Positions 1 through 64,000 of a stretch of 64,000 nt of DNA are shown piece after piece. This stretch comes from Chitinophaga pinensis. GTDB taxonomy: Bacteria; Bacteroidota; Bacteroidia; NS11-12g; UBA955. Position 1 is the first letter of the stretch, and every line of letters begins with the position of its first letter. Under the pieces are notes generated by a model that worked only from the letters and a program-made list of their open reading frames with translations, had not been told where the DNA came from and made no database searches. Both the position numbers and the translations under genes were made by a program. Location: positions 7,173-71,172 of the forward strand of contig CAMDUE010000009.1 of assembly GCA_945877575.1 (NCBI GenBank), given 5' to 3'.

Positions 1-467
1 GGGCCGAGAACGTAATGATTGTAGACCTGGTGAGAAACGATTTGTCTATGGTTTCTAAGGTGGGAACGGTTGAGGTGGTAGAATTGTGTGAAATATATAC
101 CTTTAGCCATGTGCATCAAATGATATCAACGGTGGTATCTGAGATCGAGATAGGGAAGGGTTTTGAAGATGTTTTAGAAGCAACTTTTCCAATGGGAAGC
201 ATGACCGGAGCTCCTAAAATTGAGGTTATGAAATACATTGATTCGATGGAAGATTTTACCCGCACCGGGTACAGCGGAAGTTTGGGATATTGGCACGATG
301 GAGACTTCGACCTGAACGTAGTAATTCGAGGTTATGAATATGCGGAAAATAAACTCAGTTATTCTGTAGGCGGAGCAATAACCTATGACAGCATAGCTCA
401 AGATGAATGGGATGAATGCCAAACTAAAGCGAGTACGGTAAGAAGCGTTTATGCTTCGAATTTGTAG
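1..467 (+). CDS. Chorismate-binding enzyme, C-terminal part (aminodeoxychorismate synthase component I or anthranilate synthase component I); 5' end lies outside the window
   Basis: The frame is open from position 3 (AENVMIVDLVRNDLS). It carries the chorismate-utilising motifs IVDLVRNDL, GAPK and GYSGSLGY. PabB versus TrpE cannot be decided from this fragment. Confidence 0.8.
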   Translation, partial: AENVMIVDLVRNDLSMVSKVGTVEVVELCEIYTFSHVHQMISTVVSEIEIGKGFEDVLEATFPMGSMTGAPKIEVMKYIDSMEDFTRTGYSGSLGYWHDGDFDLNVVIRGYEYAENKLSYSVGGAITYDSIAQDEWDECQTKASTVRSVYASNL

Positions 468-1135
468 CCTACACCTTTAACGGTGAAAATAAAACGATCA
501 TCTAGTTTTTCACGGATTTTACGCACGTGAACATCAATGGTTCTATCTACAACAAGAACTTCATTTCCCCACACGTTCTCAAGAATTTCATCTCTGGAGA
601 ATACTCTACCAGGTTTTGAGGCAAGGAACGACAATAATTCAAATTCTTTTCGAGGAAATTGGAGAGAGTTTCCTTGGTACACAACCATGAAACGTTCGCG
701 GTCAATGATTAAATCACCAAACTCTAACTTTATCTGGGGAGTTTCAACGGTACCGGTATTTCTTCGAAGAATGGCTTTGATTCTGCTGGTGAGCACTCTG
801 GTGCGGATAGGTTTAGCAATGTAATCATCAGCTCCAGCTTCAAAACCAGCAAGTTCAGCAAATTCTTCGCTTCTTGCAGTTAAGAATATAATGGGAATTT
901 GTTGGGTTGCAGGATCTTCTTTAAGCTGTCTGCAAGCTTCCATTCCGTCCATTACAGGCATCATGACATCCATGAGGATGAGGTCAGGTAGGACTTTAGC
1001 CGTCTTTTCAATGGCTTGTTGTCCGTTAACGGCGATGTGAACCTCGTAGCCTTCTTTGTTTAGTGCGTGTCTAATCAACTCGAGAATGTCCTGTTCGTCG
1101 TCAACAATTAAAATTTTAGAAGACTTCTTAATCAT
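449..1135 (-). CDS. Two-component response regulator, OmpR/PhoB family (receiver domain plus winged-helix domain)
   Basis: ILIVDDE...D...LMDVMMP...K receiver motifs and a C-terminal winged-helix region (RFMVVYQGNSLQFPRKEFELLSFLASKPGRVFSRDEIL). No histidine kinase gene is adjacent. Confidence 0.9.
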   Translation of the reverse strand: MIKKSSKILIVDDEQDILELIRHALNKEGYEVHIAVNGQQAIEKTAKVLPDLILMDVMMPVMDGMEACRQLKEDPATQQIPIIFLTARSEEFAELAGFEAGADDYIAKPIRTRVLTSRIKAILRRNTGTVETPQIKLEFGDLIIDRERFMVVYQGNSLQFPRKEFELLSFLASKPGRVFSRDEILENVWGNEVLVVDRTIDVHVRKIREKLDDRFIFTVKGVGYKFEA

Positions 1136-1183
1136 GAAGTTACAAATTAATCTTCTAAAATTAACGAGAATGTTACGCCAAGG

Positions 1184-2413
1184 TTAATTGGTTGTTGTTT
1201 TTTCAAGCAATTCAGCCAGCTTTTCTTCTAATTGGTCGCCTCTCAATCCTTTAGCAATGATTCTTCCTTCACGGTCCAATAAAATGGTTTGAGGAATAGA
1301 ATGAACTTGGTATAATTGTGCAGCACTGCTTTGCCAACCCATCAAATCACTCACATGCAACCACTCTAATTGATCAGCTGCAATAGCACCTTTCCAACGG
1401 CTTGCATCGTTGTCAAGAGATACGCCGTAAATTTCAAATCCTTTGTCTTTAAATCTTTGATAAACTCGGCGCACATTTGGATTTTCTCTTCTGCAGGGAC
1501 CGCACCAACTTGCCCAAAAATCGATCAGTACTACCTTTCCTTTGAGGCTGCTAAGTTTAATGATGTTTCCTTCTGGAGATTTCAGTTGAATATCTGGAGC
1601 AACAGCACCATCCATTAAGGATGCCTCTTTGGTGAATTTATTTTCTATTTCCTGGGTATATTTAGAATTAGGGTCAGCAGCTTTAGCGCAATTTACGGCA
1701 TGTTGCATTAGTTTATAATCGGGAGATTGTATTGCTCCATAACTGATTGCGAAATAGGGAATAAAACCTTTGGTTTGATTGAGCGCGGTGTTTTTGACAA
1801 AATCATCTCTTTCTTGCATCAATTTGGCATACTGATAGCGCAATTCTTCGGCTTTTTTAGCGCCTTCTTCGTTTTGAGTGAGTCCTTGAGCAGTTCTTTC
1901 TAAAGCAGCTACTTCCTTTGCAAACGATTGATTCATGTTGATCAATGTTTTTAGAATTTTGCTATCTTCAAGTTCATTCCCTTCTATGTTGTAATCTACG
2001 AAAGATCCTACTAATGAGAGATTGATGCTTAGTTTTGATTTATTGTCTAAAGCCAAATAAACACTGCTTTGAGGCCCCATTTGAAGTTGGCAGAAAATTT
2101 GTTCTTTTGTATTGCCAGTGAGTTTGAATTTACCCGCTTTATCGGTTCTGCAGCTATCTATAAAAACCAATTTTGATGGAGTGAGCTCCCACAGTATCAA
2201 TAAATGTTCTGGTGAGTTTTTAATAGAACCAGAAATTGAAAACCCATTATCTACTTTTTCTAAGGTGGTTTTATTTGGTGTTACAAGGTCTAACATCCAT
2301 TGGTTGATGTCAGATTTTATCTCATTAGCTTCTAGTTTGTTGCAGCTGCTTATCAAAAATGAAAAGGCTACAATTGCAGTCAAGCGGAACATAGATTTCA
2401 GCATAGAAATCAA
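1184..2413 (-). CDS. TlpA/ResA-like thiol:disulfide oxidoreductase lipoprotein (thioredoxin fold with an N-terminal DUF4369-like domain)
   Basis: Lipoprotein signal (…FLISSC) and a C-terminal thioredoxin domain with WASWCGPC. Confidence 0.8.
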   Translation of the reverse strand: MISMLKSMFRLTAIVAFSFLISSCNKLEANEIKSDINQWMLDLVTPNKTTLEKVDNGFSISGSIKNSPEHLLILWELTPSKLVFIDSCRTDKAGKFKLTGNTKEQIFCQLQMGPQSSVYLALDNKSKLSINLSLVGSFVDYNIEGNELEDSKILKTLINMNQSFAKEVAALERTAQGLTQNEEGAKKAEELRYQYAKLMQERDDFVKNTALNQTKGFIPYFAISYGAIQSPDYKLMQHAVNCAKAADPNSKYTQEIENKFTKEASLMDGAVAPDIQLKSPEGNIIKLSSLKGKVVLIDFWASWCGPCRRENPNVRRVYQRFKDKGFEIYGVSLDNDASRWKGAIAADQLEWLHVSDLMGWQSSAAQLYQVHSIPQTILLDREGRIIAKGLRGDQLEEKLAELLEKTTTN

Positions 2414-2464
2414 AGATACAACAAAGACCTAAAAAGTTGCTTTCAAATAGGTAAAAGGATGTAT

Positions 2465-3133
2465 TTACAAGACGATTTTATCTTGAACTGACTTTGGATG
2501 GGTGGCGTTTTCAACACAATAATCTCCAATTTTGGTGCGCCTCAAATTGGTTAAGTAAGCACCTGAATTCAGAGCAATACCATAATCGCGGGCCAAAGAT
2601 CGAATATAGGTACCCTTTCCGCATTTCACCCTGAAGTCTACTTGTGGTAATTCAATTCTGGTCAATTCAAATTCGTAAATGGTGATGACTTTACTTTTGA
2701 TTTCAGCCGTACCGCCTTTTCTAGCAATATCATACGCTCTTTGACCGTCAATTTTTACGGCCGAAAATAAGGGCGGAGTTTGCTGGATTTCACCCATGAA
2801 TTGTTTAAGAGTTTCTTGTAATAACTCGGGGGTGATGTGTTCTGTAGGATATTTTGCATCTGTTTCGGTTTCAAGGTCGAAACTAGGCGTAGTTTCACCC
2901 AAAACAAAAGTTCCGGTGTATTCTTTGGGTTGCGCTTGAATTTCTTCGATTGATTTGGTCATTTTGCCTGTACACATAATGAGCAAGCCTGTTGCCAATG
3001 GGTCTAATGTACCCGCATGTCCAATTTTCTTACACTTTAGTTCGTATTTTACCTTTTTGACCGCTTGGAAGGACGTCCATCCAATGGGTTTATCAATTAA
3101 AATTACTCGGGCAGGTTCAGGGATGATCGACAC
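2465..3133 (-). CDS. truB: tRNA pseudouridine(55) synthase
   Basis: ILIDKPIGWTSF...HAGTLDPLATGLL is the TruB catalytic Asp motif region. Confidence 0.9.
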   Translation of the reverse strand: MSIIPEPARVILIDKPIGWTSFQAVKKVKYELKCKKIGHAGTLDPLATGLLIMCTGKMTKSIEEIQAQPKEYTGTFVLGETTPSFDLETETDAKYPTEHITPELLQETLKQFMGEIQQTPPLFSAVKIDGQRAYDIARKGGTAEIKSKVITIYEFELTRIELPQVDFRVKCGKGTYIRSLARDYGIALNSGAYLTNLRRTKIGDYCVENATHPKSVQDKIVL

Positions 3134-3135
3134 GC

Positions 3136-5127
3136 TTATTCTATGATGATTTTTTGAGTGTGAATGGCTTCTTTCTTGGGATGTTTTAAGCGCTCTAAAT
3201 TGTCAATAGGTGTATTCTTATATAAATTCAAAACGTAAATACCGGGACTTAAATTGTGTGTATGCAACCTGTAGATGTTGGTGCCAGTTACTGGGGTGAA
3301 AATAAATGAATGTTGTCCGTGATCATTGGTAGAAGAAGCACCCGATAGTTTAGTTAATACACCTTGCATCGTTTCATTGAGTTGGCCTTTCCATTCAATA
3401 TTTACAATGCCGTTGTTAGATGGTACCGGAAATATTCTCACACTTGCAATGGGTTGCTTCCAAACGCTATCGGCAATTTTAATTCTAGAAATGAAAGAAC
3501 TCATGGCATTGTTGCGGCCATAACTTCCCACAGTATAAAATACTCCTGGTTCATTGAATTTCCATTGGATGCCTTCATAATCGCCCCATCTCTGCATGTC
3601 AGGGTCAATTCCAAAATACGCAATGCGCGTTTGACCTTCTTTGATTTTGAGGAAATCAGAATATTCACCGTAACGATTTTGATAAATTACTCCCATGCCA
3701 GGCATATGATATTGCGAAGTATAAACTGCTGTTGTGATGGTGCTTGGATCTCCGTTACGGTCGCTTACGAAAGCCATTGCAGGGTAACCGAATTCCATTG
3801 AATCATGGGTTATTAGGTGTGAACGAATGTCTGCATCCCAAGAAAAGCTACTCACAAAATTTGGTTTATTGATGTAAACATGTGAGTGCATTAAATGGGC
3901 TTGTTTGGTTTCGAAATTCATGGAATTCTGCATGAATTGAATGTGGTCACCATCTCTAATTGCCGTTAAAACGCGAGTATCGTTGGTGCGAAGTCTGAAT
4001 TTAAAACCTGTATCTGGTTGTAAAGCATTGGGAGGGAAGCCATAAAATTGATTGGTTTTCAGCGCTAACAACTCATGCGAGGCCATTCCGCTGGCTTGAG
4101 TGTTGGTGATTTTATGGATGTAAACGGTGTCATTTTTTTCGGAAACAGACTTTACACTCACAAAATAGTTGTCGGTGCCGTTGGGCATAGGTCCGTTTTG
4201 TGCGGGACATATATTTCGAACAATAATACCATCGTGTTTTATGTTGGTATACACGTTCTTCCTGAGTGGTTTCCCTTCGTAACCATCTGATTTTCGAAGT
4301 TGCCAAATGAGAGATTCTCTGAATCCTTCTTCCCAACTAGCGCCGTTCCCTAAAAGATTAACGGTAAAAAAGAAGTCTTCTTTGGTTTGTGAAACAATAG
4401 GATAATCACTCCAAACGCTATCACCCACGGGGTTGCCGGTAACCATATAAACGTTCCAAGGTTTCAATGGATCACCAGCGCTGGAAAATCCAACAACAAT
4501 AAAACTTGTTTTATCAGTGGTGCCGTGCATATAAAGTACAATGAAGCGGTCTTCGTAAGGGTCGTAAACCACCCTAGGGTCATAAATTCTATCTAAAGTG
4601 GGGAGGTTGTCAACTTTGTTATTGGTATTTGGGTAGAACTGCAATGACCATGATTTGATGACCTTCCCGGTATCGTTATGCACTCTGATGGTGGTATTCA
4701 TCACCGAGATAATTTGGCCATTGTTGGCCACTGCAATGTGGTTGTCATTGGGAGTGCCGGTGCCCAGGAATCCGTTGATGTTTTTTTGGATTTCAGGATT
4801 TAATGAAACTGGATTAGCTGCTTCAGAACCATGAACGCTGCGTTTTTTGATGTTTTTGGACTTTAAAAACTCTGTTCTTTCGTCGTTTATTTTTTTTGCG
4901 GTGGATGCTTTAATTCCGCCCGGCAACGGCATTTCTCTTGACTTTTCGGTTAATGGTTCTACCCACAAATTGGGGACAGAGTCTGGGTAGAAAATATTGT
5001 GACGTGGGGTAATCAAATCGCGAATTACTTTCGTTTCGGAAGTTTGCGCATTCAATGAAGTGGAAAAAATGGTCAGACAAAAAGCGATAATTGCAAAGTA
5101 ATTTGATTTCATAGGCTTTTGATTCAT
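3136..5127 (-). CDS. Secreted hypothetical protein with a T9SS C-terminal sorting domain
   Basis: N-terminal signal peptide (MKSNYFAIIAFCLTIFSTSLNAQ). The last ~85 aa look like a type A Por_Secre_tail (RIFPVPSNNGIVNIEW...LSPGIYVLNLYKNT). No passenger domain was recognised. Confidence 0.6.
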   Translation of the reverse strand: MNQKPMKSNYFAIIAFCLTIFSTSLNAQTSETKVIRDLITPRHNIFYPDSVPNLWVEPLTEKSREMPLPGGIKASTAKKINDERTEFLKSKNIKKRSVHGSEAANPVSLNPEIQKNINGFLGTGTPNDNHIAVANNGQIISVMNTTIRVHNDTGKVIKSWSLQFYPNTNNKVDNLPTLDRIYDPRVVYDPYEDRFIVLYMHGTTDKTSFIVVGFSSAGDPLKPWNVYMVTGNPVGDSVWSDYPIVSQTKEDFFFTVNLLGNGASWEEGFRESLIWQLRKSDGYEGKPLRKNVYTNIKHDGIIVRNICPAQNGPMPNGTDNYFVSVKSVSEKNDTVYIHKITNTQASGMASHELLALKTNQFYGFPPNALQPDTGFKFRLRTNDTRVLTAIRDGDHIQFMQNSMNFETKQAHLMHSHVYINKPNFVSSFSWDADIRSHLITHDSMEFGYPAMAFVSDRNGDPSTITTAVYTSQYHMPGMGVIYQNRYGEYSDFLKIKEGQTRIAYFGIDPDMQRWGDYEGIQWKFNEPGVFYTVGSYGRNNAMSSFISRIKIADSVWKQPIASVRIFPVPSNNGIVNIEWKGQLNETMQGVLTKLSGASSTNDHGQHSFIFTPVTGTNIYRLHTHNLSPGIYVLNLYKNTPIDNLERLKHPKKEAIHTQKIIIE

Positions 5128-5133
5128 ACGAAT

Positions 5134-6147
5134 TTACCAAATATTCACTTCGAATTCTAGGTGCACACCGAATTTATTTGCAACATCGGTTTGGATTTCA
5201 GTAGCAAGTTGTTGAATTTCAGCGCCTGTCCCGCCGCCATAGTGCACCAAGACCAAGGCTTGTTTTTCATGAACGCCAACATGTGATCTTTTATGGCCTT
5301 TCCAACCTGATTTTTCAATGAGCCAAGCTGCCGGGATTTTTACCAATGATCCCGAGGCTGGGAAAATTTTTAAATCAGGATGATTAGATTGGATTTTTTC
5401 TGCGAGGGATTTTTCAATAACCGGGTTTTTGAAAAACGAACCCGAATTTCCTAGAATAGCAGGATCAGGTAATTTAGATTTTCGTATTTCAATAACCGCA
5501 TTGCTTACATCTTTGATGGTGGGATTCAAGATGTTTTTTTGGTTCAATGTGTTTTGAATGTCTCCGTATTGGGTATTTATTTTTGCAATTTTACTAAGTC
5601 TTAATATAACGGATGTAATGATGTATTTGCCTTTGCCTTGATGTTTGAAGTAGCTATCTCTATATCCAAATTGGCATTGATCAAGATTGAAATTTTCAAT
5701 GTTTCCAGTTTCAATATTGAATGCCTTGAGCGACTCAAATACATCTTTCAGTTCAGTGCCGTAAGCTCCAATATTTTGGATGGGTGCAGCCCCAATACAG
5801 CCTGGAATAAGACTCATATTTTCAATTCCATACCATTCATTTTCAACGCAGTACAAAACACATTGATGCCAATTTTCGCCGGCGCCAAATTCAACACATA
5901 CATACTCATCGGTTTCTTGGTTTTTTTCAATTCCTGGGATTCTAACAAGCAAAATGGGCTCTTGAATGTTTTGAGTGAGTAGCAAATTTGAACCGCCGCT
6001 AATAACTCTGAACGGTGACTTGAAAAAGTCTTCGGCATAGAGTTTTTCAAGTTGTTCTTTGTTCTCAATTTTAATCAGTTCATATCCTTGAACATCAAAC
6101 CCAAAAGTATTGTAGGGTAACAATGAGTTATTTACTTCTGAAAGCAC
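5134..6147 (-). CDS. murB: UDP-N-acetylenolpyruvoylglucosamine reductase
   Basis: FAD-binding N-terminal region (FRVISGGSNLL) and the MurB C-terminal domain (LIEKSGWKGHKRSHVGVHEKQALVLVH). Confidence 0.9.
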   Translation of the reverse strand: MLSEVNNSLLPYNTFGFDVQGYELIKIENKEQLEKLYAEDFFKSPFRVISGGSNLLLTQNIQEPILLVRIPGIEKNQETDEYVCVEFGAGENWHQCVLYCVENEWYGIENMSLIPGCIGAAPIQNIGAYGTELKDVFESLKAFNIETGNIENFNLDQCQFGYRDSYFKHQGKGKYIITSVILRLSKIAKINTQYGDIQNTLNQKNILNPTIKDVSNAVIEIRKSKLPDPAILGNSGSFFKNPVIEKSLAEKIQSNHPDLKIFPASGSLVKIPAAWLIEKSGWKGHKRSHVGVHEKQALVLVHYGGGTGAEIQQLATEIQTDVANKFGVHLEFEVNIW

Positions 6148-6224
6148 GCTGCAATTTACGTCTGTGTCGTTCGGCTTGCCAAATATTTAATTTTTTTTGT
6201 TGATTGTTTCAAACATATTGAAGG

Positions 6225-6701
6225 GTGTTTTGTTTAATCATTAGTATGAATGCTTTGACAAATACTTTGGTGTTTTTAGGGTTTTTTATTTTCATGGAGG
6301 CATTTGCTTGGTTTACTCACAAATATGTGATGCACGGATTTATGTGGATCTGGCACAAAAGTCATCACGAACCAAGACACGGAGCCTTTGAATTGAACGA
6401 TTTGTTCGGATTCATGTTTGCATTACCCTCAGTTATCTTAATTGTGTTGGGTTCAGACGGATTTGATTGGAGATTTTTTGCTGGATTGGGGATAGCCGGT
6501 TATGGATTGGCTTATTTCTTGGTTCACGATGTTTTTGTTCATCAAAGGGTTAAGTGGTTAAAAAGAACCAATCAACCTTACTTCCGCGCAATGCGCATGA
6601 CTCACCATTTACATCATGCCGTGCATTCTAAACAGGGTGCCGAAGCATTCGGTTTCTTATTTGTATTACCTAAATTCTATAAACGCTTCAATGGCAAATA
6701 A
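6225..6701 (+). CDS. crtZ: Beta-carotene 3-hydroxylase (fatty-acid hydroxylase superfamily)
   Basis: Histidine boxes HKSHHEPR, VHDVFVHQR and HHLHHAV; the N-terminus aligns with Pantoea CrtZ. An alternative start at the ATG of 6246 (MNALTNTL…) is possible. The 3' end overlaps crtI by 11 bp. Confidence 0.85.
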   Translation: MFCLIISMNALTNTLVFLGFFIFMEAFAWFTHKYVMHGFMWIWHKSHHEPRHGAFELNDLFGFMFALPSVILIVLGSDGFDWRFFAGLGIAGYGLAYFLVHDVFVHQRVKWLKRTNQPYFRAMRMTHHLHHAVHSKQGAEAFGFLFVLPKFYKRFNGK

Positions 6702-8175
6702 AACAGTTACAATAGTAGGGGCAGGGCTCGGTTCCTTAGCAACAGCGCTTCGACTTTCTTACAAGGGGTATCAAGTGCATATTTTGGAAAAGCAGGAAAG
6801 GGCCGGAGGTCGTTTGAATTTGCTTGAGAAGGATGGATTTACATTTGATATTGGTCCTTCGTTCTTTTCAATGAGTTATGAATTTAGAGAGTTATTTGAC
6901 AGTATTGGAGAACCCATACCCTTTGAGTTGGTAGAGTTAAATCCTTTATATACAGTCAATATGGCGGGCCAAGATAGGGTGTTTCAAATCTATAAAGACC
7001 TTGGAAAGCTGGCAGAGGAGTTTAAAGGAATTGAAGATGATTTTGAAGTTAAGGCTCGTAAATATTTAAAAGGAGCTCGTGAAATCTTCCACGATACCGA
7101 GTACAAAGTAATCAAAAAGAACTTTGATAGTATTCTAGGTTTCTTGATGTCAATGGCAACTGTGCCTATGAAGCATTTGCCTAAAATGTTCAGAACATTC
7201 TGGGAGGAATTAGAGAGACATTTTGATTCAGAGGAAGTAAAAATTATTTTTTCGTTGGTGGCTTTCTTCTTGGGTGCTACACCATTCAATACACCGTCAG
7301 TCTATAATTTGTTGAATTACACGGAGCTTGAGCATGACGGATACTGGAATGTGAAAGGTGGAATGTATAAAATTGTAGATGGGATACTCGGATTGCTAGA
7401 CAAAAAAGGGGTAACTATTCAGTACAACACGGAAATTAAGTCCGTAAAACACAACTGTGGCAAACTTACATCGGCTATGGATCAAAACGGGAAGGAGTAC
7501 ACTTCTGATGTGTTTGTGATTAATGCAGATGCGGCTTGGTTCCGTGGACATTTCTTGGGTAGAAAGAAATATTCAGTAGAAAAATTAGATAAGCTGGAAT
7601 GGACTTTGGCGCCATTCACCATTTATTTGGGTATTAAGGGACAAATTCCGGGAATACATCACCACAATTATTTCTTGGGAGATAATTTCAAAGGATATGC
7701 AGATACCATTTTCCGCAGCAGCGTGGCCCCTAAAAAGCCGTATTACTATGTGAACGTTGCTAGCAAAAGTAATCCTGAATGCGCTCCTGAGGGATGTGAG
7801 AATTTGTTCATTCTATGTCCAGTTCCAGACAGGCGAGTAAAGCCCAATTGGGATGATGCAGATTCATTGGTTGACGAGATCATTGAAGATCTTGGTAGCA
7901 GAGTGAAGTTTGATATTAAAAACAATATTTTAACCAAAGTTGTTTATACACCTAATGAGTGGGAATCAATGTTCAATTTGTATCGCGGCAGCGGCTTAGG
8001 TCTTGCGCACGGTTTAAATCAAATTGGAGCATTTAGACCATCCAATAAAGACGAAGAATTAGATAATCTTTATTACGTTGGCGCAAGTACTACACCCGGT
8101 ACAGGTCTTCCGATTGTAGTGATTGGTTCAAAATTAATCTTAGAAAGAATAGAAAATGAGCATCCAACTGTTTGA
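6691..8175 (+). CDS. crtI: Phytoene desaturase
   Basis: MANKTVTIVGAGLGSLATA FAD-binding fold and a full CrtI-like length. The ORF-track start at 6616 is an upstream in-frame extension; the real ATG is at 6691, overlapping the crtZ stop. Confidence 0.9.
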   Translation: MANKTVTIVGAGLGSLATALRLSYKGYQVHILEKQERAGGRLNLLEKDGFTFDIGPSFFSMSYEFRELFDSIGEPIPFELVELNPLYTVNMAGQDRVFQIYKDLGKLAEEFKGIEDDFEVKARKYLKGAREIFHDTEYKVIKKNFDSILGFLMSMATVPMKHLPKMFRTFWEELERHFDSEEVKIIFSLVAFFLGATPFNTPSVYNLLNYTELEHDGYWNVKGGMYKIVDGILGLLDKKGVTIQYNTEIKSVKHNCGKLTSAMDQNGKEYTSDVFVINADAAWFRGHFLGRKKYSVEKLDKLEWTLAPFTIYLGIKGQIPGIHHHNYFLGDNFKGYADTIFRSSVAPKKPYYYVNVASKSNPECAPEGCENLFILCPVPDRRVKPNWDDADSLVDEIIEDLGSRVKFDIKNNILTKVVYTPNEWESMFNLYRGSGLGLAHGLNQIGAFRPSNKDEELDNLYYVGASTTPGTGLPIVVIGSKLILERIENEHPTV

Positions 8176-8995
8176 TAAAACCTCTAAACAAATCAGTAGA
8201 CAAGTGTCGCTGAACTATTCGACCAGTTTTTCGTTGGGAATCAGGTTGTTGGCAAAAGATTATCGGTGGGCCGTTTTTGCGGTTTATGGTTTTGTTCGAT
8301 TAGCAGACGAGATCGTTGACACGTTCCATGGTTTTGACAAAGAGCGTTTGTTGCGCAACTTTAAAAAGGAAACGTATCAAGCCATTGAAGATGGAATATC
8401 AACAAATCCCATTCTACATTCCTTCCAAATGGCTGCAAATCAATTTGGCATTACCCATGAGCTCATTGAACCATTTTTTCTCAGTATGGAAGAAGACCTT
8501 ACCAAGAATACTCATGACCATGGTTCTTATGACCAGTATATTTATGGGAGTGCAGAGGTAGTTGGATTGATGTGCTTGAGAATTTTTTGTCAAGGGAATC
8601 AAGAGCATTACGGTCAGTTGCTTCCTTATGCAAGAAGTTTAGGTGCAGCTTTTCAAAAGGTGAATTTTTTGAGGGATATAAAAAGTGATATTGAAGAACG
8701 CGGAAGGGTGTATTTCCCAAATGTTGATTTTCAATACTTTTCAGATACAGATAAACTTCACATCATTGAAGAGGTTAGAAAAGACTTTGATCACGCATTC
8801 ATTGGAATAAAAAAATTGCCCATTGGATGCAGATTGGGAGTGCATACAGCCTACATTTATTATCTAAAGTTGTTGGAAAAAATAGAACGTACAACGGCTA
8901 CAGATATTTTAAACAGCCGCATTCGCATACCAAACTCTCAAAAGTTGGTATTGCTTGCGCGCAGCTATGTACGTGAAAAGTTGATGTCGGCTTAA
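8156..8995 (+). CDS. crtB: Phytoene synthase
   Basis: Squalene/phytoene synthase family (YSTSFSLGIRLL...AVYGFVRLADEIVD). It overlaps the crtI 3' end by 20 bp. Confidence 0.9.
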   Translation: MSIQLFDKTSKQISRQVSLNYSTSFSLGIRLLAKDYRWAVFAVYGFVRLADEIVDTFHGFDKERLLRNFKKETYQAIEDGISTNPILHSFQMAANQFGITHELIEPFFLSMEEDLTKNTHDHGSYDQYIYGSAEVVGLMCLRIFCQGNQEHYGQLLPYARSLGAAFQKVNFLRDIKSDIEERGRVYFPNVDFQYFSDTDKLHIIEEVRKDFDHAFIGIKKLPIGCRLGVHTAYIYYLKLLEKIERTTATDILNSRIRIPNSQKLVLLARSYVREKLMSA

Positions 8996-9043
8996 CGGGT
9001 TTTGGGTTACGGGGATCGGGTTTCGGGTGACAGGGATCGGGGG
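8996..9043. repeat. G-rich spacer with at least 7 G3-5 tracts (GGG TTTT GGG TTAC GGGG ATC GGG TTTC GGG TGACA GGG ATC GGGGG) between the convergent crtB and radA stops; G-quadruplex motif and an imperfect direct repeat AC(R)GGGATCGGG
   Basis: Read directly from the sequence. It exactly fills the gap between the two stop codons. Confidence 0.7.
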
Positions 9044-10399
9044 TTAGCCAAAGAGCCAAGAAAAAACCTCATCCACTTTTCCGAATTCGTGAACGCGTAT
9101 TTTGCGGTTGGAGTCAGCAGATACTTTGTTGTATTTAGATATTATGATGTCTGTGAATCCCAGTTTCTCAGCTTCGGTTATTCGTTGTTCAGCGCGTTGA
9201 ACCGCTCTAACTTCCCCAGAAAGCCCAACTTCGGCGGAGAAAACGTAGCCTTGTGGTAGTGATATTCCTTGGTAGCTGCTCATGATCGCAGATATCAGAG
9301 GAAGGTCTAATGCTGGATCTTCTAAGCGCAGACCGCCAGCTAAATTCACAAATACATCTTGTTGACCCAATCTGAACCCACAGCGTTTTTCTAAAACCGC
9401 TAACAACATATTGAGTCTTCGCAGGTCAAATCCGGTAGCTGATCGCTGGGGTGTTCCGTAAACAGCGGTACTAACCAAAGATTGAACTTCTAGCAATAGG
9501 GGACGGATTCCTTCGAGGACGCATCCCACAGAAATGCCGCTGAGAGCTTCGTCGCGCTGAGCGAGCCAAATTTCGGAGGGGTTCTTCACGGGTATGAGTC
9601 CAGAGCCTTGCATTTCGTAGATGCCCAATTCGTGGGTGCTTCCAAATCTATTTTTTAAGGTTCTGAGGATTCTATATATATGATGACGGTCACCTTCAAA
9701 TTGAAGCACGGTATCAACCATGTGTTCCAGTAATTTAGGACCTGCAATTGCACCGTCTTTGGTGATATGCCCAATCAAGAAAACCGGTGTCTGAGTTTCT
9801 TTGGCGAATTGGAGAAGTTTACCCGTGCATTCTCTGATTTGGGAAATGCTGCCGGGAGTGGCTTCAAGTTGGTCAGAATATAGGGTTTGAATGGAGTCTA
9901 CTACGAGTAAATCGGGTTTTGACTGCTCTAGATGTTCTAAAATATTCTCGAGCAGTGTTTCAGTAAGTATTTGACAACCCTCGTTAGTAATGCCAATGCG
10001 TTCTGCGCGCATTTTGATTTGGGTTTCACTTTCTTCGCCACTTACATAAAGTACGTTGGCCTGGGTTTGAAGGGCCATTTGAAGGAGTAATGTGCTTTTG
10101 CCTATACCCGGTTCACCGCCTAATAAAATGATTGAGCCGGCAACAACCCCTCCGCCCAAAACTAAATTTAACTCGCTGTCGCTGAGTATCCATCGCTCTT
10201 GTTCAAGAGTTTGAATTTCATTGATAGGAGTGGGTGACACTATTTTCCTGCTGCTTTTTTTCCATGCTTGAACATTGTTAGATGGTTTCATTTCTTCCGA
10301 TAGGGTGTTCCATTGGTTGCAACCCGGACATTTCCCGATCCATTTGGGACTTTCAAATCCGCAAGAGCGGCAATAAAAGGCAGTTTTTTGTTTGGCCAT
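9044..10399 (-). CDS. radA: DNA repair protein RadA/Sms
   Basis: N-terminal zinc ribbon (CRSCGFESPKWIGKCPGCNQWNT), Walker A (GGEPGIGKST) and a Lon-like C-terminal domain. The real start is the ATG at 10399 (MAKQKTAFYC…); the ORF-track extension to 10519 is an artefact. Confidence 0.9.
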   Translation of the reverse strand: MAKQKTAFYCRSCGFESPKWIGKCPGCNQWNTLSEEMKPSNNVQAWKKSSRKIVSPTPINEIQTLEQERWILSDSELNLVLGGGVVAGSIILLGGEPGIGKSTLLLQMALQTQANVLYVSGEESETQIKMRAERIGITNEGCQILTETLLENILEHLEQSKPDLLVVDSIQTLYSDQLEATPGSISQIRECTGKLLQFAKETQTPVFLIGHITKDGAIAGPKLLEHMVDTVLQFEGDRHHIYRILRTLKNRFGSTHELGIYEMQGSGLIPVKNPSEIWLAQRDEALSGISVGCVLEGIRPLLLEVQSLVSTAVYGTPQRSATGFDLRRLNMLLAVLEKRCGFRLGQQDVFVNLAGGLRLEDPALDLPLISAIMSSYQGISLPQGYVFSAEVGLSGEVRAVQRAEQRITEAEKLGFTDIIISKYNKVSADSNRKIRVHEFGKVDEVFSWLFG

Positions 10400-10548
10400 C
10401 TTAAGAGCAAAAATAAGGTTTGGTAAAGTTAAAGAGACTATCGATAAAGAATGAAAGTATTCGACAGGTAATTTAGAGTTATTCCAAATAATTCGTAATT
10501 TTGTATTCGTAAAAAACAAAGAAAAGTCCCTCTAAAATCAATAAAATC

Positions 10549-11118
10549 ATGGAAAAAAGCATCAATGACATTGTAACGGTATACGCAGAGGCTACACCCA
10601 ATCCTGAGAGTATGAAATTTGTGGCTAACAGAATGTTGTTGCCCAATGACAGCGCTGATTTTAGAAACAAAGAAAAAGCAGAAAGTTCTCCATTGGCCAA
10701 GGCTTTGTTTGAGATGAATTTCGTTCAAGGTATATTTATCATGAATAATTTTGTGAGTATCACCAAAAACGGAGAATATGAATGGTTCGATTTAATTCCT
10801 GATTTGAGAAACTTTTTTACTGAGTGGCTTGAACAAGGAAAAGAGATTGTAAGTCCCAAGAAAGAACTATCCGAAGAAGAAGAAACCGAAATAGAGCGTA
10901 AAATCAAACAATTGCTTGAAGATCACGTTCGCCCGGCAGTCGAAATGGACGGCGGAGCCATTGATTTTAAGTCGTTCAAAGACGGCATTGTAACGGTTGA
11001 GTTAAAGGGTAGCTGCAGTGGTTGTCCATCATCAACAATGACGTTGAAATCTGGGATTGAGAATTTATTGAAGCGCATGGTTCCAGAAGTGGAATCTGTT
11101 GAAGCATACGGTGTATAG
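10549..11118 (+). CDS. NifU/Nfu-type Fe-S cluster assembly protein (Nfu_N domain plus C-terminal NifU-like CxxC domain)
   Basis: C-terminal GSCSGCPSSTMTLKSGIENLL motif and an N-terminal Nfu_N-like region. Confidence 0.8.
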   Translation: MEKSINDIVTVYAEATPNPESMKFVANRMLLPNDSADFRNKEKAESSPLAKALFEMNFVQGIFIMNNFVSITKNGEYEWFDLIPDLRNFFTEWLEQGKEIVSPKKELSEEEETEIERKIKQLLEDHVRPAVEMDGGAIDFKSFKDGIVTVELKGSCSGCPSSTMTLKSGIENLLKRMVPEVESVEAYGV

Positions 11119-11158
11119 TTGTGTAAAACTATTACACATCTTTTAAAAAGCACACAAC
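11118..11158. promoter_or_regulatory. Nested inverted repeats just after the nfu stop and upstream of the acyl-CoA synthetase gene (GTTGTGT…ACACAAC outer arms; GTGTAA-N5-TTACAC inner hairpin)
   Basis: Seen in the sequence. The left arm can pair with either partner. No T-tract follows, so it is not a classical intrinsic terminator. Confidence 0.3.
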
Positions 11159-11214
11159 TCTTTTCTTTTTAGAGGAAAAAGACACATATTTGTCGAAATA
11201 CTATTTTCGCATAT

Positions 11215-13131
11215 ATGGAATCTTTAGCCGAAAAGCGGATGCAAAACGATCCACAGTTCAAATCGTTGCATCAATTTTTTCTTAATTCTACAAATCAAAT
11301 TCACAATCCAGACAAAACCTTCTTAATGCAGAAGATTTCTGGAGAATGGATAGAATTTTCATACCGTGAGTTGTTGGTTGATATCAATAAAGTTGCCTCT
11401 TTTTTCATAGAAGAGGGACTTGTAAAGGGCGATAGAGTAGCTATCATGCTCGAGAACTGCCCACAGTATTACATCATTGACCAGGCCTTACAGAAATTGG
11501 GAATGGTGAATGTATCAATTTATCCAACATTAACACCAGAGGAGACTAGATTCATCATTAATGATTCGGGCTCTAAAATGTGCTTTGCAGGGAATTCTTT
11601 TTTATTGAAAAAAGTTCAAAAAATTGAAGCTGAGTGCCCAACATTAAATAAGTTAATTTTTGTGCCGTCTGATAAACCTGAAGAGGGAACCGTGATTAAT
11701 TATTCAACGGTTTTATCTGTTGGTGAGTCTTCATTAGAAAAGAATTCTCAAGAAATCGAAAAGCGTTTTGAAGCAGTAGAAAAGTCAGATTTGTGCACAT
11801 TGATCTATACTTCTGGAACCACGGGTGTTCCAAAGGGCGCTATGCTGACTCATTATAATTTTATGAGCAATTGTTACGATGCGAAGGAACTTTGTCCTGC
11901 AATTGAAGAATCTGATTTGTATTTATCATTCTTGCCTTTAAGTCACGTTTTCGAAAGAATGGCAACCATGTATTTGAGTACGTATGTGGGTGCTGCAGTG
12001 GCTTTTTCCGAAGGAATTGAAAAAGTAGCAAGCAATATCCAAGAGGTTCGTCCAACGGTAATGGCTTCTGTGCCAAGATTGTTGGAGCGAATTCATGAAA
12101 AAGTCATGAAAAACGGAACTGCAGGCGGTGGAATCAAAGCAAAAATTTTCACATGGGCTTTGGGAGTAGGAGAGCAATGCCGATTGGTTCGAGAACAAGG
12201 AAAAACGCCATCCGGCTTATTAGCTCTAAAGAGTGGAATAGCAGAGAAATTGGTATTCAGTAAAATCAAAGCAAAGATGGGCGGAAGAATGAAGATGTTG
12301 ATCTCAGGTGGTGGCGCTTTGCCCCCACACGTGGGAATTTTCTTCGGGAATTTAGGTTTGAAGGTTCAAGAAGGCTTTGGACTTACCGAGACATCGCCTT
12401 TTGTTACGGTGAATGAGTTTCACCGTCAAGTTTATGGAACCGTAGGTAGGGTTGCACCACGCCAATATGTGGCCATTCAGAATGTGGAGACTTTGGAAAT
12501 CATCACTGTTCAACACTACGATAGCTTTGACCCTAGTTTCAGAAGCGAAGAAGGTGAGATTTTAACCAAAGGACCAAACGTCATGAAGGGATATTGGCAA
12601 AATAAGGAAGAAACAGATAAAGTTTTTGATGCCGATGGTTGGTTCCATACTGGAGACATTGGACGTTTTGATCAGGGATACTTGAAAATTACGGATCGTT
12701 TGAAGAATATGTTGAAGACCTCTTTGGGCAAGAATATTTATCCGACCCAAATAGAGAACGTGTTGTTAAAGAGTGAAAGGTTGGATCAGGTATTTATTAT
12801 TGGAGACAAGCGCGAGTATTTGACTGCTTTGATTGTTCCTAGTTTAGAGACTTTGCAAGAACAACTGCCGTCTAAGGTGGCATTGATGGAATCTGGCGGG
12901 GAATTTATTGAAGATGAGGAATTGACTAAATGGTTGGCTCAAGACATCAAGAAATTGTCTAACAATTTGGCAAAGTTTGAAAGAATTAAAAACTTCTTGG
13001 TGAAGAGAGAACCATTCAGTATTGAGAATGGAGATATGACCATCACCCTTAAGGTAAAACGCAAAGTGGTTATGGAGAAATACGCAGCTGAGATAGAAGC
13101 TATGTATGCTCAAACCGATTGTCCACTATAA
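11215..13131 (+). CDS. Long-chain fatty-acid--CoA ligase (AMP-binding superfamily)
   Basis: AMP-binding motif LIYTSGTTGVPKGAML and the length and architecture of long-chain acyl-CoA synthetases. Confidence 0.85.
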   Translation: MESLAEKRMQNDPQFKSLHQFFLNSTNQIHNPDKTFLMQKISGEWIEFSYRELLVDINKVASFFIEEGLVKGDRVAIMLENCPQYYIIDQALQKLGMVNVSIYPTLTPEETRFIINDSGSKMCFAGNSFLLKKVQKIEAECPTLNKLIFVPSDKPEEGTVINYSTVLSVGESSLEKNSQEIEKRFEAVEKSDLCTLIYTSGTTGVPKGAMLTHYNFMSNCYDAKELCPAIEESDLYLSFLPLSHVFERMATMYLSTYVGAAVAFSEGIEKVASNIQEVRPTVMASVPRLLERIHEKVMKNGTAGGGIKAKIFTWALGVGEQCRLVREQGKTPSGLLALKSGIAEKLVFSKIKAKMGGRMKMLISGGGALPPHVGIFFGNLGLKVQEGFGLTETSPFVTVNEFHRQVYGTVGRVAPRQYVAIQNVETLEIITVQHYDSFDPSFRSEEGEILTKGPNVMKGYWQNKEETDKVFDADGWFHTGDIGRFDQGYLKITDRLKNMLKTSLGKNIYPTQIENVLLKSERLDQVFIIGDKREYLTALIVPSLETLQEQLPSKVALMESGGEFIEDEELTKWLAQDIKKLSNNLAKFERIKNFLVKREPFSIENGDMTITLKVKRKVVMEKYAAEIEAMYAQTDCPL

Positions 13132-13138
13132 GAGTGAA

Positions 13139-13777
13139 TTACAAAAATTTATTCGCTAAAAACAGAATTAGGAAAAATCCGAATTGAATATAAAACAAAG
13201 ATGCTGCCATGCGGTTGCGAATGGGTTTCGCAATCGCATTTAGTATCAGGTGAAAAACCAGCGCTATCAGAAACCAAGCTACATAATTTTGGATAGGAAT
13301 GATTCCGTCTTTCCAATCCCAAAAGTCGTATTTCATGGCCACTGGCTCCATAAAGAAATCATACAATGTCATAACTGCAGCGCCTAAGATTGAACGCCCT
13401 AGATTGCTTTTTACAGCACCTGCGAAAATACTAGAGGTATATAATATGAGTGCTGCCCAGTTTAATCCAATTAAATAAGGAGTGCCTTGCCATTTGGCTC
13501 CAAGGGTAGAGCCATAAGCATAAGATCCAAAGATAACGCCGGTTTTAACTCCTATAAATTCTACGAAAAATCCGGCCACGCCTAAACCTAGTATAGTTAA
13601 CAAGTGAGATAGTTCCCATTTTTTGTGGAATATCCATGCAATAACAAATGCAGCAATTAAGTTCCATGGGGTTAATTTGAGAAACAGCGGATTTAATTCA
13701 GGGATAAGGAATCCTGCAATTCCAACTACATATATAATAGAGACCACCCAGATAAATCGATTTTCTACAGTTTGCAT
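13139..13777 (-). CDS. Polytopic membrane protein, putative carotenoid biosynthesis protein (DUF422/CruF-like), next to the crtD-like gene
   Basis: About six predicted TM helices and a position next to a carotenoid desaturase. The family assignment rests on context and length, not on a verified motif. Confidence 0.4.
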   Translation of the reverse strand: MQTVENRFIWVVSIIYVVGIAGFLIPELNPLFLKLTPWNLIAAFVIAWIFHKKWELSHLLTILGLGVAGFFVEFIGVKTGVIFGSYAYGSTLGAKWQGTPYLIGLNWAALILYTSSIFAGAVKSNLGRSILGAAVMTLYDFFMEPVAMKYDFWDWKDGIIPIQNYVAWFLIALVFHLILNAIAKPIRNRMAASLFYIQFGFFLILFLANKFL

Positions 13778-13780
13778 GGT

Positions 13781-15238
13781 TTAATTTTTTTCAAAGATAA
13801 CTTTACTTACTATTTTGGCACTCAATAGGCAGAGTGGAATTCCTCCACCAGGATGAACACTGCCTCCGCAGAAGTACAGATTGTCAAACTGATTTGAAAA
13901 GTTTGACTGTCTAAAAAAGGCAGACATTCTATCATTAGAGCTCGATCCATATAAACTGCCCTTGTTAGAGCCCGTTCTAGATTCAATAGTAACGGGATCT
14001 AGGACAGACTCACAAACTATATGATTTTGGATATTAACCTTTAAATGCTCGGAGAGTTTCTGTAGAATAAAAGTTTTTGCTTGTTGGGTAATTTGGTCCC
14101 AGTCTTGCCCATTGTTATAGGGTACATTAATCATCACAAACCAATTTTCTCCCTCTGATGGGGCATCTTGCTTGATTAACTTAGATGTAATGTTAATATA
14201 TATGGTAGGGTCGTGGTGCAGTGTATGCGTTTTAAAGATTGCTTTGAATTCATCTCTATAGCTTTCTGCAAAAAAGATGTTGTGAATGTCAAGTTCAGAG
14301 AAAGTTCTGTTTATGCCCCAATAAAAAATAAGAGCTGAGCTTGAGTTTTCTGCGTGATCAATTTTTCGAGGGACATCAATGTTAAGTAATTTGTTATACA
14401 CAATTTTAGCATCCACATTGGCAATTACCCCGTCAGTACTGAGTTCTTGATTATTTTCAAGACTCAAGGATGTTATCATTTGGTTATGGTGATTGATGCT
14501 TTTTACCTTTTGATTGTAACGAAAGTTGACGCCAAGTCTTAAAGATTGTTCAACGAGGATATCAGCAATTTGTCTCATTCCCAGTTTTGGGAGGTGTGCG
14601 CCGTATTCAAATTCTAGATGTGGAATCACGTTGAGCGTTGCCGGCGCTTGGTAAGGGTCTGAACCGTTGTAGGTGGCATATCGAGAAAAGAACTGGATCA
14701 ATTTTGGGTTGGTAAATCTTTTTTCGAGGGACTGATTCATGGTTTTAAACATTTCCAATCGCCACAAATTTGCAATACCACGGAGACCTGAAGGTTTGGT
14801 GTAAGTGCTTAATTTATGAAGACTATTTTCAAGAAAAACTGGGGCGGTGATATCATAGACGATTTTCGATTTCTTGAGAAAGCCCGAAATTGCATCCGCA
14901 TCTTCGATGAAGAATTGCGATGCATCGTTGACAAACGCTTCCTGATTGGCTGAAACTTGGAATCTGCTTTGGTCGCTAAAAAAATAATGGCAAAGAATTG
15001 GCAGTTTTTCAACCTGAAATTTTTGATTTAAATCTTCATCCAACAATTCACGAACAAATTGCGGCATGGTGAAAAGTGATGGGCCGGTATCAAACCTGTA
15101 ACCGTCCATTTCGAGAACACCCAATTTGCCACCGTAGGTGGAATGTTGTTCAAAGACATCAACTTGATGTCCCAAACGTGCAAGTCGAATGGCTGTTGCG
15201 AGGCCCGCAATGCCACTGCCAACGATTGAGAATTGCAT
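13781..15238 (-). CDS. crtD: Phytoene-desaturase-family FAD oxidoreductase, probably a 1-hydroxycarotenoid 3,4-desaturase (CrtD-like)
   Basis: MQFSIVGSGIAGLATAIRLA dinucleotide-binding fold and CrtI-family length. The ORF-track start at 15427 adds 63 implausible residues; the real ATG is at 15238. The CrtD rather than second-CrtI call is inferred from the adjacent CruF-like gene. Confidence 0.65.
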   Translation of the reverse strand: MQFSIVGSGIAGLATAIRLARLGHQVDVFEQHSTYGGKLGVLEMDGYRFDTGPSLFTMPQFVRELLDEDLNQKFQVEKLPILCHYFFSDQSRFQVSANQEAFVNDASQFFIEDADAISGFLKKSKIVYDITAPVFLENSLHKLSTYTKPSGLRGIANLWRLEMFKTMNQSLEKRFTNPKLIQFFSRYATYNGSDPYQAPATLNVIPHLEFEYGAHLPKLGMRQIADILVEQSLRLGVNFRYNQKVKSINHHNQMITSLSLENNQELSTDGVIANVDAKIVYNKLLNIDVPRKIDHAENSSSALIFYWGINRTFSELDIHNIFFAESYRDEFKAIFKTHTLHHDPTIYINITSKLIKQDAPSEGENWFVMINVPYNNGQDWDQITQQAKTFILQKLSEHLKVNIQNHIVCESVLDPVTIESRTGSNKGSLYGSSSNDRMSAFFRQSNFSNQFDNLYFCGGSVHPGGGIPLCLLSAKIVSKVIFEKN

Positions 15239-15449
15239 AGATTTAGTACAATTTTCGATGTTAAATTGTTGTTCTAAATGTAAATAAATCATTGCTTTGT
15301 TTAAAACATGCGAGGAGTTGCAATGTAAGCAACAGGATATCAATGAGTTGTATTCAATAAAAAAAAATAAAAAAAATATTGAGAATCCTTTGCAGATTCT
15401 GAAATCTATTTTATTTTTGCCACACACTCAATAAAAAATAAAAGGAAAA

Positions 15450-15641
15450 ATGAAAAAATTCACTTTCGCTTTGGCAGCATGTGCAGCTTTCGCTTTCGCT
15501 GCTTGTGGAAACAACAACACTGAAGAGACTCCAGCAGTAGATTCTCCTGCAGTTGAAGAAACTGTAGCACCTGACACTACTACTGACACAGCTACTACTG
15601 ACACAGCTGTAGCTCCTGCAACTGAAGAGGCTGCTAAGTAA
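15450..15641 (+). CDS. Small acidic Thr/Ala/Pro-rich lipoprotein (63 aa)
   Basis: Signal peptide with a lipobox-like AFAAC|G. The mature part is low-complexity (TEETPAVDSPAVEETVAPDTTTDTATTDTAVAPATEEAAK). A strong intrinsic terminator follows directly. Confidence 0.45.
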   Translation: MKKFTFALAACAAFAFAACGNNNTEETPAVDSPAVEETVAPDTTTDTATTDTAVAPATEEAAK

Positions 15642-15663
15642 TCCACAAAATTTAGAAAAAAGG

Positions 15664-15693
15664 AAAGGCACTTGTAAAAGTGCCTTTTTTTTT
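15664..15693 (+). terminator. Rho-independent terminator (AGGCACT-tgtaaa-AGTGCCT followed by T9)
   Basis: A perfect 7-bp stem plus a U-run about 25 nt after the stop of the 63-aa ORF. Confidence 0.8.
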
Positions 15694-15707
15694 ATTTCTT
15701 TGTACCA

Positions 15708-16082
15708 ATGATTAGAAAAATACTCTTGTTTTCTTTCATATTCGCTTTAGTTTATGTGGGCCGCGCCAATGCAGTCCCAAATCCTATTGATGGTAACCCC
15801 AATGAAATCGGGGGTCCTCAGTTTACAATTACTCCAAATCCGGTGAACGGATCTTATTTTTCTGTTAATATCACTTTTACAGAAGCAGATTATCCAGACG
15901 CTACAGTGGTGATTTCTGATGTACTCGGAAAGCAAGTTTTTATTCATTCATTGAAGAAAACTGATTTTTTGGAAGGGAAAGTGAGAATTAACGTCATGGA
16001 CGCTGGCCTAGATAAGGGCGTTTATTTTGTTCAAATGAAGAGTGGTGATATTACTCGCACACTCAAACTAGCTATACGCTAA
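15708..16082 (+). CDS. Minimal T9SS substrate: signal peptide, ~15-residue passenger and a type A C-terminal sorting domain
   Basis: Signal peptide MIRKILLFSFIFALVYVGRANA, then the CTD-like TITPNPVNGSYFSVNI…GVYFVQMKSGDITRTLKLAIR. Confidence 0.65.
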   Translation: MIRKILLFSFIFALVYVGRANAVPNPIDGNPNEIGGPQFTITPNPVNGSYFSVNITFTEADYPDATVVISDVLGKQVFIHSLKKTDFLEGKVRINVMDAGLDKGVYFVQMKSGDITRTLKLAIR

Positions 16083-16090
16083 TCTTTACC

Positions 16091-16537
16091 ATGCCTATAC
16101 GGCAGGCACAGCCACCCGATTTTATTCATGTTCATGATTTAATTACTGAGTTAGCTCATTTCGAAAAGGCCCCGCTTGAAGTAATTACGACTCCCGAAAC
16201 ACTAGAGAGAGCTTGTTGTTCAAATTCTCCATTAGCATGGTGTTGGGTAGCAGAAAATACGGATGGCACAATAGTAGGTGCAGCGGTGTGTTATGTGCGC
16301 TATTCAACCTGGAAAGGGCCTGTTTTTTATTTGGAAGATCTAATAGTTTCTGAAAGCCATCGTAGAAGTGGGTGGGGCCGAAAATTATTGACGGCAATCA
16401 TTGAATTTGCGAAGAAACAAGGTTATTCAAGAGTTCAATGGCAGGTTTTAGATTGGAATCAAAGTGCGATTGAGTTTTATAAACAATTTAATGCTCATTT
16501 TGATGGAGAATGGATCAATGTTCACGTTGAAAACTGA
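16091..16537 (+). CDS. GNAT family N-acetyltransferase
   Basis: Acetyl-CoA binding region (HRRSGWGRKLLTAIIEFAKKQG). Confidence 0.85.
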   Translation: MPIRQAQPPDFIHVHDLITELAHFEKAPLEVITTPETLERACCSNSPLAWCWVAENTDGTIVGAAVCYVRYSTWKGPVFYLEDLIVSESHRRSGWGRKLLTAIIEFAKKQGYSRVQWQVLDWNQSAIEFYKQFNAHFDGEWINVHVEN

Positions 16538-17183
16538 TAGAACAAGGCTGGGTTGGTCGAATTTCACCTTTCTATTCGTCGTTTTATTGGTAATGTTTGT
16601 CGTGTTTCTGAGGCAAACGCCTTTGATCTTGGCTTTCTATTCTACACATCCCCGTGATTTAAACGATTTTCATACGGCCTTCACAGGTTCATGGCTGCAC
16701 GGTAGTTGGGAACATTTGTGGGGTAATATTTCTGCACTGGCTGGATTGGGAACGGTTTTTATATTATTATTTCCTAAGAAGATGCCGCTGTTTTTTGTGG
16801 CCCAATGGATACTCTCAGGGGTTATTTTGTTTTTCTTGGGAAGGTCAGGGCAATCGCATTTGGGTGCATCGACTTGGGCATATTCTTTCGCCTCATTTCT
16901 TGGTGTTCTATCGCTAGTTCACCCCAATCATAAGGCTAAATCAATATTATTCTTGGTAGTTTTATTTTACGGCACCATGTGGTGGGGATTGCTACCCTTG
17001 ATTCCTGGAATCTCATGGCAAGGTCACCTCAGCGGTACATTGGCGGGGATTTTGATAGCCTTGTTTAGGTTGGAATTTTGGATAAACGCAATGAACATCC
17101 CCCGAGAGGGAATAAAATCAGATGAATTTTTAAAAGATGATGATGAAGAACCCTTGCCTTCTAATCCTTTCGATGATATTTAG
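16518..17183 (+). CDS. Rhomboid-family intramembrane serine protease (probable)
   Basis: Multi-TM protein with a GxSG-like catalytic serine (LGASTWAYSF) and a His-containing helix (GHLSGTLAGILIALF). The ATG start at 16518 overlaps the GNAT gene by 20 bp; the ORF-track start at 16464 overlaps it by 74 bp. Confidence 0.55.
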   Translation: MFTLKTDRTRLGWSNFTFLFVVLLVMFVVFLRQTPLILAFYSTHPRDLNDFHTAFTGSWLHGSWEHLWGNISALAGLGTVFILLFPKKMPLFFVAQWILSGVILFFLGRSGQSHLGASTWAYSFASFLGVLSLVHPNHKAKSILFLVVLFYGTMWWGLLPLIPGISWQGHLSGTLAGILIALFRLEFWINAMNIPREGIKSDEFLKDDDEEPLPSNPFDDI

Positions 17184-18436
17184 GATGTAGTAGCTGGGGA
17201 TTCTATTTTTTCAGGTGATTTAAATAAGAAAATAAAAGCGATGGCGACAATGAGCGAATAAGCTGAAAAGGTGAGCCAAATGCTTTGCCAGTTTTTAATG
17301 CCCGTTGATGGATCCACAAAATATTTTTGGATGAGGAATCCACTTCCAATAGACCCTAAAATAGCACCAATTCCGTTTACCATCATGGTAAAGAGTCCTT
17401 GTGCGCTAGATCTTATGCTTGGGGATACTGATTTTTCAATGTATAAAGAGCCTGAGACGTTAAAGAAGTCGAAAGCCATTCCGTATATGATGCACGACAA
17501 GATAATCATCCAGAGGCCTTCTGTGGGGTTTCCATAGGCGAATAAAGCAAAGCGGAGTACCCAAGCAAACATGCTTATAAGCATGACTTGTTTGATTCCG
17601 AATCTTTTCATGAAAAAGGGGATGGCTAAAATGAAGAGTGTTTCGCTGATTTGAGATATACTCATAATCATAGCAGGATATCTAACGGCTAAGGAGTTTG
17701 TGTATTCAGGAATGGACTCAAATTCATGGATGAAAGTATCTCCATAGGCATTGGTCAATTGCAAAGCAGCTCCCAACAGCATAGAAAACATGAAGAAAAC
17801 AAAGTAGGTTGGATTTTTCAGCAATGAAAACGAATCTAAACCGAGAATATTGATGATACTGGATTTGCCGCGGGAGTTTTTTCCCAGCGGTGGACAATCA
17901 GGAAACGTGAAAGCGTATAAGCCTAGTATGACTGAAACAACTGCTCCAATGTAAAATTGATTTGGTGATACTTCGCTGTGGGTGAGTGAGACGGTCCACA
18001 ACGCTGCTATGAAACCAACAGTACCCCAGACCCTGATGGGTGGGAAAGATTTAATTACGTCTTCGCCTCTTGTTGTTAGAATATGGTAAGCAACTGTAGA
18101 GGAGAGAGAGAGGGTTGGCATGTAGAAAATCATGGTAGCTAAAATTCTCCAGAACATGTCTGATGGAGAAACGGCAGATGGCACAGTGGCCAATCCAACA
18201 CCTCCCAACAGATGTAAAATCCCGTAAAGTTTTTGAGCGGATATGTGTCTGTCAGCCAATATACCGGTGATTGCAGGCATGAAAAGTGCTGCAATTCCCA
18301 TAGTTGAAAAAATAACACCGAAATCTTGTGAATCCCATTGTTTGGTTTTAAACCAAAACGCACCGATTGTGATAAGCCAAGAGCCCCAAATGAAGAACTG
18401 CAGAAAACTCAGCAGTGTGAGACGAAATTTAATCAT
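17180..18436 (-). CDS. MFS transporter, nucleoside:H+ symporter (NupG/XapB-like) family
   Basis: 12 TM helices, 418 aa, N-terminal FLQFFIWGSWLITIGAFW resembling NupG. Confidence 0.65.
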   Translation of the reverse strand: MIKFRLTLLSFLQFFIWGSWLITIGAFWFKTKQWDSQDFGVIFSTMGIAALFMPAITGILADRHISAQKLYGILHLLGGVGLATVPSAVSPSDMFWRILATMIFYMPTLSLSSTVAYHILTTRGEDVIKSFPPIRVWGTVGFIAALWTVSLTHSEVSPNQFYIGAVVSVILGLYAFTFPDCPPLGKNSRGKSSIINILGLDSFSLLKNPTYFVFFMFSMLLGAALQLTNAYGDTFIHEFESIPEYTNSLAVRYPAMIMSISQISETLFILAIPFFMKRFGIKQVMLISMFAWVLRFALFAYGNPTEGLWMIILSCIIYGMAFDFFNVSGSLYIEKSVSPSIRSSAQGLFTMMVNGIGAILGSIGSGFLIQKYFVDPSTGIKNWQSIWLTFSAYSLIVAIAFIFLFKSPEKIESPATTS

Positions 18437-18450
18437 TTCGTCAAAGTTAA

Positions 18451-19020
18451 TTAAAGATTCATCGTCTTTTCAACACCGTCGATCAAAGCATGAATGACTT
18501 TAATGTGTATTTCTTGAGCGCGATCTGCATAATCGCTTTTGGGAGCGCGAATTTCGAGGTCGCAAAGGTCTTTGATTTTTCCACCGTCTTTGCCGGTTAA
18601 GCCAATGATAGTCATCCCTAATTCTTTGGCTTTTTGCATGGCTAAGAAAACGTTTTGACTGTTGCCGCTGGTGGAAATTCCCAAAAGTACATCGCCGGGT
18701 TTTCCGTGTGCTTCTACAAATCTTGAAAAGATATAGTCATAGCCATAGTCATTTCCAACACAGGTTATGTGACTGCTATCGCTGATGGCTAGGGCAGGAA
18801 GGGCTTTACGGTTGTTTTTATAACGTCCGGTTAACTCTTCTGCAAAATGCATGGAATCGCAATGACTTCCGCCGTTACCGCAGGAAATAACTTTTCCTCC
18901 GTTTTCAAAACTGGTTGCCAAAATAGAGACAGCCTGATCAATTTTCCTAAAATTTTCTTCTTCAGAAAGAAATTGATTTAATACCGACTGAGCTTCTTGA
19001 AAATGTTGAATGGAACTCAT
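18451..19020 (-). CDS. gmhA: SIS-domain D-sedoheptulose-7-phosphate isomerase
   Basis: [16 protein letters not shown] and ISTSGNS motifs; GmhA length. Confidence 0.75.
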
Positions 19021-21128
19021 TATTTGCTTCTTTTTGAGTATTCTGCAATTCCTTCTTCTAGGAACTTTTTGAAAGGTTCTACTTCGAATTGGAAATAATC
19101 GGCGCCTAGAGCAGGCTGCACCAATTCTTCATTGGCGTCAAGCAAACAGTAGAGCGGTTGAGTGGTTTTTCCAAAATAGTATTCTTGCAATTCTGCATTT
19201 TTGTCACCCAAAGTAGTGATTTGCTTTCCGGTAGAATGACTTTTGAAGAATTCGTTGGGTTGTAACTTGATTTTTTTGTCGTCAACGTATAATGAAACTA
19301 CTACAAATTTTTCTTTGAGTAATTTAAGTACTGTAGGATCTGACCATACTTTTTCTTCCATTTTACGGCAATTCACACAGCCATGACCTGTGAAATCAAT
19401 GAATAATGGTTTTCCTTGTTCACGCGCACATTTGAGAGCTTCATCGTAGTCGAAATAACTGTTGATTCCGTGAGGTGCGTGCAATAGATCAGCATATTTC
19501 GGGGTGAAGCAAGTTCCTTCTTTAGAATCGCTGGCGCGATCCATTCTGAAATCTTGTGTACTCATTGGAGGTAGATATCCAGCAAGCGCTTTTAAAGGCG
19601 CACCGAACATACCTGGAATCATATAAACTACAAAAGCGAAAACAGCGATGACGGTGGTTAATCTGAAAATCCCTAAATGTTCCATGGGTGAGTCGTGGTC
19701 AAATTTGATTTTACCCAACAAATACAATCCCAAGAGAGAAAAAATAACAATCCAAAGAGACAAATATACTTCGCGGTCCAAAATTCCCCAATGGTAGGTT
19801 TGGTCAGGAATGCTTAAGAACTTGAGGGCAAATGCTAATTCCACAAACCCTAGAACCACTTTAACGCTGTTTAGCCAACCACCGCTTTTGGGGAGTGAGT
19901 TCAACCATGAGGGGAAAAGCGCTAAAAGTCCAAAAGGAAGGGCAAATGCGAGTGAGAATCCAAACATTCCGACTATGGGACGTGAAGCGCCACCAGCAGC
20001 TGCTTCCACCAATACGGTACCAACAATAGGGCCAGTGCAAGAGAATGACACCAAGGCAATGGTGATTGCCATGAAGATAGCTCCGGTGATTCCACCCTTA
20101 TCGGCTTGTTTATCGGCTTTATTCACCACCCATGAGGGTAGGGTGATTTCGAAGGCTCCGAAGAAAGACGCTGCAAAAACCAAGAAAATCACCGTGAAGA
20201 AAATATTTGGAGCCCAGTGTGTGCTCATCCAATTGGCAGCGTTGGCTTGAAATAGGAAGGCTACAATGGTACCAATAACGGTATACAAGGCAATGATGGA
20301 GAACGCAAAAATGAACGAATCTCTGATGGCAATAGATCGATTTTTATTTCTAATGAAGAAAGAAACGGTCATTGGAATCATGGGGAAAACACATGGAGTC
20401 AACAGGGCTGTGAGTCCGCTCAAAAAAGCAAGAATAAAGAGTCCGAGCATTCCTCCTTCTTCTTCTGAAGCAGCTTGTCCGTTGAATGTTTTGGTAGATT
20501 TCAAATCTTTTGTTAGATAATCTGGTGCTTCGTTGCTCGGGATGTTTTTCTCGGGGGAAATTTCTTTTGCTGTGTCTTGAGCAGATGAGTTGTTTTCGGA
20601 AGGATTTTCGGGTGCAATGGCAGATGGGGCCGAAATGACTTCTCCGGTTACTTTCAAAGCAGGTGCATTTATGCCCATGTCTCTGAGGTTTTCGCAGCCA
20701 GATTCATTGCAAATTTGGCCGTTAAACACCATTTTTATACCTTGAATGGGGCCCAAAACTTTGATTTTTTGTCTGAATTCTCCTTTGCCAGTAAACTCTC
20801 CGGTGGAGCAATTCCAGATTTCGGTTTCCTTTACCATGTGATCTCCAACACCGTAGAATTTTCCTACTAATTGGTAAGATGAACTTGGGGTAAAGTCAAT
20901 GGTTGCTCTCAAAGGGCCATCGTATTCAGGGCAGTCGCTTTTTTCGCTGTACACGTGAAATCCGGGAGCAACATCAAATTGGATAATTAATTCAATGGTT
21001 TCACCCGTTTTTACTTCTGATTTACTATACTTCGCTTTGAAATTGGGTTTGGGAAATCCAGCAGCCCACGTATAGCTCACAAGTAAGGAAAGAACTATGA
21101 ATAGCCCTGATTTGGAGAGATTTTTCAT
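19020..21128 (-). CDS. dsbD: Thiol:disulfide interchange protein DsbD
   Basis: Signal peptide plus DsbD-alpha domain, a central 8-TM region with FSCTGP, and a C-terminal thioredoxin domain ([11 protein letters not shown]). It overlaps gmhA by 1 nt (TAATG). Confidence 0.85.
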
Positions 21129-21202
21129 TATTTACAAAATTAGCACATATCCTCTTAATGTGAACAATTCATCGTTAAAGGAACCAACAAATCGTTTTAG
21201 GT

Positions 21203-22570
21203 TTGAAGACGAGCATGGAAATCAACAAGTTGCACAGATCTAAATTAATCATATTGTTTTTATTATTGGGATGTTTGTCGCTGCAAGCACAGACACGTAA
21301 ATCAATGAATACCAAAGAGTATGTAGATTCCTTCAAGCGGTATGCCATGTTAGAGATGAGTTTGAATGGCGTACCTGCGAGTATCACTTTGGCCCAAGGA
21401 ATTTTAGAAAGTGCCTCGGGAAATTCTAAGCTTTGTTTGGAGTGTAACAATCATTTTGGCATAAAATGTAGAAAAAATTGGAATGGGAATTTTTGTTTGG
21501 CCGATGATGATGCAAAAGATGAGTGCTTTAGAGGTTACGAGAGTCCCATAGAAAGCTACAGAGACCACTCGCTTTTTTTAAAAGGGAGTCAGAGATACGC
21601 TAGTTTGTTTGAATTGGACCCCACTGACTATAAATCTTGGTCTCACGGTTTGAGGGAGGCTGGATATGCAACAAATCCGGAATACGGAAATTTATTGATT
21701 AGAGTTATTGAGCGAAATCGTTTGGGTCAATACGATAGTATGGTAGTGCTCGGACAAGATTTCTATAAATCTGGAAGTTCTCCTGTAATTGAGTATAACG
21801 GGCTTCCTGCAGTGGCTGTGAGGCCGGGAAATACGGCTGCTGATATTGCCAAAGAAAACCAGTTGGCAGAATGGAAATTATACAAATACAATGATTTAGA
21901 GAAGAATCAGATGATCAATCCTGGTGAGATTTTATATTTGAAACCTAAGAGAACATCAGCACCTGAACAGGTTCACATCATGAAACGCGGTGAAACCTTA
22001 CACGATGTTTCACAGTTGTATGCCATCAAATTAAAATCTTTGAGGAAAATGAATCAATTGACCAACAATGAAGAGCCGGTAATAGGAGAAGAAATTTATT
22101 TGAGCGAAAAGCGTGAAACCAAGCCCAAAACAGTGAAAGGGCCAGTTCCCATGTCAACGGCGAGTACTATTATGCGACCGGCGGTTCAAAGTGCTTCAAA
22201 GAATATACCCAATACCCATGAAGTTCAGGCGGGAGAAACCATTGAGCAAATTGCTGATAAATATAAAACCTCGGTATTAAATATTGTTCGTTGGAATGAT
22301 TTGGAATTTGCTGAGGTGAGTACAGGACAGATTTTGGCATTGGCTCCGGGAGCAAAGGGAGGATCAAATATTCAATCGGTTTCGGATGCAAAGGTTCCTA
22401 TGAATGAAGTCAGTGCAGAACTTAAGAATGCGAGCATCCACTTTGTGAAGCCAGGAGAGACTTTATTCAGAATCAGTACTCAATATGGAGTATCTGTTGA
22501 TCAGATTAAAAAGTTGAACGGAATGACGAACAACGCCATTCGTGCAGGACAAAAGCTAAAGATTCGTTAA
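21203..22570 (+). CDS. Peptidoglycan hydrolase: N-acetylglucosaminidase (FlgJ-like glucosaminidase domain) with three C-terminal LysM repeats
   Basis: ITLAQGILESASGNSKL glucosaminidase motif and three LysM-like repeats (GETLHDVSQLY…, GETIEQIADKY…, GETLFRISTQY…). N-terminal signal peptide. Confidence 0.8.
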   Translation: MKTSMEINKLHRSKLIILFLLLGCLSLQAQTRKSMNTKEYVDSFKRYAMLEMSLNGVPASITLAQGILESASGNSKLCLECNNHFGIKCRKNWNGNFCLADDDAKDECFRGYESPIESYRDHSLFLKGSQRYASLFELDPTDYKSWSHGLREAGYATNPEYGNLLIRVIERNRLGQYDSMVVLGQDFYKSGSSPVIEYNGLPAVAVRPGNTAADIAKENQLAEWKLYKYNDLEKNQMINPGEILYLKPKRTSAPEQVHIMKRGETLHDVSQLYAIKLKSLRKMNQLTNNEEPVIGEEIYLSEKRETKPKTVKGPVPMSTASTIMRPAVQSASKNIPNTHEVQAGETIEQIADKYKTSVLNIVRWNDLEFAEVSTGQILALAPGAKGGSNIQSVSDAKVPMNEVSAELKNASIHFVKPGETLFRISTQYGVSVDQIKKLNGMTNNAIRAGQKLKIR

Positions 22571-22571
22571 G

Positions 22572-23840
22572 TTATTGGAGCACATAATGCATGGCAGAGC
22601 CCGTATTTTGCTGAAGCAGAATATGTCCTAAGCCATGAATATTCGCAGCATCTTTTTCGTTTTCCGTGGGTTTGTAAACGGTAAGAAGTTTTAGTCCTTC
22701 AATAACTTCAATGTCTAAATTGGAGTTGGAAAGGGCTTGAAGTAGGGGTTGATGCCTATTTTCTTTGTTGTCAATCACGCATCTGAGTTGAATGGCTGAA
22801 TTTTGCATGATATTCACTCGGATTTTATTTTCGCTGAAAACGGCAAAGATTTCACGCAGGTTGTCTTCGGCAATGAAGTTGAAGTCTTTGGTAGAGATAC
22901 AAAGCATCAATTGATTTTCTTTCAATATTTTGCAAGGCACGTTTATGGGTTGGCCGGAGTCAGATACCATGGTGCCGGGCAAATCTATATTCAAGAAGCT
23001 TTTAACAAAAAGTGGAATGTTTGAAGCTTTAAGAGGCTGAATGGTTTTGGGATGTATCACAGAAGCACCGTAATAGGCAAGTTCGATGGCATCATTGTAA
23101 GTGAGGTGGTCAATTTTTTGAGTATCTGGGAATTTTTTAGGGTCAGCGTTCATGACACCTTCTACGTCTTTCCAAATGGTTACACTTTCGGCGTTGAGGA
23201 GTTTACCGAAAATGGCGGCACTGTAGTCACTGCCTTCTCTTCCGAGGGTGGTAGACTCTCCTTTGGGCCCTTTACCCATAAATCCTTGGGTGATGATTAG
23301 ATTTTTCTGAGCCAATGGAAGTAAACGATTGATAACAACTCTCTCGGTGTCTGTCCAATCAACTCGTGCATCGCGATAGCGATCGTTGGTTAAGATGAAA
23401 TTTCGCGAATCTACCCATTGATTTCTGATTCCTTGAGAGAGCAAATAGTCACTTACAATTCTTGTTGAGATCAATTCTCCGTAAACAACGACTTGATCAT
23501 ACAAAAAATCATAGTCATCCTGTAAATTTTCATTGTCTACCAAACACTCCAATTCGAGGAACAAATTCTCTACTTCATTGACCCACATTAGTGCTGTTTC
23601 TGCGAACAATTCGTTGATGATTGTTTGATGTGAATGCCGCAGTTGAGAGAGTATTTCATGAAGGGTGTTTTTCTTGTGGAAGCAAGCATCTACTAGTGAT
23701 TCAAGAGCATTGGTGGTTTTGCCCATGGCGCTAATGACAACCAACAATTGGGCTGGATTTTCAGCGGAAATAATTCGGGCTACATTTTGAACCCCAGAGG
23801 CATCTTTAACAGACGCACCACCAAATTTGTAAATCTTCAT
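22572..23840 (-). CDS. lysC: Aspartate kinase (monofunctional)
   Basis: MKIYKFGGASV…VVISAMGKTTN kinase fold plus C-terminal ACT regions. Confidence 0.9.
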   Translation of the reverse strand: MKIYKFGGASVKDASGVQNVARIISAENPAQLLVVISAMGKTTNALESLVDACFHKKNTLHEILSQLRHSHQTIINELFAETALMWVNEVENLFLELECLVDNENLQDDYDFLYDQVVVYGELISTRIVSDYLLSQGIRNQWVDSRNFILTNDRYRDARVDWTDTERVVINRLLPLAQKNLIITQGFMGKGPKGESTTLGREGSDYSAAIFGKLLNAESVTIWKDVEGVMNADPKKFPDTQKIDHLTYNDAIELAYYGASVIHPKTIQPLKASNIPLFVKSFLNIDLPGTMVSDSGQPINVPCKILKENQLMLCISTKDFNFIAEDNLREIFAVFSENKIRVNIMQNSAIQLRCVIDNKENRHQPLLQALSNSNLDIEVIEGLKLLTVYKPTENEKDAANIHGLGHILLQQNTGSAMHYVLQ

Positions 23841-23914
23841 GAAATTATAAAGTCAAGGAAAACTGATGTTTTTTTAGTTGTTTTGCAAAATTAATTCTTA
23901 ATTCACAATTCCCT

Positions 23915-24943
23915 ATGCCCTATAGCAATGAAATCATAACATTAGAACAGTTTATCGTAGATCAACAAGCATTGTATAAAGATGCTGGTGGATCTTTGAG
24001 TCGGATATTTCGTTCTATCGAACTAGCTGCTAAGGTAGTGAATAGAGATGTAAGAAAGGCAGGCCTTGTTGATATCCTCGGAAACCAAGGAAGCACAAAT
24101 ACACACGGCGAAGATCAAAAGAAGTTAGACGTTATTGCCAATGATCGTTTTATCAATGCGTTATCGAAAAGTGGAGAAGTAAGCGTAGTGATATCTGAAG
24201 AAAATGATGAACCTATTTTTGTGGAGGGATCTGAGGAAGAGAAGTACATTGTGGCTATTGATCCCTTAGATGGAAGTTCAAACATTGATGTAAACGCGAG
24301 TATCGGAACTATTTTTTCTATTTATCGCAGACCTTCTTCGTCAAAAGTTGCCAATGAGAAGGATCTCTATCAAAAGGGTAAGCACCAAGTTGCAGCAGGA
24401 TATGTGATTTATGGCTCTAGCACCATGCTGGTATATACCACAGGGTTGGGCGTTAATGGATTTACCTTAGACGATAGCATCCAAGAGTTTTGCTTATCTC
24501 ATCCAAACATTCAGATTCCTACAGACGGAAAGATATTCAGCGTAAATGAAGGAAATTATTCAGAGTTTCCTCAGGGGGTGAAGAACTACGTTGAATATTG
24601 CAAAAGCAACGATAAAGAAACCCATAGACCCTACGGCGCTCGTTATATTGGAAGTTTGATTGCTGATTTTCACCGAAATCTATTGAAAGGTGGCATTTTC
24701 TTGTATCCTCCTACAGCAAAAACCCCCAATGGTAAGCTAAGATTGATGTACGAATGCAATCCTATGTCGTTTATAATTGAACAAGCCGGTGGGAAATCAT
24801 CTACGGGTACAGCTCGAATTTTAGATGTTGAGCCTACTGATTTGCACCAAAGAGTTCCCATTTTTATTGGGTCAGCGAATATGGTTGATTTGGCGGTAAA
24901 AATGTTCCAAGAAGCCGAAGTAACCATAGCGGAACAGGCTTAA
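23915..24943 (+). CDS. fbp: Fructose-1,6-bisphosphatase class 1
   Basis: [11 protein letters not shown] metal-binding motif and [12 protein letters not shown]. Confidence 0.9.
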
Positions 24944-25572
24944 AATCCTTCAAAAATTTCTAGACTTTTTAATTTTTTGTCTGGGAAAGCATAATATTTT
25001 AACTGATTTAAAACTTCATTCAGTACCAATCTTCTTTGTTCCTGGTTTAGATTGATTGCTTGTTGGTTTTCCAACTCATCAAGCGCGGTGATTATCCAAC
25101 TGGGGGTGTAAAATTGTTGCCAGTCTAATTCATATCCGAGTCCTCGACAAACATTCAATACGAATTGAATAGGCAAATATTTCAATTGACTTTTATTGGC
25201 GGAATTCAGTTTGTCAAACTCATTCAATACCAACTGAAAGAAAATAGCATCTGGAAAATGTTCATGTACACACAGCGAGATCAGTTCAGTGTAAAAGAAT
25301 TTCACTTGCTGAATATCCATGGCATCAGGTACAATGGATGTTTTTAATGCAGATATTTCCTTTATTCTCAATAATCCCGGCGACTGTTTTACGGTATACA
25401 CCAATTCAACAGCAGTGCCTGATTGGTAATAGGCATTTTTGCTTTTGGCTTTTCCCAATCCTTGAACGAGAAAAGCTGCTAGACCTGATAATTCTGTGTA
25501 AATGTGCACCACCGCCGAATGATCGGTGTAGGGAATGCGTTTTATGACAATGCCTTTGGTCTTGACCAACAT
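24940..25572 (-). CDS. recO: DNA repair protein RecO (probable)
   Basis: N-terminal OB fold typical of RecO ([34 protein letters not shown]). The size fits Bacteroidetes RecO. Confidence 0.55.
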
Positions 25573-25590
25573 CTGCGACCAAAAATAAAA

Positions 25591-26739
25591 TCAATCTACC
25601 CAGTCTGCAATAAAAAGATTGGTATCACGCGTTCCGCCGTTGTTGCGGTTTGAACTAAAGATCAATTTTTTACCGTCAGGCGAAAACATGGGGAAGGCGT
25701 TGAATATGCTGTTATTGGTGATTTTTTCAAGCCCGGTTCCGTCTAAATTTATCATATACAACTGGAAGTCATAACCTCTGGTTGAATGATGGTTGCTGGA
25801 GAAGATGATTTTTTTGCCGTTAGGGTGAAAAAATGGTGCCCAGTTCGCTTTTCCCAGTTTAGTGATTTGTTTTAAATCGCTTCCATCTAAATTTACTGTG
25901 TAAATTTCCATGTTGGTAGGAGCAACTAGATTTTTAGATAAGTAATCTTTGTATTTTTTAATTTCTTCTTCTGTTTGGGGACGTGAAGCTCTAAAAACCA
26001 ACTTCTTAGAGTCTGGCGAGAAAAATGCTCCGCCGTCATACCCTAAACCGTTGGTTATTTGGCGTTGATTTTTGCCGTCAATATCCATGATCCAAAGTTC
26101 AAGATCACCTGATCTGGTGCTCGTGAAAACAATAGATTTTCCATCAGGAGAAACGGTTGCTTCGGCGTCGTAACCGGTTTGATTGGTCAATTGATTGACG
26201 ATTTTTCCTGTTTTATCTGAAACGAAAATATCAAAATCTCTGTAAATGGGCCAAAGATATGCGCCAGAAGTTTCAGGCGTTGGTGGACATTCCTTGGCAC
26301 CTAAATGCGTGCTTGCGTAAACCAATTGTGAATCACCTGGCATGAAATAAGAACATGTAGTTCTACCAAGGCCTGTGCTAACCATGGCAGGTTTGTAATC
26401 AGCTGAGCCCATTTCTGACAGTTTAGTCCAAAAAATCTGATCGCATTGAAGCCCCCACTTGGCGTTGTTGCTTTGAAAAACGATGGATGAGTTGTCAAAA
26501 CTAAAATATGCTTCCGCATTGTCACCACCGAATGTAAGTTGTTTTAAATTTTTCAGGTGTGGTTCTGGGTGTGTTGCAGGTTCAGTGGCAATGTTTTGTT
26601 TGTATTCCTTAGAAATGCCGTGGCCATGACCTTCATGTCCTTGCTGGGCTTGTTGGGCATTCAAAGTGGTTGCCGCAAAAAAGCTCAAGCCGAAGTATAG
26701 GGTGATTTTTTTCATGTATTTTATTTTAACACTTCCCAA
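25591..26739 (-). CDS. Secreted TolB-like PD40 beta-propeller protein with a His-rich N-terminal segment
   Basis: Repeated PD40 motifs (VSPDGKSIVFTSTRSGDLELW; FFSPDSKKLVFRA; MFSPDGKKLIFSSNR). Signal peptide; the likely start is Met9. A GHEGHGHG stretch follows the signal peptide. Confidence 0.7.
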   Translation of the reverse strand: MGSVKIKYMKKITLYFGLSFFAATTLNAQQAQQGHEGHGHGISKEYKQNIATEPATHPEPHLKNLKQLTFGGDNAEAYFSFDNSSIVFQSNNAKWGLQCDQIFWTKLSEMGSADYKPAMVSTGLGRTTCSYFMPGDSQLVYASTHLGAKECPPTPETSGAYLWPIYRDFDIFVSDKTGKIVNQLTNQTGYDAEATVSPDGKSIVFTSTRSGDLELWIMDIDGKNQRQITNGLGYDGGAFFSPDSKKLVFRASRPQTEEEIKKYKDYLSKNLVAPTNMEIYTVNLDGSDLKQITKLGKANWAPFFHPNGKKIIFSSNHHSTRGYDFQLYMINLDGTGLEKITNNSIFNAFPMFSPDGKKLIFSSNRNNGGTRDTNLFIADWVD

Positions 26740-27779
26740 GCCATTTTAGGGTATCCTTTACGGCCTTGATCGTCATAAAAGTCAATGAATCTCATTTTGA
26801 ACCAGTTGCCAGATTCAGTTTTTAGAAGGAAATATTTGTTTTGAACGATGGTGTACTTTGCTGAGTTTTGATCATAGACTTTCCAATCATAGCCAATTTC
26901 ATTGAGTGTCTTACCCATAGAAAAACTTTGTGCCAATTCTTTGGTCATGTTATCAAACGATATGCCGGAGGTATTTGAATTGATTTCACAAACGGATATT
27001 TTATGTTGGTTGATTAAAGCTCCACGAATGATATAGGGATAAGGTTGTCCGTTTACATCGTGAATGGATTCTTTGTACGTCGTAAAAACTATGTCCCATT
27101 TATTGTTTTTGATGGGTTCGTTTTCAACGGTTTTTAAAGTTCCAAAATTGAAGTACGTGTAATTGTACTCTGGATTGGTGTATATTTTGGTGATGTTTAT
27201 TTTGGATGGATTAAAAACGTAGGTCCATTGAAATTCATACATTCCACCTCTTACAGACAAGAATTTAATTTTAATGAATCTATTAGCAACAATTGAGTCT
27301 GAGCCTAAATCTAAAACGTATGTTTCATTGGGATTGCCTTCATAGCCGTTTGCATTGGGTTGGAAACAGTTGGAAGTTACCAAAGAGTCAATGTGTCCGT
27401 TAGGATTATCAAATCCCCAATTGAGTTTTGACATTTGCAGTGAATGGAGATCATCGAAGTGTGTGTCAGTAACTTTAGCTAATGCGTAGCTGGTGCTTTT
27501 ACCTGCACAAACAATGACGTGTGGTGTTCCATTGCAGGCAAAGCCCAAGTCCCACTGACCAAAAAAGTTGGTGGTTTTGGTTTGCGTTTCGAAGTCAAAA
27601 TACAATTGATTGCTGTAGGTTTCACCCATTTCGAATGTTTGAGTTTGCAGTCCATCAGCGACTTTGGGTTGAGGATACAAGGGTTCGTCTTTTTCGCAGG
27701 AAGTGAAAAACACTGCGAACAAAACCAGAAGAGCGAGGCTGGCTTTTGAAAATAAGTGATTGAAAAATGAAACTAACAA
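26721..27779 (-). CDS. Lipoprotein, HmuY-like domain (paralogue of the T9SS protein at 29847-31130)
   Basis: Lipobox FFTSC. It shares the motifs QWDLGF / KWDIVFTTY with the 427-aa protein (QWDFSW / DWHLNFTRY). The HmuY assignment is inferred from these motifs plus the position beside a TonB-dependent receptor. Confidence 0.45.
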   Translation of the reverse strand: MLVSFFNHLFSKASLALLVLFAVFFTSCEKDEPLYPQPKVADGLQTQTFEMGETYSNQLYFDFETQTKTTNFFGQWDLGFACNGTPHVIVCAGKSTSYALAKVTDTHFDDLHSLQMSKLNWGFDNPNGHIDSLVTSNCFQPNANGYEGNPNETYVLDLGSDSIVANRFIKIKFLSVRGGMYEFQWTYVFNPSKINITKIYTNPEYNYTYFNFGTLKTVENEPIKNNKWDIVFTTYKESIHDVNGQPYPYIIRGALINQHKISVCEINSNTSGISFDNMTKELAQSFSMGKTLNEIGYDWKVYDQNSAKYTIVQNKYFLLKTESGNWFKMRFIDFYDDQGRKGYPKMAWEVLK

Positions 27780-27785
27780 AATGAA

Positions 27786-29819
27786 TTACAAATTTACGGT
27801 AAGCTGAACAAATAAAATCCTACCCATACCAATGTTTACACCCCCATTACTGTTATTGTGAACACCTCCAGTTTGAGCAGTTGCAACTAATTGATTCACA
27901 TTGAAGATGTTTTTTGCACCCCATTGAAATTGAGCTTTGTTGAATAAATTATAGCTAAAACTAAGGTCAGCAAGAGTAAAGGAGGGCAAAGAATATATTT
28001 CACCATTAGAAGTGAACCCTTGCGTTTTGCCTGAGAAACGGCTAAACCAAAGTACATTGGTGTTATAATTTTTAATGGGATATTGAATGTTTAGAGTATG
28101 CTGAAACACTCGCCATTCATTGAGTCCGCCATCAACATTGACTCTTGCATGATTTTGAATGAATGATGAGTTCCATGTGAAGGTAGCATCGTAAATAAAA
28201 AATTCAGATGAGATATTGACACCGCTAGAAGTCATTTCACCAATGTTGATATATTGATACATGGTGGTATTGGGATCTACCAAACTCAATTGAATTTGGT
28301 TATTGATGGAGTTGTAAAAGCTCGAAAGTTTAAATTGAGCTGCAATGTTTTTATTGATGGTGTGACGATAATCAAGGGAGGCAATAAAGTTGTGAGAATT
28401 TTCAGCTTGTAGGTTCTCGTTGCCTTGAACGTTATGATTGATATCTACAAACAAAAAATACATTTCTTTTGCTGTAGGGGCTCTAAATCCTCGAGCATAA
28501 GATGCTCGGAATTGAGTAAATTTCGAAATTTGATATTTGATTTGAAAAGAAGGTATGATGGGAGCGAATTTTAAGTGATTATTGAAGATTGCAGGAGCTA
28601 TTGCAGTACCAAAAGCATTGTTGTAGGCAATTCTTAATGAGGGTTTCAGATTGATTTTTTGGGTAGGTTTGAATTCGAGTGATCCAAATAAGGCCGCATC
28701 CCAGATGGGTTGAAACTTTTGGATTCTCTGTCCGGTGATATCTTCACGTTGAACATCATAACCAGCCATGAAAACAAACTTTTTGAATTTGTTGTTTTCC
28801 CAGAGAGCACGCAGATTCAATAGTGTATTTAAGGTAGTGTCTTGGTCAGAGGGTCTTGTAACCACTTCTGAGCCGGTAACTAAATTGCGACGAACATTGA
28901 TTTTTTCTCGATGATATACATTGAAGGCATTTTGAAAGCGAAAACTGTTGTTTGCATTCATTTTATAGTCAACAATGTAACCAATATCAGCTCGTTGAGT
29001 GTAGAAATAGTTGTTGTAACCAGTTACTCCAATCAAATTGAACTCGGCATTGGAGCGATCTGTTAATTTTTCGTGGAAGTAGTTTAAGTTGATTTTGTGG
29101 GTTGTCTTTTTTGTTTTGTATCCCCAACCCGCATTTCCAAACCATTTGATTTTTGGCTTCCAATCTACCATTCTGTTATCTGCATTGAAGTCAAAGCCCT
29201 CAAAAAACTGTCTTCCAACGTTGATTTCTAACCACTGATTTTTTGTATAGAAGTACTTTATGCCAGCATCTTGATTGATGTTTTTGGCGCCGTCAAAATA
29301 GGCTTTTGCGAAATAAGAATTTCGGTTGTTCAATGGGGTTTTGGTGATGATGTTTATAACACCACCTATAGCATCTGTGCCATACACTACGCTCATAGGA
29401 CCTTCAACTACTTCAATTCGTTCAATACTTTCGGTTGGGATTTGAGAAACATCAATATTTCCATTTAATCGGCCAACCATGGGAATTCCATTAACTAAAA
29501 TTTTAACGTTTTGTCCTCCCAATCCCTGAAGTTTAACAGATGAACCTAAACTTGGGTCGTTTGAAATAATCATGGACGATTGATTGTTTAAAACTTCATT
29601 TAAGTTCTGAGCAGCCATATTTTTGATGGTTTTAGAATTAATGACTTGAACAGAGTATGGGTTGTCAGTTGCTAAGCGAGGATTTACTGAAGCAGTTATA
29701 CTGACGGGGTTGATTAATTCCACTGAAGAGTCAATGGCACTAGATGAACGCAAAGAATTTTGGGAGTGCAATGTGTTTAGCACTCCCAAAATTAAAAATA
29801 TGATTAGCGTTCTTTTCAA
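27786..29819 (-). CDS. TonB-dependent outer-membrane receptor (HmuR/BtuB size class)
   Basis: Signal peptide, TonB-box-like PVSITAS, plug domain (IERIEVVEGPMSVVYGTDAIGGVINIITK) and a 22-strand barrel length. Confidence 0.9.
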   Translation of the reverse strand: MKRTLIIFLILGVLNTLHSQNSLRSSSAIDSSVELINPVSITASVNPRLATDNPYSVQVINSKTIKNMAAQNLNEVLNNQSSMIISNDPSLGSSVKLQGLGGQNVKILVNGIPMVGRLNGNIDVSQIPTESIERIEVVEGPMSVVYGTDAIGGVINIITKTPLNNRNSYFAKAYFDGAKNINQDAGIKYFYTKNQWLEINVGRQFFEGFDFNADNRMVDWKPKIKWFGNAGWGYKTKKTTHKINLNYFHEKLTDRSNAEFNLIGVTGYNNYFYTQRADIGYIVDYKMNANNSFRFQNAFNVYHREKINVRRNLVTGSEVVTRPSDQDTTLNTLLNLRALWENNKFKKFVFMAGYDVQREDITGQRIQKFQPIWDAALFGSLEFKPTQKINLKPSLRIAYNNAFGTAIAPAIFNNHLKFAPIIPSFQIKYQISKFTQFRASYARGFRAPTAKEMYFLFVDINHNVQGNENLQAENSHNFIASLDYRHTINKNIAAQFKLSSFYNSINNQIQLSLVDPNTTMYQYINIGEMTSSGVNISSEFFIYDATFTWNSSFIQNHARVNVDGGLNEWRVFQHTLNIQYPIKNYNTNVLWFSRFSGKTQGFTSNGEIYSLPSFTLADLSFSYNLFNKAQFQWGAKNIFNVNQLVATAQTGGVHNNSNGGVNIGMGRILFVQLTVNL

Positions 29820-29846
29820 GTGATTGATTTAATGCTCAAATGAGAA

Positions 29847-31130
29847 TTAGATCTTTGAAAAAGAGATGGCACTTTTACCTAAATTATGGGTTACTTCCAA
29901 GATGTATTGTCCAGCAGAAAGTGCAGACAAATCAATAGTAGATTGAGTAGAGTTCAACAATAAACGTCCATCGAAACTTCTAACTACAAACTGATTAGGA
30001 GTTACATTTTCTGGAACAATTACATTGAGTTGCTCTGAAGCAGGAACTGGGAATGCAACGATGTTCGCATTGATAGATTTTTTCACGCTTGCTTGTGAAC
30101 CTAATTTCACGCGATCTAAAATGCTGTTTCCGTTAGATGTTCCTCCAAATCCGGTGAAACGAATTCCCCAGTAGTCAGCGCCAGTTGCATTAGGCACTTC
30201 AATAATATAGGCACGATCTGCTACAACTTCGAAAGCTTGTCCGTTGAACGCTTTCCAATCTGAACCCACACGGGTAAGGTCGTTTTTAAATCCTTTTCCG
30301 CCAGTGGTATCTGTATCGGTGATATAAAGTTCAGGTTTCGCCAATAAATCGGCCCACTTTACATTTTCAAGTTTGGCAATCTTCAAACCGCGTTTAGATT
30401 CTACTCCCATGGTTAAGTAAGGAATATAACCTGTACCTGTGAAGGTAGGTACATAGTAGCGGGTGAAATTCAAATGCCAATCGCCTCCGTTAGGTTCAAC
30501 GTTTACTTGAGTCATTTTTTGAAGGTCATAATATTTGTAAGTAGCTCCATTAGCTTCAGATTGTTTCATAGTGTCTGTAACTGGCACAGGACTACCCAAT
30601 GGTGCATATTTGAAAATGAAGTCGCCGTTAGGTTCTTGAGAAATGGGCATGAACTTCACGAAATAGGTATTTGCACCTACAGCGAAAGTTAAAAGATAGA
30701 GGGAATCACCTTTTACTTTGTGAGACCCGGCATCATACACTCCCCAAGAAAAATCCCACTGGTTGTTTGGGTTAAAATTTTGATTGAAGGCGCCTTTTTC
30801 GTGAACGTGTAAATCGTTCATGGGCTTAACCCAAGATTGCCAACCGGCAGTATCCATTTGATCAAATGCCGAATTGTCTCCTTTGGGATATAAATACACA
30901 TTTACCCCAGCGGTGTGATTTAAACGAATACAATTGTCACGAGTGGCAGAAGTGTGCGCCATGTGCCATTTGTTGATGGGTGACGAATGTTTGCTTCCAG
31001 TAACCACGTTAAAGTAGTTGCTGTTCGCATAGCCTGCCCCCATTGACACGGTGTCAGTGATGACTGTTTGAGCTCCCAAGGAACCAAAAAGTGCGCTTAC
31101 TAACAATGCTGAAAAAGTATGTTTAATCAT
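29847..31130 (-). CDS. T9SS-sorted secreted protein with an HmuY-like domain
   Basis: Signal peptide and a C-terminal type A sorting domain (IVAFPVPASEQLNV…SAGQYILEVTHNLGKSAISFSKI). The central domain is homologous to the lipoprotein at 26721-27779. Confidence 0.55.
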   Translation of the reverse strand: MIKHTFSALLVSALFGSLGAQTVITDTVSMGAGYANSNYFNVVTGSKHSSPINKWHMAHTSATRDNCIRLNHTAGVNVYLYPKGDNSAFDQMDTAGWQSWVKPMNDLHVHEKGAFNQNFNPNNQWDFSWGVYDAGSHKVKGDSLYLLTFAVGANTYFVKFMPISQEPNGDFIFKYAPLGSPVPVTDTMKQSEANGATYKYYDLQKMTQVNVEPNGGDWHLNFTRYYVPTFTGTGYIPYLTMGVESKRGLKIAKLENVKWADLLAKPELYITDTDTTGGKGFKNDLTRVGSDWKAFNGQAFEVVADRAYIIEVPNATGADYWGIRFTGFGGTSNGNSILDRVKLGSQASVKKSINANIVAFPVPASEQLNVIVPENVTPNQFVVRSFDGRLLLNSTQSTIDLSALSAGQYILEVTHNLGKSAISFSKI

Positions 31131-31180
31131 AGAGTTTTTAATCTGTTACAAAGGTAACTCCAACCCATTGCCTCCAATTT

Positions 31181-31227
31181 ATGACATTCGTCATCTTCAT
31201 GTCATCTAACGTCAATTTAATGTCACG
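31181..31227. promoter_or_regulatory. Operator-like array: palindrome ATGACATTCGTCAT followed by GTCAT/GTCAA/GTCAC half-sites at 10-11 bp spacing, 50-90 bp upstream of the hsp70 start
   Basis: Seen in the sequence. Helical phasing is the usual signature of a protein binding one DNA face. Confidence 0.35.
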
Positions 31228-31273
31228 AAGTAGTTGGGTAGAGTTTTGCGGATTGCGTTGTAATTTCGCGGAC

Positions 31274-33193
31274 ATGGCAAAGATTGGAATTAATATCAAA
31301 CAGGGCAAAATTGAATTGCCCAAGGTGATAGTGGGTATAGATTTGGGAACCACAAATTCTTTGATTGCTTACGTTCCGGATCAAGCAAATTCAGAGAAAG
31401 CTGATGTTGAAAAAGGCAGATCACCCAAAGTTATTCCAGTGAGAGGACAAGGATTGGTGCCATCGGTAGTGTATTTTGATGAGCATGGAACCCCCAGTGT
31501 TGGACATTATGCTAAGAGTAAGATTGCCCAAGAGCCTGAGAGAACCATTTTTAGTGTAAAAAGATTATTGGGAAAAAGTTATAAAGACGTAGCAGATAAA
31601 GCTGATTATGTAAGTTATAAAATCATTGATTCTGATTCAACGTCAGAAGCCATGGTAAAGATAGAAATTGACGGTAAATTTTATAATCCTATAGAATTGT
31701 CGTCTTTGATTCTTAAGGAAATAAAAACTCAGGCAGAAAAGGAGCTTTCGGTACAAATTGAACAGGCTGTCATTACGGTGCCCGCGTATTTCAATGATTC
31801 ACAAAGACAGGCCACGCGAGATGCAGGTAAATTGGCCGGTTTAGATGTTTTAAGAATCATCAATGAGCCCACTGCCGCTAGCATTGCTTACGGTATTGCT
31901 GAGAAAAAATCAGGGAATGTTTTGGTTTATGATTTGGGAGGAGGAACCTTTGATGTGTCTATTTTAACCTTAGAGGAAGGAGTATTTGAAGTGCTTTCTA
32001 CCCATGGAAATACCTATTTGGGTGGAGATGATTTAGACAGGAGTATAGCTGAATTTTGGTTGAAAAAGCATCAGTTAACGTCAAATCAACTTTCAAAAAC
32101 CGAATTGCAGACGCTTCGAATGATTGCAGAAGAGGCCAAAATATACATCTCTCAAGATGATATTTGGGGTCAACCAGAGGCTCAATTTGAGCGAGCGTTT
32201 CAATGCGTAAATAGCAACTTGACTTTGACTTTGAATGTCTCAGAATTGCAAAATGCCGTTGCGCCTCTTATCGCAGAAACGCTTAAGTCTGTCCATAAAG
32301 CCTTATCTGACGCTGAATTAAAGCCTGATCAAATTGATGAAGTGGTATTGGTAGGTGGCAGTACTCGTTACCCAGGTGTGATGCAAGCGTTAATGCCTAT
32401 TTTCCCTCATGTATCCATCAATAATCGCATAAATCCTGACGAAGTAGTGGCTTTGGGAGCCGCTATTGAAGCAGATGTATTGGCCGGAAACAGAAGCGAT
32501 GTGCTATTGTTAGATGTCACCCCGTTGTCTTTGGGTATTGAAACTGCCGGCGGATTGATGGATGTTCTCATCCCCCGAAACAGTAAAATCCCCACAAGAC
32601 TGGCAAGAGAATATACCACATCGGTAGATGGGCAGGTTAATTTGAAGGTTTCTGTGTTCCAGGGAGAGCGAGAGTTGGTCGGTGAAAATCGAAAGTTGGG
32701 CGAATTTGTTTTAAAAGGCATTCCTGCCATGCCTGCGGGACTTCCTAAAATTCAAATTCAGTTTGCCTTGAATCCGGATGGGATTCTTAAAGTTGCAGCA
32801 AAAGAGTTGAGAAGTGGGGTAGAGCAAGAGGTGGAAATTCAACCTACTTATGGGCTTACCGACGGCCAGGTGGAGGAAATGTTGCTTGCTGGATTTCAAA
32901 ATGCTCAATCAGATATTGAGTTGCGCTTGAATCAAGAAACCATCAACGAAGGAAATCAAATGGTATACACGGCTGAACGCTTTATTGAGAAAAACGGTCA
33001 ACATCTTTCGGCAGAGGAAATTGCAGGCAGCAAACAACGAATTGAAGATTTGCGTTGTCTATTGAACGATAAAGCTGATCGAAACTCAATAAACAAACAA
33101 ATTGAGTTGTTGAATGACTACACTCGTCCTTTCGCTGAGCGGGTAATGGATATAGCAATAGGTCAAGCTTTAAAGGGTAAAACATTAGACTAA
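31274..33193 (+). CDS. hscA: Hsp70-family chaperone, HscA-like
   Basis: [14 protein letters not shown] and [37 protein letters not shown]; a substrate-binding domain and helical lid are present. The real start is the ATG at 31274; the upstream ORF-track extension is an artefact. No hscB or isc genes are adjacent. Confidence 0.8.
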
Positions 33194-33195
33194 AT

Positions 33196-33882
33196 ATGTA
33201 TAAAAACGCAGGTATATTTCTTCTCTCTTTCATCTTGTCTTTAGTGGCTAAAGCGCAATTGGCACCTCAAGAAGTTTCGAACTTAGGGTTTAAGATGGGA
33301 TTTGGATTTTATTCTTTTGGATCGGGCGAATTGGTTAATCCTCGTCCAATGCTAGGTTATACCGCGGGTTTTAATGTACACAGTGATTTTACCAAAAAGA
33401 AGAGATTGTTCTACCAAGCAGGACTTGATTTTACTTTGAGGGGTGGAAATTTTACAAATCCCGAAAAAATTGATAGCGCAGTTAATAGGGCTTACGGAAA
33501 GATCACTCTGGTTACAGTTGATTTTCCATTGAGTGTTTTAGTCCCACTAAGGCCTTTAAAAAAAGCAGAGTCGCCCATGATTAAAATGGGTGTAACTCCA
33601 AGCATTTTGCTTAGATCTGTTGTTTATGTGGGACCAGATAGAATTCCGTTAAACAGTCAGATTTATCAGCAAACTTGGGAAAATCTTCCTCTTAAGCAAG
33701 TAGAATTTTTGGCCCATGTGGGTTATCAAAAAAAGGTGGCAGAGGTTGGGTATTATGTGGGGTTGAATTTTGGGGTGAATAATTTGAATGCGGGAGATTT
33801 TAAAATTGAAGGAATCTATCCTGCTACAGGCACCGGTAAACGTATTTCTACGTGGTCTATCGAAGCGGTCATGATTTTTTAA
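33196..33882 (+). CDS. Outer-membrane beta-barrel protein (porin/OmpA-like barrel family)
   Basis: Signal peptide, alternating hydrophobic beta-strand pattern and a C-terminal aromatic residue (…SIEAVMIF). Confidence 0.65.
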   Translation: MYKNAGIFLLSFILSLVAKAQLAPQEVSNLGFKMGFGFYSFGSGELVNPRPMLGYTAGFNVHSDFTKKKRLFYQAGLDFTLRGGNFTNPEKIDSAVNRAYGKITLVTVDFPLSVLVPLRPLKKAESPMIKMGVTPSILLRSVVYVGPDRIPLNSQIYQQTWENLPLKQVEFLAHVGYQKKVAEVGYYVGLNFGVNNLNAGDFKIEGIYPATGTGKRISTWSIEAVMIF

Positions 33883-33920
33883 GGCAATAGCCCGATATTT
33901 GCAGTATATTTAAATCTGCC

Positions 33921-35231
33921 GTGTCTCAATCTGTCACATTATATACCTTGGGTTGTAAGCTGAATTTTGCTGAAAGTTCAACCATTGCACAGCAATTGAT
34001 TAAGAACGGCTTTGAGCGCAAAGAGTTTCACGAAGGGGCAGACTTATATGTTATAAATACTTGCTCGGTCACTGATCATGCAGATAGAAAATGCAAGAAA
34101 GTGGTTAGTGAGGCTTTGAAGTACAACCCCAATGCTTATGTTGTGATTGTAGGTTGTTATGCTCAATTGAAGCCAGAAGAAATTGCCAATATTCCGGGTG
34201 TAGATATGGTTTTGGGAGCTGCTGAGAAATTCCAATTGATGGATTATTTGCACGGCCTGAATAAGGAACCTAAAGCCCGACTTCACAATCAACCCATCAA
34301 AGATGTCAATGAGTTTGTTCCTGGATTTAGTGAGGGAGATAGAACTCGGATGTTTTTGAAGGTGCAAGACGGGTGTGATTATTTTTGTAGTTTTTGCACC
34401 ATCCCATTAGCCCGCGGTAAAAGTCGGAGTGCCAATATTGAAACCACATTAAAGCAAGTGCATGAAGCTACGGCTAAAGGCGTAAAAGAAGTGGTTCTTA
34501 CAGGGGTTAATTTGGGCGATTTTGGAGTCAATCACGAAGAAGATTTTTACGGTCTCATTCAGGAATTAGATAAAATTGAACAGGTAAAAAGATACCGAAT
34601 CAGCAGCATTGAACCCAATTTGCTGACCGATGATATCATTCGATTTGTTGCCCAAAGTGAAAAAGTTGTTCCGCATTTTCACATTCCGCTTCAAAGCGGA
34701 AATGACGAACTTCTGCAACGCATGAGAAGGAAATACCTCAGTGATTTGTATAAAAGCAGGGTGCATTTAATCAAAGAACTCATGCCTGATTGTTGTATTG
34801 GTGTAGACGTAATTGTGGGATTTCCAGGTGAGTCTGAAGAGCATTTTTTAAGTACCTACGAATTCATCAACGAACTTCCTGTTTCCTATTTGCATGTGTT
34901 TCCATACAGCGAAAGACCCAATACCACTGCTCGTAAAATGAAAGACGTTGTTCCTGTTAAGGTTAGAGGCCAACGAACTACTATGTTAAGAGGGTTGTCA
35001 GAAAAGAAGAAACGGGCATTTTATGAGTCGCAAGTGGGAAAAACCAGGCCTGTTTTATTTGAGCACGATGTTAAGAACGGCAAAATGGAAGGTTACACTG
35101 ACAATTATATCAGGGTAGTAACTGATTACGATCCGTTATTGGTTGATGCTATTGTGCCCTTTTACATGCAACACATTGATGCTGATTTCTTAATGCAAGG
35201 CAGCTTTGAATCTGCGCATATAACCCTTTAA
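33921..35231 (+). CDS. mtaB: Radical-SAM tRNA methylthiotransferase, MtaB-like (MiaB family)
   Basis: MTTase N-terminal domain (LYTLGCKLNFAES…VINTCSVT), radical SAM CxxxCxxC (CDYFCSFC) and a TRAM-like C-terminus. Confidence 0.75.
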   Translation: MSQSVTLYTLGCKLNFAESSTIAQQLIKNGFERKEFHEGADLYVINTCSVTDHADRKCKKVVSEALKYNPNAYVVIVGCYAQLKPEEIANIPGVDMVLGAAEKFQLMDYLHGLNKEPKARLHNQPIKDVNEFVPGFSEGDRTRMFLKVQDGCDYFCSFCTIPLARGKSRSANIETTLKQVHEATAKGVKEVVLTGVNLGDFGVNHEEDFYGLIQELDKIEQVKRYRISSIEPNLLTDDIIRFVAQSEKVVPHFHIPLQSGNDELLQRMRRKYLSDLYKSRVHLIKELMPDCCIGVDVIVGFPGESEEHFLSTYEFINELPVSYLHVFPYSERPNTTARKMKDVVPVKVRGQRTTMLRGLSEKKKRAFYESQVGKTRPVLFEHDVKNGKMEGYTDNYIRVVTDYDPLLVDAIVPFYMQHIDADFLMQGSFESAHITL

Positions 35232-35239
35232 TTTGAACC

Positions 35240-36421
35240 ATGTTTCCTACCCTATATCATTTCATCAAAGACACGCTGGGTCTTGAATTTCGTTTTTTAG
35301 AAATCGTAAACACCTTTGGGTTGTTTGTGGCTTTTGCCATTGGTGCTGCATATTGGGCCATGCAAACTGAGTTTGCCCGTAAAACACAGTTGGGTGTTTT
35401 TTCCAAGCGCACTCAACAAATTACCGTTGGAGAAAAGTTCCCTATGAGTGATTACATCATGAATGGACTGCTTCTTTTTGTCTTTGGATATAAAATCTTA
35501 TTCTTGGCCATAAATACCGGAACTGATTTTTCGCCACAAGAACATATCTTTACCTCCGAAGGAAACTGGTTGTTGGGGATTTTATTGGCTGGCGGTGGAA
35601 CCTATTATCGATACAGAGAAGATCTCAAACAGCGCTTGAATCCACCGGTAAAAAAACACATTGAAACATCCATTGCTGATGAAATGTCTACCATTACTGG
35701 TGTTGCATTAATCAGCGGCTTTTTGGGAGCAAAAGTGTTTCATATTTTAGAAACCCCCGAGAATTTTTCATTCACGGCCATAGTTAGTCAGTTATTTACA
35801 ACGGGAGGTTGGACGTTTTTCGGTGGATTAATCATGGGTGCTTTGGGTGTATTGATTTACACACAGCGCCGCGGTTATCACTATTTGAATGTATTAGATG
35901 CCGGTGTTCCCGCCATGATGTTGTCTTATGGAGTAGGGAGATTTGGCTGTCATTTTTCGGGAGACGGCGACTGGGGAATAGCCAATTTGAAACCATCTTC
36001 TTGGTTGCCAGATTGGGCGTGGGCGTATAAATATCCGCACAATGTTTTAGGGAAAGATTATGGCGCCGCTGGCATGGAACCCATACCGGGTTGCGAGGGA
36101 AATTATTGTTTTCAATTGATTGATCCCGTCTATCCTACGCCTCTGTATGAAGCCTTAATGGCGTTGTTGCTTTTTGGAGTTTTGTGGTTTTATGTAAGAA
36201 AATTGGCCCTGAAGCCAGGTCAAGTATTTGGTATTTATTTGATCTTCGCCGGAGTTGAAAGATTTTTGATTGAAAGCATTCGTGAGCACGGAGATAGCCT
36301 TTATCAAATAGGTGAGATGGTTTTCTCACAAGCACAAATGATTTCGTTGGTATTATTCGTTGTAGGAGTATGCGTCTTATTATTGACTCAAAAAGGATTG
36401 ATCAAGCCGGCCTCTCGCTAA
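35240..36421 (+). CDS. lgt: Prolipoprotein diacylglyceryl transferase (long Bacteroidetes-type)
   Basis: Lgt signature G.GRFGCHFSGDGDWG and multiple TM helices. Confidence 0.7.
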   Translation: MFPTLYHFIKDTLGLEFRFLEIVNTFGLFVAFAIGAAYWAMQTEFARKTQLGVFSKRTQQITVGEKFPMSDYIMNGLLLFVFGYKILFLAINTGTDFSPQEHIFTSEGNWLLGILLAGGGTYYRYREDLKQRLNPPVKKHIETSIADEMSTITGVALISGFLGAKVFHILETPENFSFTAIVSQLFTTGGWTFFGGLIMGALGVLIYTQRRGYHYLNVLDAGVPAMMLSYGVGRFGCHFSGDGDWGIANLKPSSWLPDWAWAYKYPHNVLGKDYGAAGMEPIPGCEGNYCFQLIDPVYPTPLYEALMALLLFGVLWFYVRKLALKPGQVFGIYLIFAGVERFLIESIREHGDSLYQIGEMVFSQAQMISLVLFVVGVCVLLLTQKGLIKPASR

Positions 36422-36993
36422 TTTTTTTATTTTTCGGGGGAAGAGCTGACGCTCAAACTCCTACTCAGCCGTTGCCAAATCAACCGAAGGTTGGCGAAAT
36501 CAAGCAAAAAGTAGAACAAAATCGCGATACCATTTTCATTGATTACGACAAAATTGATCCTGTTTTGGTATCGGGATCTTTGGATGCTGAACATCAGAAA
36601 CAGTATCAAATATTGAGGCGAAGGGTTATAAAAACGATGCCTTATGCTAAGATGGCGGCCTATAAAATTCAGGCCATGGAAGATAAATTGGCTACCATAA
36701 AGAATAAGAAAGACCGGAAAAAATACATTAAGCAGTCAGAAAAAGCCATTAAAGCTATGTACACCCAACAGTTAAAGAATTTAACCATTGGTGAGGGTCA
36801 AATTTTGATGAAATTATTGCACCGCGAAACCGGCAAGACTACTTGGGAAATTATGAAAAATTATCGTGGCACTACTGAAGCCTTGTTTTGGCAGGTGTTT
36901 GGCAGCATGTGGGGGCACAACCTAAAGCTAGAGTACGATCCGGTTGTAGACTATCAAATTGAAAATATCATCAAGCGTGAGCGTCTGGAGTGA
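36370..36993 (+). CDS. Secreted hypothetical protein (DUF4294-like)
   Basis: Signal peptide ending …FGGRADA|QTP and a Lys-rich soluble domain. It overlaps lgt by 52 bp in another frame, so the start is uncertain. Confidence 0.45.
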   Translation: MRLIIDSKRIDQAGLSLIFLFFGGRADAQTPTQPLPNQPKVGEIKQKVEQNRDTIFIDYDKIDPVLVSGSLDAEHQKQYQILRRRVIKTMPYAKMAAYKIQAMEDKLATIKNKKDRKKYIKQSEKAIKAMYTQQLKNLTIGEGQILMKLLHRETGKTTWEIMKNYRGTTEALFWQVFGSMWGHNLKLEYDPVVDYQIENIIKRERLE

Positions 36994-37915
36994 TGTTTCT
37001 TTTAAAGAAACTTGCAATTAATATGGGTGCACCAACGAGAGCACATATGGCATTCACTTGAAGTATTCTATCTGGAATTAGGTAATGAGCAATTGAATCG
37101 GCTCCAACACACATGATTGCACCCGTTAACAGGGTTGGAATGATGAGTTTGCGGTGGTTTTCGGTGTTGAACCAGCGTTTAACAATGTGAGGTGAAACCA
37201 ATCCAACAAATCCTATAGGTCCGCAATAAGCAGTGATCCATCCTGCGCCAAGAGCTCCAAAAAGGATGAGCATTTTGCGAAGTTTATTTACTGGAATGCC
37301 TGCTGATTCTGCATAAATATCGCCCAACAGATAGTTATTCAACTGGTGAGAGTGAATGGCTGTAAATGCAGTCAGCAGTGATACTGGAATCAGCATCGAA
37401 TAAAGGTCAGTTTTTAGAATTCTTTCAAAACTTCCCATACCCCAAAAGGAAAATTTCTGGAGTTGCTCAGCATTTCCAAATTGCTGGATGATTTCAATGA
37501 TTGCACTGAACACAAAGCCTAAAACCATTCCGGTCAATAAAAGCCTAAGATGGTTGCCAAATCCTTGATTTAAGAAAATTTGCAATAACAGCGCCATCAA
37601 TGCACCCAATATGCTTCCAGTTAAAGGATTTAATCCCAAAGGGAGTGCAGTGGGTGCAAAAATCATCAATGCCATACCTAAGTTGGCTCCAGGTGTTACA
37701 CCCACTAAATAAGGGCCTGCAAGCGGATTTCTGAACAGTGTTTGCATGAGTAATCCAGAAATTGCGAGTCCCATGCCGGCAAGAGCGCTTCCCAAAACAC
37801 GTGGGAATCTGAAGTCCCAAAAAACAATTTGAAAATTATCAGGAGTTAAGTTCCAATGGAGATCAAAAAACAAGAGCAGAAATAACAGGATGAATAGCGC
37901 ACTATTTTTGATCAT
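36971..37915 (-). CDS. ABC importer permease, FecCD/BtuC family (iron-siderophore, heme or B12 type)
   Basis: FecCD signature region (LGSALAGMGLAISGLLMQTLFRNPLAGPYLVGV), about 9 TM helices. Confidence 0.85.
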   Translation of the reverse strand: MIKNSALFILLFLLLFFDLHWNLTPDNFQIVFWDFRFPRVLGSALAGMGLAISGLLMQTLFRNPLAGPYLVGVTPGANLGMALMIFAPTALPLGLNPLTGSILGALMALLLQIFLNQGFGNHLRLLLTGMVLGFVFSAIIEIIQQFGNAEQLQKFSFWGMGSFERILKTDLYSMLIPVSLLTAFTAIHSHQLNNYLLGDIYAESAGIPVNKLRKMLILFGALGAGWITAYCGPIGFVGLVSPHIVKRWFNTENHRKLIIPTLLTGAIMCVGADSIAHYLIPDRILQVNAICALVGAPILIASFFKRNITPDAHA

Positions 37916-39057
37916 GGAGTCAAATTAATTTGGCCGTAAAAATAGGCGTTTTCACCGTTTTGATAAAAGATTCTTTGAAGATCTTGCAGTAAAAGATGGG
38001 GTTGTGCACTTCCAATATCCCAAAAAGGATTCGCGCCTGTTGATTCCATTTTAAGGTCATTTTGCCAAACTTGTGGTTTGCTGTAAAGGATTTCTTTTTT
38101 AATTCGATCATCAGAGATTTCCGAAATGTACTTTATTGAACCTGGGTGCAGTAAAACATTGCAGCGATGAATGTGAGCGAGGGCATTTTCTGTAGAGATT
38201 TGCACAGAATTGTTGCCAGAAAGGTTGGGAGTTATCCAAACTGGATCACCGCCGGCATCGTAAATGAGTTGAGTGAGGTAGTTGTTTTTTTGTGGTACCC
38301 ACCAAATTCCGGAGTATGGCAAGTTGACCATGATTTTTGGCTTTTTAATGGAGCCAGAGTTATTCGTGTTAAACTTTGATACCAGTGAAATGTATTTCGA
38401 TTTTTCTTCTTGAAAAAGGGACGATGCTAAAGAAGATTTATGCAAGAAATACCCAAAAACCTTGATCCATTCGGCCTTAGCCAATGGATGGACTTCGAAA
38501 TGGTTTTGAATGTATACGAGCGTAGTGAATTTACTGACTCTTTGGTCAATTTTGGGCTCTAAAGTGTAAGTAAAAGTGAGATTGGGTTTTAATTGAATGA
38601 GTTTCTCGATGTTTAGGTTTCCGCCTTTTTGAATTTCTGAAGTTTGATTCTTTTGAGGCAGCTCAGCAATGGTATTTTGTGTCCAATGTGCTAGTTGATC
38701 AACGGCAATAACAGCTTTCAAGGAGTGCGATTGATTCAGAAATTGAGAAAAGGCAGAAGTAAGAACGGCTATTTTTGTTTGATCCTTGGATGGCGAAAAG
38801 GAGATATATTCAGGGTGGTTTTGAGGATTTTTACCTTTGTGAAATTTTTGCAGAATGCGTGTCGAGTCAAAATAAATTTCGAGTAGGGTATCGGTTGAGG
38901 TGGTGCCAATTCGAAAGAATTTTGCGTGCGAATTAGTCTGCCAATGAACCATGCTTTCATGGTTTTCTGTGTTTTGGGGACTTTGACCGCCTGAACATCC
39001 GCTGAGAATCAGCAAAATGCCCCAAAAAATAATGACAGAAAATCTGAGGAGCTGCAT
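37912..39057 (-). CDS. ABC importer substrate-binding lipoprotein (BtuF/HmuT-like class III SBP)
   Basis: Lipobox LSGCSG, class III periplasmic-binding-protein fold features, and a 4-bp overlap with the downstream permease gene. Confidence 0.65.
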   Translation of the reverse strand: MQLLRFSVIIFWGILLILSGCSGGQSPQNTENHESMVHWQTNSHAKFFRIGTTSTDTLLEIYFDSTRILQKFHKGKNPQNHPEYISFSPSKDQTKIAVLTSAFSQFLNQSHSLKAVIAVDQLAHWTQNTIAELPQKNQTSEIQKGGNLNIEKLIQLKPNLTFTYTLEPKIDQRVSKFTTLVYIQNHFEVHPLAKAEWIKVFGYFLHKSSLASSLFQEEKSKYISLVSKFNTNNSGSIKKPKIMVNLPYSGIWWVPQKNNYLTQLIYDAGGDPVWITPNLSGNNSVQISTENALAHIHRCNVLLHPGSIKYISEISDDRIKKEILYSKPQVWQNDLKMESTGANPFWDIGSAQPHLLLQDLQRIFYQNGENAYFYGQINLTP

Positions 39058-39139
39058 GTTTAGGCAAAATTAGATTAAAAAAATTGACAGCCGATAAAGT
39101 TGTTAATCAAACACGAAAGTTAGATAGCATATTTGTGAG

Positions 39140-39436
39140 GTGAATTTTCCGCTGTTGAAATATAAATTTTGGATAGGAATAGGTCTATTCTTCTTGTGGA
39201 TGACCTTTTTTGACAATAACAGTTTTGTATACAGATGGAGATTATCTTCTGATATTTCGCGATTGGAAGAGGGAATAAAAATTCATGAGAAGAAGATTCA
39301 AGAGCTTCGAAGACAAAAAAAAGAATTGTTCGGAAGCCAAAAGAATTTGGAAAAATTTGCTCGCGAGAGGTATTTAATGAAAAAAGAAAACGAAGACTTA
39401 TTTTTAATTGTTGACGTCGAAGAAACCGACGATTAA
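39140..39436 (+). CDS. Septum formation initiator family protein (FtsB/DivIC-like)
   Basis: N-terminal TM (FWIGIGLFFLWMTFF) followed by a coiled coil (ISRLEEGIKIHEKKIQELRRQKKEL). Confidence 0.6.
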   Translation: MNFPLLKYKFWIGIGLFFLWMTFFDNNSFVYRWRLSSDISRLEEGIKIHEKKIQELRRQKKELFGSQKNLEKFARERYLMKKENEDLFLIVDVEETDD

Positions 39437-39545
39437 CATAAATAAGTCGACATGTTTATAAAAATAGATTTATTGTGCATTTCTATTGACTTTGAATAAA
39501 TAGGTTTGCAGTAGTAGGAAAACCAACAAAACCGAAATAACGATT

Positions 39546-40667
39546 ATGAAATTTATAGCTTCTTCAAGCGACTTGCTTCAGCACCTTCTCACAGTAAATG
39601 GTGCCATCATGTCTAAACCCATCATCCCTATTTTGGAGAACTTTTTGTTCGATATTCACGGGGGTGAGTTGACCATATTCAGTACCGATTTGGAAACGAG
39701 TATGACAACGGCGTTAAAGGTAGAAGCCAATGATGATATTCGTATTGCCGTTCCAAGTAAGATGGTCATTGACATTTTGCGCTCTTTGCCTGATAGTCCG
39801 GTGACATTCAATATAGATACTACCACCTTTTCAATTGAGGTAATTTCAAGCAATGGACGTTACAAGATGGCTGGTCAAGACGGAACAGAATTTCCTTCTT
39901 TGCCTGAGAAAAGTGGCGAAGGTAGTTTTAGCATGCCTGCCAGCATTTTGTTGAGAGCGGTTAGTAAAACACTTTTTGCAGCAGGAACTGATGAGTTGCG
40001 TTTGAATTTGACGGGTTTGTTCGTAGAAATGAAGAATGACCACGTGAATTTTGTCGCTACAGATGCCAATAAATTGGTTTGTTTTACAAGAAAAGATATC
40101 TCTCCAAATGTTGATCATTCTTTCATCATTCCTAAGAAGCCTTTGAATCTATTGAAAACAGCTCTTCCTAATGATGAAACGCCAGTAGTAGTAGATTACA
40201 ACAAGGCGAATGTATTCTTTAATTTTGGAGATACTCAATTGATTTGCAGATTGTTGGATGAAAAATATCCTGACTATTCAGCGGTAATCCCAAAAAACAA
40301 TCCGAACATTTTGATCATCAATCGTATGGACTTTTTAAGCTCCATCAACCGTATATCTATTTTTGCATCCAAAACTACCCATCAAGTACGTTTGAAAGTG
40401 GTTGGAAGTGAATTGACCATATCTGCCGAAGATATAGAAATGGCCAATGAAGCAACCGAAAAAATCGCTTGTGAATACAACGGTGATGACATGGAAATTG
40501 GCTTCAATGCCCGTTTCTTGAAGGAAATGTTATCAACCCTTGATGGCGAGAGCATTCAACTTCAATTGTCACAACCAAACAGAGCTGGACTTTTAGTACC
40601 AACTGGCAAAGATGGGTCAGAGGAGATCACTATGTTGATCATGCCTATGATGCTGAATAATTATTGA
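39546..40667 (+). CDS. dnaN: DNA polymerase III beta sliding clamp
   Basis: Three-domain clamp; the N-terminus MKFIASSSDLLQHLLTVNGAI… is typical of DnaN. No dnaA is adjacent. Confidence 0.9.
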   Translation: MKFIASSSDLLQHLLTVNGAIMSKPIIPILENFLFDIHGGELTIFSTDLETSMTTALKVEANDDIRIAVPSKMVIDILRSLPDSPVTFNIDTTTFSIEVISSNGRYKMAGQDGTEFPSLPEKSGEGSFSMPASILLRAVSKTLFAAGTDELRLNLTGLFVEMKNDHVNFVATDANKLVCFTRKDISPNVDHSFIIPKKPLNLLKTALPNDETPVVVDYNKANVFFNFGDTQLICRLLDEKYPDYSAVIPKNNPNILIINRMDFLSSINRISIFASKTTHQVRLKVVGSELTISAEDIEMANEATEKIACEYNGDDMEIGFNARFLKEMLSTLDGESIQLQLSQPNRAGLLVPTGKDGSEEITMLIMPMMLNNY

Positions 40668-40833
40668 TTGGTACCGAGTACCGGGTAGCTGGTAATTGGT
40701 AGAGGGTAGAGGGTAGAGGGTAGAGGGTAGAGGGTAGAGGGTAGAGGGTTGCAGGAACTGCAGACCACGGACTATGGACCAACTACCATGTACCATGTAC
40801 TATCTACCAAAGTCTACCAAAGTCTACCAAAGT
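40668..40833. repeat. Composite tandem-repeat array between the convergent dnaN and yggS stops: GGTAC-rich leader, (GGTAGAG)x7 at 40698-40746, degenerate RGACYAY-type heptamers (…CAGACCACGGACTATGGACC…), then (CTACCAAAGT)x3 at 40804-40833
   Basis: Counted directly in the sequence. The array abuts both stop codons. The GGG-TAGA-GGG periodicity is a G-quadruplex motif. Confidence 0.9.
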
Positions 40834-41499
40834 CTAAACGAAAACCGCCGTGCCCACTCTTACGAACGTAGATCCGTGTTCGATGGCTATGTGGTAATCA
40901 CTGCTCATACCAATTGATAGTTCACAGAAAGCGGGTGAGTCATTGAAGATGTTTTCCTTGGCGTCAATGAATAATTTCTGTATCAATGAGAATTCATTGG
41001 AGATTTGAACGGTGTCATCGGTGAGTGAAGCCATGCCCATCAGTCCGCAGATTTGAATGTTCAACAATGAGGCTTTTTCGGCGTTGAATTCAGACCAAAA
41101 TTGGGGCAAATGTGCGGGAGGAATTCCAAATTTGCTATCTTCCTGGGCGACATGAAGTTGAATTAATACGTTGATGATTCTATTGTTTGCCGCAGCTTGT
41201 TTGTTGATTTCTTTAAGTAGTTTTATTGAATCTACGGAGTGAATCATTTCAATGAACGGCGCAATATATTTGACTTTGTTGGTTTGAAGGTGGCCTATTA
41301 AATGCCATTCAATGTCAGTAGGAAGTTGCTCTCTGCGCTCAAGGAGTGCTTGGACTCTGTTCTCTGCGAAAATTCTTTGTCCGGAGTTGTAGGCTTCCTG
41401 GATTTCTTGGATTTCACGGTACTTGGAGACGACAATGAGCTGTGTGCTTTTAGGCAATTGTTTCTTGATTTGATCGATGTTTTCTGCTATGCGACTCAT
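40834..41499 (-). CDS. yggS: YggS-family pyridoxal-phosphate homeostasis protein
   Basis: LIVVSKYREIQ…FAENRVQ…WHLIGHLQTNK signature. Confidence 0.85.
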   Translation of the reverse strand: MSRIAENIDQIKKQLPKSTQLIVVSKYREIQEIQEAYNSGQRIFAENRVQALLERREQLPTDIEWHLIGHLQTNKVKYIAPFIEMIHSVDSIKLLKEINKQAAANNRIINVLIQLHVAQEDSKFGIPPAHLPQFWSEFNAEKASLLNIQICGLMGMASLTDDTVQISNEFSLIQKLFIDAKENIFNDSPAFCELSIGMSSDYHIAIEHGSTFVRVGTAVFV

Positions 41500-41513
41500 T
41501 TTGTAGTACCTTT

Positions 41514-41882
41514 GTGTTTATGCAATTTTGTACCCGCAAAATAACACCCGTTTTCCCTAAAGTAAGCTTGGTGGTGGGTATTTTATTGTGGTTTTCATCG
41601 TGTTCAAAAAACCTTCCGGTGAAGGATGAGAAATTGGTAGAAATTTTGGCCGATGCTATGCGACTTGAAGCTTCTCAACAAGTGGCTTATAATTACTTGA
41701 CAATGCCTGATTCAGCTTGGGACAAGGGTTATTCCTTTATATTGAAAAAACACCAGGTTAGTGCGGAAGATTTTGAAAAATCCATGAATTACTATCAGAA
41801 AAATGCTCAAGAATTTTCTGATTTGATGGGCAAAGTGGTTGACGTCTTGAATAAAGAGGAACTTAAAGAATATCGCCGGTGA
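41514..41882 (+). CDS. Small lipoprotein (DUF4296-like)
   Basis: Lipobox LWFSSC. It overlaps the mutS2 start by 4 bp. The divergent yggS start is only 14 bp away. Confidence 0.45.
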   Translation: MFMQFCTRKITPVFPKVSLVVGILLWFSSCSKNLPVKDEKLVEILADAMRLEASQQVAYNYLTMPDSAWDKGYSFILKKHQVSAEDFEKSMNYYQKNAQEFSDLMGKVVDVLNKEELKEYRR

Positions 41883-44305
41883 TTTATCCCCATAACTTTG
41901 AGGATATTGTTGGATTTTCTCCGCTTCGCGAGGATATTAAACGCTTTTGTCGACTCGAATCTGCCCAAGCAAAAGCAATCGCATTTGGTTTTGTGAGGGA
42001 TGAATTGGAGTTGTTTAAGCGTTTGGATGAGATAGATGAATGCAATTTGCTCAATGAACAGCTTCCATCGCTATTTGAATGGGGAAAAGTGGTTGACATT
42101 GATGAAAGCTTAAAACACGTTTCTGTTGATGGTTACTTTTTGATGGAAACTGAATGGGTTTCGGTGTTGACGGTATTGAAGTCGTATCAACGTTTCGCCC
42201 AAGCGTTAACCAATAGGCAAGGAGATTTTCCGCGATGGGCTGCTTTGTTTGGTCCATCGGAAGCCGCAAGAGGCTGTCAGGCTTTGATTGTTAAAGTTAT
42301 TGATGAGGAAGGAAATATCCATAATAATGCATCCTCGGAATATCAAAAAATCAGTCTGGAAATTTCCAGAATGGAACGCGAAGCCCGGAATGCAACAAAG
42401 TCCATTTTCAAAGAATGGAAAGCCCTTGGTTATACAGCTGATACCGATGTAACCATTCGTGAGGAACGCTTGGTTATTCCTGTTTTGGCTGAGTTTAAAC
42501 GTAAGGTGAAAGGTTTTGTGAAGGATGTTTCAGCAACAGGAAAAGTCTTATTTATCGAACCAGCAAGCTTGTTGGAGGTGAATAACCGATTGAGGGAATT
42601 GTTTGCCGATAGAAAAAGAGAACGCGAGCGTTTATTAAAACAATTAACGCGAGATATTGCCCCATTTACGCCTCAATTATTGCAATTGACAGCCAATTTA
42701 TCTACCGCAGATTTTATCTATGCTAAGTGGCAAATGCTGCAACTGATTCAAGCTGAAAGACCTCGTTTTAAGAAAGACGGGGGAATTTATTTGAAGTCAG
42801 TGGTTCACCCGGTTTTAAAGCGTGAACTGGGCAAGCAGAATAAGAAGATCATTCCTTTAGATATAGAACTGCATGATCAACGAATTGTTGTGGTAAGCGG
42901 ACCGAATGCCGGAGGAAAGAGTGTGGTCTTAAAAACCGTGTTATTGACCCAATATATGTTTCAGTGCGGTTTGTTTGTTTCGGCCAAGCCCGAAAGCGAA
43001 ATGGGTATCTTTGAGCAATTGATGATTGATTGCGGTGATGGCCAATCAATTGAAGCAGGATTGAGCACGTTTTCTGCGCATTTGGCCAATTTGAAAGCCA
43101 TAATGGATCATGGATCTGACCGAAGTTTGATTGGTTTGGATGAATTGGGTACTGGAACTGACCCTAGGTATGGAGCTCCAATTGCTCAATCTGTCTTAGA
43201 ACGATTGGCTGAAAAAAAGAGCTTCGTAATTGCTACAACACACTTTTCTCAGATCAGGGAGTGGGGTGCACGAAACCCGAAGGTGATGCAAGCGAGCATG
43301 GCCTATGATGCAGTGAAATTGGAACCTCGTTATCAGTTTGTATCGGGGAAACCGGGTAGCAGTTTTGCTTTGGAATTGATGCGTAAAACTGGATTTGATT
43401 CGGAGTGGTTGGAAAGCATTCAAGAATTGGCGGGGAAACAATTGGGTAAAACCGAAGATTTGATGCTTGATTTAGATCGAAAAAACGAGCATTTACAGCA
43501 ATTGTTGCAAGACAATCAACGTAAAAATGCTCACCTGCAACAGTTGATTGACGATTATTCTCAGGTTAAAGATAAAATTCAATCCAAAAGGCAACAAATC
43601 ATTGATCAAACCCGATTGGAGTCTCAGAAAATCTTATCGAAGGCGAACCAACAGATTGAGGAAACCATCAGAATCATTCGCGAAAATAGGGCAGATAAGA
43701 ACAAGACTCAAAAAGCAAGGCAAGAGTTAGATGGGTTCAAGAAAACGGTAGATGATAAATTAAAACCCTTAGCAGGTCTCGATAAATCTTTGGTTGGAAA
43801 ATCAGTCGAAGAAAAAACATCCCCCGAAACTATCGGGAAAGAAAAACCAGTTCCTGTGAAAATCATGGCCGGTTCGAAGGTGAAGAACACCATCAACGGT
43901 CAAAAAGGGGAGGTGATAGAGATCAAGAAAGATAAGGTTTTAGTGGTGTTTGGACTGATCAAAATGTGGGTGCCCATGAGTGAGTTGCAAGCGGTTGGTG
44001 GAGCTGAGTCGGCGCAGAAAAAACAGGGTACCGGTTTTCAATGGATTGAAAGGCAGTCTACTTTTTCGGCGAATTTGGATATCAGGGGACTGAGGGGCGA
44101 GGAGTCGATGTTAAAGATCCAGAAATGGTTGGATGAGGCATATGCCTTGGGCAGCAGGGATTTAAAAGTCATACATGGTAGAGGCGATGGAATACTGCGA
44201 AAATTGATTCGAGAATACTTGAAAACCGTAAATTTTGTAAAATCTTATAAATACGAAACCGAGCAACAAGGCGGTGATGGAGCTACGCTTATAACGTTGA
44301 ATTAA
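41879..44305 (+). CDS. mutS2: Endonuclease MutS2 (MutS domains III-V plus C-terminal Smr domain)
   Basis: Walker A VVVSGPNAGGKSVVLKT, GLDELGTGTDP, and a C-terminal Smr (LDIRGLRGEESMLKIQKWLDEA…KVIHGRGDGILR). Confidence 0.9.
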   Translation: MIYPHNFEDIVGFSPLREDIKRFCRLESAQAKAIAFGFVRDELELFKRLDEIDECNLLNEQLPSLFEWGKVVDIDESLKHVSVDGYFLMETEWVSVLTVLKSYQRFAQALTNRQGDFPRWAALFGPSEAARGCQALIVKVIDEEGNIHNNASSEYQKISLEISRMEREARNATKSIFKEWKALGYTADTDVTIREERLVIPVLAEFKRKVKGFVKDVSATGKVLFIEPASLLEVNNRLRELFADRKRERERLLKQLTRDIAPFTPQLLQLTANLSTADFIYAKWQMLQLIQAERPRFKKDGGIYLKSVVHPVLKRELGKQNKKIIPLDIELHDQRIVVVSGPNAGGKSVVLKTVLLTQYMFQCGLFVSAKPESEMGIFEQLMIDCGDGQSIEAGLSTFSAHLANLKAIMDHGSDRSLIGLDELGTGTDPRYGAPIAQSVLERLAEKKSFVIATTHFSQIREWGARNPKVMQASMAYDAVKLEPRYQFVSGKPGSSFALELMRKTGFDSEWLESIQELAGKQLGKTEDLMLDLDRKNEHLQQLLQDNQRKNAHLQQLIDDYSQVKDKIQSKRQQIIDQTRLESQKILSKANQQIEETIRIIRENRADKNKTQKARQELDGFKKTVDDKLKPLAGLDKSLVGKSVEEKTSPETIGKEKPVPVKIMAGSKVKNTINGQKGEVIEIKKDKVLVVFGLIKMWVPMSELQAVGGAESAQKKQGTGFQWIERQSTFSANLDIRGLRGEESMLKIQKWLDEAYALGSRDLKVIHGRGDGILRKLIREYLKTVNFVKSYKYETEQQGGDGATLITLN

Positions 44306-44329
44306 TGGGAAAATCGTATTTTTGCAGTT

Positions 44330-45208
44330 ATGGCAGAAATACTTGACGGAAAGGCCGTTTCTCAGCATTATAAGAATCAAATCAAAGCGGAAGTTGATGA
44401 AATGACCGCTAATGGTTTGCGCGCACCTCATTTGGTCGCGATATTGGTTGGAAACGACGGTGGAAGTCAAACTTATGTTGCTGCTAAGGAAAAAGCTTGT
44501 CACGAGGTGGGTTTTACGGGGACCGTCTTGAGGTATCCAGATACCATTACTCAAGAAGAATTGTTGAGAACAGTGCATCAAATCAATGAAGATACTGAAA
44601 TTGACGGACTCATTGTTCAATTGCCGTTGCCAAAACATATTGACGAAAATGCTGTAACACAAGCTATTAAGCCTGAAAAGGACGTAGATGGTTTTCACGA
44701 TATCAATATGGGGAAACTCGCTAAGGGCGATACATCAGGATATACCAGCGCTACGCCATTGGGGGTGACGATGTTGTTGAAATACTATGGTATAAAAACT
44801 TCGGGTAAGCATGCCGTGGTCATTGGGCGAAGCAATATTGTGGGCAGGCCCATGAGCATTTTGTTGTCAGATTCATCGGAGACGGGCAACTGCACGGTTA
44901 CTTTGTGCCATTCGAGAACATCGAATTTAAAAGAACTTTGTTTGCAAGCAGATATTGTTGTGGCGGCCATTGGAAGACCCGGTTTTGTTACTGGCGATAT
45001 GATTAAGCCAGGCGCGGTGGTTATTGATGTAGGAACCACCAGACTAGACGACACCAGTAAAAAGGCAGGATGGAGGTTGGCCGGTGATGTTGATTTTACA
45101 AGTGCCTCAGAAAATGCTTCCATGATAACACCTGTTCCAGGCGGTGTGGGACCCATGACCATTACAGGTTTGATGTTAAATACCCTGAAATCTAGAAAAT
45201 TGAGATGA
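44330..45208 (+). CDS. folD: Bifunctional methylene-THF dehydrogenase / methenyl-THF cyclohydrolase
   Basis: MAEILDGKAVSQ… and VVIGRSNIVGRPM NAD(P)-binding region. Confidence 0.9.
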   Translation: MAEILDGKAVSQHYKNQIKAEVDEMTANGLRAPHLVAILVGNDGGSQTYVAAKEKACHEVGFTGTVLRYPDTITQEELLRTVHQINEDTEIDGLIVQLPLPKHIDENAVTQAIKPEKDVDGFHDINMGKLAKGDTSGYTSATPLGVTMLLKYYGIKTSGKHAVVIGRSNIVGRPMSILLSDSSETGNCTVTLCHSRTSNLKELCLQADIVVAAIGRPGFVTGDMIKPGAVVIDVGTTRLDDTSKKAGWRLAGDVDFTSASENASMITPVPGGVGPMTITGLMLNTLKSRKLR

Positions 45209-45804
45209 ATCAATTGCCGGTAATGGAGCATTTTTACACCATTCAAGGTGAAGGTGCTTACACGGGGTTTGCTGCTTATTTTGTGCGTTTGGGTGGTTGT
45301 GATGTAGGTTGTACATGGTGTGACGTCAAAGACAGTTGGGATGCTTCTAAGCACCCTGTTTATTCTGTAGATGAAATATTGGCATGGGTATTAAATGCCC
45401 GGGCAAATCGGGTAGTGATTACCGGTGGAGAGCCCGCCTTGTATGACTTAACAGAGTTGGTTGAGGCATTCAAACAGCATCAAATTTTTGTGCACATTGA
45501 AACATCGGCAGCACATGAAATAAAGGGATCGTTTGATTGGGTGACTATTTCCCCGAAAAAATTCAAATTCCCCTTAGATAGTCAGATGTCAAGAGCACAT
45601 GAATTAAAGATTATAGTTTATAACAAGTCAGATTTTGAATGGGCGGAAAAGTGGGCACAATGTTGTCTGCCTGAATGCAAATTGTATCTGCAACCTGAAT
45701 GGGATAGAAGAGATGTTGTGATGAATCAAATTATTGATTACGTGAAGATTAATCCGCACTGGCAAATTTCACAACAAACTCATAAATACTTAGGAATTCC
45801 ATAA
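45205..45804 (+). CDS. queE: 7-carboxy-7-deazaguanine synthase (radical SAM)
   Basis: FVRLGGCDVGCTWCD cluster-binding motif. It overlaps folD by 4 bp. Confidence 0.85.
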   Translation: MNQLPVMEHFYTIQGEGAYTGFAAYFVRLGGCDVGCTWCDVKDSWDASKHPVYSVDEILAWVLNARANRVVITGGEPALYDLTELVEAFKQHQIFVHIETSAAHEIKGSFDWVTISPKKFKFPLDSQMSRAHELKIIVYNKSDFEWAEKWAQCCLPECKLYLQPEWDRRDVVMNQIIDYVKINPHWQISQQTHKYLGIP

Positions 45805-45874
45805 TTTCAAACGCTGCAAACCCTGTGAGTAAGTAGGTTGTCAATAGACAATCGGTTCAATTATTTTTGAATTT

Positions 45875-46990
45875 ATGTTGAAGAAGGGGCTTCTTGCTGT
45901 TGTTTTGATCTTGGGATTGGGTCGTGAGCTCAATTTGAAGGCGCAGCAAAATAAGGGCCTTACTACCGAACAGATTATTCAATCTCGGTATCATCCTTTC
46001 TCTGATTCTACGAGGAGTAAAATTGAGAATTTCTTTGATTTCCATCAGCGAATTGGTAATTTCAACGGTACCTATTTGATGTTTTCTAATGACAGCATTA
46101 TTTATGGTTCGAGGGGCTATGCCATTTACGGTAATTTAGATTCTGTAGAACCTGGTGATTTATTTCAATTGGCATCAGTTTCAAAAATATTTACGGCCAT
46201 GAGCGTCATGATGCTAAATCAAGACGGTTACTTGAATATTGACGATTCTGTGCATTGGTACATTCCTGAACTAGAAAACAAAGGGGTTACTATTCGACAA
46301 TTATTGAGTCACACCAGTGGGTTGCCTGACTATTTTTATGCTGATTATCCCAAAGGGTTTTTCCCCGAGGGACAAACACACATGACGAACGAGCAGGTAG
46401 TGGAAGTCATCAATTTGCAAGGTAAACGCAAGTATACCAAACAGGGTTTTTATCATTACTGCAATACCAATTATGCTTTTTTGAGTCTCATTGTTGAACG
46501 ACTTTCTAATAAAGATTTTCGCACTTTTGTTAGGGATCATATCTGTAAAAGCGCAGAAATGAAATATTCGCACATTGCTAATTTTGATTCATTGCCACTG
46601 GTGAATTATCCGGTTCAAGGATACAATAAGTGGAGCGTATTTGATGACAACATTTTCAACGGTACCACTGGCGATAAGGGCGTTTATTCAAACGTTTTCG
46701 AAATGTTTATGCTTGATCGGGCGTTGAAAGGCTCCTATATCCTTCACGAAGCCACCAAACAAGAAATGTGGACTCCCCAAACGGTTACAAGTTCTGATGG
46801 ATATTATTCTCTAGGCTGGAGAATCAAATACATTGATGGCAAAAAATGGGTCTTCCACAACGGCTGGTGGAAAGGATTCCGTACCTACTTCTGGCGTTGT
46901 TTGGATGAAGATAAAAGTTTTGTAGTCTTAACCAACAATGTTGACGGCCGATTTCTCAGTACCCTACAAATGGTTCATTTACTCGATTGA
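45875..46990 (+). CDS. Secreted serine hydrolase, beta-lactamase/PBP4*-like family
   Basis: Signal peptide and the S-x-x-K active-site motif (FQLASVSKIFTAM), plus a YxN-like HYCNTNYAF. Confidence 0.8.
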   Translation: MLKKGLLAVVLILGLGRELNLKAQQNKGLTTEQIIQSRYHPFSDSTRSKIENFFDFHQRIGNFNGTYLMFSNDSIIYGSRGYAIYGNLDSVEPGDLFQLASVSKIFTAMSVMMLNQDGYLNIDDSVHWYIPELENKGVTIRQLLSHTSGLPDYFYADYPKGFFPEGQTHMTNEQVVEVINLQGKRKYTKQGFYHYCNTNYAFLSLIVERLSNKDFRTFVRDHICKSAEMKYSHIANFDSLPLVNYPVQGYNKWSVFDDNIFNGTTGDKGVYSNVFEMFMLDRALKGSYILHEATKQEMWTPQTVTSSDGYYSLGWRIKYIDGKKWVFHNGWWKGFRTYFWRCLDEDKSFVVLTNNVDGRFLSTLQMVHLLD

Positions 46991-47923
46991 GATTCGCTGA
47001 AAAGTTCGCTGAGTTCTAACAATGTAAATCCCTACAGGTAAATGGCTTAAGTCTAATATTTGACCTTGGTTCATCCTGCTTATTTCCATAATCACGGTTC
47101 CATTGGAAGCAATAATTTGAAGATTTTCGAGATTTCGAAACCCTGTGAGCTCCTTGTTTTGCGGGTTGTAAAAGACTATTTTTTCTGTTTCGGGGGATGT
47201 TAACCCGTTGAAGATTCCTTGATTGATCACTCCTACAGCATCGAGATCAAATCCTGAGCTGGCAAAATTCGTTGGCCACGGATCATTGATAATATTTCCT
47301 TTGGAATCTCTGCTGCCCAAAGCAGGGTTTATTGATCCAATGACGTCAATGATTCGTAGGAAGTAAAATTGATTTGGTAAGTTAGCCGCTGTTATTTCAT
47401 CAATATCAAACGGCGTTCCGTAAGGCATTCTATATTTACCCGCTAAATTGTGAATTTGCTCGGAAAAGGTAGGCCCAAAAGGGGCAGTTTGACTGTCGGT
47501 TTGAGTTTGGCTTTCAGACGGAAACCTATAAAAATCAATACCATTTTCGCTGATTTCGACATGGGCTAATTCCAGAAAGGAATCGTTAAACGCATTTTCA
47601 AAAACAGCAAAGTCAAATCCAGTACCGTTTATGATGGGGGGATTGAAAAACAGGGTTATAGACCCACCATCTCCCAGGCTAATCACTCCATTTTTTCTGG
47701 ATTTTCCTGTGGCCGAATTTTCATTTCCTATTGTTGTCTTTCCAGAATCAGGCACATTGATTTGCCTCAATGCAACATTCGTTTGAGAAGAAATTGCCCA
47801 GCCAACAAAGCAAGAACTATCACCGTGAATGGCGGTGCTCCCGGGTTTCCCTGCCGCAGGAGGGAAATTGCCTTGTGACCACAAACTCCGGCTAGTGAGT
47901 AGCAACAACAATATGAATGTTTT
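46979..47923 (-). CDS. T9SS-sorted secreted protein; the start codon cannot be fixed
   Basis: C-terminal type A sorting domain (…ASNGTVIMEISRMNQGQILDLSHLPVGIYIVRTQ…). A signal-peptide-like KTFILLLLLTSRSLWSQ is present, but no in-frame ATG lies next to it; ATA at 47914 and TTG at 47911 are the candidates. The ORF-track N-terminal 48 aa translate repeat locus B. Confidence 0.5.
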   Translation of the reverse strand, partial: KTFILLLLLTSRSLWSQGNFPPAAGKPGSTAIHGDSSCFVGWAISSQTNVALRQINVPDSGKTTIGNENSATGKSRKNGVISLGDGGSITLFFNPPIINGTGFDFAVFENAFNDSFLELAHVEISENGIDFYRFPSESQTQTDSQTAPFGPTFSEQIHNLAGKYRMPYGTPFDIDEITAANLPNQFYFLRIIDVIGSINPALGSRDSKGNIINDPWPTNFASSGFDLDAVGVINQGIFNGLTSPETEKIVFYNPQNKELTGFRNLENLQIIASNGTVIMEISRMNQGQILDLSHLPVGIYIVRTQRTFQRISIE

Positions 47924-47925
47924 AT

Positions 47926-48013
47926 GGTACTTGGTCTTTGGTACTAGGTACAGGGTACTTGGCGGTAGCCGGTACCCTCTACCCGCTACCCGGTACCAAG
48001 TACCTCTATCTAA
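47926..48013. repeat. Heptamer-periodic repeat (locus B): (GGTACTT/GGTCTTT/GGTACTA/GGTACAG/GGTACTT) followed by GCCGGTA CCCTCTA CCCGCTA CCCGGTA…, the reverse complement of the GGTAG(A/C)G family
   Basis: Seen in the sequence. It lies between the ftcD stop and the 5' end of the T9SS gene and overlaps the ftcD stop codon. Confidence 0.8.
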
Positions 48014-49691
48014 GCTCCGCTTCAATTTTATTAGCAATTTCATCGCATTCACGGTGATTTTTTGCAAGTAAATCTTCAGCTTGTTTTACAATGTTTTCAG
48101 CAAACGTGCGATCAGATAGTCCTTTGGCGTTAGTCAATACATTGAAAAAAGCACCTCTTACAGCGGTTTTGATGCAAATGACGCCAACAGCTACATCGCT
48201 CATGCTGTTGGGATTGCCAATTTCAGACATTTCTTTGAGTAACGGTAGACAGTTATAAGCGGCTTCCATGGTTCTAAATGGAATCATGGTGGCGTATTGA
48301 CTGGCTTTTTCTACGGCCTCTTTGCGCGCTGTTTTTTGTTCATCGGTGTCTTTTGGAAGTTGAAATGCGGCCATGATTCCGTCAAATGCACGAGTATCTT
48401 CATCAACAAGATGCAGCAGTTGGTCTTTGAGTTTTTGTCCTTTTTCTGCCCAGGGCGAGAAATCATTTACGCTATCTTCCCAACCTCTTTTGATGGCGCT
48501 TCCGTTTGCTACCATGGTTCCTAGTGCGGCACCGAGGGCACCAGAAAGCGCCGCTATACTTCCTCCGCCAGGAGCAACAGAATCGCTGGCCGTTTCATTA
48601 GTGAAGGCCTTTACGCTCATGGAAACAAGGCGTTCTTGGGCCAAATCTTTCAAGAGATATTCAATGATTCTGGTTTTGGGGTCAAATTGGCTCAATTCAT
48701 TTAATCCCATACTTTTGATGGCCATATCCACCAAGGTTTGCTCGTCAACACCGCTGCTCATGCCTTGTTTTTCTAGGAAATATTTGCCTGCATCGAGTAT
48801 GGGTTGCAAAGGTACAAGTCCAACCAATTCGCTGCCTGTTACTCTAACGCCGCGTTCGTCAGCTGATTTGCATGTTTCTTCAAAAACAACGTGAAGGGGA
48901 GTTTCTCTGAAATTGGTGAGATTGATGCTGATTTGAGCAATGCCGTACTCTTCAATATACCAACCAATGGCTTTGACGTATTTTAGCTTTCCGGGGATGC
49001 GGACATCCTCGCCGTTTTGGTCTTTGACGATTTTTCCAACGAAGGGATTTCCTTCTCGGAGGACTCTTCCAGCTTCGCGGATGTCAAAGGCTATTCGGTT
49101 GGCTATGCGAGTGCTTTTGCTGTTGAGGTTTACGTTGTATGCAATTAAAAAGTCTCTAGCGCCTATGACCGTTGCGCCTGCTTTGGCATTCATTTTTGAT
49201 GGACCAAAATCAGGTTTCCATTGCGGTTCTTGAATTTTATCGAAAAATCCTTCGTATTCACCTGAACGAATCACACTAAGGTTGGAACGTGTTTTATTGG
49301 TTTGAGCCTCTTCATATAAATATACCGGAATTTGAAGATTATTGCCGACTCTTTCAGCGAGTTTTTTGGCATATTCAGCGGTTTCTTCCATGCTGATGCC
49401 TGAAATGGGTATCAAAGGACAGACATCGGTGGCACCCATTCTAGGATGTTCGCCGCTGTGTTGCGACATATCAATAACTTGGGATGCGCATTCAATTCCA
49501 CGGTAAGCGGCTTCTATCACAGCATCGGGTTCACCAACGAAGGTAACTACCGTTCGGTTGGTGGCTTTTCCTGGATCTACGTTTAATAATTTTATCCCTT
49601 CAACTGATTCAATAGCATCAGTAATTTGCTTGATAATCTGAGGGTTTCTGCCTTCACTAAAATTAGGAACGCACTCAATATTTTTTTGCAT
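48006..49691 (-). CDS. ftcD: Bifunctional glutamate formimidoyltransferase / formimidoyltetrahydrofolate cyclodeaminase
   Basis: N-terminal MQKNIECVPNFSEGRN is the classic formiminotransferase start; a C-terminal cyclodeaminase domain follows. The real ATG is at 49691. Confidence 0.85.
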   Translation of the reverse strand: MQKNIECVPNFSEGRNPQIIKQITDAIESVEGIKLLNVDPGKATNRTVVTFVGEPDAVIEAAYRGIECASQVIDMSQHSGEHPRMGATDVCPLIPISGISMEETAEYAKKLAERVGNNLQIPVYLYEEAQTNKTRSNLSVIRSGEYEGFFDKIQEPQWKPDFGPSKMNAKAGATVIGARDFLIAYNVNLNSKSTRIANRIAFDIREAGRVLREGNPFVGKIVKDQNGEDVRIPGKLKYVKAIGWYIEEYGIAQISINLTNFRETPLHVVFEETCKSADERGVRVTGSELVGLVPLQPILDAGKYFLEKQGMSSGVDEQTLVDMAIKSMGLNELSQFDPKTRIIEYLLKDLAQERLVSMSVKAFTNETASDSVAPGGGSIAALSGALGAALGTMVANGSAIKRGWEDSVNDFSPWAEKGQKLKDQLLHLVDEDTRAFDGIMAAFQLPKDTDEQKTARKEAVEKASQYATMIPFRTMEAAYNCLPLLKEMSEIGNPNSMSDVAVGVICIKTAVRGAFFNVLTNAKGLSDRTFAENIVKQAEDLLAKNHRECDEIANKIEAELR

Positions 49692-49743
49692 AGCACAAAG
49701 GTAAATAATTCGTTTCAAATGGGTATCTTTGCGGCCCGTTTTT

Positions 49744-51123
49744 ATGACGTTAATCAAATCCATTTCAGGCATTCGCGGCACCATAGGTGGTGCACCTACA
49801 GACAACCTTACTCCAGTTGATATTGTGAAGTTTGCTTCGGCCTACGGCACATGGATATTGAGCAAGGGCGTTAATAAGACAATTGTTATTGGTAGAGATG
49901 CTCGAATCAGTGGTTCTATGGTTTCTGAGTTAATTATTCAAACACTCATTGGCCTAGGACTTGATGTTGTTGATTTGGGACTTTCTACAACACCAACAGT
50001 TGAAATGGCCGTTCCAGCAGAGAATGCTGCAGGCGGTATTATTGTCACCGCTTCTCACAATCCTAAGCAATGGAACGCATTGAAATTGTTGAATGAAGTA
50101 GGCGAGTTTATCAGCGCAGAAGAAGGGCAAAAGATTTTAGAAATTGCTGAAGCGGGTGAATTTCAATACGCTACCGTTGATCAATTAGGGAAACGAAGCA
50201 GCAAAGATTATTTAGATTATCATATTGAGCAGATTCTAGCATTAGATCTGGTGAAACCAGAGTTGATCAAGAAAGCCAATTATAAAATTGCAGTTGACCC
50301 TGTGAATAGCGTAGGTGGTATTGCCGTGCCGCGTTTATTGAACGCTTTAGGCGTTGATGATGTGGTTATAATCAATGGCGAGCCTACGGGTATTTTCGCT
50401 CACAATCCAGAGCCTTTGGCAGAACATTTAGGAGAAATTTCTTCTACTGTTAAAAGTGAAAAATGCCATTTAGGCATTGTAGTAGATCCAGATGTAGACC
50501 GTTTGGCATTTGTTTGTGACGACGGAGAAATGTTTGGCGAGGAATATACCTTGGTAGCAGTTGCTGATTTTGTACTCACTCACAATCCCGGTGCAACCGT
50601 AAGTAATTTATCGAGCACACGTGCTCTGAGAGATATTACAGAAAAGGCAGGACAATCTTATTTTGCCAGTGCAGTGGGAGAAGTGAATGTGGTAGAGGTA
50701 ATGAAAGCAAATAATGCGGTGATTGGTGGCGAAGGCAACGGCGGAGTCATCGTTCCGGAGTTGCATTATGGAAGAGATGCTTTAGCTGGAATTGCCTTGT
50801 TTTTGACTCACCTTGCTGAGAAGGGTGTGAAAATCAGTAACTTGAGATCTACATATCCAACATATCAAATGTCAAAAAACAAAGCAGAGTTAACTGCAGG
50901 TACTGACGTTGATATGATTTTGGAGAAAATTTCCGAAAAATATAAAAAGCAGCCGCAAAATACCATTGACGGTGTTAAGATTGAATTTGATGGTGATTGG
51001 GTGCATTTGAGAAAAAGCAATACCGAACCCATCATCCGAATCTATGCCGAAAGCGCAAGCATTACCACTGCTGAGAATTTAACTAAAAAAATCCTCCAAG
51101 ACATTGGAGAAATAATTGAATAA
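49744..51123 (+). CDS. glmM: Phosphoglucosamine mutase (phosphohexomutase family)
   Basis: SGIRGT…, active-site GIIVTASHNP and metal-binding VVDPDVDR. The ORF-track start at 49729 is TTG; ATG at 49744 is preferred. Confidence 0.75.
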   Translation: MTLIKSISGIRGTIGGAPTDNLTPVDIVKFASAYGTWILSKGVNKTIVIGRDARISGSMVSELIIQTLIGLGLDVVDLGLSTTPTVEMAVPAENAAGGIIVTASHNPKQWNALKLLNEVGEFISAEEGQKILEIAEAGEFQYATVDQLGKRSSKDYLDYHIEQILALDLVKPELIKKANYKIAVDPVNSVGGIAVPRLLNALGVDDVVIINGEPTGIFAHNPEPLAEHLGEISSTVKSEKCHLGIVVDPDVDRLAFVCDDGEMFGEEYTLVAVADFVLTHNPGATVSNLSSTRALRDITEKAGQSYFASAVGEVNVVEVMKANNAVIGGEGNGGVIVPELHYGRDALAGIALFLTHLAEKGVKISNLRSTYPTYQMSKNKAELTAGTDVDMILEKISEKYKKQPQNTIDGVKIEFDGDWVHLRKSNTEPIIRIYAESASITTAENLTKKILQDIGEIIE

Positions 51124-51125
51124 CT

Positions 51126-52226
51126 ATGTCTTTACAATGCGGAATTGTTGGTTTACCCAACGTAGGGAAATCTACTCTTTTCAATGCAGTTTCTAGCGCC
51201 AAAGCGCAATCTGCAAACTTTCCTTTTTGTACCATCGAGCCCAACGTAGGTACCATCACCGTTCCTGATGTCCGCATCAACATGTTATCATCGTTGGTGA
51301 ATCCACAAAATATAGTTCCTACAACCATTGAGATTGTGGATATTGCTGGATTGGTAAAAGGCGCATCAAAAGGCGATGGCTTGGGTAATCAGTTTTTGGG
51401 TAATATCAGAAATACGCATGCCATTCTGCACGTACTTCGTTGTTTTGACGATGATAACATCATTCACGTAGACGGAAGTGTAGATCCCATTAGAGACAAA
51501 GAGATCATTGATACGGAATTGCAATTGAAAGATTTAGAAACTCTAGAAAATAGAATTTCAAAAATTGCCAAGCAAGCCAGAACTGGTGGCGATAAAGAAG
51601 CGGCGCGCTTATTGGAAGTTTGCGAAGCTTTCCGCGACCATCTTTTAAAAGGACAAAATGCTCGAACTCTAGAAATGGATGCCGAGAAACGTGTTGCAAT
51701 AAAAGAACTAAATTTATTGACCGACAAGCCAGTGATGTACGTTTGTAACGTTGATCCTAGCAGTGCGAAGTCAGGAAATGCATACGTTGAAAGAGTGCGC
51801 GATGCAGTTAAAAATGAGCAAGCCGAAATCTTGATCATTTCTGCAGCCATTGAAGCGGAAATCGCAGAACTTGAGAGTTTCGATGACCGACAAATGTTCC
51901 TACAAGAATTGGGTCTAGACCGCAGTGGGGTTGAAAACCTCATTCACGGAGCGTACAAATTATTGAATTATATCACCTATTTCACGGTGGGCGTAAAAGA
52001 AGTAAGAGCTTGGACCATCACCAAGGGTATGAAAGCCCCCCAAGCTGCTGGTGTCATCCATACAGACTTCGAAAAAGGTTTCATCAGAGCCGAAGTCATT
52101 GCCTATGACGACTATGTTCATTACAAGACAGAATCAGCGGCTCGTGACTCCGGTAAACTTCGTGTTGAAGGAAAAGAATACGTAGTCAGCGACGGAGACT
52201 GCATGCATTTTAGATTTAATGTTTAG
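51126..52226 (+). CDS. ychF: Ribosome-binding ATPase YchF
   Basis: GIVGLPNVGKSTLFNA G1 motif and a C-terminal TGS domain (…GKEYVVSDGDCMHFRFN). Confidence 0.9.
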   Translation: MSLQCGIVGLPNVGKSTLFNAVSSAKAQSANFPFCTIEPNVGTITVPDVRINMLSSLVNPQNIVPTTIEIVDIAGLVKGASKGDGLGNQFLGNIRNTHAILHVLRCFDDDNIIHVDGSVDPIRDKEIIDTELQLKDLETLENRISKIAKQARTGGDKEAARLLEVCEAFRDHLLKGQNARTLEMDAEKRVAIKELNLLTDKPVMYVCNVDPSSAKSGNAYVERVRDAVKNEQAEILIISAAIEAEIAELESFDDRQMFLQELGLDRSGVENLIHGAYKLLNYITYFTVGVKEVRAWTITKGMKAPQAAGVIHTDFEKGFIRAEVIAYDDYVHYKTESAARDSGKLRVEGKEYVVSDGDCMHFRFNV

Positions 52227-52433
52227 TACCAGGTGCCTGGTACTTGGAAGCTGGTAGGGGGTAGGGGGTAGGGGGTAGGGGGTGACCACAGACTACGGAC
52301 TATGGACTATGGACCACGGACCACGGACCACGGACCACGGACTATGGACTATGGACCACAGACCACAGACCACAGACCACAGACCACAGACTACAGACCA
52401 CGGACTACAGACCATGGACCACAGACCAATATC
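52227..52433. repeat. Heptamer tandem array (locus C) filling the gap between the convergent ychF and E1 stops: GGTAC leader, (GGTAGGG)x4 at 52253-52280, then about 21 consecutive heptamers A[CT][AG]GAC[CT] (GGACCAC / GGACTAT / AGACCAC variants)
   Basis: Counted directly. The strict 7-bp register holds over about 180 bp. GGGGG-TA-GGGGG x4 is a canonical G4 motif. Confidence 0.9.
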
Positions 52434-54437
52434 CTAATACCCTAACAATTCCTCCAAACTAGATTCTAATCGGTTCCATGGGAGGAATTGGTCTTCTAAG
52501 GATTTGGATAGTGGAATGGGAGTGTCTAAACTTCCGAGGCGCTTTACAGGGGCGTCTAGATGTTGGAAAGCGTTTTCAGTTATGTATGCCGATATGTCCG
52601 AAGCTATGCTTCCGGTGAGAGTGTCTTCTGTGAGAACCAAGGCCTTATTGCAGCGTTTAACTTGTTCAATAACCGTGTCTTTGTCCCAAGGAAGGAGCGT
52701 CCGCAAGTCTATGACTGTGACGCTGAGATTTTTCCTCTTGATTAGATCTAGGCTTTGGAGAACGCCCCAGCCGTAAGTGATGATGCAACAATCACTGCCA
52801 AAGTCGTGCACGGTTGCTTGGCCCTCGGGGAGGGTGTAATAGGCCGTTGGAACCTCGGCTTCTGTGTTCCGGTAGAGAAATTTATGTTCGAAAAATAGCA
52901 CCGGATTTGGGTCTTCGATGGCGCGCAATAAAAGCCCTTTTGCATCAAAAGGATTTGATGGGTAGTAAATTTTAAGTCCCGGCACATGGTAAAACCAGGC
53001 TTCTGTACTTTGGCTGTGAAACGGGCCGGCTTGAACGCCAGCGCCAGTGGGCATTCGAACCACTACCGATGCGGGTTGCTTCCAGCGGTAATGACTTTTT
53101 GCCATATTGTTGACTATCTGGTTGAAACCGCAAGTCACGAAATCGGCAAATTGCATCTCAACCACTGATTTTGTCCCTTTTATTGAAAGTCCATATGCCG
53201 CACCTAAAATGCTACTTTCGGTGATGGGAGTATTCCGAACGCGGTGTCTACCGTGTCTTTCACTCAGTCCTTCGGTCGCTTTAAATGCCCCGCCGTATTC
53301 AGCAATATCTTGGCCCATAATCACCAAATCTGGGTGTTTTTCAAGAGCCAGGTCAAGGGCGTTTTTTACCGCATCAATTAGTCTCAGGGTTGTTTTTTCG
53401 GGGGATGACCCTTCGGGGGATACGCCTTCGGCGGATATTGATTCTGATTCTGATGCAAACGGTGCGTATAAATCAGTGAGCTCTCGGTCTAAATCTGGAA
53501 TGATTTCAGGTTCATTGAATACTTTTTCAATGGCTAAGTTTAGGATGTCGAGTCGTTCTTTTCTGATTTTTTCAATTCCTTCGTGATCTAAAAGTCCTTC
53601 GCCAAAAAGAAAATCTTCATAATTCTTAATGGGGTCTTTTTCAGCCCACATTTCAATGAGTTCTTTGGGGACATATTTGATGCCAGAGGCTTCTTCGTGT
53701 CCGCGCATGCGGAAGGTCATGGCCTCGAGAATGACAGGGCGAGGCCTAATTCTGATGCTTTCTGCGAGATTTTTGACGGTGTTATAGACTTCTAAAATGT
53801 TGTTTCCATCCATTTTTACGGCTTCCATTCCGTAGCCAATGCCTTTGTCAATGAATTGCTTGCATCGAAATTGTTCATTGCTTGGTGTAGACAATCCATA
53901 TCCGTTGTTTTCGATGAGGAAAATTACGGGTAGATCCCACACCGCAGCTACGTTTAACGCTTCGTGGAAATCACCTTCACTAGCACCGCCATCGCCGCTA
54001 AATACTACAGTTACTGTATTTTTTTGATTGAGTTGATCTGCTAAGGCAATGCCATTGGCCACTCCTAACATGGCTCCTAGATGACTGATCATTCCAACAA
54101 TGTGGAATTCATTGGTTCCGAAGTGAAAACTTCTATCTCTGCCTTGGGTAAACCCAGATGCTTTCCCTTGCCATTGAGCAAAGAGGCGTTCATCGGGGAT
54201 GTTACGGGATGTGAATACGCCCAAATTTCGGTGCAAGGGTAATATGTATTCATCTGAATTTAATGCCAATGTGGTTCCCACAGAAATGGCTTCTTGTCCT
54301 ATGCCAGAAAACCATTTACCTATTTTACCCTGTCTGAGTAGTATGAGCATCCGTTCTTCAATGATGCGGGGCGTCAATAGAGATTTATAAAGGTCTATTA
54401 GTTGTTGATCACTGAGGTTTCTGCGATTGAATTGCAT
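52434..54437 (-). CDS. TPP-dependent 2-oxoacid dehydrogenase E1 component, fused alpha and beta subunits
   Basis: The N-terminal half is E1-alpha (TPP-binding GDGG…EG…NN: VVFSGDGGASEGDFHEALNVAAVWDLPVIFLIENNGYG). The C-terminal half is E1-beta/transketolase-like, joined by a Ser/Glu-rich linker. Confidence 0.8.
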   Translation of the reverse strand: MQFNRRNLSDQQLIDLYKSLLTPRIIEERMLILLRQGKIGKWFSGIGQEAISVGTTLALNSDEYILPLHRNLGVFTSRNIPDERLFAQWQGKASGFTQGRDRSFHFGTNEFHIVGMISHLGAMLGVANGIALADQLNQKNTVTVVFSGDGGASEGDFHEALNVAAVWDLPVIFLIENNGYGLSTPSNEQFRCKQFIDKGIGYGMEAVKMDGNNILEVYNTVKNLAESIRIRPRPVILEAMTFRMRGHEEASGIKYVPKELIEMWAEKDPIKNYEDFLFGEGLLDHEGIEKIRKERLDILNLAIEKVFNEPEIIPDLDRELTDLYAPFASESESISAEGVSPEGSSPEKTTLRLIDAVKNALDLALEKHPDLVIMGQDIAEYGGAFKATEGLSERHGRHRVRNTPITESSILGAAYGLSIKGTKSVVEMQFADFVTCGFNQIVNNMAKSHYRWKQPASVVVRMPTGAGVQAGPFHSQSTEAWFYHVPGLKIYYPSNPFDAKGLLLRAIEDPNPVLFFEHKFLYRNTEAEVPTAYYTLPEGQATVHDFGSDCCIITYGWGVLQSLDLIKRKNLSVTVIDLRTLLPWDKDTVIEQVKRCNKALVLTEDTLTGSIASDISAYITENAFQHLDAPVKRLGSLDTPIPLSKSLEDQFLPWNRLESSLEELLGY

Positions 54438-54470
54438 GGGAGTAAGATTTTGAATGAATATAAATTGCGA

Positions 54471-54725
54471 TTAAAACACGAAATTTAACGATGTGTTATA
54501 CAGCGTCGTATTTTGTTTATGGAGTTTAAACTCTGGTCGTTTTACCAATTCAATGGCTTTCTGAAGCGAAGAGTTGTATTTTAAACAATACAGTCTGATT
54601 TCCTTGGTAGCTGCATAAGGGTTGTTATTGTAATATTGGGCATGAGATTTAGGATAGAAATAAAAGCATCCTAAAATAGTCAAGATGCAGAATTTCAATG
54701 AAATAGACAAAGTGTTATTGCTCAT
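54471..54725 (-). CDS. Hypothetical small secreted protein (84 aa); weak call
   Basis: ORF with a signal-peptide-like N-terminus in the 350-bp divergent gap between the E1 and sigma genes. No family support. Confidence 0.25.
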   Translation of the reverse strand: MSNNTLSISLKFCILTILGCFYFYPKSHAQYYNNNPYAATKEIRLYCLKYNSSLQKAIELVKRPEFKLHKQNTTLYNTSLNFVF

Positions 54726-54789
54726 TGCAACAAATTTTACAAAATTTCTGCAACCTTTTTCCTATTGTGCGTCATAAATCTGAAACTAC

Positions 54790-55326
54790 TTGTTAACACA
54801 TGAGCAAATCATAAAGGGCTGTATCAAGAATGATCGAAAAGTACAAAAAGAACTTTTTGAGCGTTTCAGTCCTAAAATGTATGGTTACTGCCTCCGTTAC
54901 TCGGTAAATGCAGCAGATGCTCAAGATGTTTTACAAGAAGGTTTCATTAAGGTCTTTGAAAAAATTAATTCCCTAAAAAACCCAGATCAACTGGAAGGGT
55001 GGATGTCTAGAATCTTTATCAACTTGGCAATCAGTAGGTTTCGAAAAAATAAAATCGCACCTAATATGATCAGCACAGATGAAATTGATGTAGCAGACGA
55101 AGCCCCCTCAGAAGAAATGAACGAGCTCACACCTTCAGAAGTGCTTAGTAAAATGCAAGAACTTCCAGAGTTGTACCGAACGGTTTTGAATTTGTATGCA
55201 ATTGATGGTCATTCACACCGAGAAATATCTCAAATGTTAGACATCACTGAAACCAATTCAAAAAGCATTCTCAGTAGATCCCGGAAAATGTTAAGAGAAT
55301 TAATTTCAAAAAGTCCCAACAAATAA
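54790..55326 (+). CDS. RNA polymerase sigma-70 factor, ECF subfamily
   Basis: Region 2 (DAQDVLQEGFIKVFE) and region 4 (LPELYRTVLNLYAIDGHSHREISQMLDITETNSKSILSRSRKMLRE). Confidence 0.9.
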   Translation: MLTHEQIIKGCIKNDRKVQKELFERFSPKMYGYCLRYSVNAADAQDVLQEGFIKVFEKINSLKNPDQLEGWMSRIFINLAISRFRKNKIAPNMISTDEIDVADEAPSEEMNELTPSEVLSKMQELPELYRTVLNLYAIDGHSHREISQMLDITETNSKSILSRSRKMLRELISKSPNK

Positions 55327-55333
55327 GTACAAG

Positions 55334-56611
55334 ATTCTGGAAAACAAGGTTTTAAATATCGACCAACAACTAGCAGAAAAGTTCAATCACTTTACTGCCG
55401 AAGTTCCTGCGTTCTCCTGGGATGCGGTAGCGTCGAATTTAGATCGTAAAGATTCCAGACGAAAAGCGATAGTTTGGTCATCGGTGGCTTCAGTTGTTCT
55501 CATGGCGGTATCGGGGATGTTGTTTTTTAACATTCCTGCTACCGAGATGAATGAGTCTCAACAAAAGTTTGTAATTACACCAAGTACACGTCCCCAAGAA
55601 ACCCAAAAAGCACAAGCAGAGAGCAGCAATGCTGTTCGAACAGATCGTCATAGCCAAGAAGTTTTGCAGTTGTCACGCACAAACTCCTTAGAAGGAAAAA
55701 TTTCAAAAACTCCTGAAGTCATGCAACCATCCATTGCATTAACTTCAGGAGTTGTTTTGGAAGAGGCATTGGCTCAGAAGTCTTTAATGACAAATGATTT
55801 TAATTTGAATAGCAAGAAATTGACTTCGTTTGAATTAGGTTCATGGATATTGAAATTCACTGATTTTACAGCTCCGACTAAGAATATACGCAAGCAAAAA
55901 GTTTCACCTTGGGCTTTTGAAGTTGGATATGATCAAAATCAAACGCAATTCAATTACCAAGTATCATCTACTCAACAGAAATACGTACACAAGAATTATT
56001 TAAACAGAATGCGCGAAGGGGAATTTTCTCTTTCTGCGCCCCAATTTCATACGGCACTCAGATACGATTTAAATGACCGTTGGCATGCTTCTATTGGATT
56101 GGGATTTGCTCAAACCAAAACTTCTCAGAATTTTAATTTTAGGGATAGTGTTCCGGTCAGTGTTGGACAAGGACAAGAGGCTGATGCTTTTGGAAATTAT
56201 CCGATCTTTGGATATGCAGGTTTGGGACAACAAGTTAATTATGACGGTGTACAAACCATCAATATGGTTTCAATCCCCATGAACATTGGGTACAACTACC
56301 CAGTAAATAGGTTATGGTCTATCACTGCAGAGGGTTCTGCTAGGTATAATTTAATATCTGGAAGTATTGGTAAAACGTTGAATTATCACACTCTAGAGTT
56401 GATGAACGCTGATCAACAGGTTTATAGAAATAGTATTGTTACCGCTAGGGTAGCAGCAGGTGTTGAGCGAAGACTTGGTCTGAAGAAATGGTTTGGCGTT
56501 CGTTTGAATACTCAAGGTAGCATCACTCCGCTGTTCAAACAGGATGCGGCGGTTCAAAATCGCGGTTGGTCTGTTGGATTGTCAGCTTACTATTATTGGA
56601 AATTATTTTAA
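55334..56611 (+). CDS. Anti-sigma factor-like membrane protein with a C-terminal outer-membrane-beta-barrel-like domain; start uncertain
   Basis: Region 55328-55483 is in frame with the GTG-initiated ORF (55484..56611). It encodes a typical Bacteroidetes anti-sigma N-terminus (…LNIDQQLAEKFNHFTAEVPAFSWDAVASNLDRKDSRRKAIVWSS) followed by a TM helix (VASVVLMAVSGMLFF). No ATG, GTG or TTG exists between the upstream in-frame stop (55301-55303) and 55484, so I placed the start at ATT 55334 as a guess. The C-terminus is a beta-barrel-like domain ending YYWKLF. Confidence 0.55.
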   Translation: MLENKVLNIDQQLAEKFNHFTAEVPAFSWDAVASNLDRKDSRRKAIVWSSVASVVLMAVSGMLFFNIPATEMNESQQKFVITPSTRPQETQKAQAESSNAVRTDRHSQEVLQLSRTNSLEGKISKTPEVMQPSIALTSGVVLEEALAQKSLMTNDFNLNSKKLTSFELGSWILKFTDFTAPTKNIRKQKVSPWAFEVGYDQNQTQFNYQVSSTQQKYVHKNYLNRMREGEFSLSAPQFHTALRYDLNDRWHASIGLGFAQTKTSQNFNFRDSVPVSVGQGQEADAFGNYPIFGYAGLGQQVNYDGVQTINMVSIPMNIGYNYPVNRLWSITAEGSARYNLISGSIGKTLNYHTLELMNADQQVYRNSIVTARVAAGVERRLGLKKWFGVRLNTQGSITPLFKQDAAVQNRGWSVGLSAYYYWKLF

Positions 56612-56659
56612 GGCAAAACGGTGACTACATTTTCAAACATATCGCTTAACTTGCAGGGA

Positions 56660-59095
56660 ATGAAGAGACTGATCCTCGGTTTGATCACTGTTTTACTTGC
56701 GAATTTCGTGAGTGCGCAGGTATTGCAGCCGTTGGGTACGGGTTTGCCTGGAAAAGTAGTTGCTTCATACGCAACTGAAAGTGAATTTTTTGCTCTTTAC
56801 GAGGATGTAGAAACAGCACAGCCCAATGATTATACTTTGGCTCGCTGGAACGGAGTTTTTTGGCAGTTATATCCAGGATTGGAAACTCCAGAACCTGTAG
56901 AGGTTACAGAAGGGGTATACAACTTTCATTCAATTGTACTTTATAAAAACACCATTTATGTGGGTGCATACATTGCTAACGCCTCGAAAGACGCAGAGGT
57001 ACCTGTGACGCATTTGTATAAATGGAGCGAGTCTAAACAAAGTTGGGTTCCTGAAATTGGCGTGGTAGATACCCGAAATAACGGTATTGTATTTATGTCG
57101 GTTTTTGATGACAAATTGATGATTGCCGGACAGTTTGAATCTACAGTTGCTGGCAAGAGTATTCAGAATATTGCGGTATTTAATGGTAGTCAGTGGGATT
57201 ACATGGGTACTAGTGACATGGTTCAAGGAGCAAACGGATTGATTCGTGCGTTACAGCCATTGGGCAATAGATTGTACATGGCGGGTAACTTTTCGACCTT
57301 TGCGGGTGGTTCAACTGGAAACATTGCTTATTACACAGCTGCCAATGGTGGTTGGGGTGGAATAGGAAGTCCGTTCACTGGTGAAATTTTGGATATGGCC
57401 ACCTACAATGGCAGTTTGGCTGTTCTAGGTACCCAAACCAATGGTACACAAGAAGTTAGAATATTCAAAGGAACTTGGTCTTCGGCAATAGATTTCACCG
57501 GGTTTTCTACTGCAAACATTAAGAGTATTGCAGGAGCAGGTGACAATTTGGTTTTGGCCGGTGATTTTGTAAAAGACGGCAATGGTTCTTCTTTGTTGGT
57601 GTATGATGGTTCACAACTTTCTTTCACCGGGAATCGGTTAACTGGGCAGTTTAGCCTAGGTCAAAGGGGTAGTGAAGCTTTTGTTTGGGGAGATTTTAAA
57701 GAGTTAAATACAGACCTTAAGTATTTTTCTACCATTGTCTTTGCAACGGGTAATTTATACGGCGATTTATACTTTGATCTTGATGGTGACTGCATCAAAG
57801 ACGGGAACGAAATAGGTATCCCTGAAAGTATTATTAGAGCTATTCGTAAGTCTGATAAGCAGCAGTTTTTTACTGTAACTGATAAAAATGGGCACTTCAC
57901 ATTATCATTGCCTGAAGGTGATTATACTTTAGAACACATGTCTCGAAGACACATGTATAGTATTTGCACCGGAAACTATGCTACACAAGTCAGAAATGGT
58001 AAATATTCATCAGTAAGTTTGGGAGAGTATATGAGTCCAACAACCAAAGATTTGGAAGTGGCTTTAAATCCCATTTATCCTGCAGAATTGAAGGCAGGTG
58101 ATACTGTTCGAGCTTTGTTGGTTATAAAAAATCACGGGGCACAGAAGGTAAATAGTACTATTCATGTGGCCCATGATTTGCCATTGGCCGATTTTGAATC
58201 ATTCCCAGAAGCAGATAACTACGACGGAATTGAAGCAACATACTCATTGTCCAATTTAGAACCCTTTGAAACCCGTTCAATTATATTAAAGTATAAAATT
58301 CCGCATACTGCCACTGCTGAAAGTCGGTTTGGTTTGTATGTGAAAACTGGTTCGTTGTCAGCTCAAAACGATGCCTATCAAAATGATAATTTTGATACTA
58401 CCAAATTGAGTATTGGTAAGCGAGGAAATGGAGCGAATTCAGTTGAAAAAGTGGCTGACATTGGTTCTACAGTTGATTACAGAACCAAAACTTGGCTGTA
58501 CACTGTGAATTTCAGAAATACGGGAAGTTCATTTGTGAAGAAGGCTGTAATGATTGATACATTGTCAACTCAGCTACCCTTGCAAAGGATATTGTTGAAA
58601 TCTTTCTATCCGGTGAAAGCCCATTACAGCATTCAAAAGGGACGTATTTTAGTTGTGACTTTTGATCCTGCTAATTTGAAAACCTACGAGAGCAGTCCAA
58701 CACAATCTACAGGCTGGGTTCAATATCAATTAGATTTTTACGAGCAAATGGGCGTAAAAACTCAGGTTGATAATATTGCATATGTGAATTTTGACTCAAA
58801 ATGGGTAGGGGCATCTGAAAACTGTCAAGTGATGGTTATTGACGGTGCTATGTCTGTTAATAAGAGTCTAAACAAAAATGGTTTGAAGGTATATCCGAAT
58901 CCAGTAAAATCTGCATTGTCTGTTGAATGGTTACAGAGAGAGCTAGGTCAAGAATACCAAATATTGGATATGACCGGCAGAGTGGTATTGGCGGGAACGG
59001 TTGGAGAAGGCATTGTAAACGTAGTAGGATTGAATTCAGGTATTTATTTACTCAATACCCTTTCAAGCAGTACGAGATTCCAAGTATTGAAATAA
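56660..59095 (+). CDS. Large T9SS-sorted multidomain surface protein (N-terminal beta-propeller-like repeats, CnaB/SdrD-B-like domain, DUF11-like repeat, C-terminal sorting domain)
   Basis: Signal peptide MKRLILGLITVLLANFVSAQ (start at Met14 of the ORF-track entry). Repeated …AG(N/Q/D)F… blade motifs, DLDGDCIKDGNE…TVTDKNGHFTLSLPEGDYTLE, and the CTD KVYPNPVKSALSVEW…GIYLLNTLSSSTRFQVLK. Confidence 0.75.
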   Translation: MKRLILGLITVLLANFVSAQVLQPLGTGLPGKVVASYATESEFFALYEDVETAQPNDYTLARWNGVFWQLYPGLETPEPVEVTEGVYNFHSIVLYKNTIYVGAYIANASKDAEVPVTHLYKWSESKQSWVPEIGVVDTRNNGIVFMSVFDDKLMIAGQFESTVAGKSIQNIAVFNGSQWDYMGTSDMVQGANGLIRALQPLGNRLYMAGNFSTFAGGSTGNIAYYTAANGGWGGIGSPFTGEILDMATYNGSLAVLGTQTNGTQEVRIFKGTWSSAIDFTGFSTANIKSIAGAGDNLVLAGDFVKDGNGSSLLVYDGSQLSFTGNRLTGQFSLGQRGSEAFVWGDFKELNTDLKYFSTIVFATGNLYGDLYFDLDGDCIKDGNEIGIPESIIRAIRKSDKQQFFTVTDKNGHFTLSLPEGDYTLEHMSRRHMYSICTGNYATQVRNGKYSSVSLGEYMSPTTKDLEVALNPIYPAELKAGDTVRALLVIKNHGAQKVNSTIHVAHDLPLADFESFPEADNYDGIEATYSLSNLEPFETRSIILKYKIPHTATAESRFGLYVKTGSLSAQNDAYQNDNFDTTKLSIGKRGNGANSVEKVADIGSTVDYRTKTWLYTVNFRNTGSSFVKKAVMIDTLSTQLPLQRILLKSFYPVKAHYSIQKGRILVVTFDPANLKTYESSPTQSTGWVQYQLDFYEQMGVKTQVDNIAYVNFDSKWVGASENCQVMVIDGAMSVNKSLNKNGLKVYPNPVKSALSVEWLQRELGQEYQILDMTGRVVLAGTVGEGIVNVVGLNSGIYLLNTLSSSTRFQVLK

Positions 59096-59959
59096 ATTAA
59101 AATTACCCTTTTTAAGCTCCATCTCAATTTCTCTTTGAAGCAATTGAATGGATACATCACTCATTCTGTTTCGCTGAATGATTTTAAATGCTTTTTCAGC
59201 AAACAAGTATTTTTTTCGGGAATTCTGTTGGTTGACAGTTTCGTGTTTGGAAATTGCCTCTGCTAGGCTAGAGACTCCTTCATTTTGCATTGCTTGGGTT
59301 AAAACAACTGGACATTCCCACAATTCATTGGCACGAATATGAGCCAATTTCTTCAGGTAAGAAGCAAACGCGGCAGCGCCGTCTCTATCTGATTTGTTGA
59401 CCACGAAAATATCGGCAATTTCCATGATTCCGCTTTTGAGTGTTTGAATTTCATCGCCGCTTTCAGGTACTGAAACTACAATGGTGGTATCGGCTAATCC
59501 AGCAATTTCTATTTCACTTTGACCAACCCCTACGGTTTCGATGATGATGCGATCAAAGGGAGCATATTTTAGAACTTCTACCATTTCAATGATACTAGCA
59601 GATAGTCCGCCAAGTGATCCTCTAGAAGAAACGCTTCGAATGTATACATTGGGATTTAAGAAGAGCGATTGCATTCTCAATCTGTCACCAAGGAGTGAAC
59701 CAAAGTTGAAAGCACTGCTCGGATCTACAGCTAGAATGGCAATTTTATGATTCTTTTCTGCCCAGTAATTCACCAACGCATTCACCAATGTGGATTTACC
59801 TGCACCTGGAGGGCCGGTAATGCCAATGACGGGTGTGTTTCCGTTCATTTGTTTTAGAAGACTCAAAGCATTGGGGTGCTGGTTTTCTACCCAAGATAAG
59901 GCCCGAGCAATATGCAGCTCGTTGCCTATTTTGATTTGTGGCAGTTCAGGAATCAGCAT
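59063..59959 (-). CDS. meaB: Methylmalonyl-CoA mutase-associated GTPase MeaB/ArgK
   Basis: GITGPPGAGKSTL P-loop and VDPSS…GSLLGDRLRM signature. It converges on the T9SS gene with a 33-bp overlap. Confidence 0.85.
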   Translation of the reverse strand: MLIPELPQIKIGNELHIARALSWVENQHPNALSLLKQMNGNTPVIGITGPPGAGKSTLVNALVNYWAEKNHKIAILAVDPSSAFNFGSLLGDRLRMQSLFLNPNVYIRSVSSRGSLGGLSASIIEMVEVLKYAPFDRIIIETVGVGQSEIEIAGLADTTIVVSVPESGDEIQTLKSGIMEIADIFVVNKSDRDGAAAFASYLKKLAHIRANELWECPVVLTQAMQNEGVSSLAEAISKHETVNQQNSRKKYLFAEKAFKIIQRNRMSDVSIQLLQREIEMELKKGNFNLFQYLESRTA

Positions 59960-59975
59960 GTTTCAAATATACGTT

Positions 59976-60977
59976 TCAACTCCGAGTGTATGGTAAGTCT
60001 GATATTTTTAGGTGTCTGTCTGTTTGATGCAAGAAGCTACCTGCAATGGCAATCATTGCCGCATTATCTGTGCAATATTCAAATTTGGGAATGTAAGATG
60101 GGATATTATATTTTAGAGCAATTTTTGCAAATTCTGCTCGCAAAGGTTGGTTTGCAGACACCCCACCAACCAGCCCAATGGACTTGGGATTAAATTGTTT
60201 GATTCCTTTGGTCAATCGTTTACAGAGCATGTCAATCAAACATTTTTGGTATGACGCACAAACAGATGAAATTTCTTGTTCTAAGAACTGAGGATCAGTT
60301 TCAATTTGTTTCCGAAGAAAATACAAAAGTGAGGTTTTAATTCCCGAGAAACTAAAATCTAAATTGGAGGTTTGGCTATCGGGAAATGAATAGGTGTTTG
60401 GGTTTCCGTTTTCGGCTAATTTTGAGATAATGGGGCCGCCAGGATAACCCAAGTTCATGAGTTTTGCACCTTTGTCGAAGGCTTCTCCAACTGCATCATC
60501 AATGGTGTTACCAACTATGTTCATTTGATCGAATGATTCAACCATGATCAATTGTGTATGTCCTCCGGAAACCAACAAACAGAGCATAGGGAATTCAACT
60601 TGATGATCAATGAAAAGTGCAGCGACATGAGCTTGAAGATGATTTACGCCAATGAGGGGTTTGTTAAGGGCAATGGAAAGGCCTTTGGCTGTATTCAGTC
60701 CAACAATCAAGGAACCCATAAGCCCAGGCCCTTGTGTCACGGCAATTGCGTCAATGTTTTGGAGGGACATATTGGCAATTTTAAGTGCTTCATCAATAAC
60801 GGGAATGATGTTACTTTGATGCGCTCGAGAGGCCAATTCAGGTACCACGCCACCGTATTTTCGATGAACGTCTTGAGTGGCCATAACATTTGACAGTATA
60901 ACACCGTTATGAATCACAGCTGCAGCGGTATCGTCGCAACTGCTTTCAATGCCCAATATAGTGGAGTTGTGGCTCAT
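59976..60977 (-). CDS. tsaD: tRNA N6-adenosine threonylcarbamoyltransferase
   Basis: ILGIESSCDDTAAAV and the Kae1/TsaD HxxH metal-site architecture. Confidence 0.9.
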   Translation of the reverse strand: MSHNSTILGIESSCDDTAAAVIHNGVILSNVMATQDVHRKYGGVVPELASRAHQSNIIPVIDEALKIANMSLQNIDAIAVTQGPGLMGSLIVGLNTAKGLSIALNKPLIGVNHLQAHVAALFIDHQVEFPMLCLLVSGGHTQLIMVESFDQMNIVGNTIDDAVGEAFDKGAKLMNLGYPGGPIISKLAENGNPNTYSFPDSQTSNLDFSFSGIKTSLLYFLRKQIETDPQFLEQEISSVCASYQKCLIDMLCKRLTKGIKQFNPKSIGLVGGVSANQPLRAEFAKIALKYNIPSYIPKFEYCTDNAAMIAIAGSFLHQTDRHLKISDLPYTRS

Positions 60978-61019
60978 AGGTGGATTGGCGTATAGTATAA
61001 AAAAATATCTTTGAGGGAT

Positions 61020-64000
61020 TTGAAAAAACGGCAGTCAAAATTAAGAAAGTTCTTGCTTAGAACTCTACTGGCATTGGTATTTCTTTCCAGTGTGGTTGCC
61101 GTTTTGACTCGCAATAGAAAAGTTCAAACCCAGATTGCCCGTTATTTGACTTATAAATTCACAGAGTTGACCGGTGCAGATATCCACATTGGTTCGGTGG
61201 AAGTTGATTTTTTACGCAATTTCCATGTAGAGGATTTGGTGATTTTTGATCTGCATAAAGACACATTGTTAAAGCTGAAAAGCCTAGATTTCAGAATAAA
61301 CGAAGTGAATTTCCCCAAGAACACTGTGCGTGTGACTCAGGTAATCTTGAATCACGGCTATTTCAAGATGGGGCAATACCCTAATGAACCTCGTTTTAAT
61401 TATGAAATGATCTTAAATCGTCTGGGTTCGGATACCACATCCTCAAAACCCTGGGGTGTACAAGTTGATCAAATTAAATTAATTTCTACCGATTATGTCT
61501 ATTTCTCGGGTAGTCATCCCGAAAAATTGAACACAAAAGGAGAGTTTAATCCGAGTTATATCAGAGTGAATAAACTCACTGGCGAAATTGCAACATTGGA
61601 AGTTTTCAAAAATGGCAAGGTGACTTTTGATGTTAAGTCGTTGAATGGCGCTGAACGAAGCGGTTTTGTCATTGATGAACTAGCTACTCAAGGGGTTTTT
61701 TATAACAAACGACTGGAGTTGAATGCGCTTAGATTATTCTCTTTTGACACCCACATTGAAGGATTATTCAGCATGGATTGGTCTGCTAAAGATGCCATGA
61801 AAGATTTCTACCGGAAAGTGATTTTTCAGATGACGGTGGCATCATCGCCCATTAGATTGAGCGATATTGGCCCATTTGCACCTTGGTTGAAATCGCACAG
61901 TACTTCTTTGTTGTGTGATTTTACTCTAAAGGGGCCGCTTTCCGATTTGAGAAGCAAAGATTTTACAGCTTTGACATCAGCTGGAACCGAGTTGAATTTG
62001 AATTATCGGTTGACTGGACTACCCAACGTCTCAAAATTGGTGAGTACCGTCAAAATGAACGATTGCGTAATCGAAATGACCGATGCTATGGAAATGTTTG
62101 CCGGTGAGACATGGGGGGGGTATTTGGCTCGATTTGGAACTACTTATTGGAATGCTCAGCTTTTGATACCTATGGATTCCTTTGTCTTTAACGGGACTGC
62201 TCAAACAGATATTGGCGGCTATGACGGAGAATTCGCCCTTGATTTTTCGCAGGATGAGTCTATGCCCTTTAGACTTTTTGGCGAAACCAAAGGACTCCAA
62301 TTGAATGGATTTGCTACATCTCTCAAAGATTTTGGAGCGTTGAATGCAAGGGTTTCTGTTTTTGGTGACGGATTTGATGAGAATGCATCAGGTGATTTTG
62401 ATTTGGATATTCTAGACGTTATTTACAATGGGCAGATCTTGCAGAATTCTGCGCTGACTGGCACCTTGCAAAAAGGGGATCTTGAATTGAATGTTAAATC
62501 ATCAGACGTCAAATCTAAATTGGAACTCAGCTTACTCGGAGGCAATATTTTTGGACAAAATAAGAGTTTAAACGCACAACTAAATTTGAGCAAATTAGAT
62601 TTTAAGGCTCTTGGATTTGATACTGGAAATTTAGACGTCGCTGGAAAATTCAATATCGCTGTTAATGGTTCGTCTTGGGATGATTTAACGGGTTTAGTGA
62701 CCATTCAAGATGCAAGATTTCACAAGGGCAATGATGAATACATACTTAGAAATCAACTCATTCAACGCCCTACAACGGATTATTTGGGATTTAAGGGCGA
62801 TTGGGCCGAGGGAAGTATTTCTGGACCGTTGAAATTCACTCATACACCTGATTGGATTGATCACTTAAGCAATAATTTAGTGCCGGAGCGATTTAAAGAC
62901 ATTGGGTTTGCTTTGAATGATTCTATTTATTTCAGTTTGTTTTTACCCCAAACGGCTTGGATTGATGCTTTCTTGGTAAAGGGTTTGAAATTGGGTCCAT
63001 TGAACATCAAAGGCCATTATTTCGCACAAAACAATATTTGTGACCTCAAAATTGGGCCTTTTAGTTTGGAGTACGGAAAACTATACAGCGAACGGGTGCG
63101 CGTGAGCCTGTTAAAACCAACTACACACGGCATGACAAAATTGAGGGTGTCAACAAACTACATGTTGGTAGATAATACGGTTTATGATACCTTGGGATTT
63201 GCCTTCGATATCATGAAGGGTGGATACCAAGTAAAAACGTTGTTGCACGAAAAAGCTGATCGGTACTCCCTGGGTGTAGCTGGTACGGGAGCTATACATG
63301 AAGATTTTGCAAATTTGTATTTTCAAGAAACCTATCTCAGAATCCAAAAGCAATTTTGGACCTTAGATGATAAGGCTCGAATCAACTTTAATGAGAACAA
63401 TATAGAAGTGAATGATTTTTACATTGCAGACGCTACTCACTTTTTCCAAGTGGATGGAGTTGCAAGTAAATCGCATTCAGATACGTTAAAAGTTGAATTT
63501 GGGAATATAACACCCCGTGTTTTGACTCCGTTTTTCCCTTCGGGGACGTTTGATAGCTTGAATTTTAGGTCAAACGGTGCTGTTGCTTTGAGCGGTGTTT
63601 TTGGGGATTTGCAGTTTTTAGGGAATTTAGACATCAACAAGATAAAATATCAAAATTTTGAATACGGAAGTGCATCTGTTTCCATCGAAGAATCAGAAAT
63701 TCAAGGCAGACTGAAGGTTGATGCGTCAATGAGAACAGGTCCGTTGGAGAAAACTCGTTTCTACGGAACAGTGAGTCTTAAAGAAAACGAATCGGCTGAT
63801 TTGGATATTTTAGGTACCATTCCACAAAATTCTAGTTTGCAAATTTTAAAGCCGTTTTTAGATGGTGTAATAACGGTTAAAGAAGGGAAATTTGGCGGAA
63901 ATGTGCGTATTTCAGGAAAAAGTAATCGACCCAAAATCATGGGTTTATTGACCACAAATACAGTAAAATTAGGGGTTGATTATCTAGGAACAGATTATTA
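61020..64000 (+). CDS. Very large membrane-anchored protein, probable translocation-and-assembly module TamB / AsmA-like (DUF490); 3' partial, continues past the window end
   Basis: I read a single frame with no stop from 60996 to 64000; it is not in the ORF track because no stop codon falls in the window. Probable TTG start at 61020 (M/L-KKRQSKLRKFLLRTLLALVFLSSVVAVL gives an N-terminal TM anchor), followed by about 960 aa of beta-rich repetitive sequence. The TamB call rests on size, anchor and composition. Confidence 0.5.
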   Translation, partial: MKKRQSKLRKFLLRTLLALVFLSSVVAVLTRNRKVQTQIARYLTYKFTELTGADIHIGSVEVDFLRNFHVEDLVIFDLHKDTLLKLKSLDFRINEVNFPKNTVRVTQVILNHGYFKMGQYPNEPRFNYEMILNRLGSDTTSSKPWGVQVDQIKLISTDYVYFSGSHPEKLNTKGEFNPSYIRVNKLTGEIATLEVFKNGKVTFDVKSLNGAERSGFVIDELATQGVFYNKRLELNALRLFSFDTHIEGLFSMDWSAKDAMKDFYRKVIFQMTVASSPIRLSDIGPFAPWLKSHSTSLLCDFTLKGPLSDLRSKDFTALTSAGTELNLNYRLTGLPNVSKLVSTVKMNDCVIEMTDAMEMFAGETWGGYLARFGTTYWNAQLLIPMDSFVFNGTAQTDIGGYDGEFALDFSQDESMPFRLFGETKGLQLNGFATSLKDFGALNARVSVFGDGFDENASGDFDLDILDVIYNGQILQNSALTGTLQKGDLELNVKSSDVKSKLELSLLGGNIFGQNKSLNAQLNLSKLDFKALGFDTGNLDVAGKFNIAVNGSSWDDLTGLVTIQDARFHKGNDEYILRNQLIQRPTTDYLGFKGDWAEGSISGPLKFTHTPDWIDHLSNNLVPERFKDIGFALNDSIYFSLFLPQTAWIDAFLVKGLKLGPLNIKGHYFAQNNICDLKIGPFSLEYGKLYSERVRVSLLKPTTHGMTKLRVSTNYMLVDNTVYDTLGFAFDIMKGGYQVKTLLHEKADRYSLGVAGTGAIHEDFANLYFQETYLRIQKQFWTLDDKARINFNENNIEVNDFYIADATHFFQVDGVASKSHSDTLKVEFGNITPRVLTPFFPSGTFDSLNFRSNGAVALSGVFGDLQFLGNLDINKIKYQNFEYGSASVSIEESEIQGRLKVDASMRTGPLEKTRFYGTVSLKENESADLDILGTIPQNSSLQILKPFLDGVITVKEGKFGGNVRISGKSNRPKIMGLLTTNTVKLGVDYLGTDY

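Follow-up and report, generated by a model that had tools for sequence, protein, structure and literature searches.

The window, by which we mean the whole 64,000-nucleotide stretch of DNA analysed here, carries an ECF sigma factor gene, a co-oriented gene for a membrane protein that is plausibly its anti-sigma factor, and a gene for a secreted protein. The features of this locus, with the evidence for each, are as follows.

54749 to 54773, plus strand: ECF-type promoter-like motif (TGCAACC at 54749–54755 and CGTC at 54770–54773), recognised by its conservation upstream of the sigma gene
54790 to 55326, plus strand: ECF sigma factor gene, 178 aa, with a TTG start and a TAA stop at 55324–55326 (Pfam Sigma70_r2 and Sigma70_r4_2)
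55301 to 55303, plus strand: TAA closing the anti-sigma frame on its upstream side (sequence)
55327 to 55336, plus strand: 10-nt spacer GTACAAGATT from the sigma stop to the CTG, containing ATT 55334–55336 (ACAAGATT the same throughout the clade)
55337 to 55339, plus strand: proposed initiation codon CTG (alignment with the Met of homologues, NTG conservation, and invariance within the clade)
55337 to 56611, plus strand: full-length anti-sigma (Dma-like) coding sequence, 424 aa, with a TAA stop at 56609–56611 (ORF, homologues, and AF2)
55337 to 55462, plus strand: cytoplasmic N-terminal region, residues 1–42, a putative sigma-binding segment (family conservation, dN/dS, and AF2)
55463 to 55528, plus strand: predicted TM helix, residues 43–64, which includes GTG 55484 and ATG 55502 (AF2)
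55529 to 55891, plus strand: low-complexity linker, predicted to be disordered, residues 65–185 (AF2 and alignments)
55907 to 56608, plus strand: C-terminal outer-membrane-type beta-barrel, approximately residues 191–424 (Pfam, AF2, and Foldseek)
56660 to 59095, plus strand: gene for a T9SS-secreted protein (DUF7619 and Por_Secre_tail), likely start ATG 56660 (Pfam and synteny)

Sigma factors that partner Dma anti-sigma proteins belong to ECF group 21; the sigma factor here has its best NCBIfam match to NF058625 (the GFO_1088/PG0214 ECF family) at 101.9 bits, below the cutoff of 130. Its TTG start is kept in all 35 distinct loci. Upstream of the gene, a T-run with TGCAACCTTT and, further on, CGTC are near-invariant in the 33 distinct related loci that cover this stretch, and the distance from CGTC to the sigma TTG is fixed at 16 nt. 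The TGCAACC/CGTC motif may function as a promoter; a TTG held 16 nt after the promoter-like −10 element implies a very short leader. The sigma gene ends 10 nt before the anti-sigma CTG, and the same gene order is found wherever the upstream sigma ORF could be scored among the related loci. Downstream, the gene for the T9SS-secreted protein is syntenic with 811-aa genes called in relatives.

The frame downstream of the sigma gene encodes FQKVPTNKYKILENKVLNIDQQLAEKFNHFTAEVPAFSWDAVASNLDRKDSRRKAIVWSS, followed by a hydrophobic helix. Our best reading of the predicted structure is a 424-aa single-pass membrane protein with a cytoplasmic N-terminus of ∼42 residues, one TM helix, a disordered linker of ∼120 residues, and a C-terminal barrel. 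AF2 predicts two short helices in the N-terminal region (residues 8–17 and 28–37), which also contains a positive patch, RKDSRRK; residues I8 and D9 are invariant across the family. In Dma1 (BT_4721), the first 40 aa are enough for binding to its sigma factor, Das1 (PMC10927553), and by this analogy residues 1–42 may bind the sigma factor here. Residues 55–185 have pLDDT values below 50, and the linker is poorly conserved and indel-rich in alignments. The barrel strands, in turn, are predicted with pLDDT values of 75–95. The barrel domain matches PF13505 with E = 1.7e-5, below the gathering score, and PF13568 is annotated in homologues; Foldseek matches of the barrel are OmpA, Ail, OmpX, OpcA, and FadL.

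The first-pass annotation had described the N-terminus as a textbook Bacteroidetes anti-sigma region. The segment is indeed homologous to the N-termini of relatives, but the wording was too strong: searches against the anti-sigma profiles of Pfam and NCBIfam, including zf-HC2, RskA, and FecR, gave no match, and only models of OMP barrels matched. Searched as a profile for named anti-sigma factors (Dma1/Reo), the N-terminal 68 aa recovered three unnamed fragments only. Database relatives of the gene are all annotated as ‘hypothetical protein’, and database matches place the family in Bacteroidota assemblies only. An anti-sigma function is plausible from the architecture and gene order, which are of the Dma type.

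The conserved anti-sigma N-terminus lacks any in-frame ATG, GTG, or TTG able to yield it. As the first-pass annotation pointed out, and as is confirmed directly in the sequence, the frame is shut by the TAA at 55301–55303; it is open from 55304, and its first ATG, GTG, or TTG is the GTG at 55484. This GTG encodes residue 50 counted from CTG 55337, so that a protein starting there would begin inside the TM helix, a point borne out by the helix that AF2 predicts at approximately residues 43–64. The only near-cognate codons before GTG 55484 are ATT 55334, CTG 55337, and ATC 55358. Measured against the sigma frame, that of the anti-sigma gene in the window is +1, and the two overlap over the last seven sigma codons. 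The upstream in-frame stop differs in place among relatives, lying 1 to 51 open codons upstream. We compared the length of start-less sequence before the first canonical start in the 54 ORFs of at least 150 aa within the window. The anti-sigma ORF has 60 such codons, the maximum of the set, against 36 in the runner-up and fewer than 15 in most, which indicates that the absence of a start exceeds chance. The same scan found no other window gene with a long start-less N-terminal extension.

Translation of the anti-sigma gene, which is intact, most likely begins, with fMet, at CTG 55337–55339, 10 nt past the sigma stop. By comparison of sequences, the initiator tRNA would read this CTG rather than the adjacent ATT. 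The codon that lies exactly seven before a conserved Ile-Asp motif is NTG in all 72 related loci (ATG in 12, TTG in 29, and CTG in 31); these loci include many close relatives and duplicate contigs and encode 63 distinct proteins, so that the independent lineages are far fewer than 72. The window CTG aligns codon-for-codon with an ATG or TTG start in 41 related loci; in three lineages other than its own, the aligned codon is CTG. None of the CTG loci has an in-frame canonical start upstream, and CTG at this position is found on two or more branches lying far apart in the family tree. Alignment with orthologous genes also locates the start in more distant homologues (40–47% identity): they have the full N-terminus, and their Met falls opposite the window CTG.

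Within the clade that contains the window gene, the sequence ACAAG-ATT-CTG-GAA-A is identical in the window and in ten other loci, which come from several independent samples and share 65–96% protein identity. The lineages of this clade that carry the gene are uncultured. A contig from SRR15198250 is almost identical to the window. CTG is a rare leucine codon in the family, making up 3.3–4.4% of internal Leu codons. The window gene has three CTG codons, of which the first alone is conserved across the clade while the two internal ones are not, and just five of the 18 all-Leu alignment columns hold a single codon in all clade members. CTG 55337 is thus conserved beyond synonymous expectation as well as homologous to the canonical starts of orthologues. 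Rare-codon initiation, at either ATT 55334 or CTG 55337, had been one of three explanations offered at the outset; it is the one that the comparative data support, and they favour CTG.

The alternative closest to this reading is that ribosomes initiate at ATT 55334, one codon earlier, as they do at AUU in E. coli infC and pcnB. Within the clade, ATT is invariant in all loci and therefore as conserved there as CTG. It has A at −3, −12, and −13, and in E. coli AUU supports initiation at ∼1–2% of AUG, equal to CUG. In one TTG lineage (L013, L016, L022, and L034), the TTG start likewise has an ATT before it. Against an ATT start, the codon before CTG in the three other CTG lineages is ACA, ACT, or ACG, none of which is able to initiate, and the codon before the start in ATG and TTG lineages is CCA, CAA, GAA, CTC, AAA, or GTT. 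At the NTG position alone does every locus have a codon able to start translation, and distant homologues place their Met opposite CTG and not ATT. We therefore consider a start at ATT unlikely.

Far less probable is a start at ATC 55358, a near-cognate codon that encodes the Ile of the Ile-Asp motif. Under this explanation the six codons between CTG and the motif would be untranslated in the CTG lineages, which fits the poor conservation of the six residues and the presence of an ATH codon at the Ile position in every locus. It does not fit the spacing between NTG and Ile-Asp, which is exactly seven codons in 72 of 72 loci, with neither indel nor stop, all CTG lineages included. Moreover, the second codon, GAA, is kept in every CTG lineage, and an ATC start leaves the conservation of the rare CTG unexplained.

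Slightly less probable again is that the database annotation is right, with translation starting at GTG 55484 or ATG 55502 and the upstream similarity an untranslated relic. These are the first canonical starts in the frame, and gene callers took the downstream start in every clade member. To assess the upstream segment, we calculated dN/dS over codons 1–49 (CTG to GTG) in seven diverged clade sequences. All 21 pairwise values lie between 0.06 and 0.49, with dS up to 0.83, which indicates that the segment is translated, and the frame is undisrupted in all seven sequences. With a GTG or ATG start, the protein would also lose its conserved N-terminus and the beginning of its TM helix, and distant homologues encode the N-terminal segment from a canonical start. 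The first-pass annotation had held that its view would fall if orthologues began at the residues encoded from 55484 onward; instead, the orthologues carry the N-terminal segment, which is under purifying selection within the clade.

The two other explanations offered at the outset, a frameshift and a sequencing indel, did not survive comparison with close relatives. A programmed +1 frameshift near the sigma stop would produce a sigma/anti-sigma fusion. The +1 relation and the seven-codon overlap of the two frames in the window are compatible with such an event, and a natural sigma/anti-sigma fusion (Dma3) is known in Bacteroides (PMC10927553). The same geometry is seen in prfB-type +1 frameshifting, where the downstream frame is likewise +1 and extends back into the end of the upstream gene. 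Among close relatives, however, the frame relation is not conserved: within a single clade, the sigma stop lies at offset 1 from the conserved CTG in some loci (the window, L001, L039, and L040) and at offset 2 in others (L002, L003, L037, and L038), and other lineages have offsets of 0, 1, or 2. Just ahead of the sigma stop, close relatives differ from one another by indels, and the aligned codon in orthologues is an ordinary ATG or TTG. A search near the sigma stop found neither a conserved slippery sequence or stimulatory motif nor an Rfam match. The differing offset within the clade refutes the fusion, which we reject as having a negligible chance of being correct, and the locus is not a member of the prfB type. 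An equally negligible chance attaches to a sequencing or assembly error (an indel or a wrong base) that destroyed a canonical start, or to a pseudogene, for which the missing start in a single sequence is the sole argument: we reject both, since the same codons recur in ten other clade loci from independent assemblies and samples, in several species-level lineages and down to 65% protein identity, and the anti-sigma ORF is intact and under purifying selection (dN/dS below 0.5).

If CTG 55337 is the start, its surroundings bear on how it could be used. At this site, ACAAGATT is the same in all clade loci. In the window, A residues stand at −3, −6, and −12 relative to CTG, and A at these positions is a positive determinant in F. 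johnsoniae; hosts of the Bacteroidia type do not use Shine-Dalgarno pairing (PMC6847099). The region around the start is unstructured, with a minimum free energy of −6 kcal/mol and a z-score of 0.67, and its fold is no better than those of shuffled controls. The gap from the sigma stop to the start is 10–13 nt within the clade and ranges from −14 to +24 nt across the family. A scan for sigma-70 promoters and terminators between the sigma and anti-sigma genes gave no signal of a separate transcript, with counts at or below the shuffled expectation. An unusual anticodon stem in the initiator tRNA could relax discrimination against CUG (PMC11497404); a search for such a tRNA turned up no tRNA genes, either in the window or among 60 loci.

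In E. coli reporters, CUG initiates at ∼1–2% of AUG, and AUU behaves alike (Hecht et al., bioRxiv 10.1101/063800). At that efficiency the anti-sigma factor seems too scarce unless coupling compensates, bearing in mind that the figure comes from E. coli and the host is of the Bacteroidia type. Initiation at CTG is probably helped by ribosomes that terminate at the sigma stop, through translational coupling or re-initiation in the unstructured, A-rich spacer. Dma1 expression is reportedly enhanced by co-expression with Das1 (PMC10927553), which fits coupling without proving it. The weak starts of both genes, TTG for the sigma factor and CTG for the anti-sigma factor, may tune the ratio of the two proteins. 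It is tempting to join these points and view weak start codons as built by design into this family of sigma/anti-sigma operons. The anti-sigma factor, starting at TTG or CTG no more than ∼25 nt from the sigma stop, would then be made only by ribosomes fresh from completing the sigma factor (obligate termination-reinitiation by Shine-Dalgarno-blind Bacteroidia ribosomes). We offer this joint reading tentatively, as a possibility that is more doubtful than not. If it is correct, anti-sigma synthesis would depend on sigma synthesis, and initiation-fidelity factors such as IF3 would affect the ratio, as at the sigR GTC start in Streptomyces.

The proposed start has direct consequences for annotation. 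Gene finders limited to ATG, GTG, and TTG produce a truncated call, of 375 aa in the window and 369–405 aa in relatives, in which the putative sigma-binding end is lost. The four closest database relatives (73–96% identity) are all called at 369 aa, from the start that corresponds to ATG 55502, and the relative at 65% identity is called at 405 aa. On the CTG reading, every clade member in public protein sets is at least 55 residues short. Missing from the truncated proteins are the segment that, judging from Dma1, would bind the sigma factor and the beginning of the membrane anchor. Surveys of environmental Bacteroidota for Dma-type anti-sigma factors would consequently miss or misclassify members of this clade. 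The locus is also an unusually clean comparative case for a bacterial CUG start, with a single homologous position that alternates among ATG, TTG, and CTG in a phylum that does without Shine-Dalgarno pairing. The family provides a natural test set for how Bacteroidia ribosomes choose weak starts, and for whether sigma:anti-sigma stoichiometry is set by translational coupling.

In its predicted architecture, the product matches the published description of the dual membrane-spanning (Dma) anti-sigma factors of Bacteroidota (PMC10927553). As in that system, the gene lies directly downstream of an ECF sigma gene, its predicted product begins with ∼40 cytoplasmic residues, crosses the membrane in one TM helix, and continues through a long disordered linker into a C-terminal barrel of the OMP_b-brl type, and its occurrence is confined to Bacteroidota assemblies. 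There are also differences. The predicted barrel appears larger than the eight strands described for Dma1, the neighbouring gene encodes T9SS cargo and not NigD, and the proposed start is CTG, whereas the main text of PMC10927553 makes no mention of start codons.

Non-canonical starts are likewise familiar in bacteria. E. coli infC and pcnB start at AUU, and CUG is a near-cognate start (Hecht et al., bioRxiv 10.1101/063800; translation table 11). The anti-sigma gene would resemble these cases in that a near-cognate codon, with one mismatch to the anticodon of the initiator tRNA, replaces AUG, GUG, or UUG, and a low intrinsic efficiency is expected (1–2% of AUG in E. coli). It differs in that the case is a comparative one, in a Bacteroidia-type host that does without Shine-Dalgarno pairing (PMC6847099), and in that the start position of the family cycles among ATG, TTG, and CTG. 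Non-canonical starts and Dma-type factors are thus both known already, and the locus, which introduces no new mechanism, is a well-supported new example of a rare phenomenon.

The Streptomyces sigR operon offers a regulatory parallel. The GTC start of sigR is repressed by IF3 and sets the SigR:RsrA stoichiometry (Feeney et al. 2017, PMC5472188). Both are ECF sigma/anti-sigma operons of close, co-transcribed genes, and here as in sigR a conserved non-canonical start on one partner would belong to the regulatory design. In sigR, however, the weak codon is on the sigma factor and the anti-sigma factor is in excess, whereas here the weakest codon, CTG, would belong to the anti-sigma factor and the sigma factor starts at TTG. 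With this reversed placement the logic would have to be a different one, for example a dependence of the anti-sigma factor on coupling.

The reading frame downstream of the ECF sigma gene opens without a canonical start codon. The features concerned are as follows.

54790-55326, + strand: ECF sigma ORF, from TTG 54790 to TAA 55324-55326, with Sigma70_r2 and Sigma70_r4_2 domains
55304 onward, + strand: anti-sigma frame as read from the sequence, closed at TAA 55301-55303 and open from 55304
56621-59095, + strand: syntenic downstream gene; its large product combines DUF7619 with a C-terminal T9SS sorting domain

The frame open from 55304 encodes ...KILENKVLNIDQQLAEKFNHFTAEVPAFSWDAVASNLDRKDSRRKAIVWSS, then a hydrophobic helix, and, as the first-pass annotation stated, contains no ATG, GTG or TTG before GTG 55484. 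These 60 start-less open codons form a non-random pattern; among the 54 window ORFs of ≥150 aa, the runner-up has 36. From CTG 55337 to the codon before GTG 55484 (49 codons), dN/dS is 0.06–0.49 in 21 of 21 pairwise comparisons, with dS up to 0.83. Judged by these comparisons, the N-terminal segment downstream of the NTG is translated.

Alignment of the family highlights a single start position. In the 72 related loci (63 distinct proteins), an invariant Ile-Asp is preceded at a distance of exactly seven codons by ATG (12), TTG (29) or CTG (31) and by no other codon, and no CTG locus has an in-frame canonical start upstream of its CTG. Four lineages have CTG: the window clade, loci L009/L054, the L017 group and, far off on the opposite side of the family tree beside an ATG lineage, the L028/L033 group. 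Only 3.3–4.4% of internal Leu codons in family genes are CTG. Of three CTG codons in the window gene, the first is shared by all seven diverged members of the clade; relatives have TTA or TTG in place of the two internal ones. Among the 18 all-Leu columns of these members, just 5 are uniform in codon. CTG 55337 is probably the start codon. Rare-codon initiation, proposed earlier at either ATT 55334 or CTG 55337, is thus supported, and the comparison favours CTG, with an NTG at the fixed position in 72/72 loci. Initiation at the adjacent ATT is unlikely; three other CTG lineages have ACA, ACT or ACG in its place, so ATT is no general feature.

Each remaining start option or explanation is highly improbable. 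If the upstream similarity were fortuitous, orthologues should begin at the residues encoded from 55484 onward; they do not: relatives at 40–47% identity have the full N-terminus (M-E-K-S-x-x-H-I-D-Q-Q-L-K...), and their Met aligns with the window CTG. The +1 frameshift suggested at first, which would fuse sigma to anti-sigma, is ruled out. The sigma stop lies 10 or 13 nt from the CTG (frame offset 1) in the window, L001, L039 and L040, and 11 nt (offset 2) in L002, L003, L037 and L038 of the same clade; the family as a whole includes offsets of 0, 1 and 2. No conserved slippery motif was found near the sigma stop, the RNA fold around the start region is no better than that of shuffled sequence, and an Rfam search of this region gave no match. 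The suggested sequencing indel, or any base-calling or assembly error, is excluded because ACAAG ATT CTG GAA A is kept in 10/10 loci of the clade, drawn from genome bins, Logan assemblies and JGI/ENA metagenomes, with indels varying the sequence immediately upstream.

Gene callers systematically shorten proteins of this family. In the databases, the four nearest proteins (identities of 96, 83, 74 and 73%) each have an annotated length of 369 aa, beginning with a Met equivalent to ATG 55502; for a 65%-identity relative the annotated length is 405 aa. In a second CTG lineage (L017, L018, L046, L062, L064, L065; database proteins P0006, P0009, P0013), the called start is a TTG 11 codons downstream; these proteins begin LKEKFENF... 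and lose the Ile-Asp motif. A literal 'L' is the first residue of several family entries in the databases.

The surrounding genes show further features. The sigma gene starts with TTG in 35/35 distinct related loci (window 54749-54792; L001-L068). Upstream is a nearly invariant motif (T-run, TGCAACCTTT, about 13 nt, CGTC), with CGTC a fixed 16 nt from the TTG in 33 of the 35 loci, those including the upstream stretch. Its sequence resembles that of an autoregulated ECF promoter; a promoter here would leave the sigma gene a leader of just about 10 nt. The last ∼5 sigma residues differ in frame between the window (55300-55326; ...LISKSPNK*) and L002 (which has a different tail), L003, L037 and L038, owing to an indel in an A-run, so the C-terminal tail appears unconstrained. 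Divergent from the sigma gene is an 84-aa ORF (54471-54725, − strand) matching only residues 1–76 and 378–387 of a 387-aa protein without a Pfam match, found at the equivalent position in L001 (1259-2422, − strand), L037, L038 and L039. By this comparison, about 300 codons have been deleted in frame from inside the window ORF, and the junction falls at a repeated LY(N/E)(T/A)S motif. The longest ORF of the DUF7619 gene begins at GTG 56621; calls in relatives are 13 codons shorter (811 aa) and match ATG 56660, followed by signal-peptide-like MKRLILGLITVLLANFVSAQ.

The sole Pfam match of the window protein is a sub-threshold outer-membrane barrel (PF13505, E = 1.7e-5) in its C-terminal half. The N-terminus, first described as textbook anti-sigma, recurs in the 40–47% relatives but matches no anti-sigma model of Pfam or NCBIfam. 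A profile search with the N-terminal segment (68 aa) returned three unnamed fragments only. The relatives all derive from metagenome bins of Bacteroidota; every named one is annotated 'hypothetical protein'. An AlphaFold2 model (52 input sequences; residues numbered from CTG) has short helices at residues 8–17 and 28–37, a TM helix at 43–64, then some 120 residues at pLDDT below 50 and, from about residue 191 through to the C-terminus, a confidently predicted beta-barrel. Its PDB matches are outer-membrane barrels only (OmpA, Ail, OmpX, OpcA, FadL).

In E. coli, CUG, AUU, AUC and AUA initiate at about 1–2% of AUG (bioRxiv 10.1101/063800). Bacteroidia ribosomes initiate without Shine-Dalgarno pairing, and in Flavobacterium johnsoniae the positive determinants include A at −3, −6 and −12 (PMC6847099). 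The spacer between sigma stop and CTG is predicted to be unstructured and has A at all three positions. The NTG is conserved at its fixed position, and the sigma stop lies 10 nt before it in the window, 10–13 nt in the clade and −14 to +24 nt across the family. The likeliest reading is that fMet-tRNA initiates on CTG 55337, probably when ribosomes have just finished translating the sigma gene; production of the anti-sigma would then be linked to that of sigma even with so weak a codon. No tRNA genes, sought to examine the initiator tRNA, were found in the window or 60 loci.

Non-canonical initiation and Dma-type anti-sigma factors (dual membrane-spanning, of Bacteroidota) are already known. 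Two points are new here: a natural CUG start, well documented by comparison, at a homologous position that holds ATG, TTG or CTG in different members of this family, and the systematic shortening by gene callers. Dma-type genes adjoin ECF21 sigma factor genes, and Dma1 residues 1–40 are enough to pull down its partner sigma factor, Das1 (PMC10927553); by its predicted architecture, the window protein is a candidate member of this kind. Dma1 expression is reportedly higher with Das1 co-expressed (PMC10927553), which by analogy would fit coupling, among other explanations. In Streptomyces sigR-rsrA, a non-canonical GTC start fixes sigma to anti-sigma stoichiometry through IF3 (PMC5472188).
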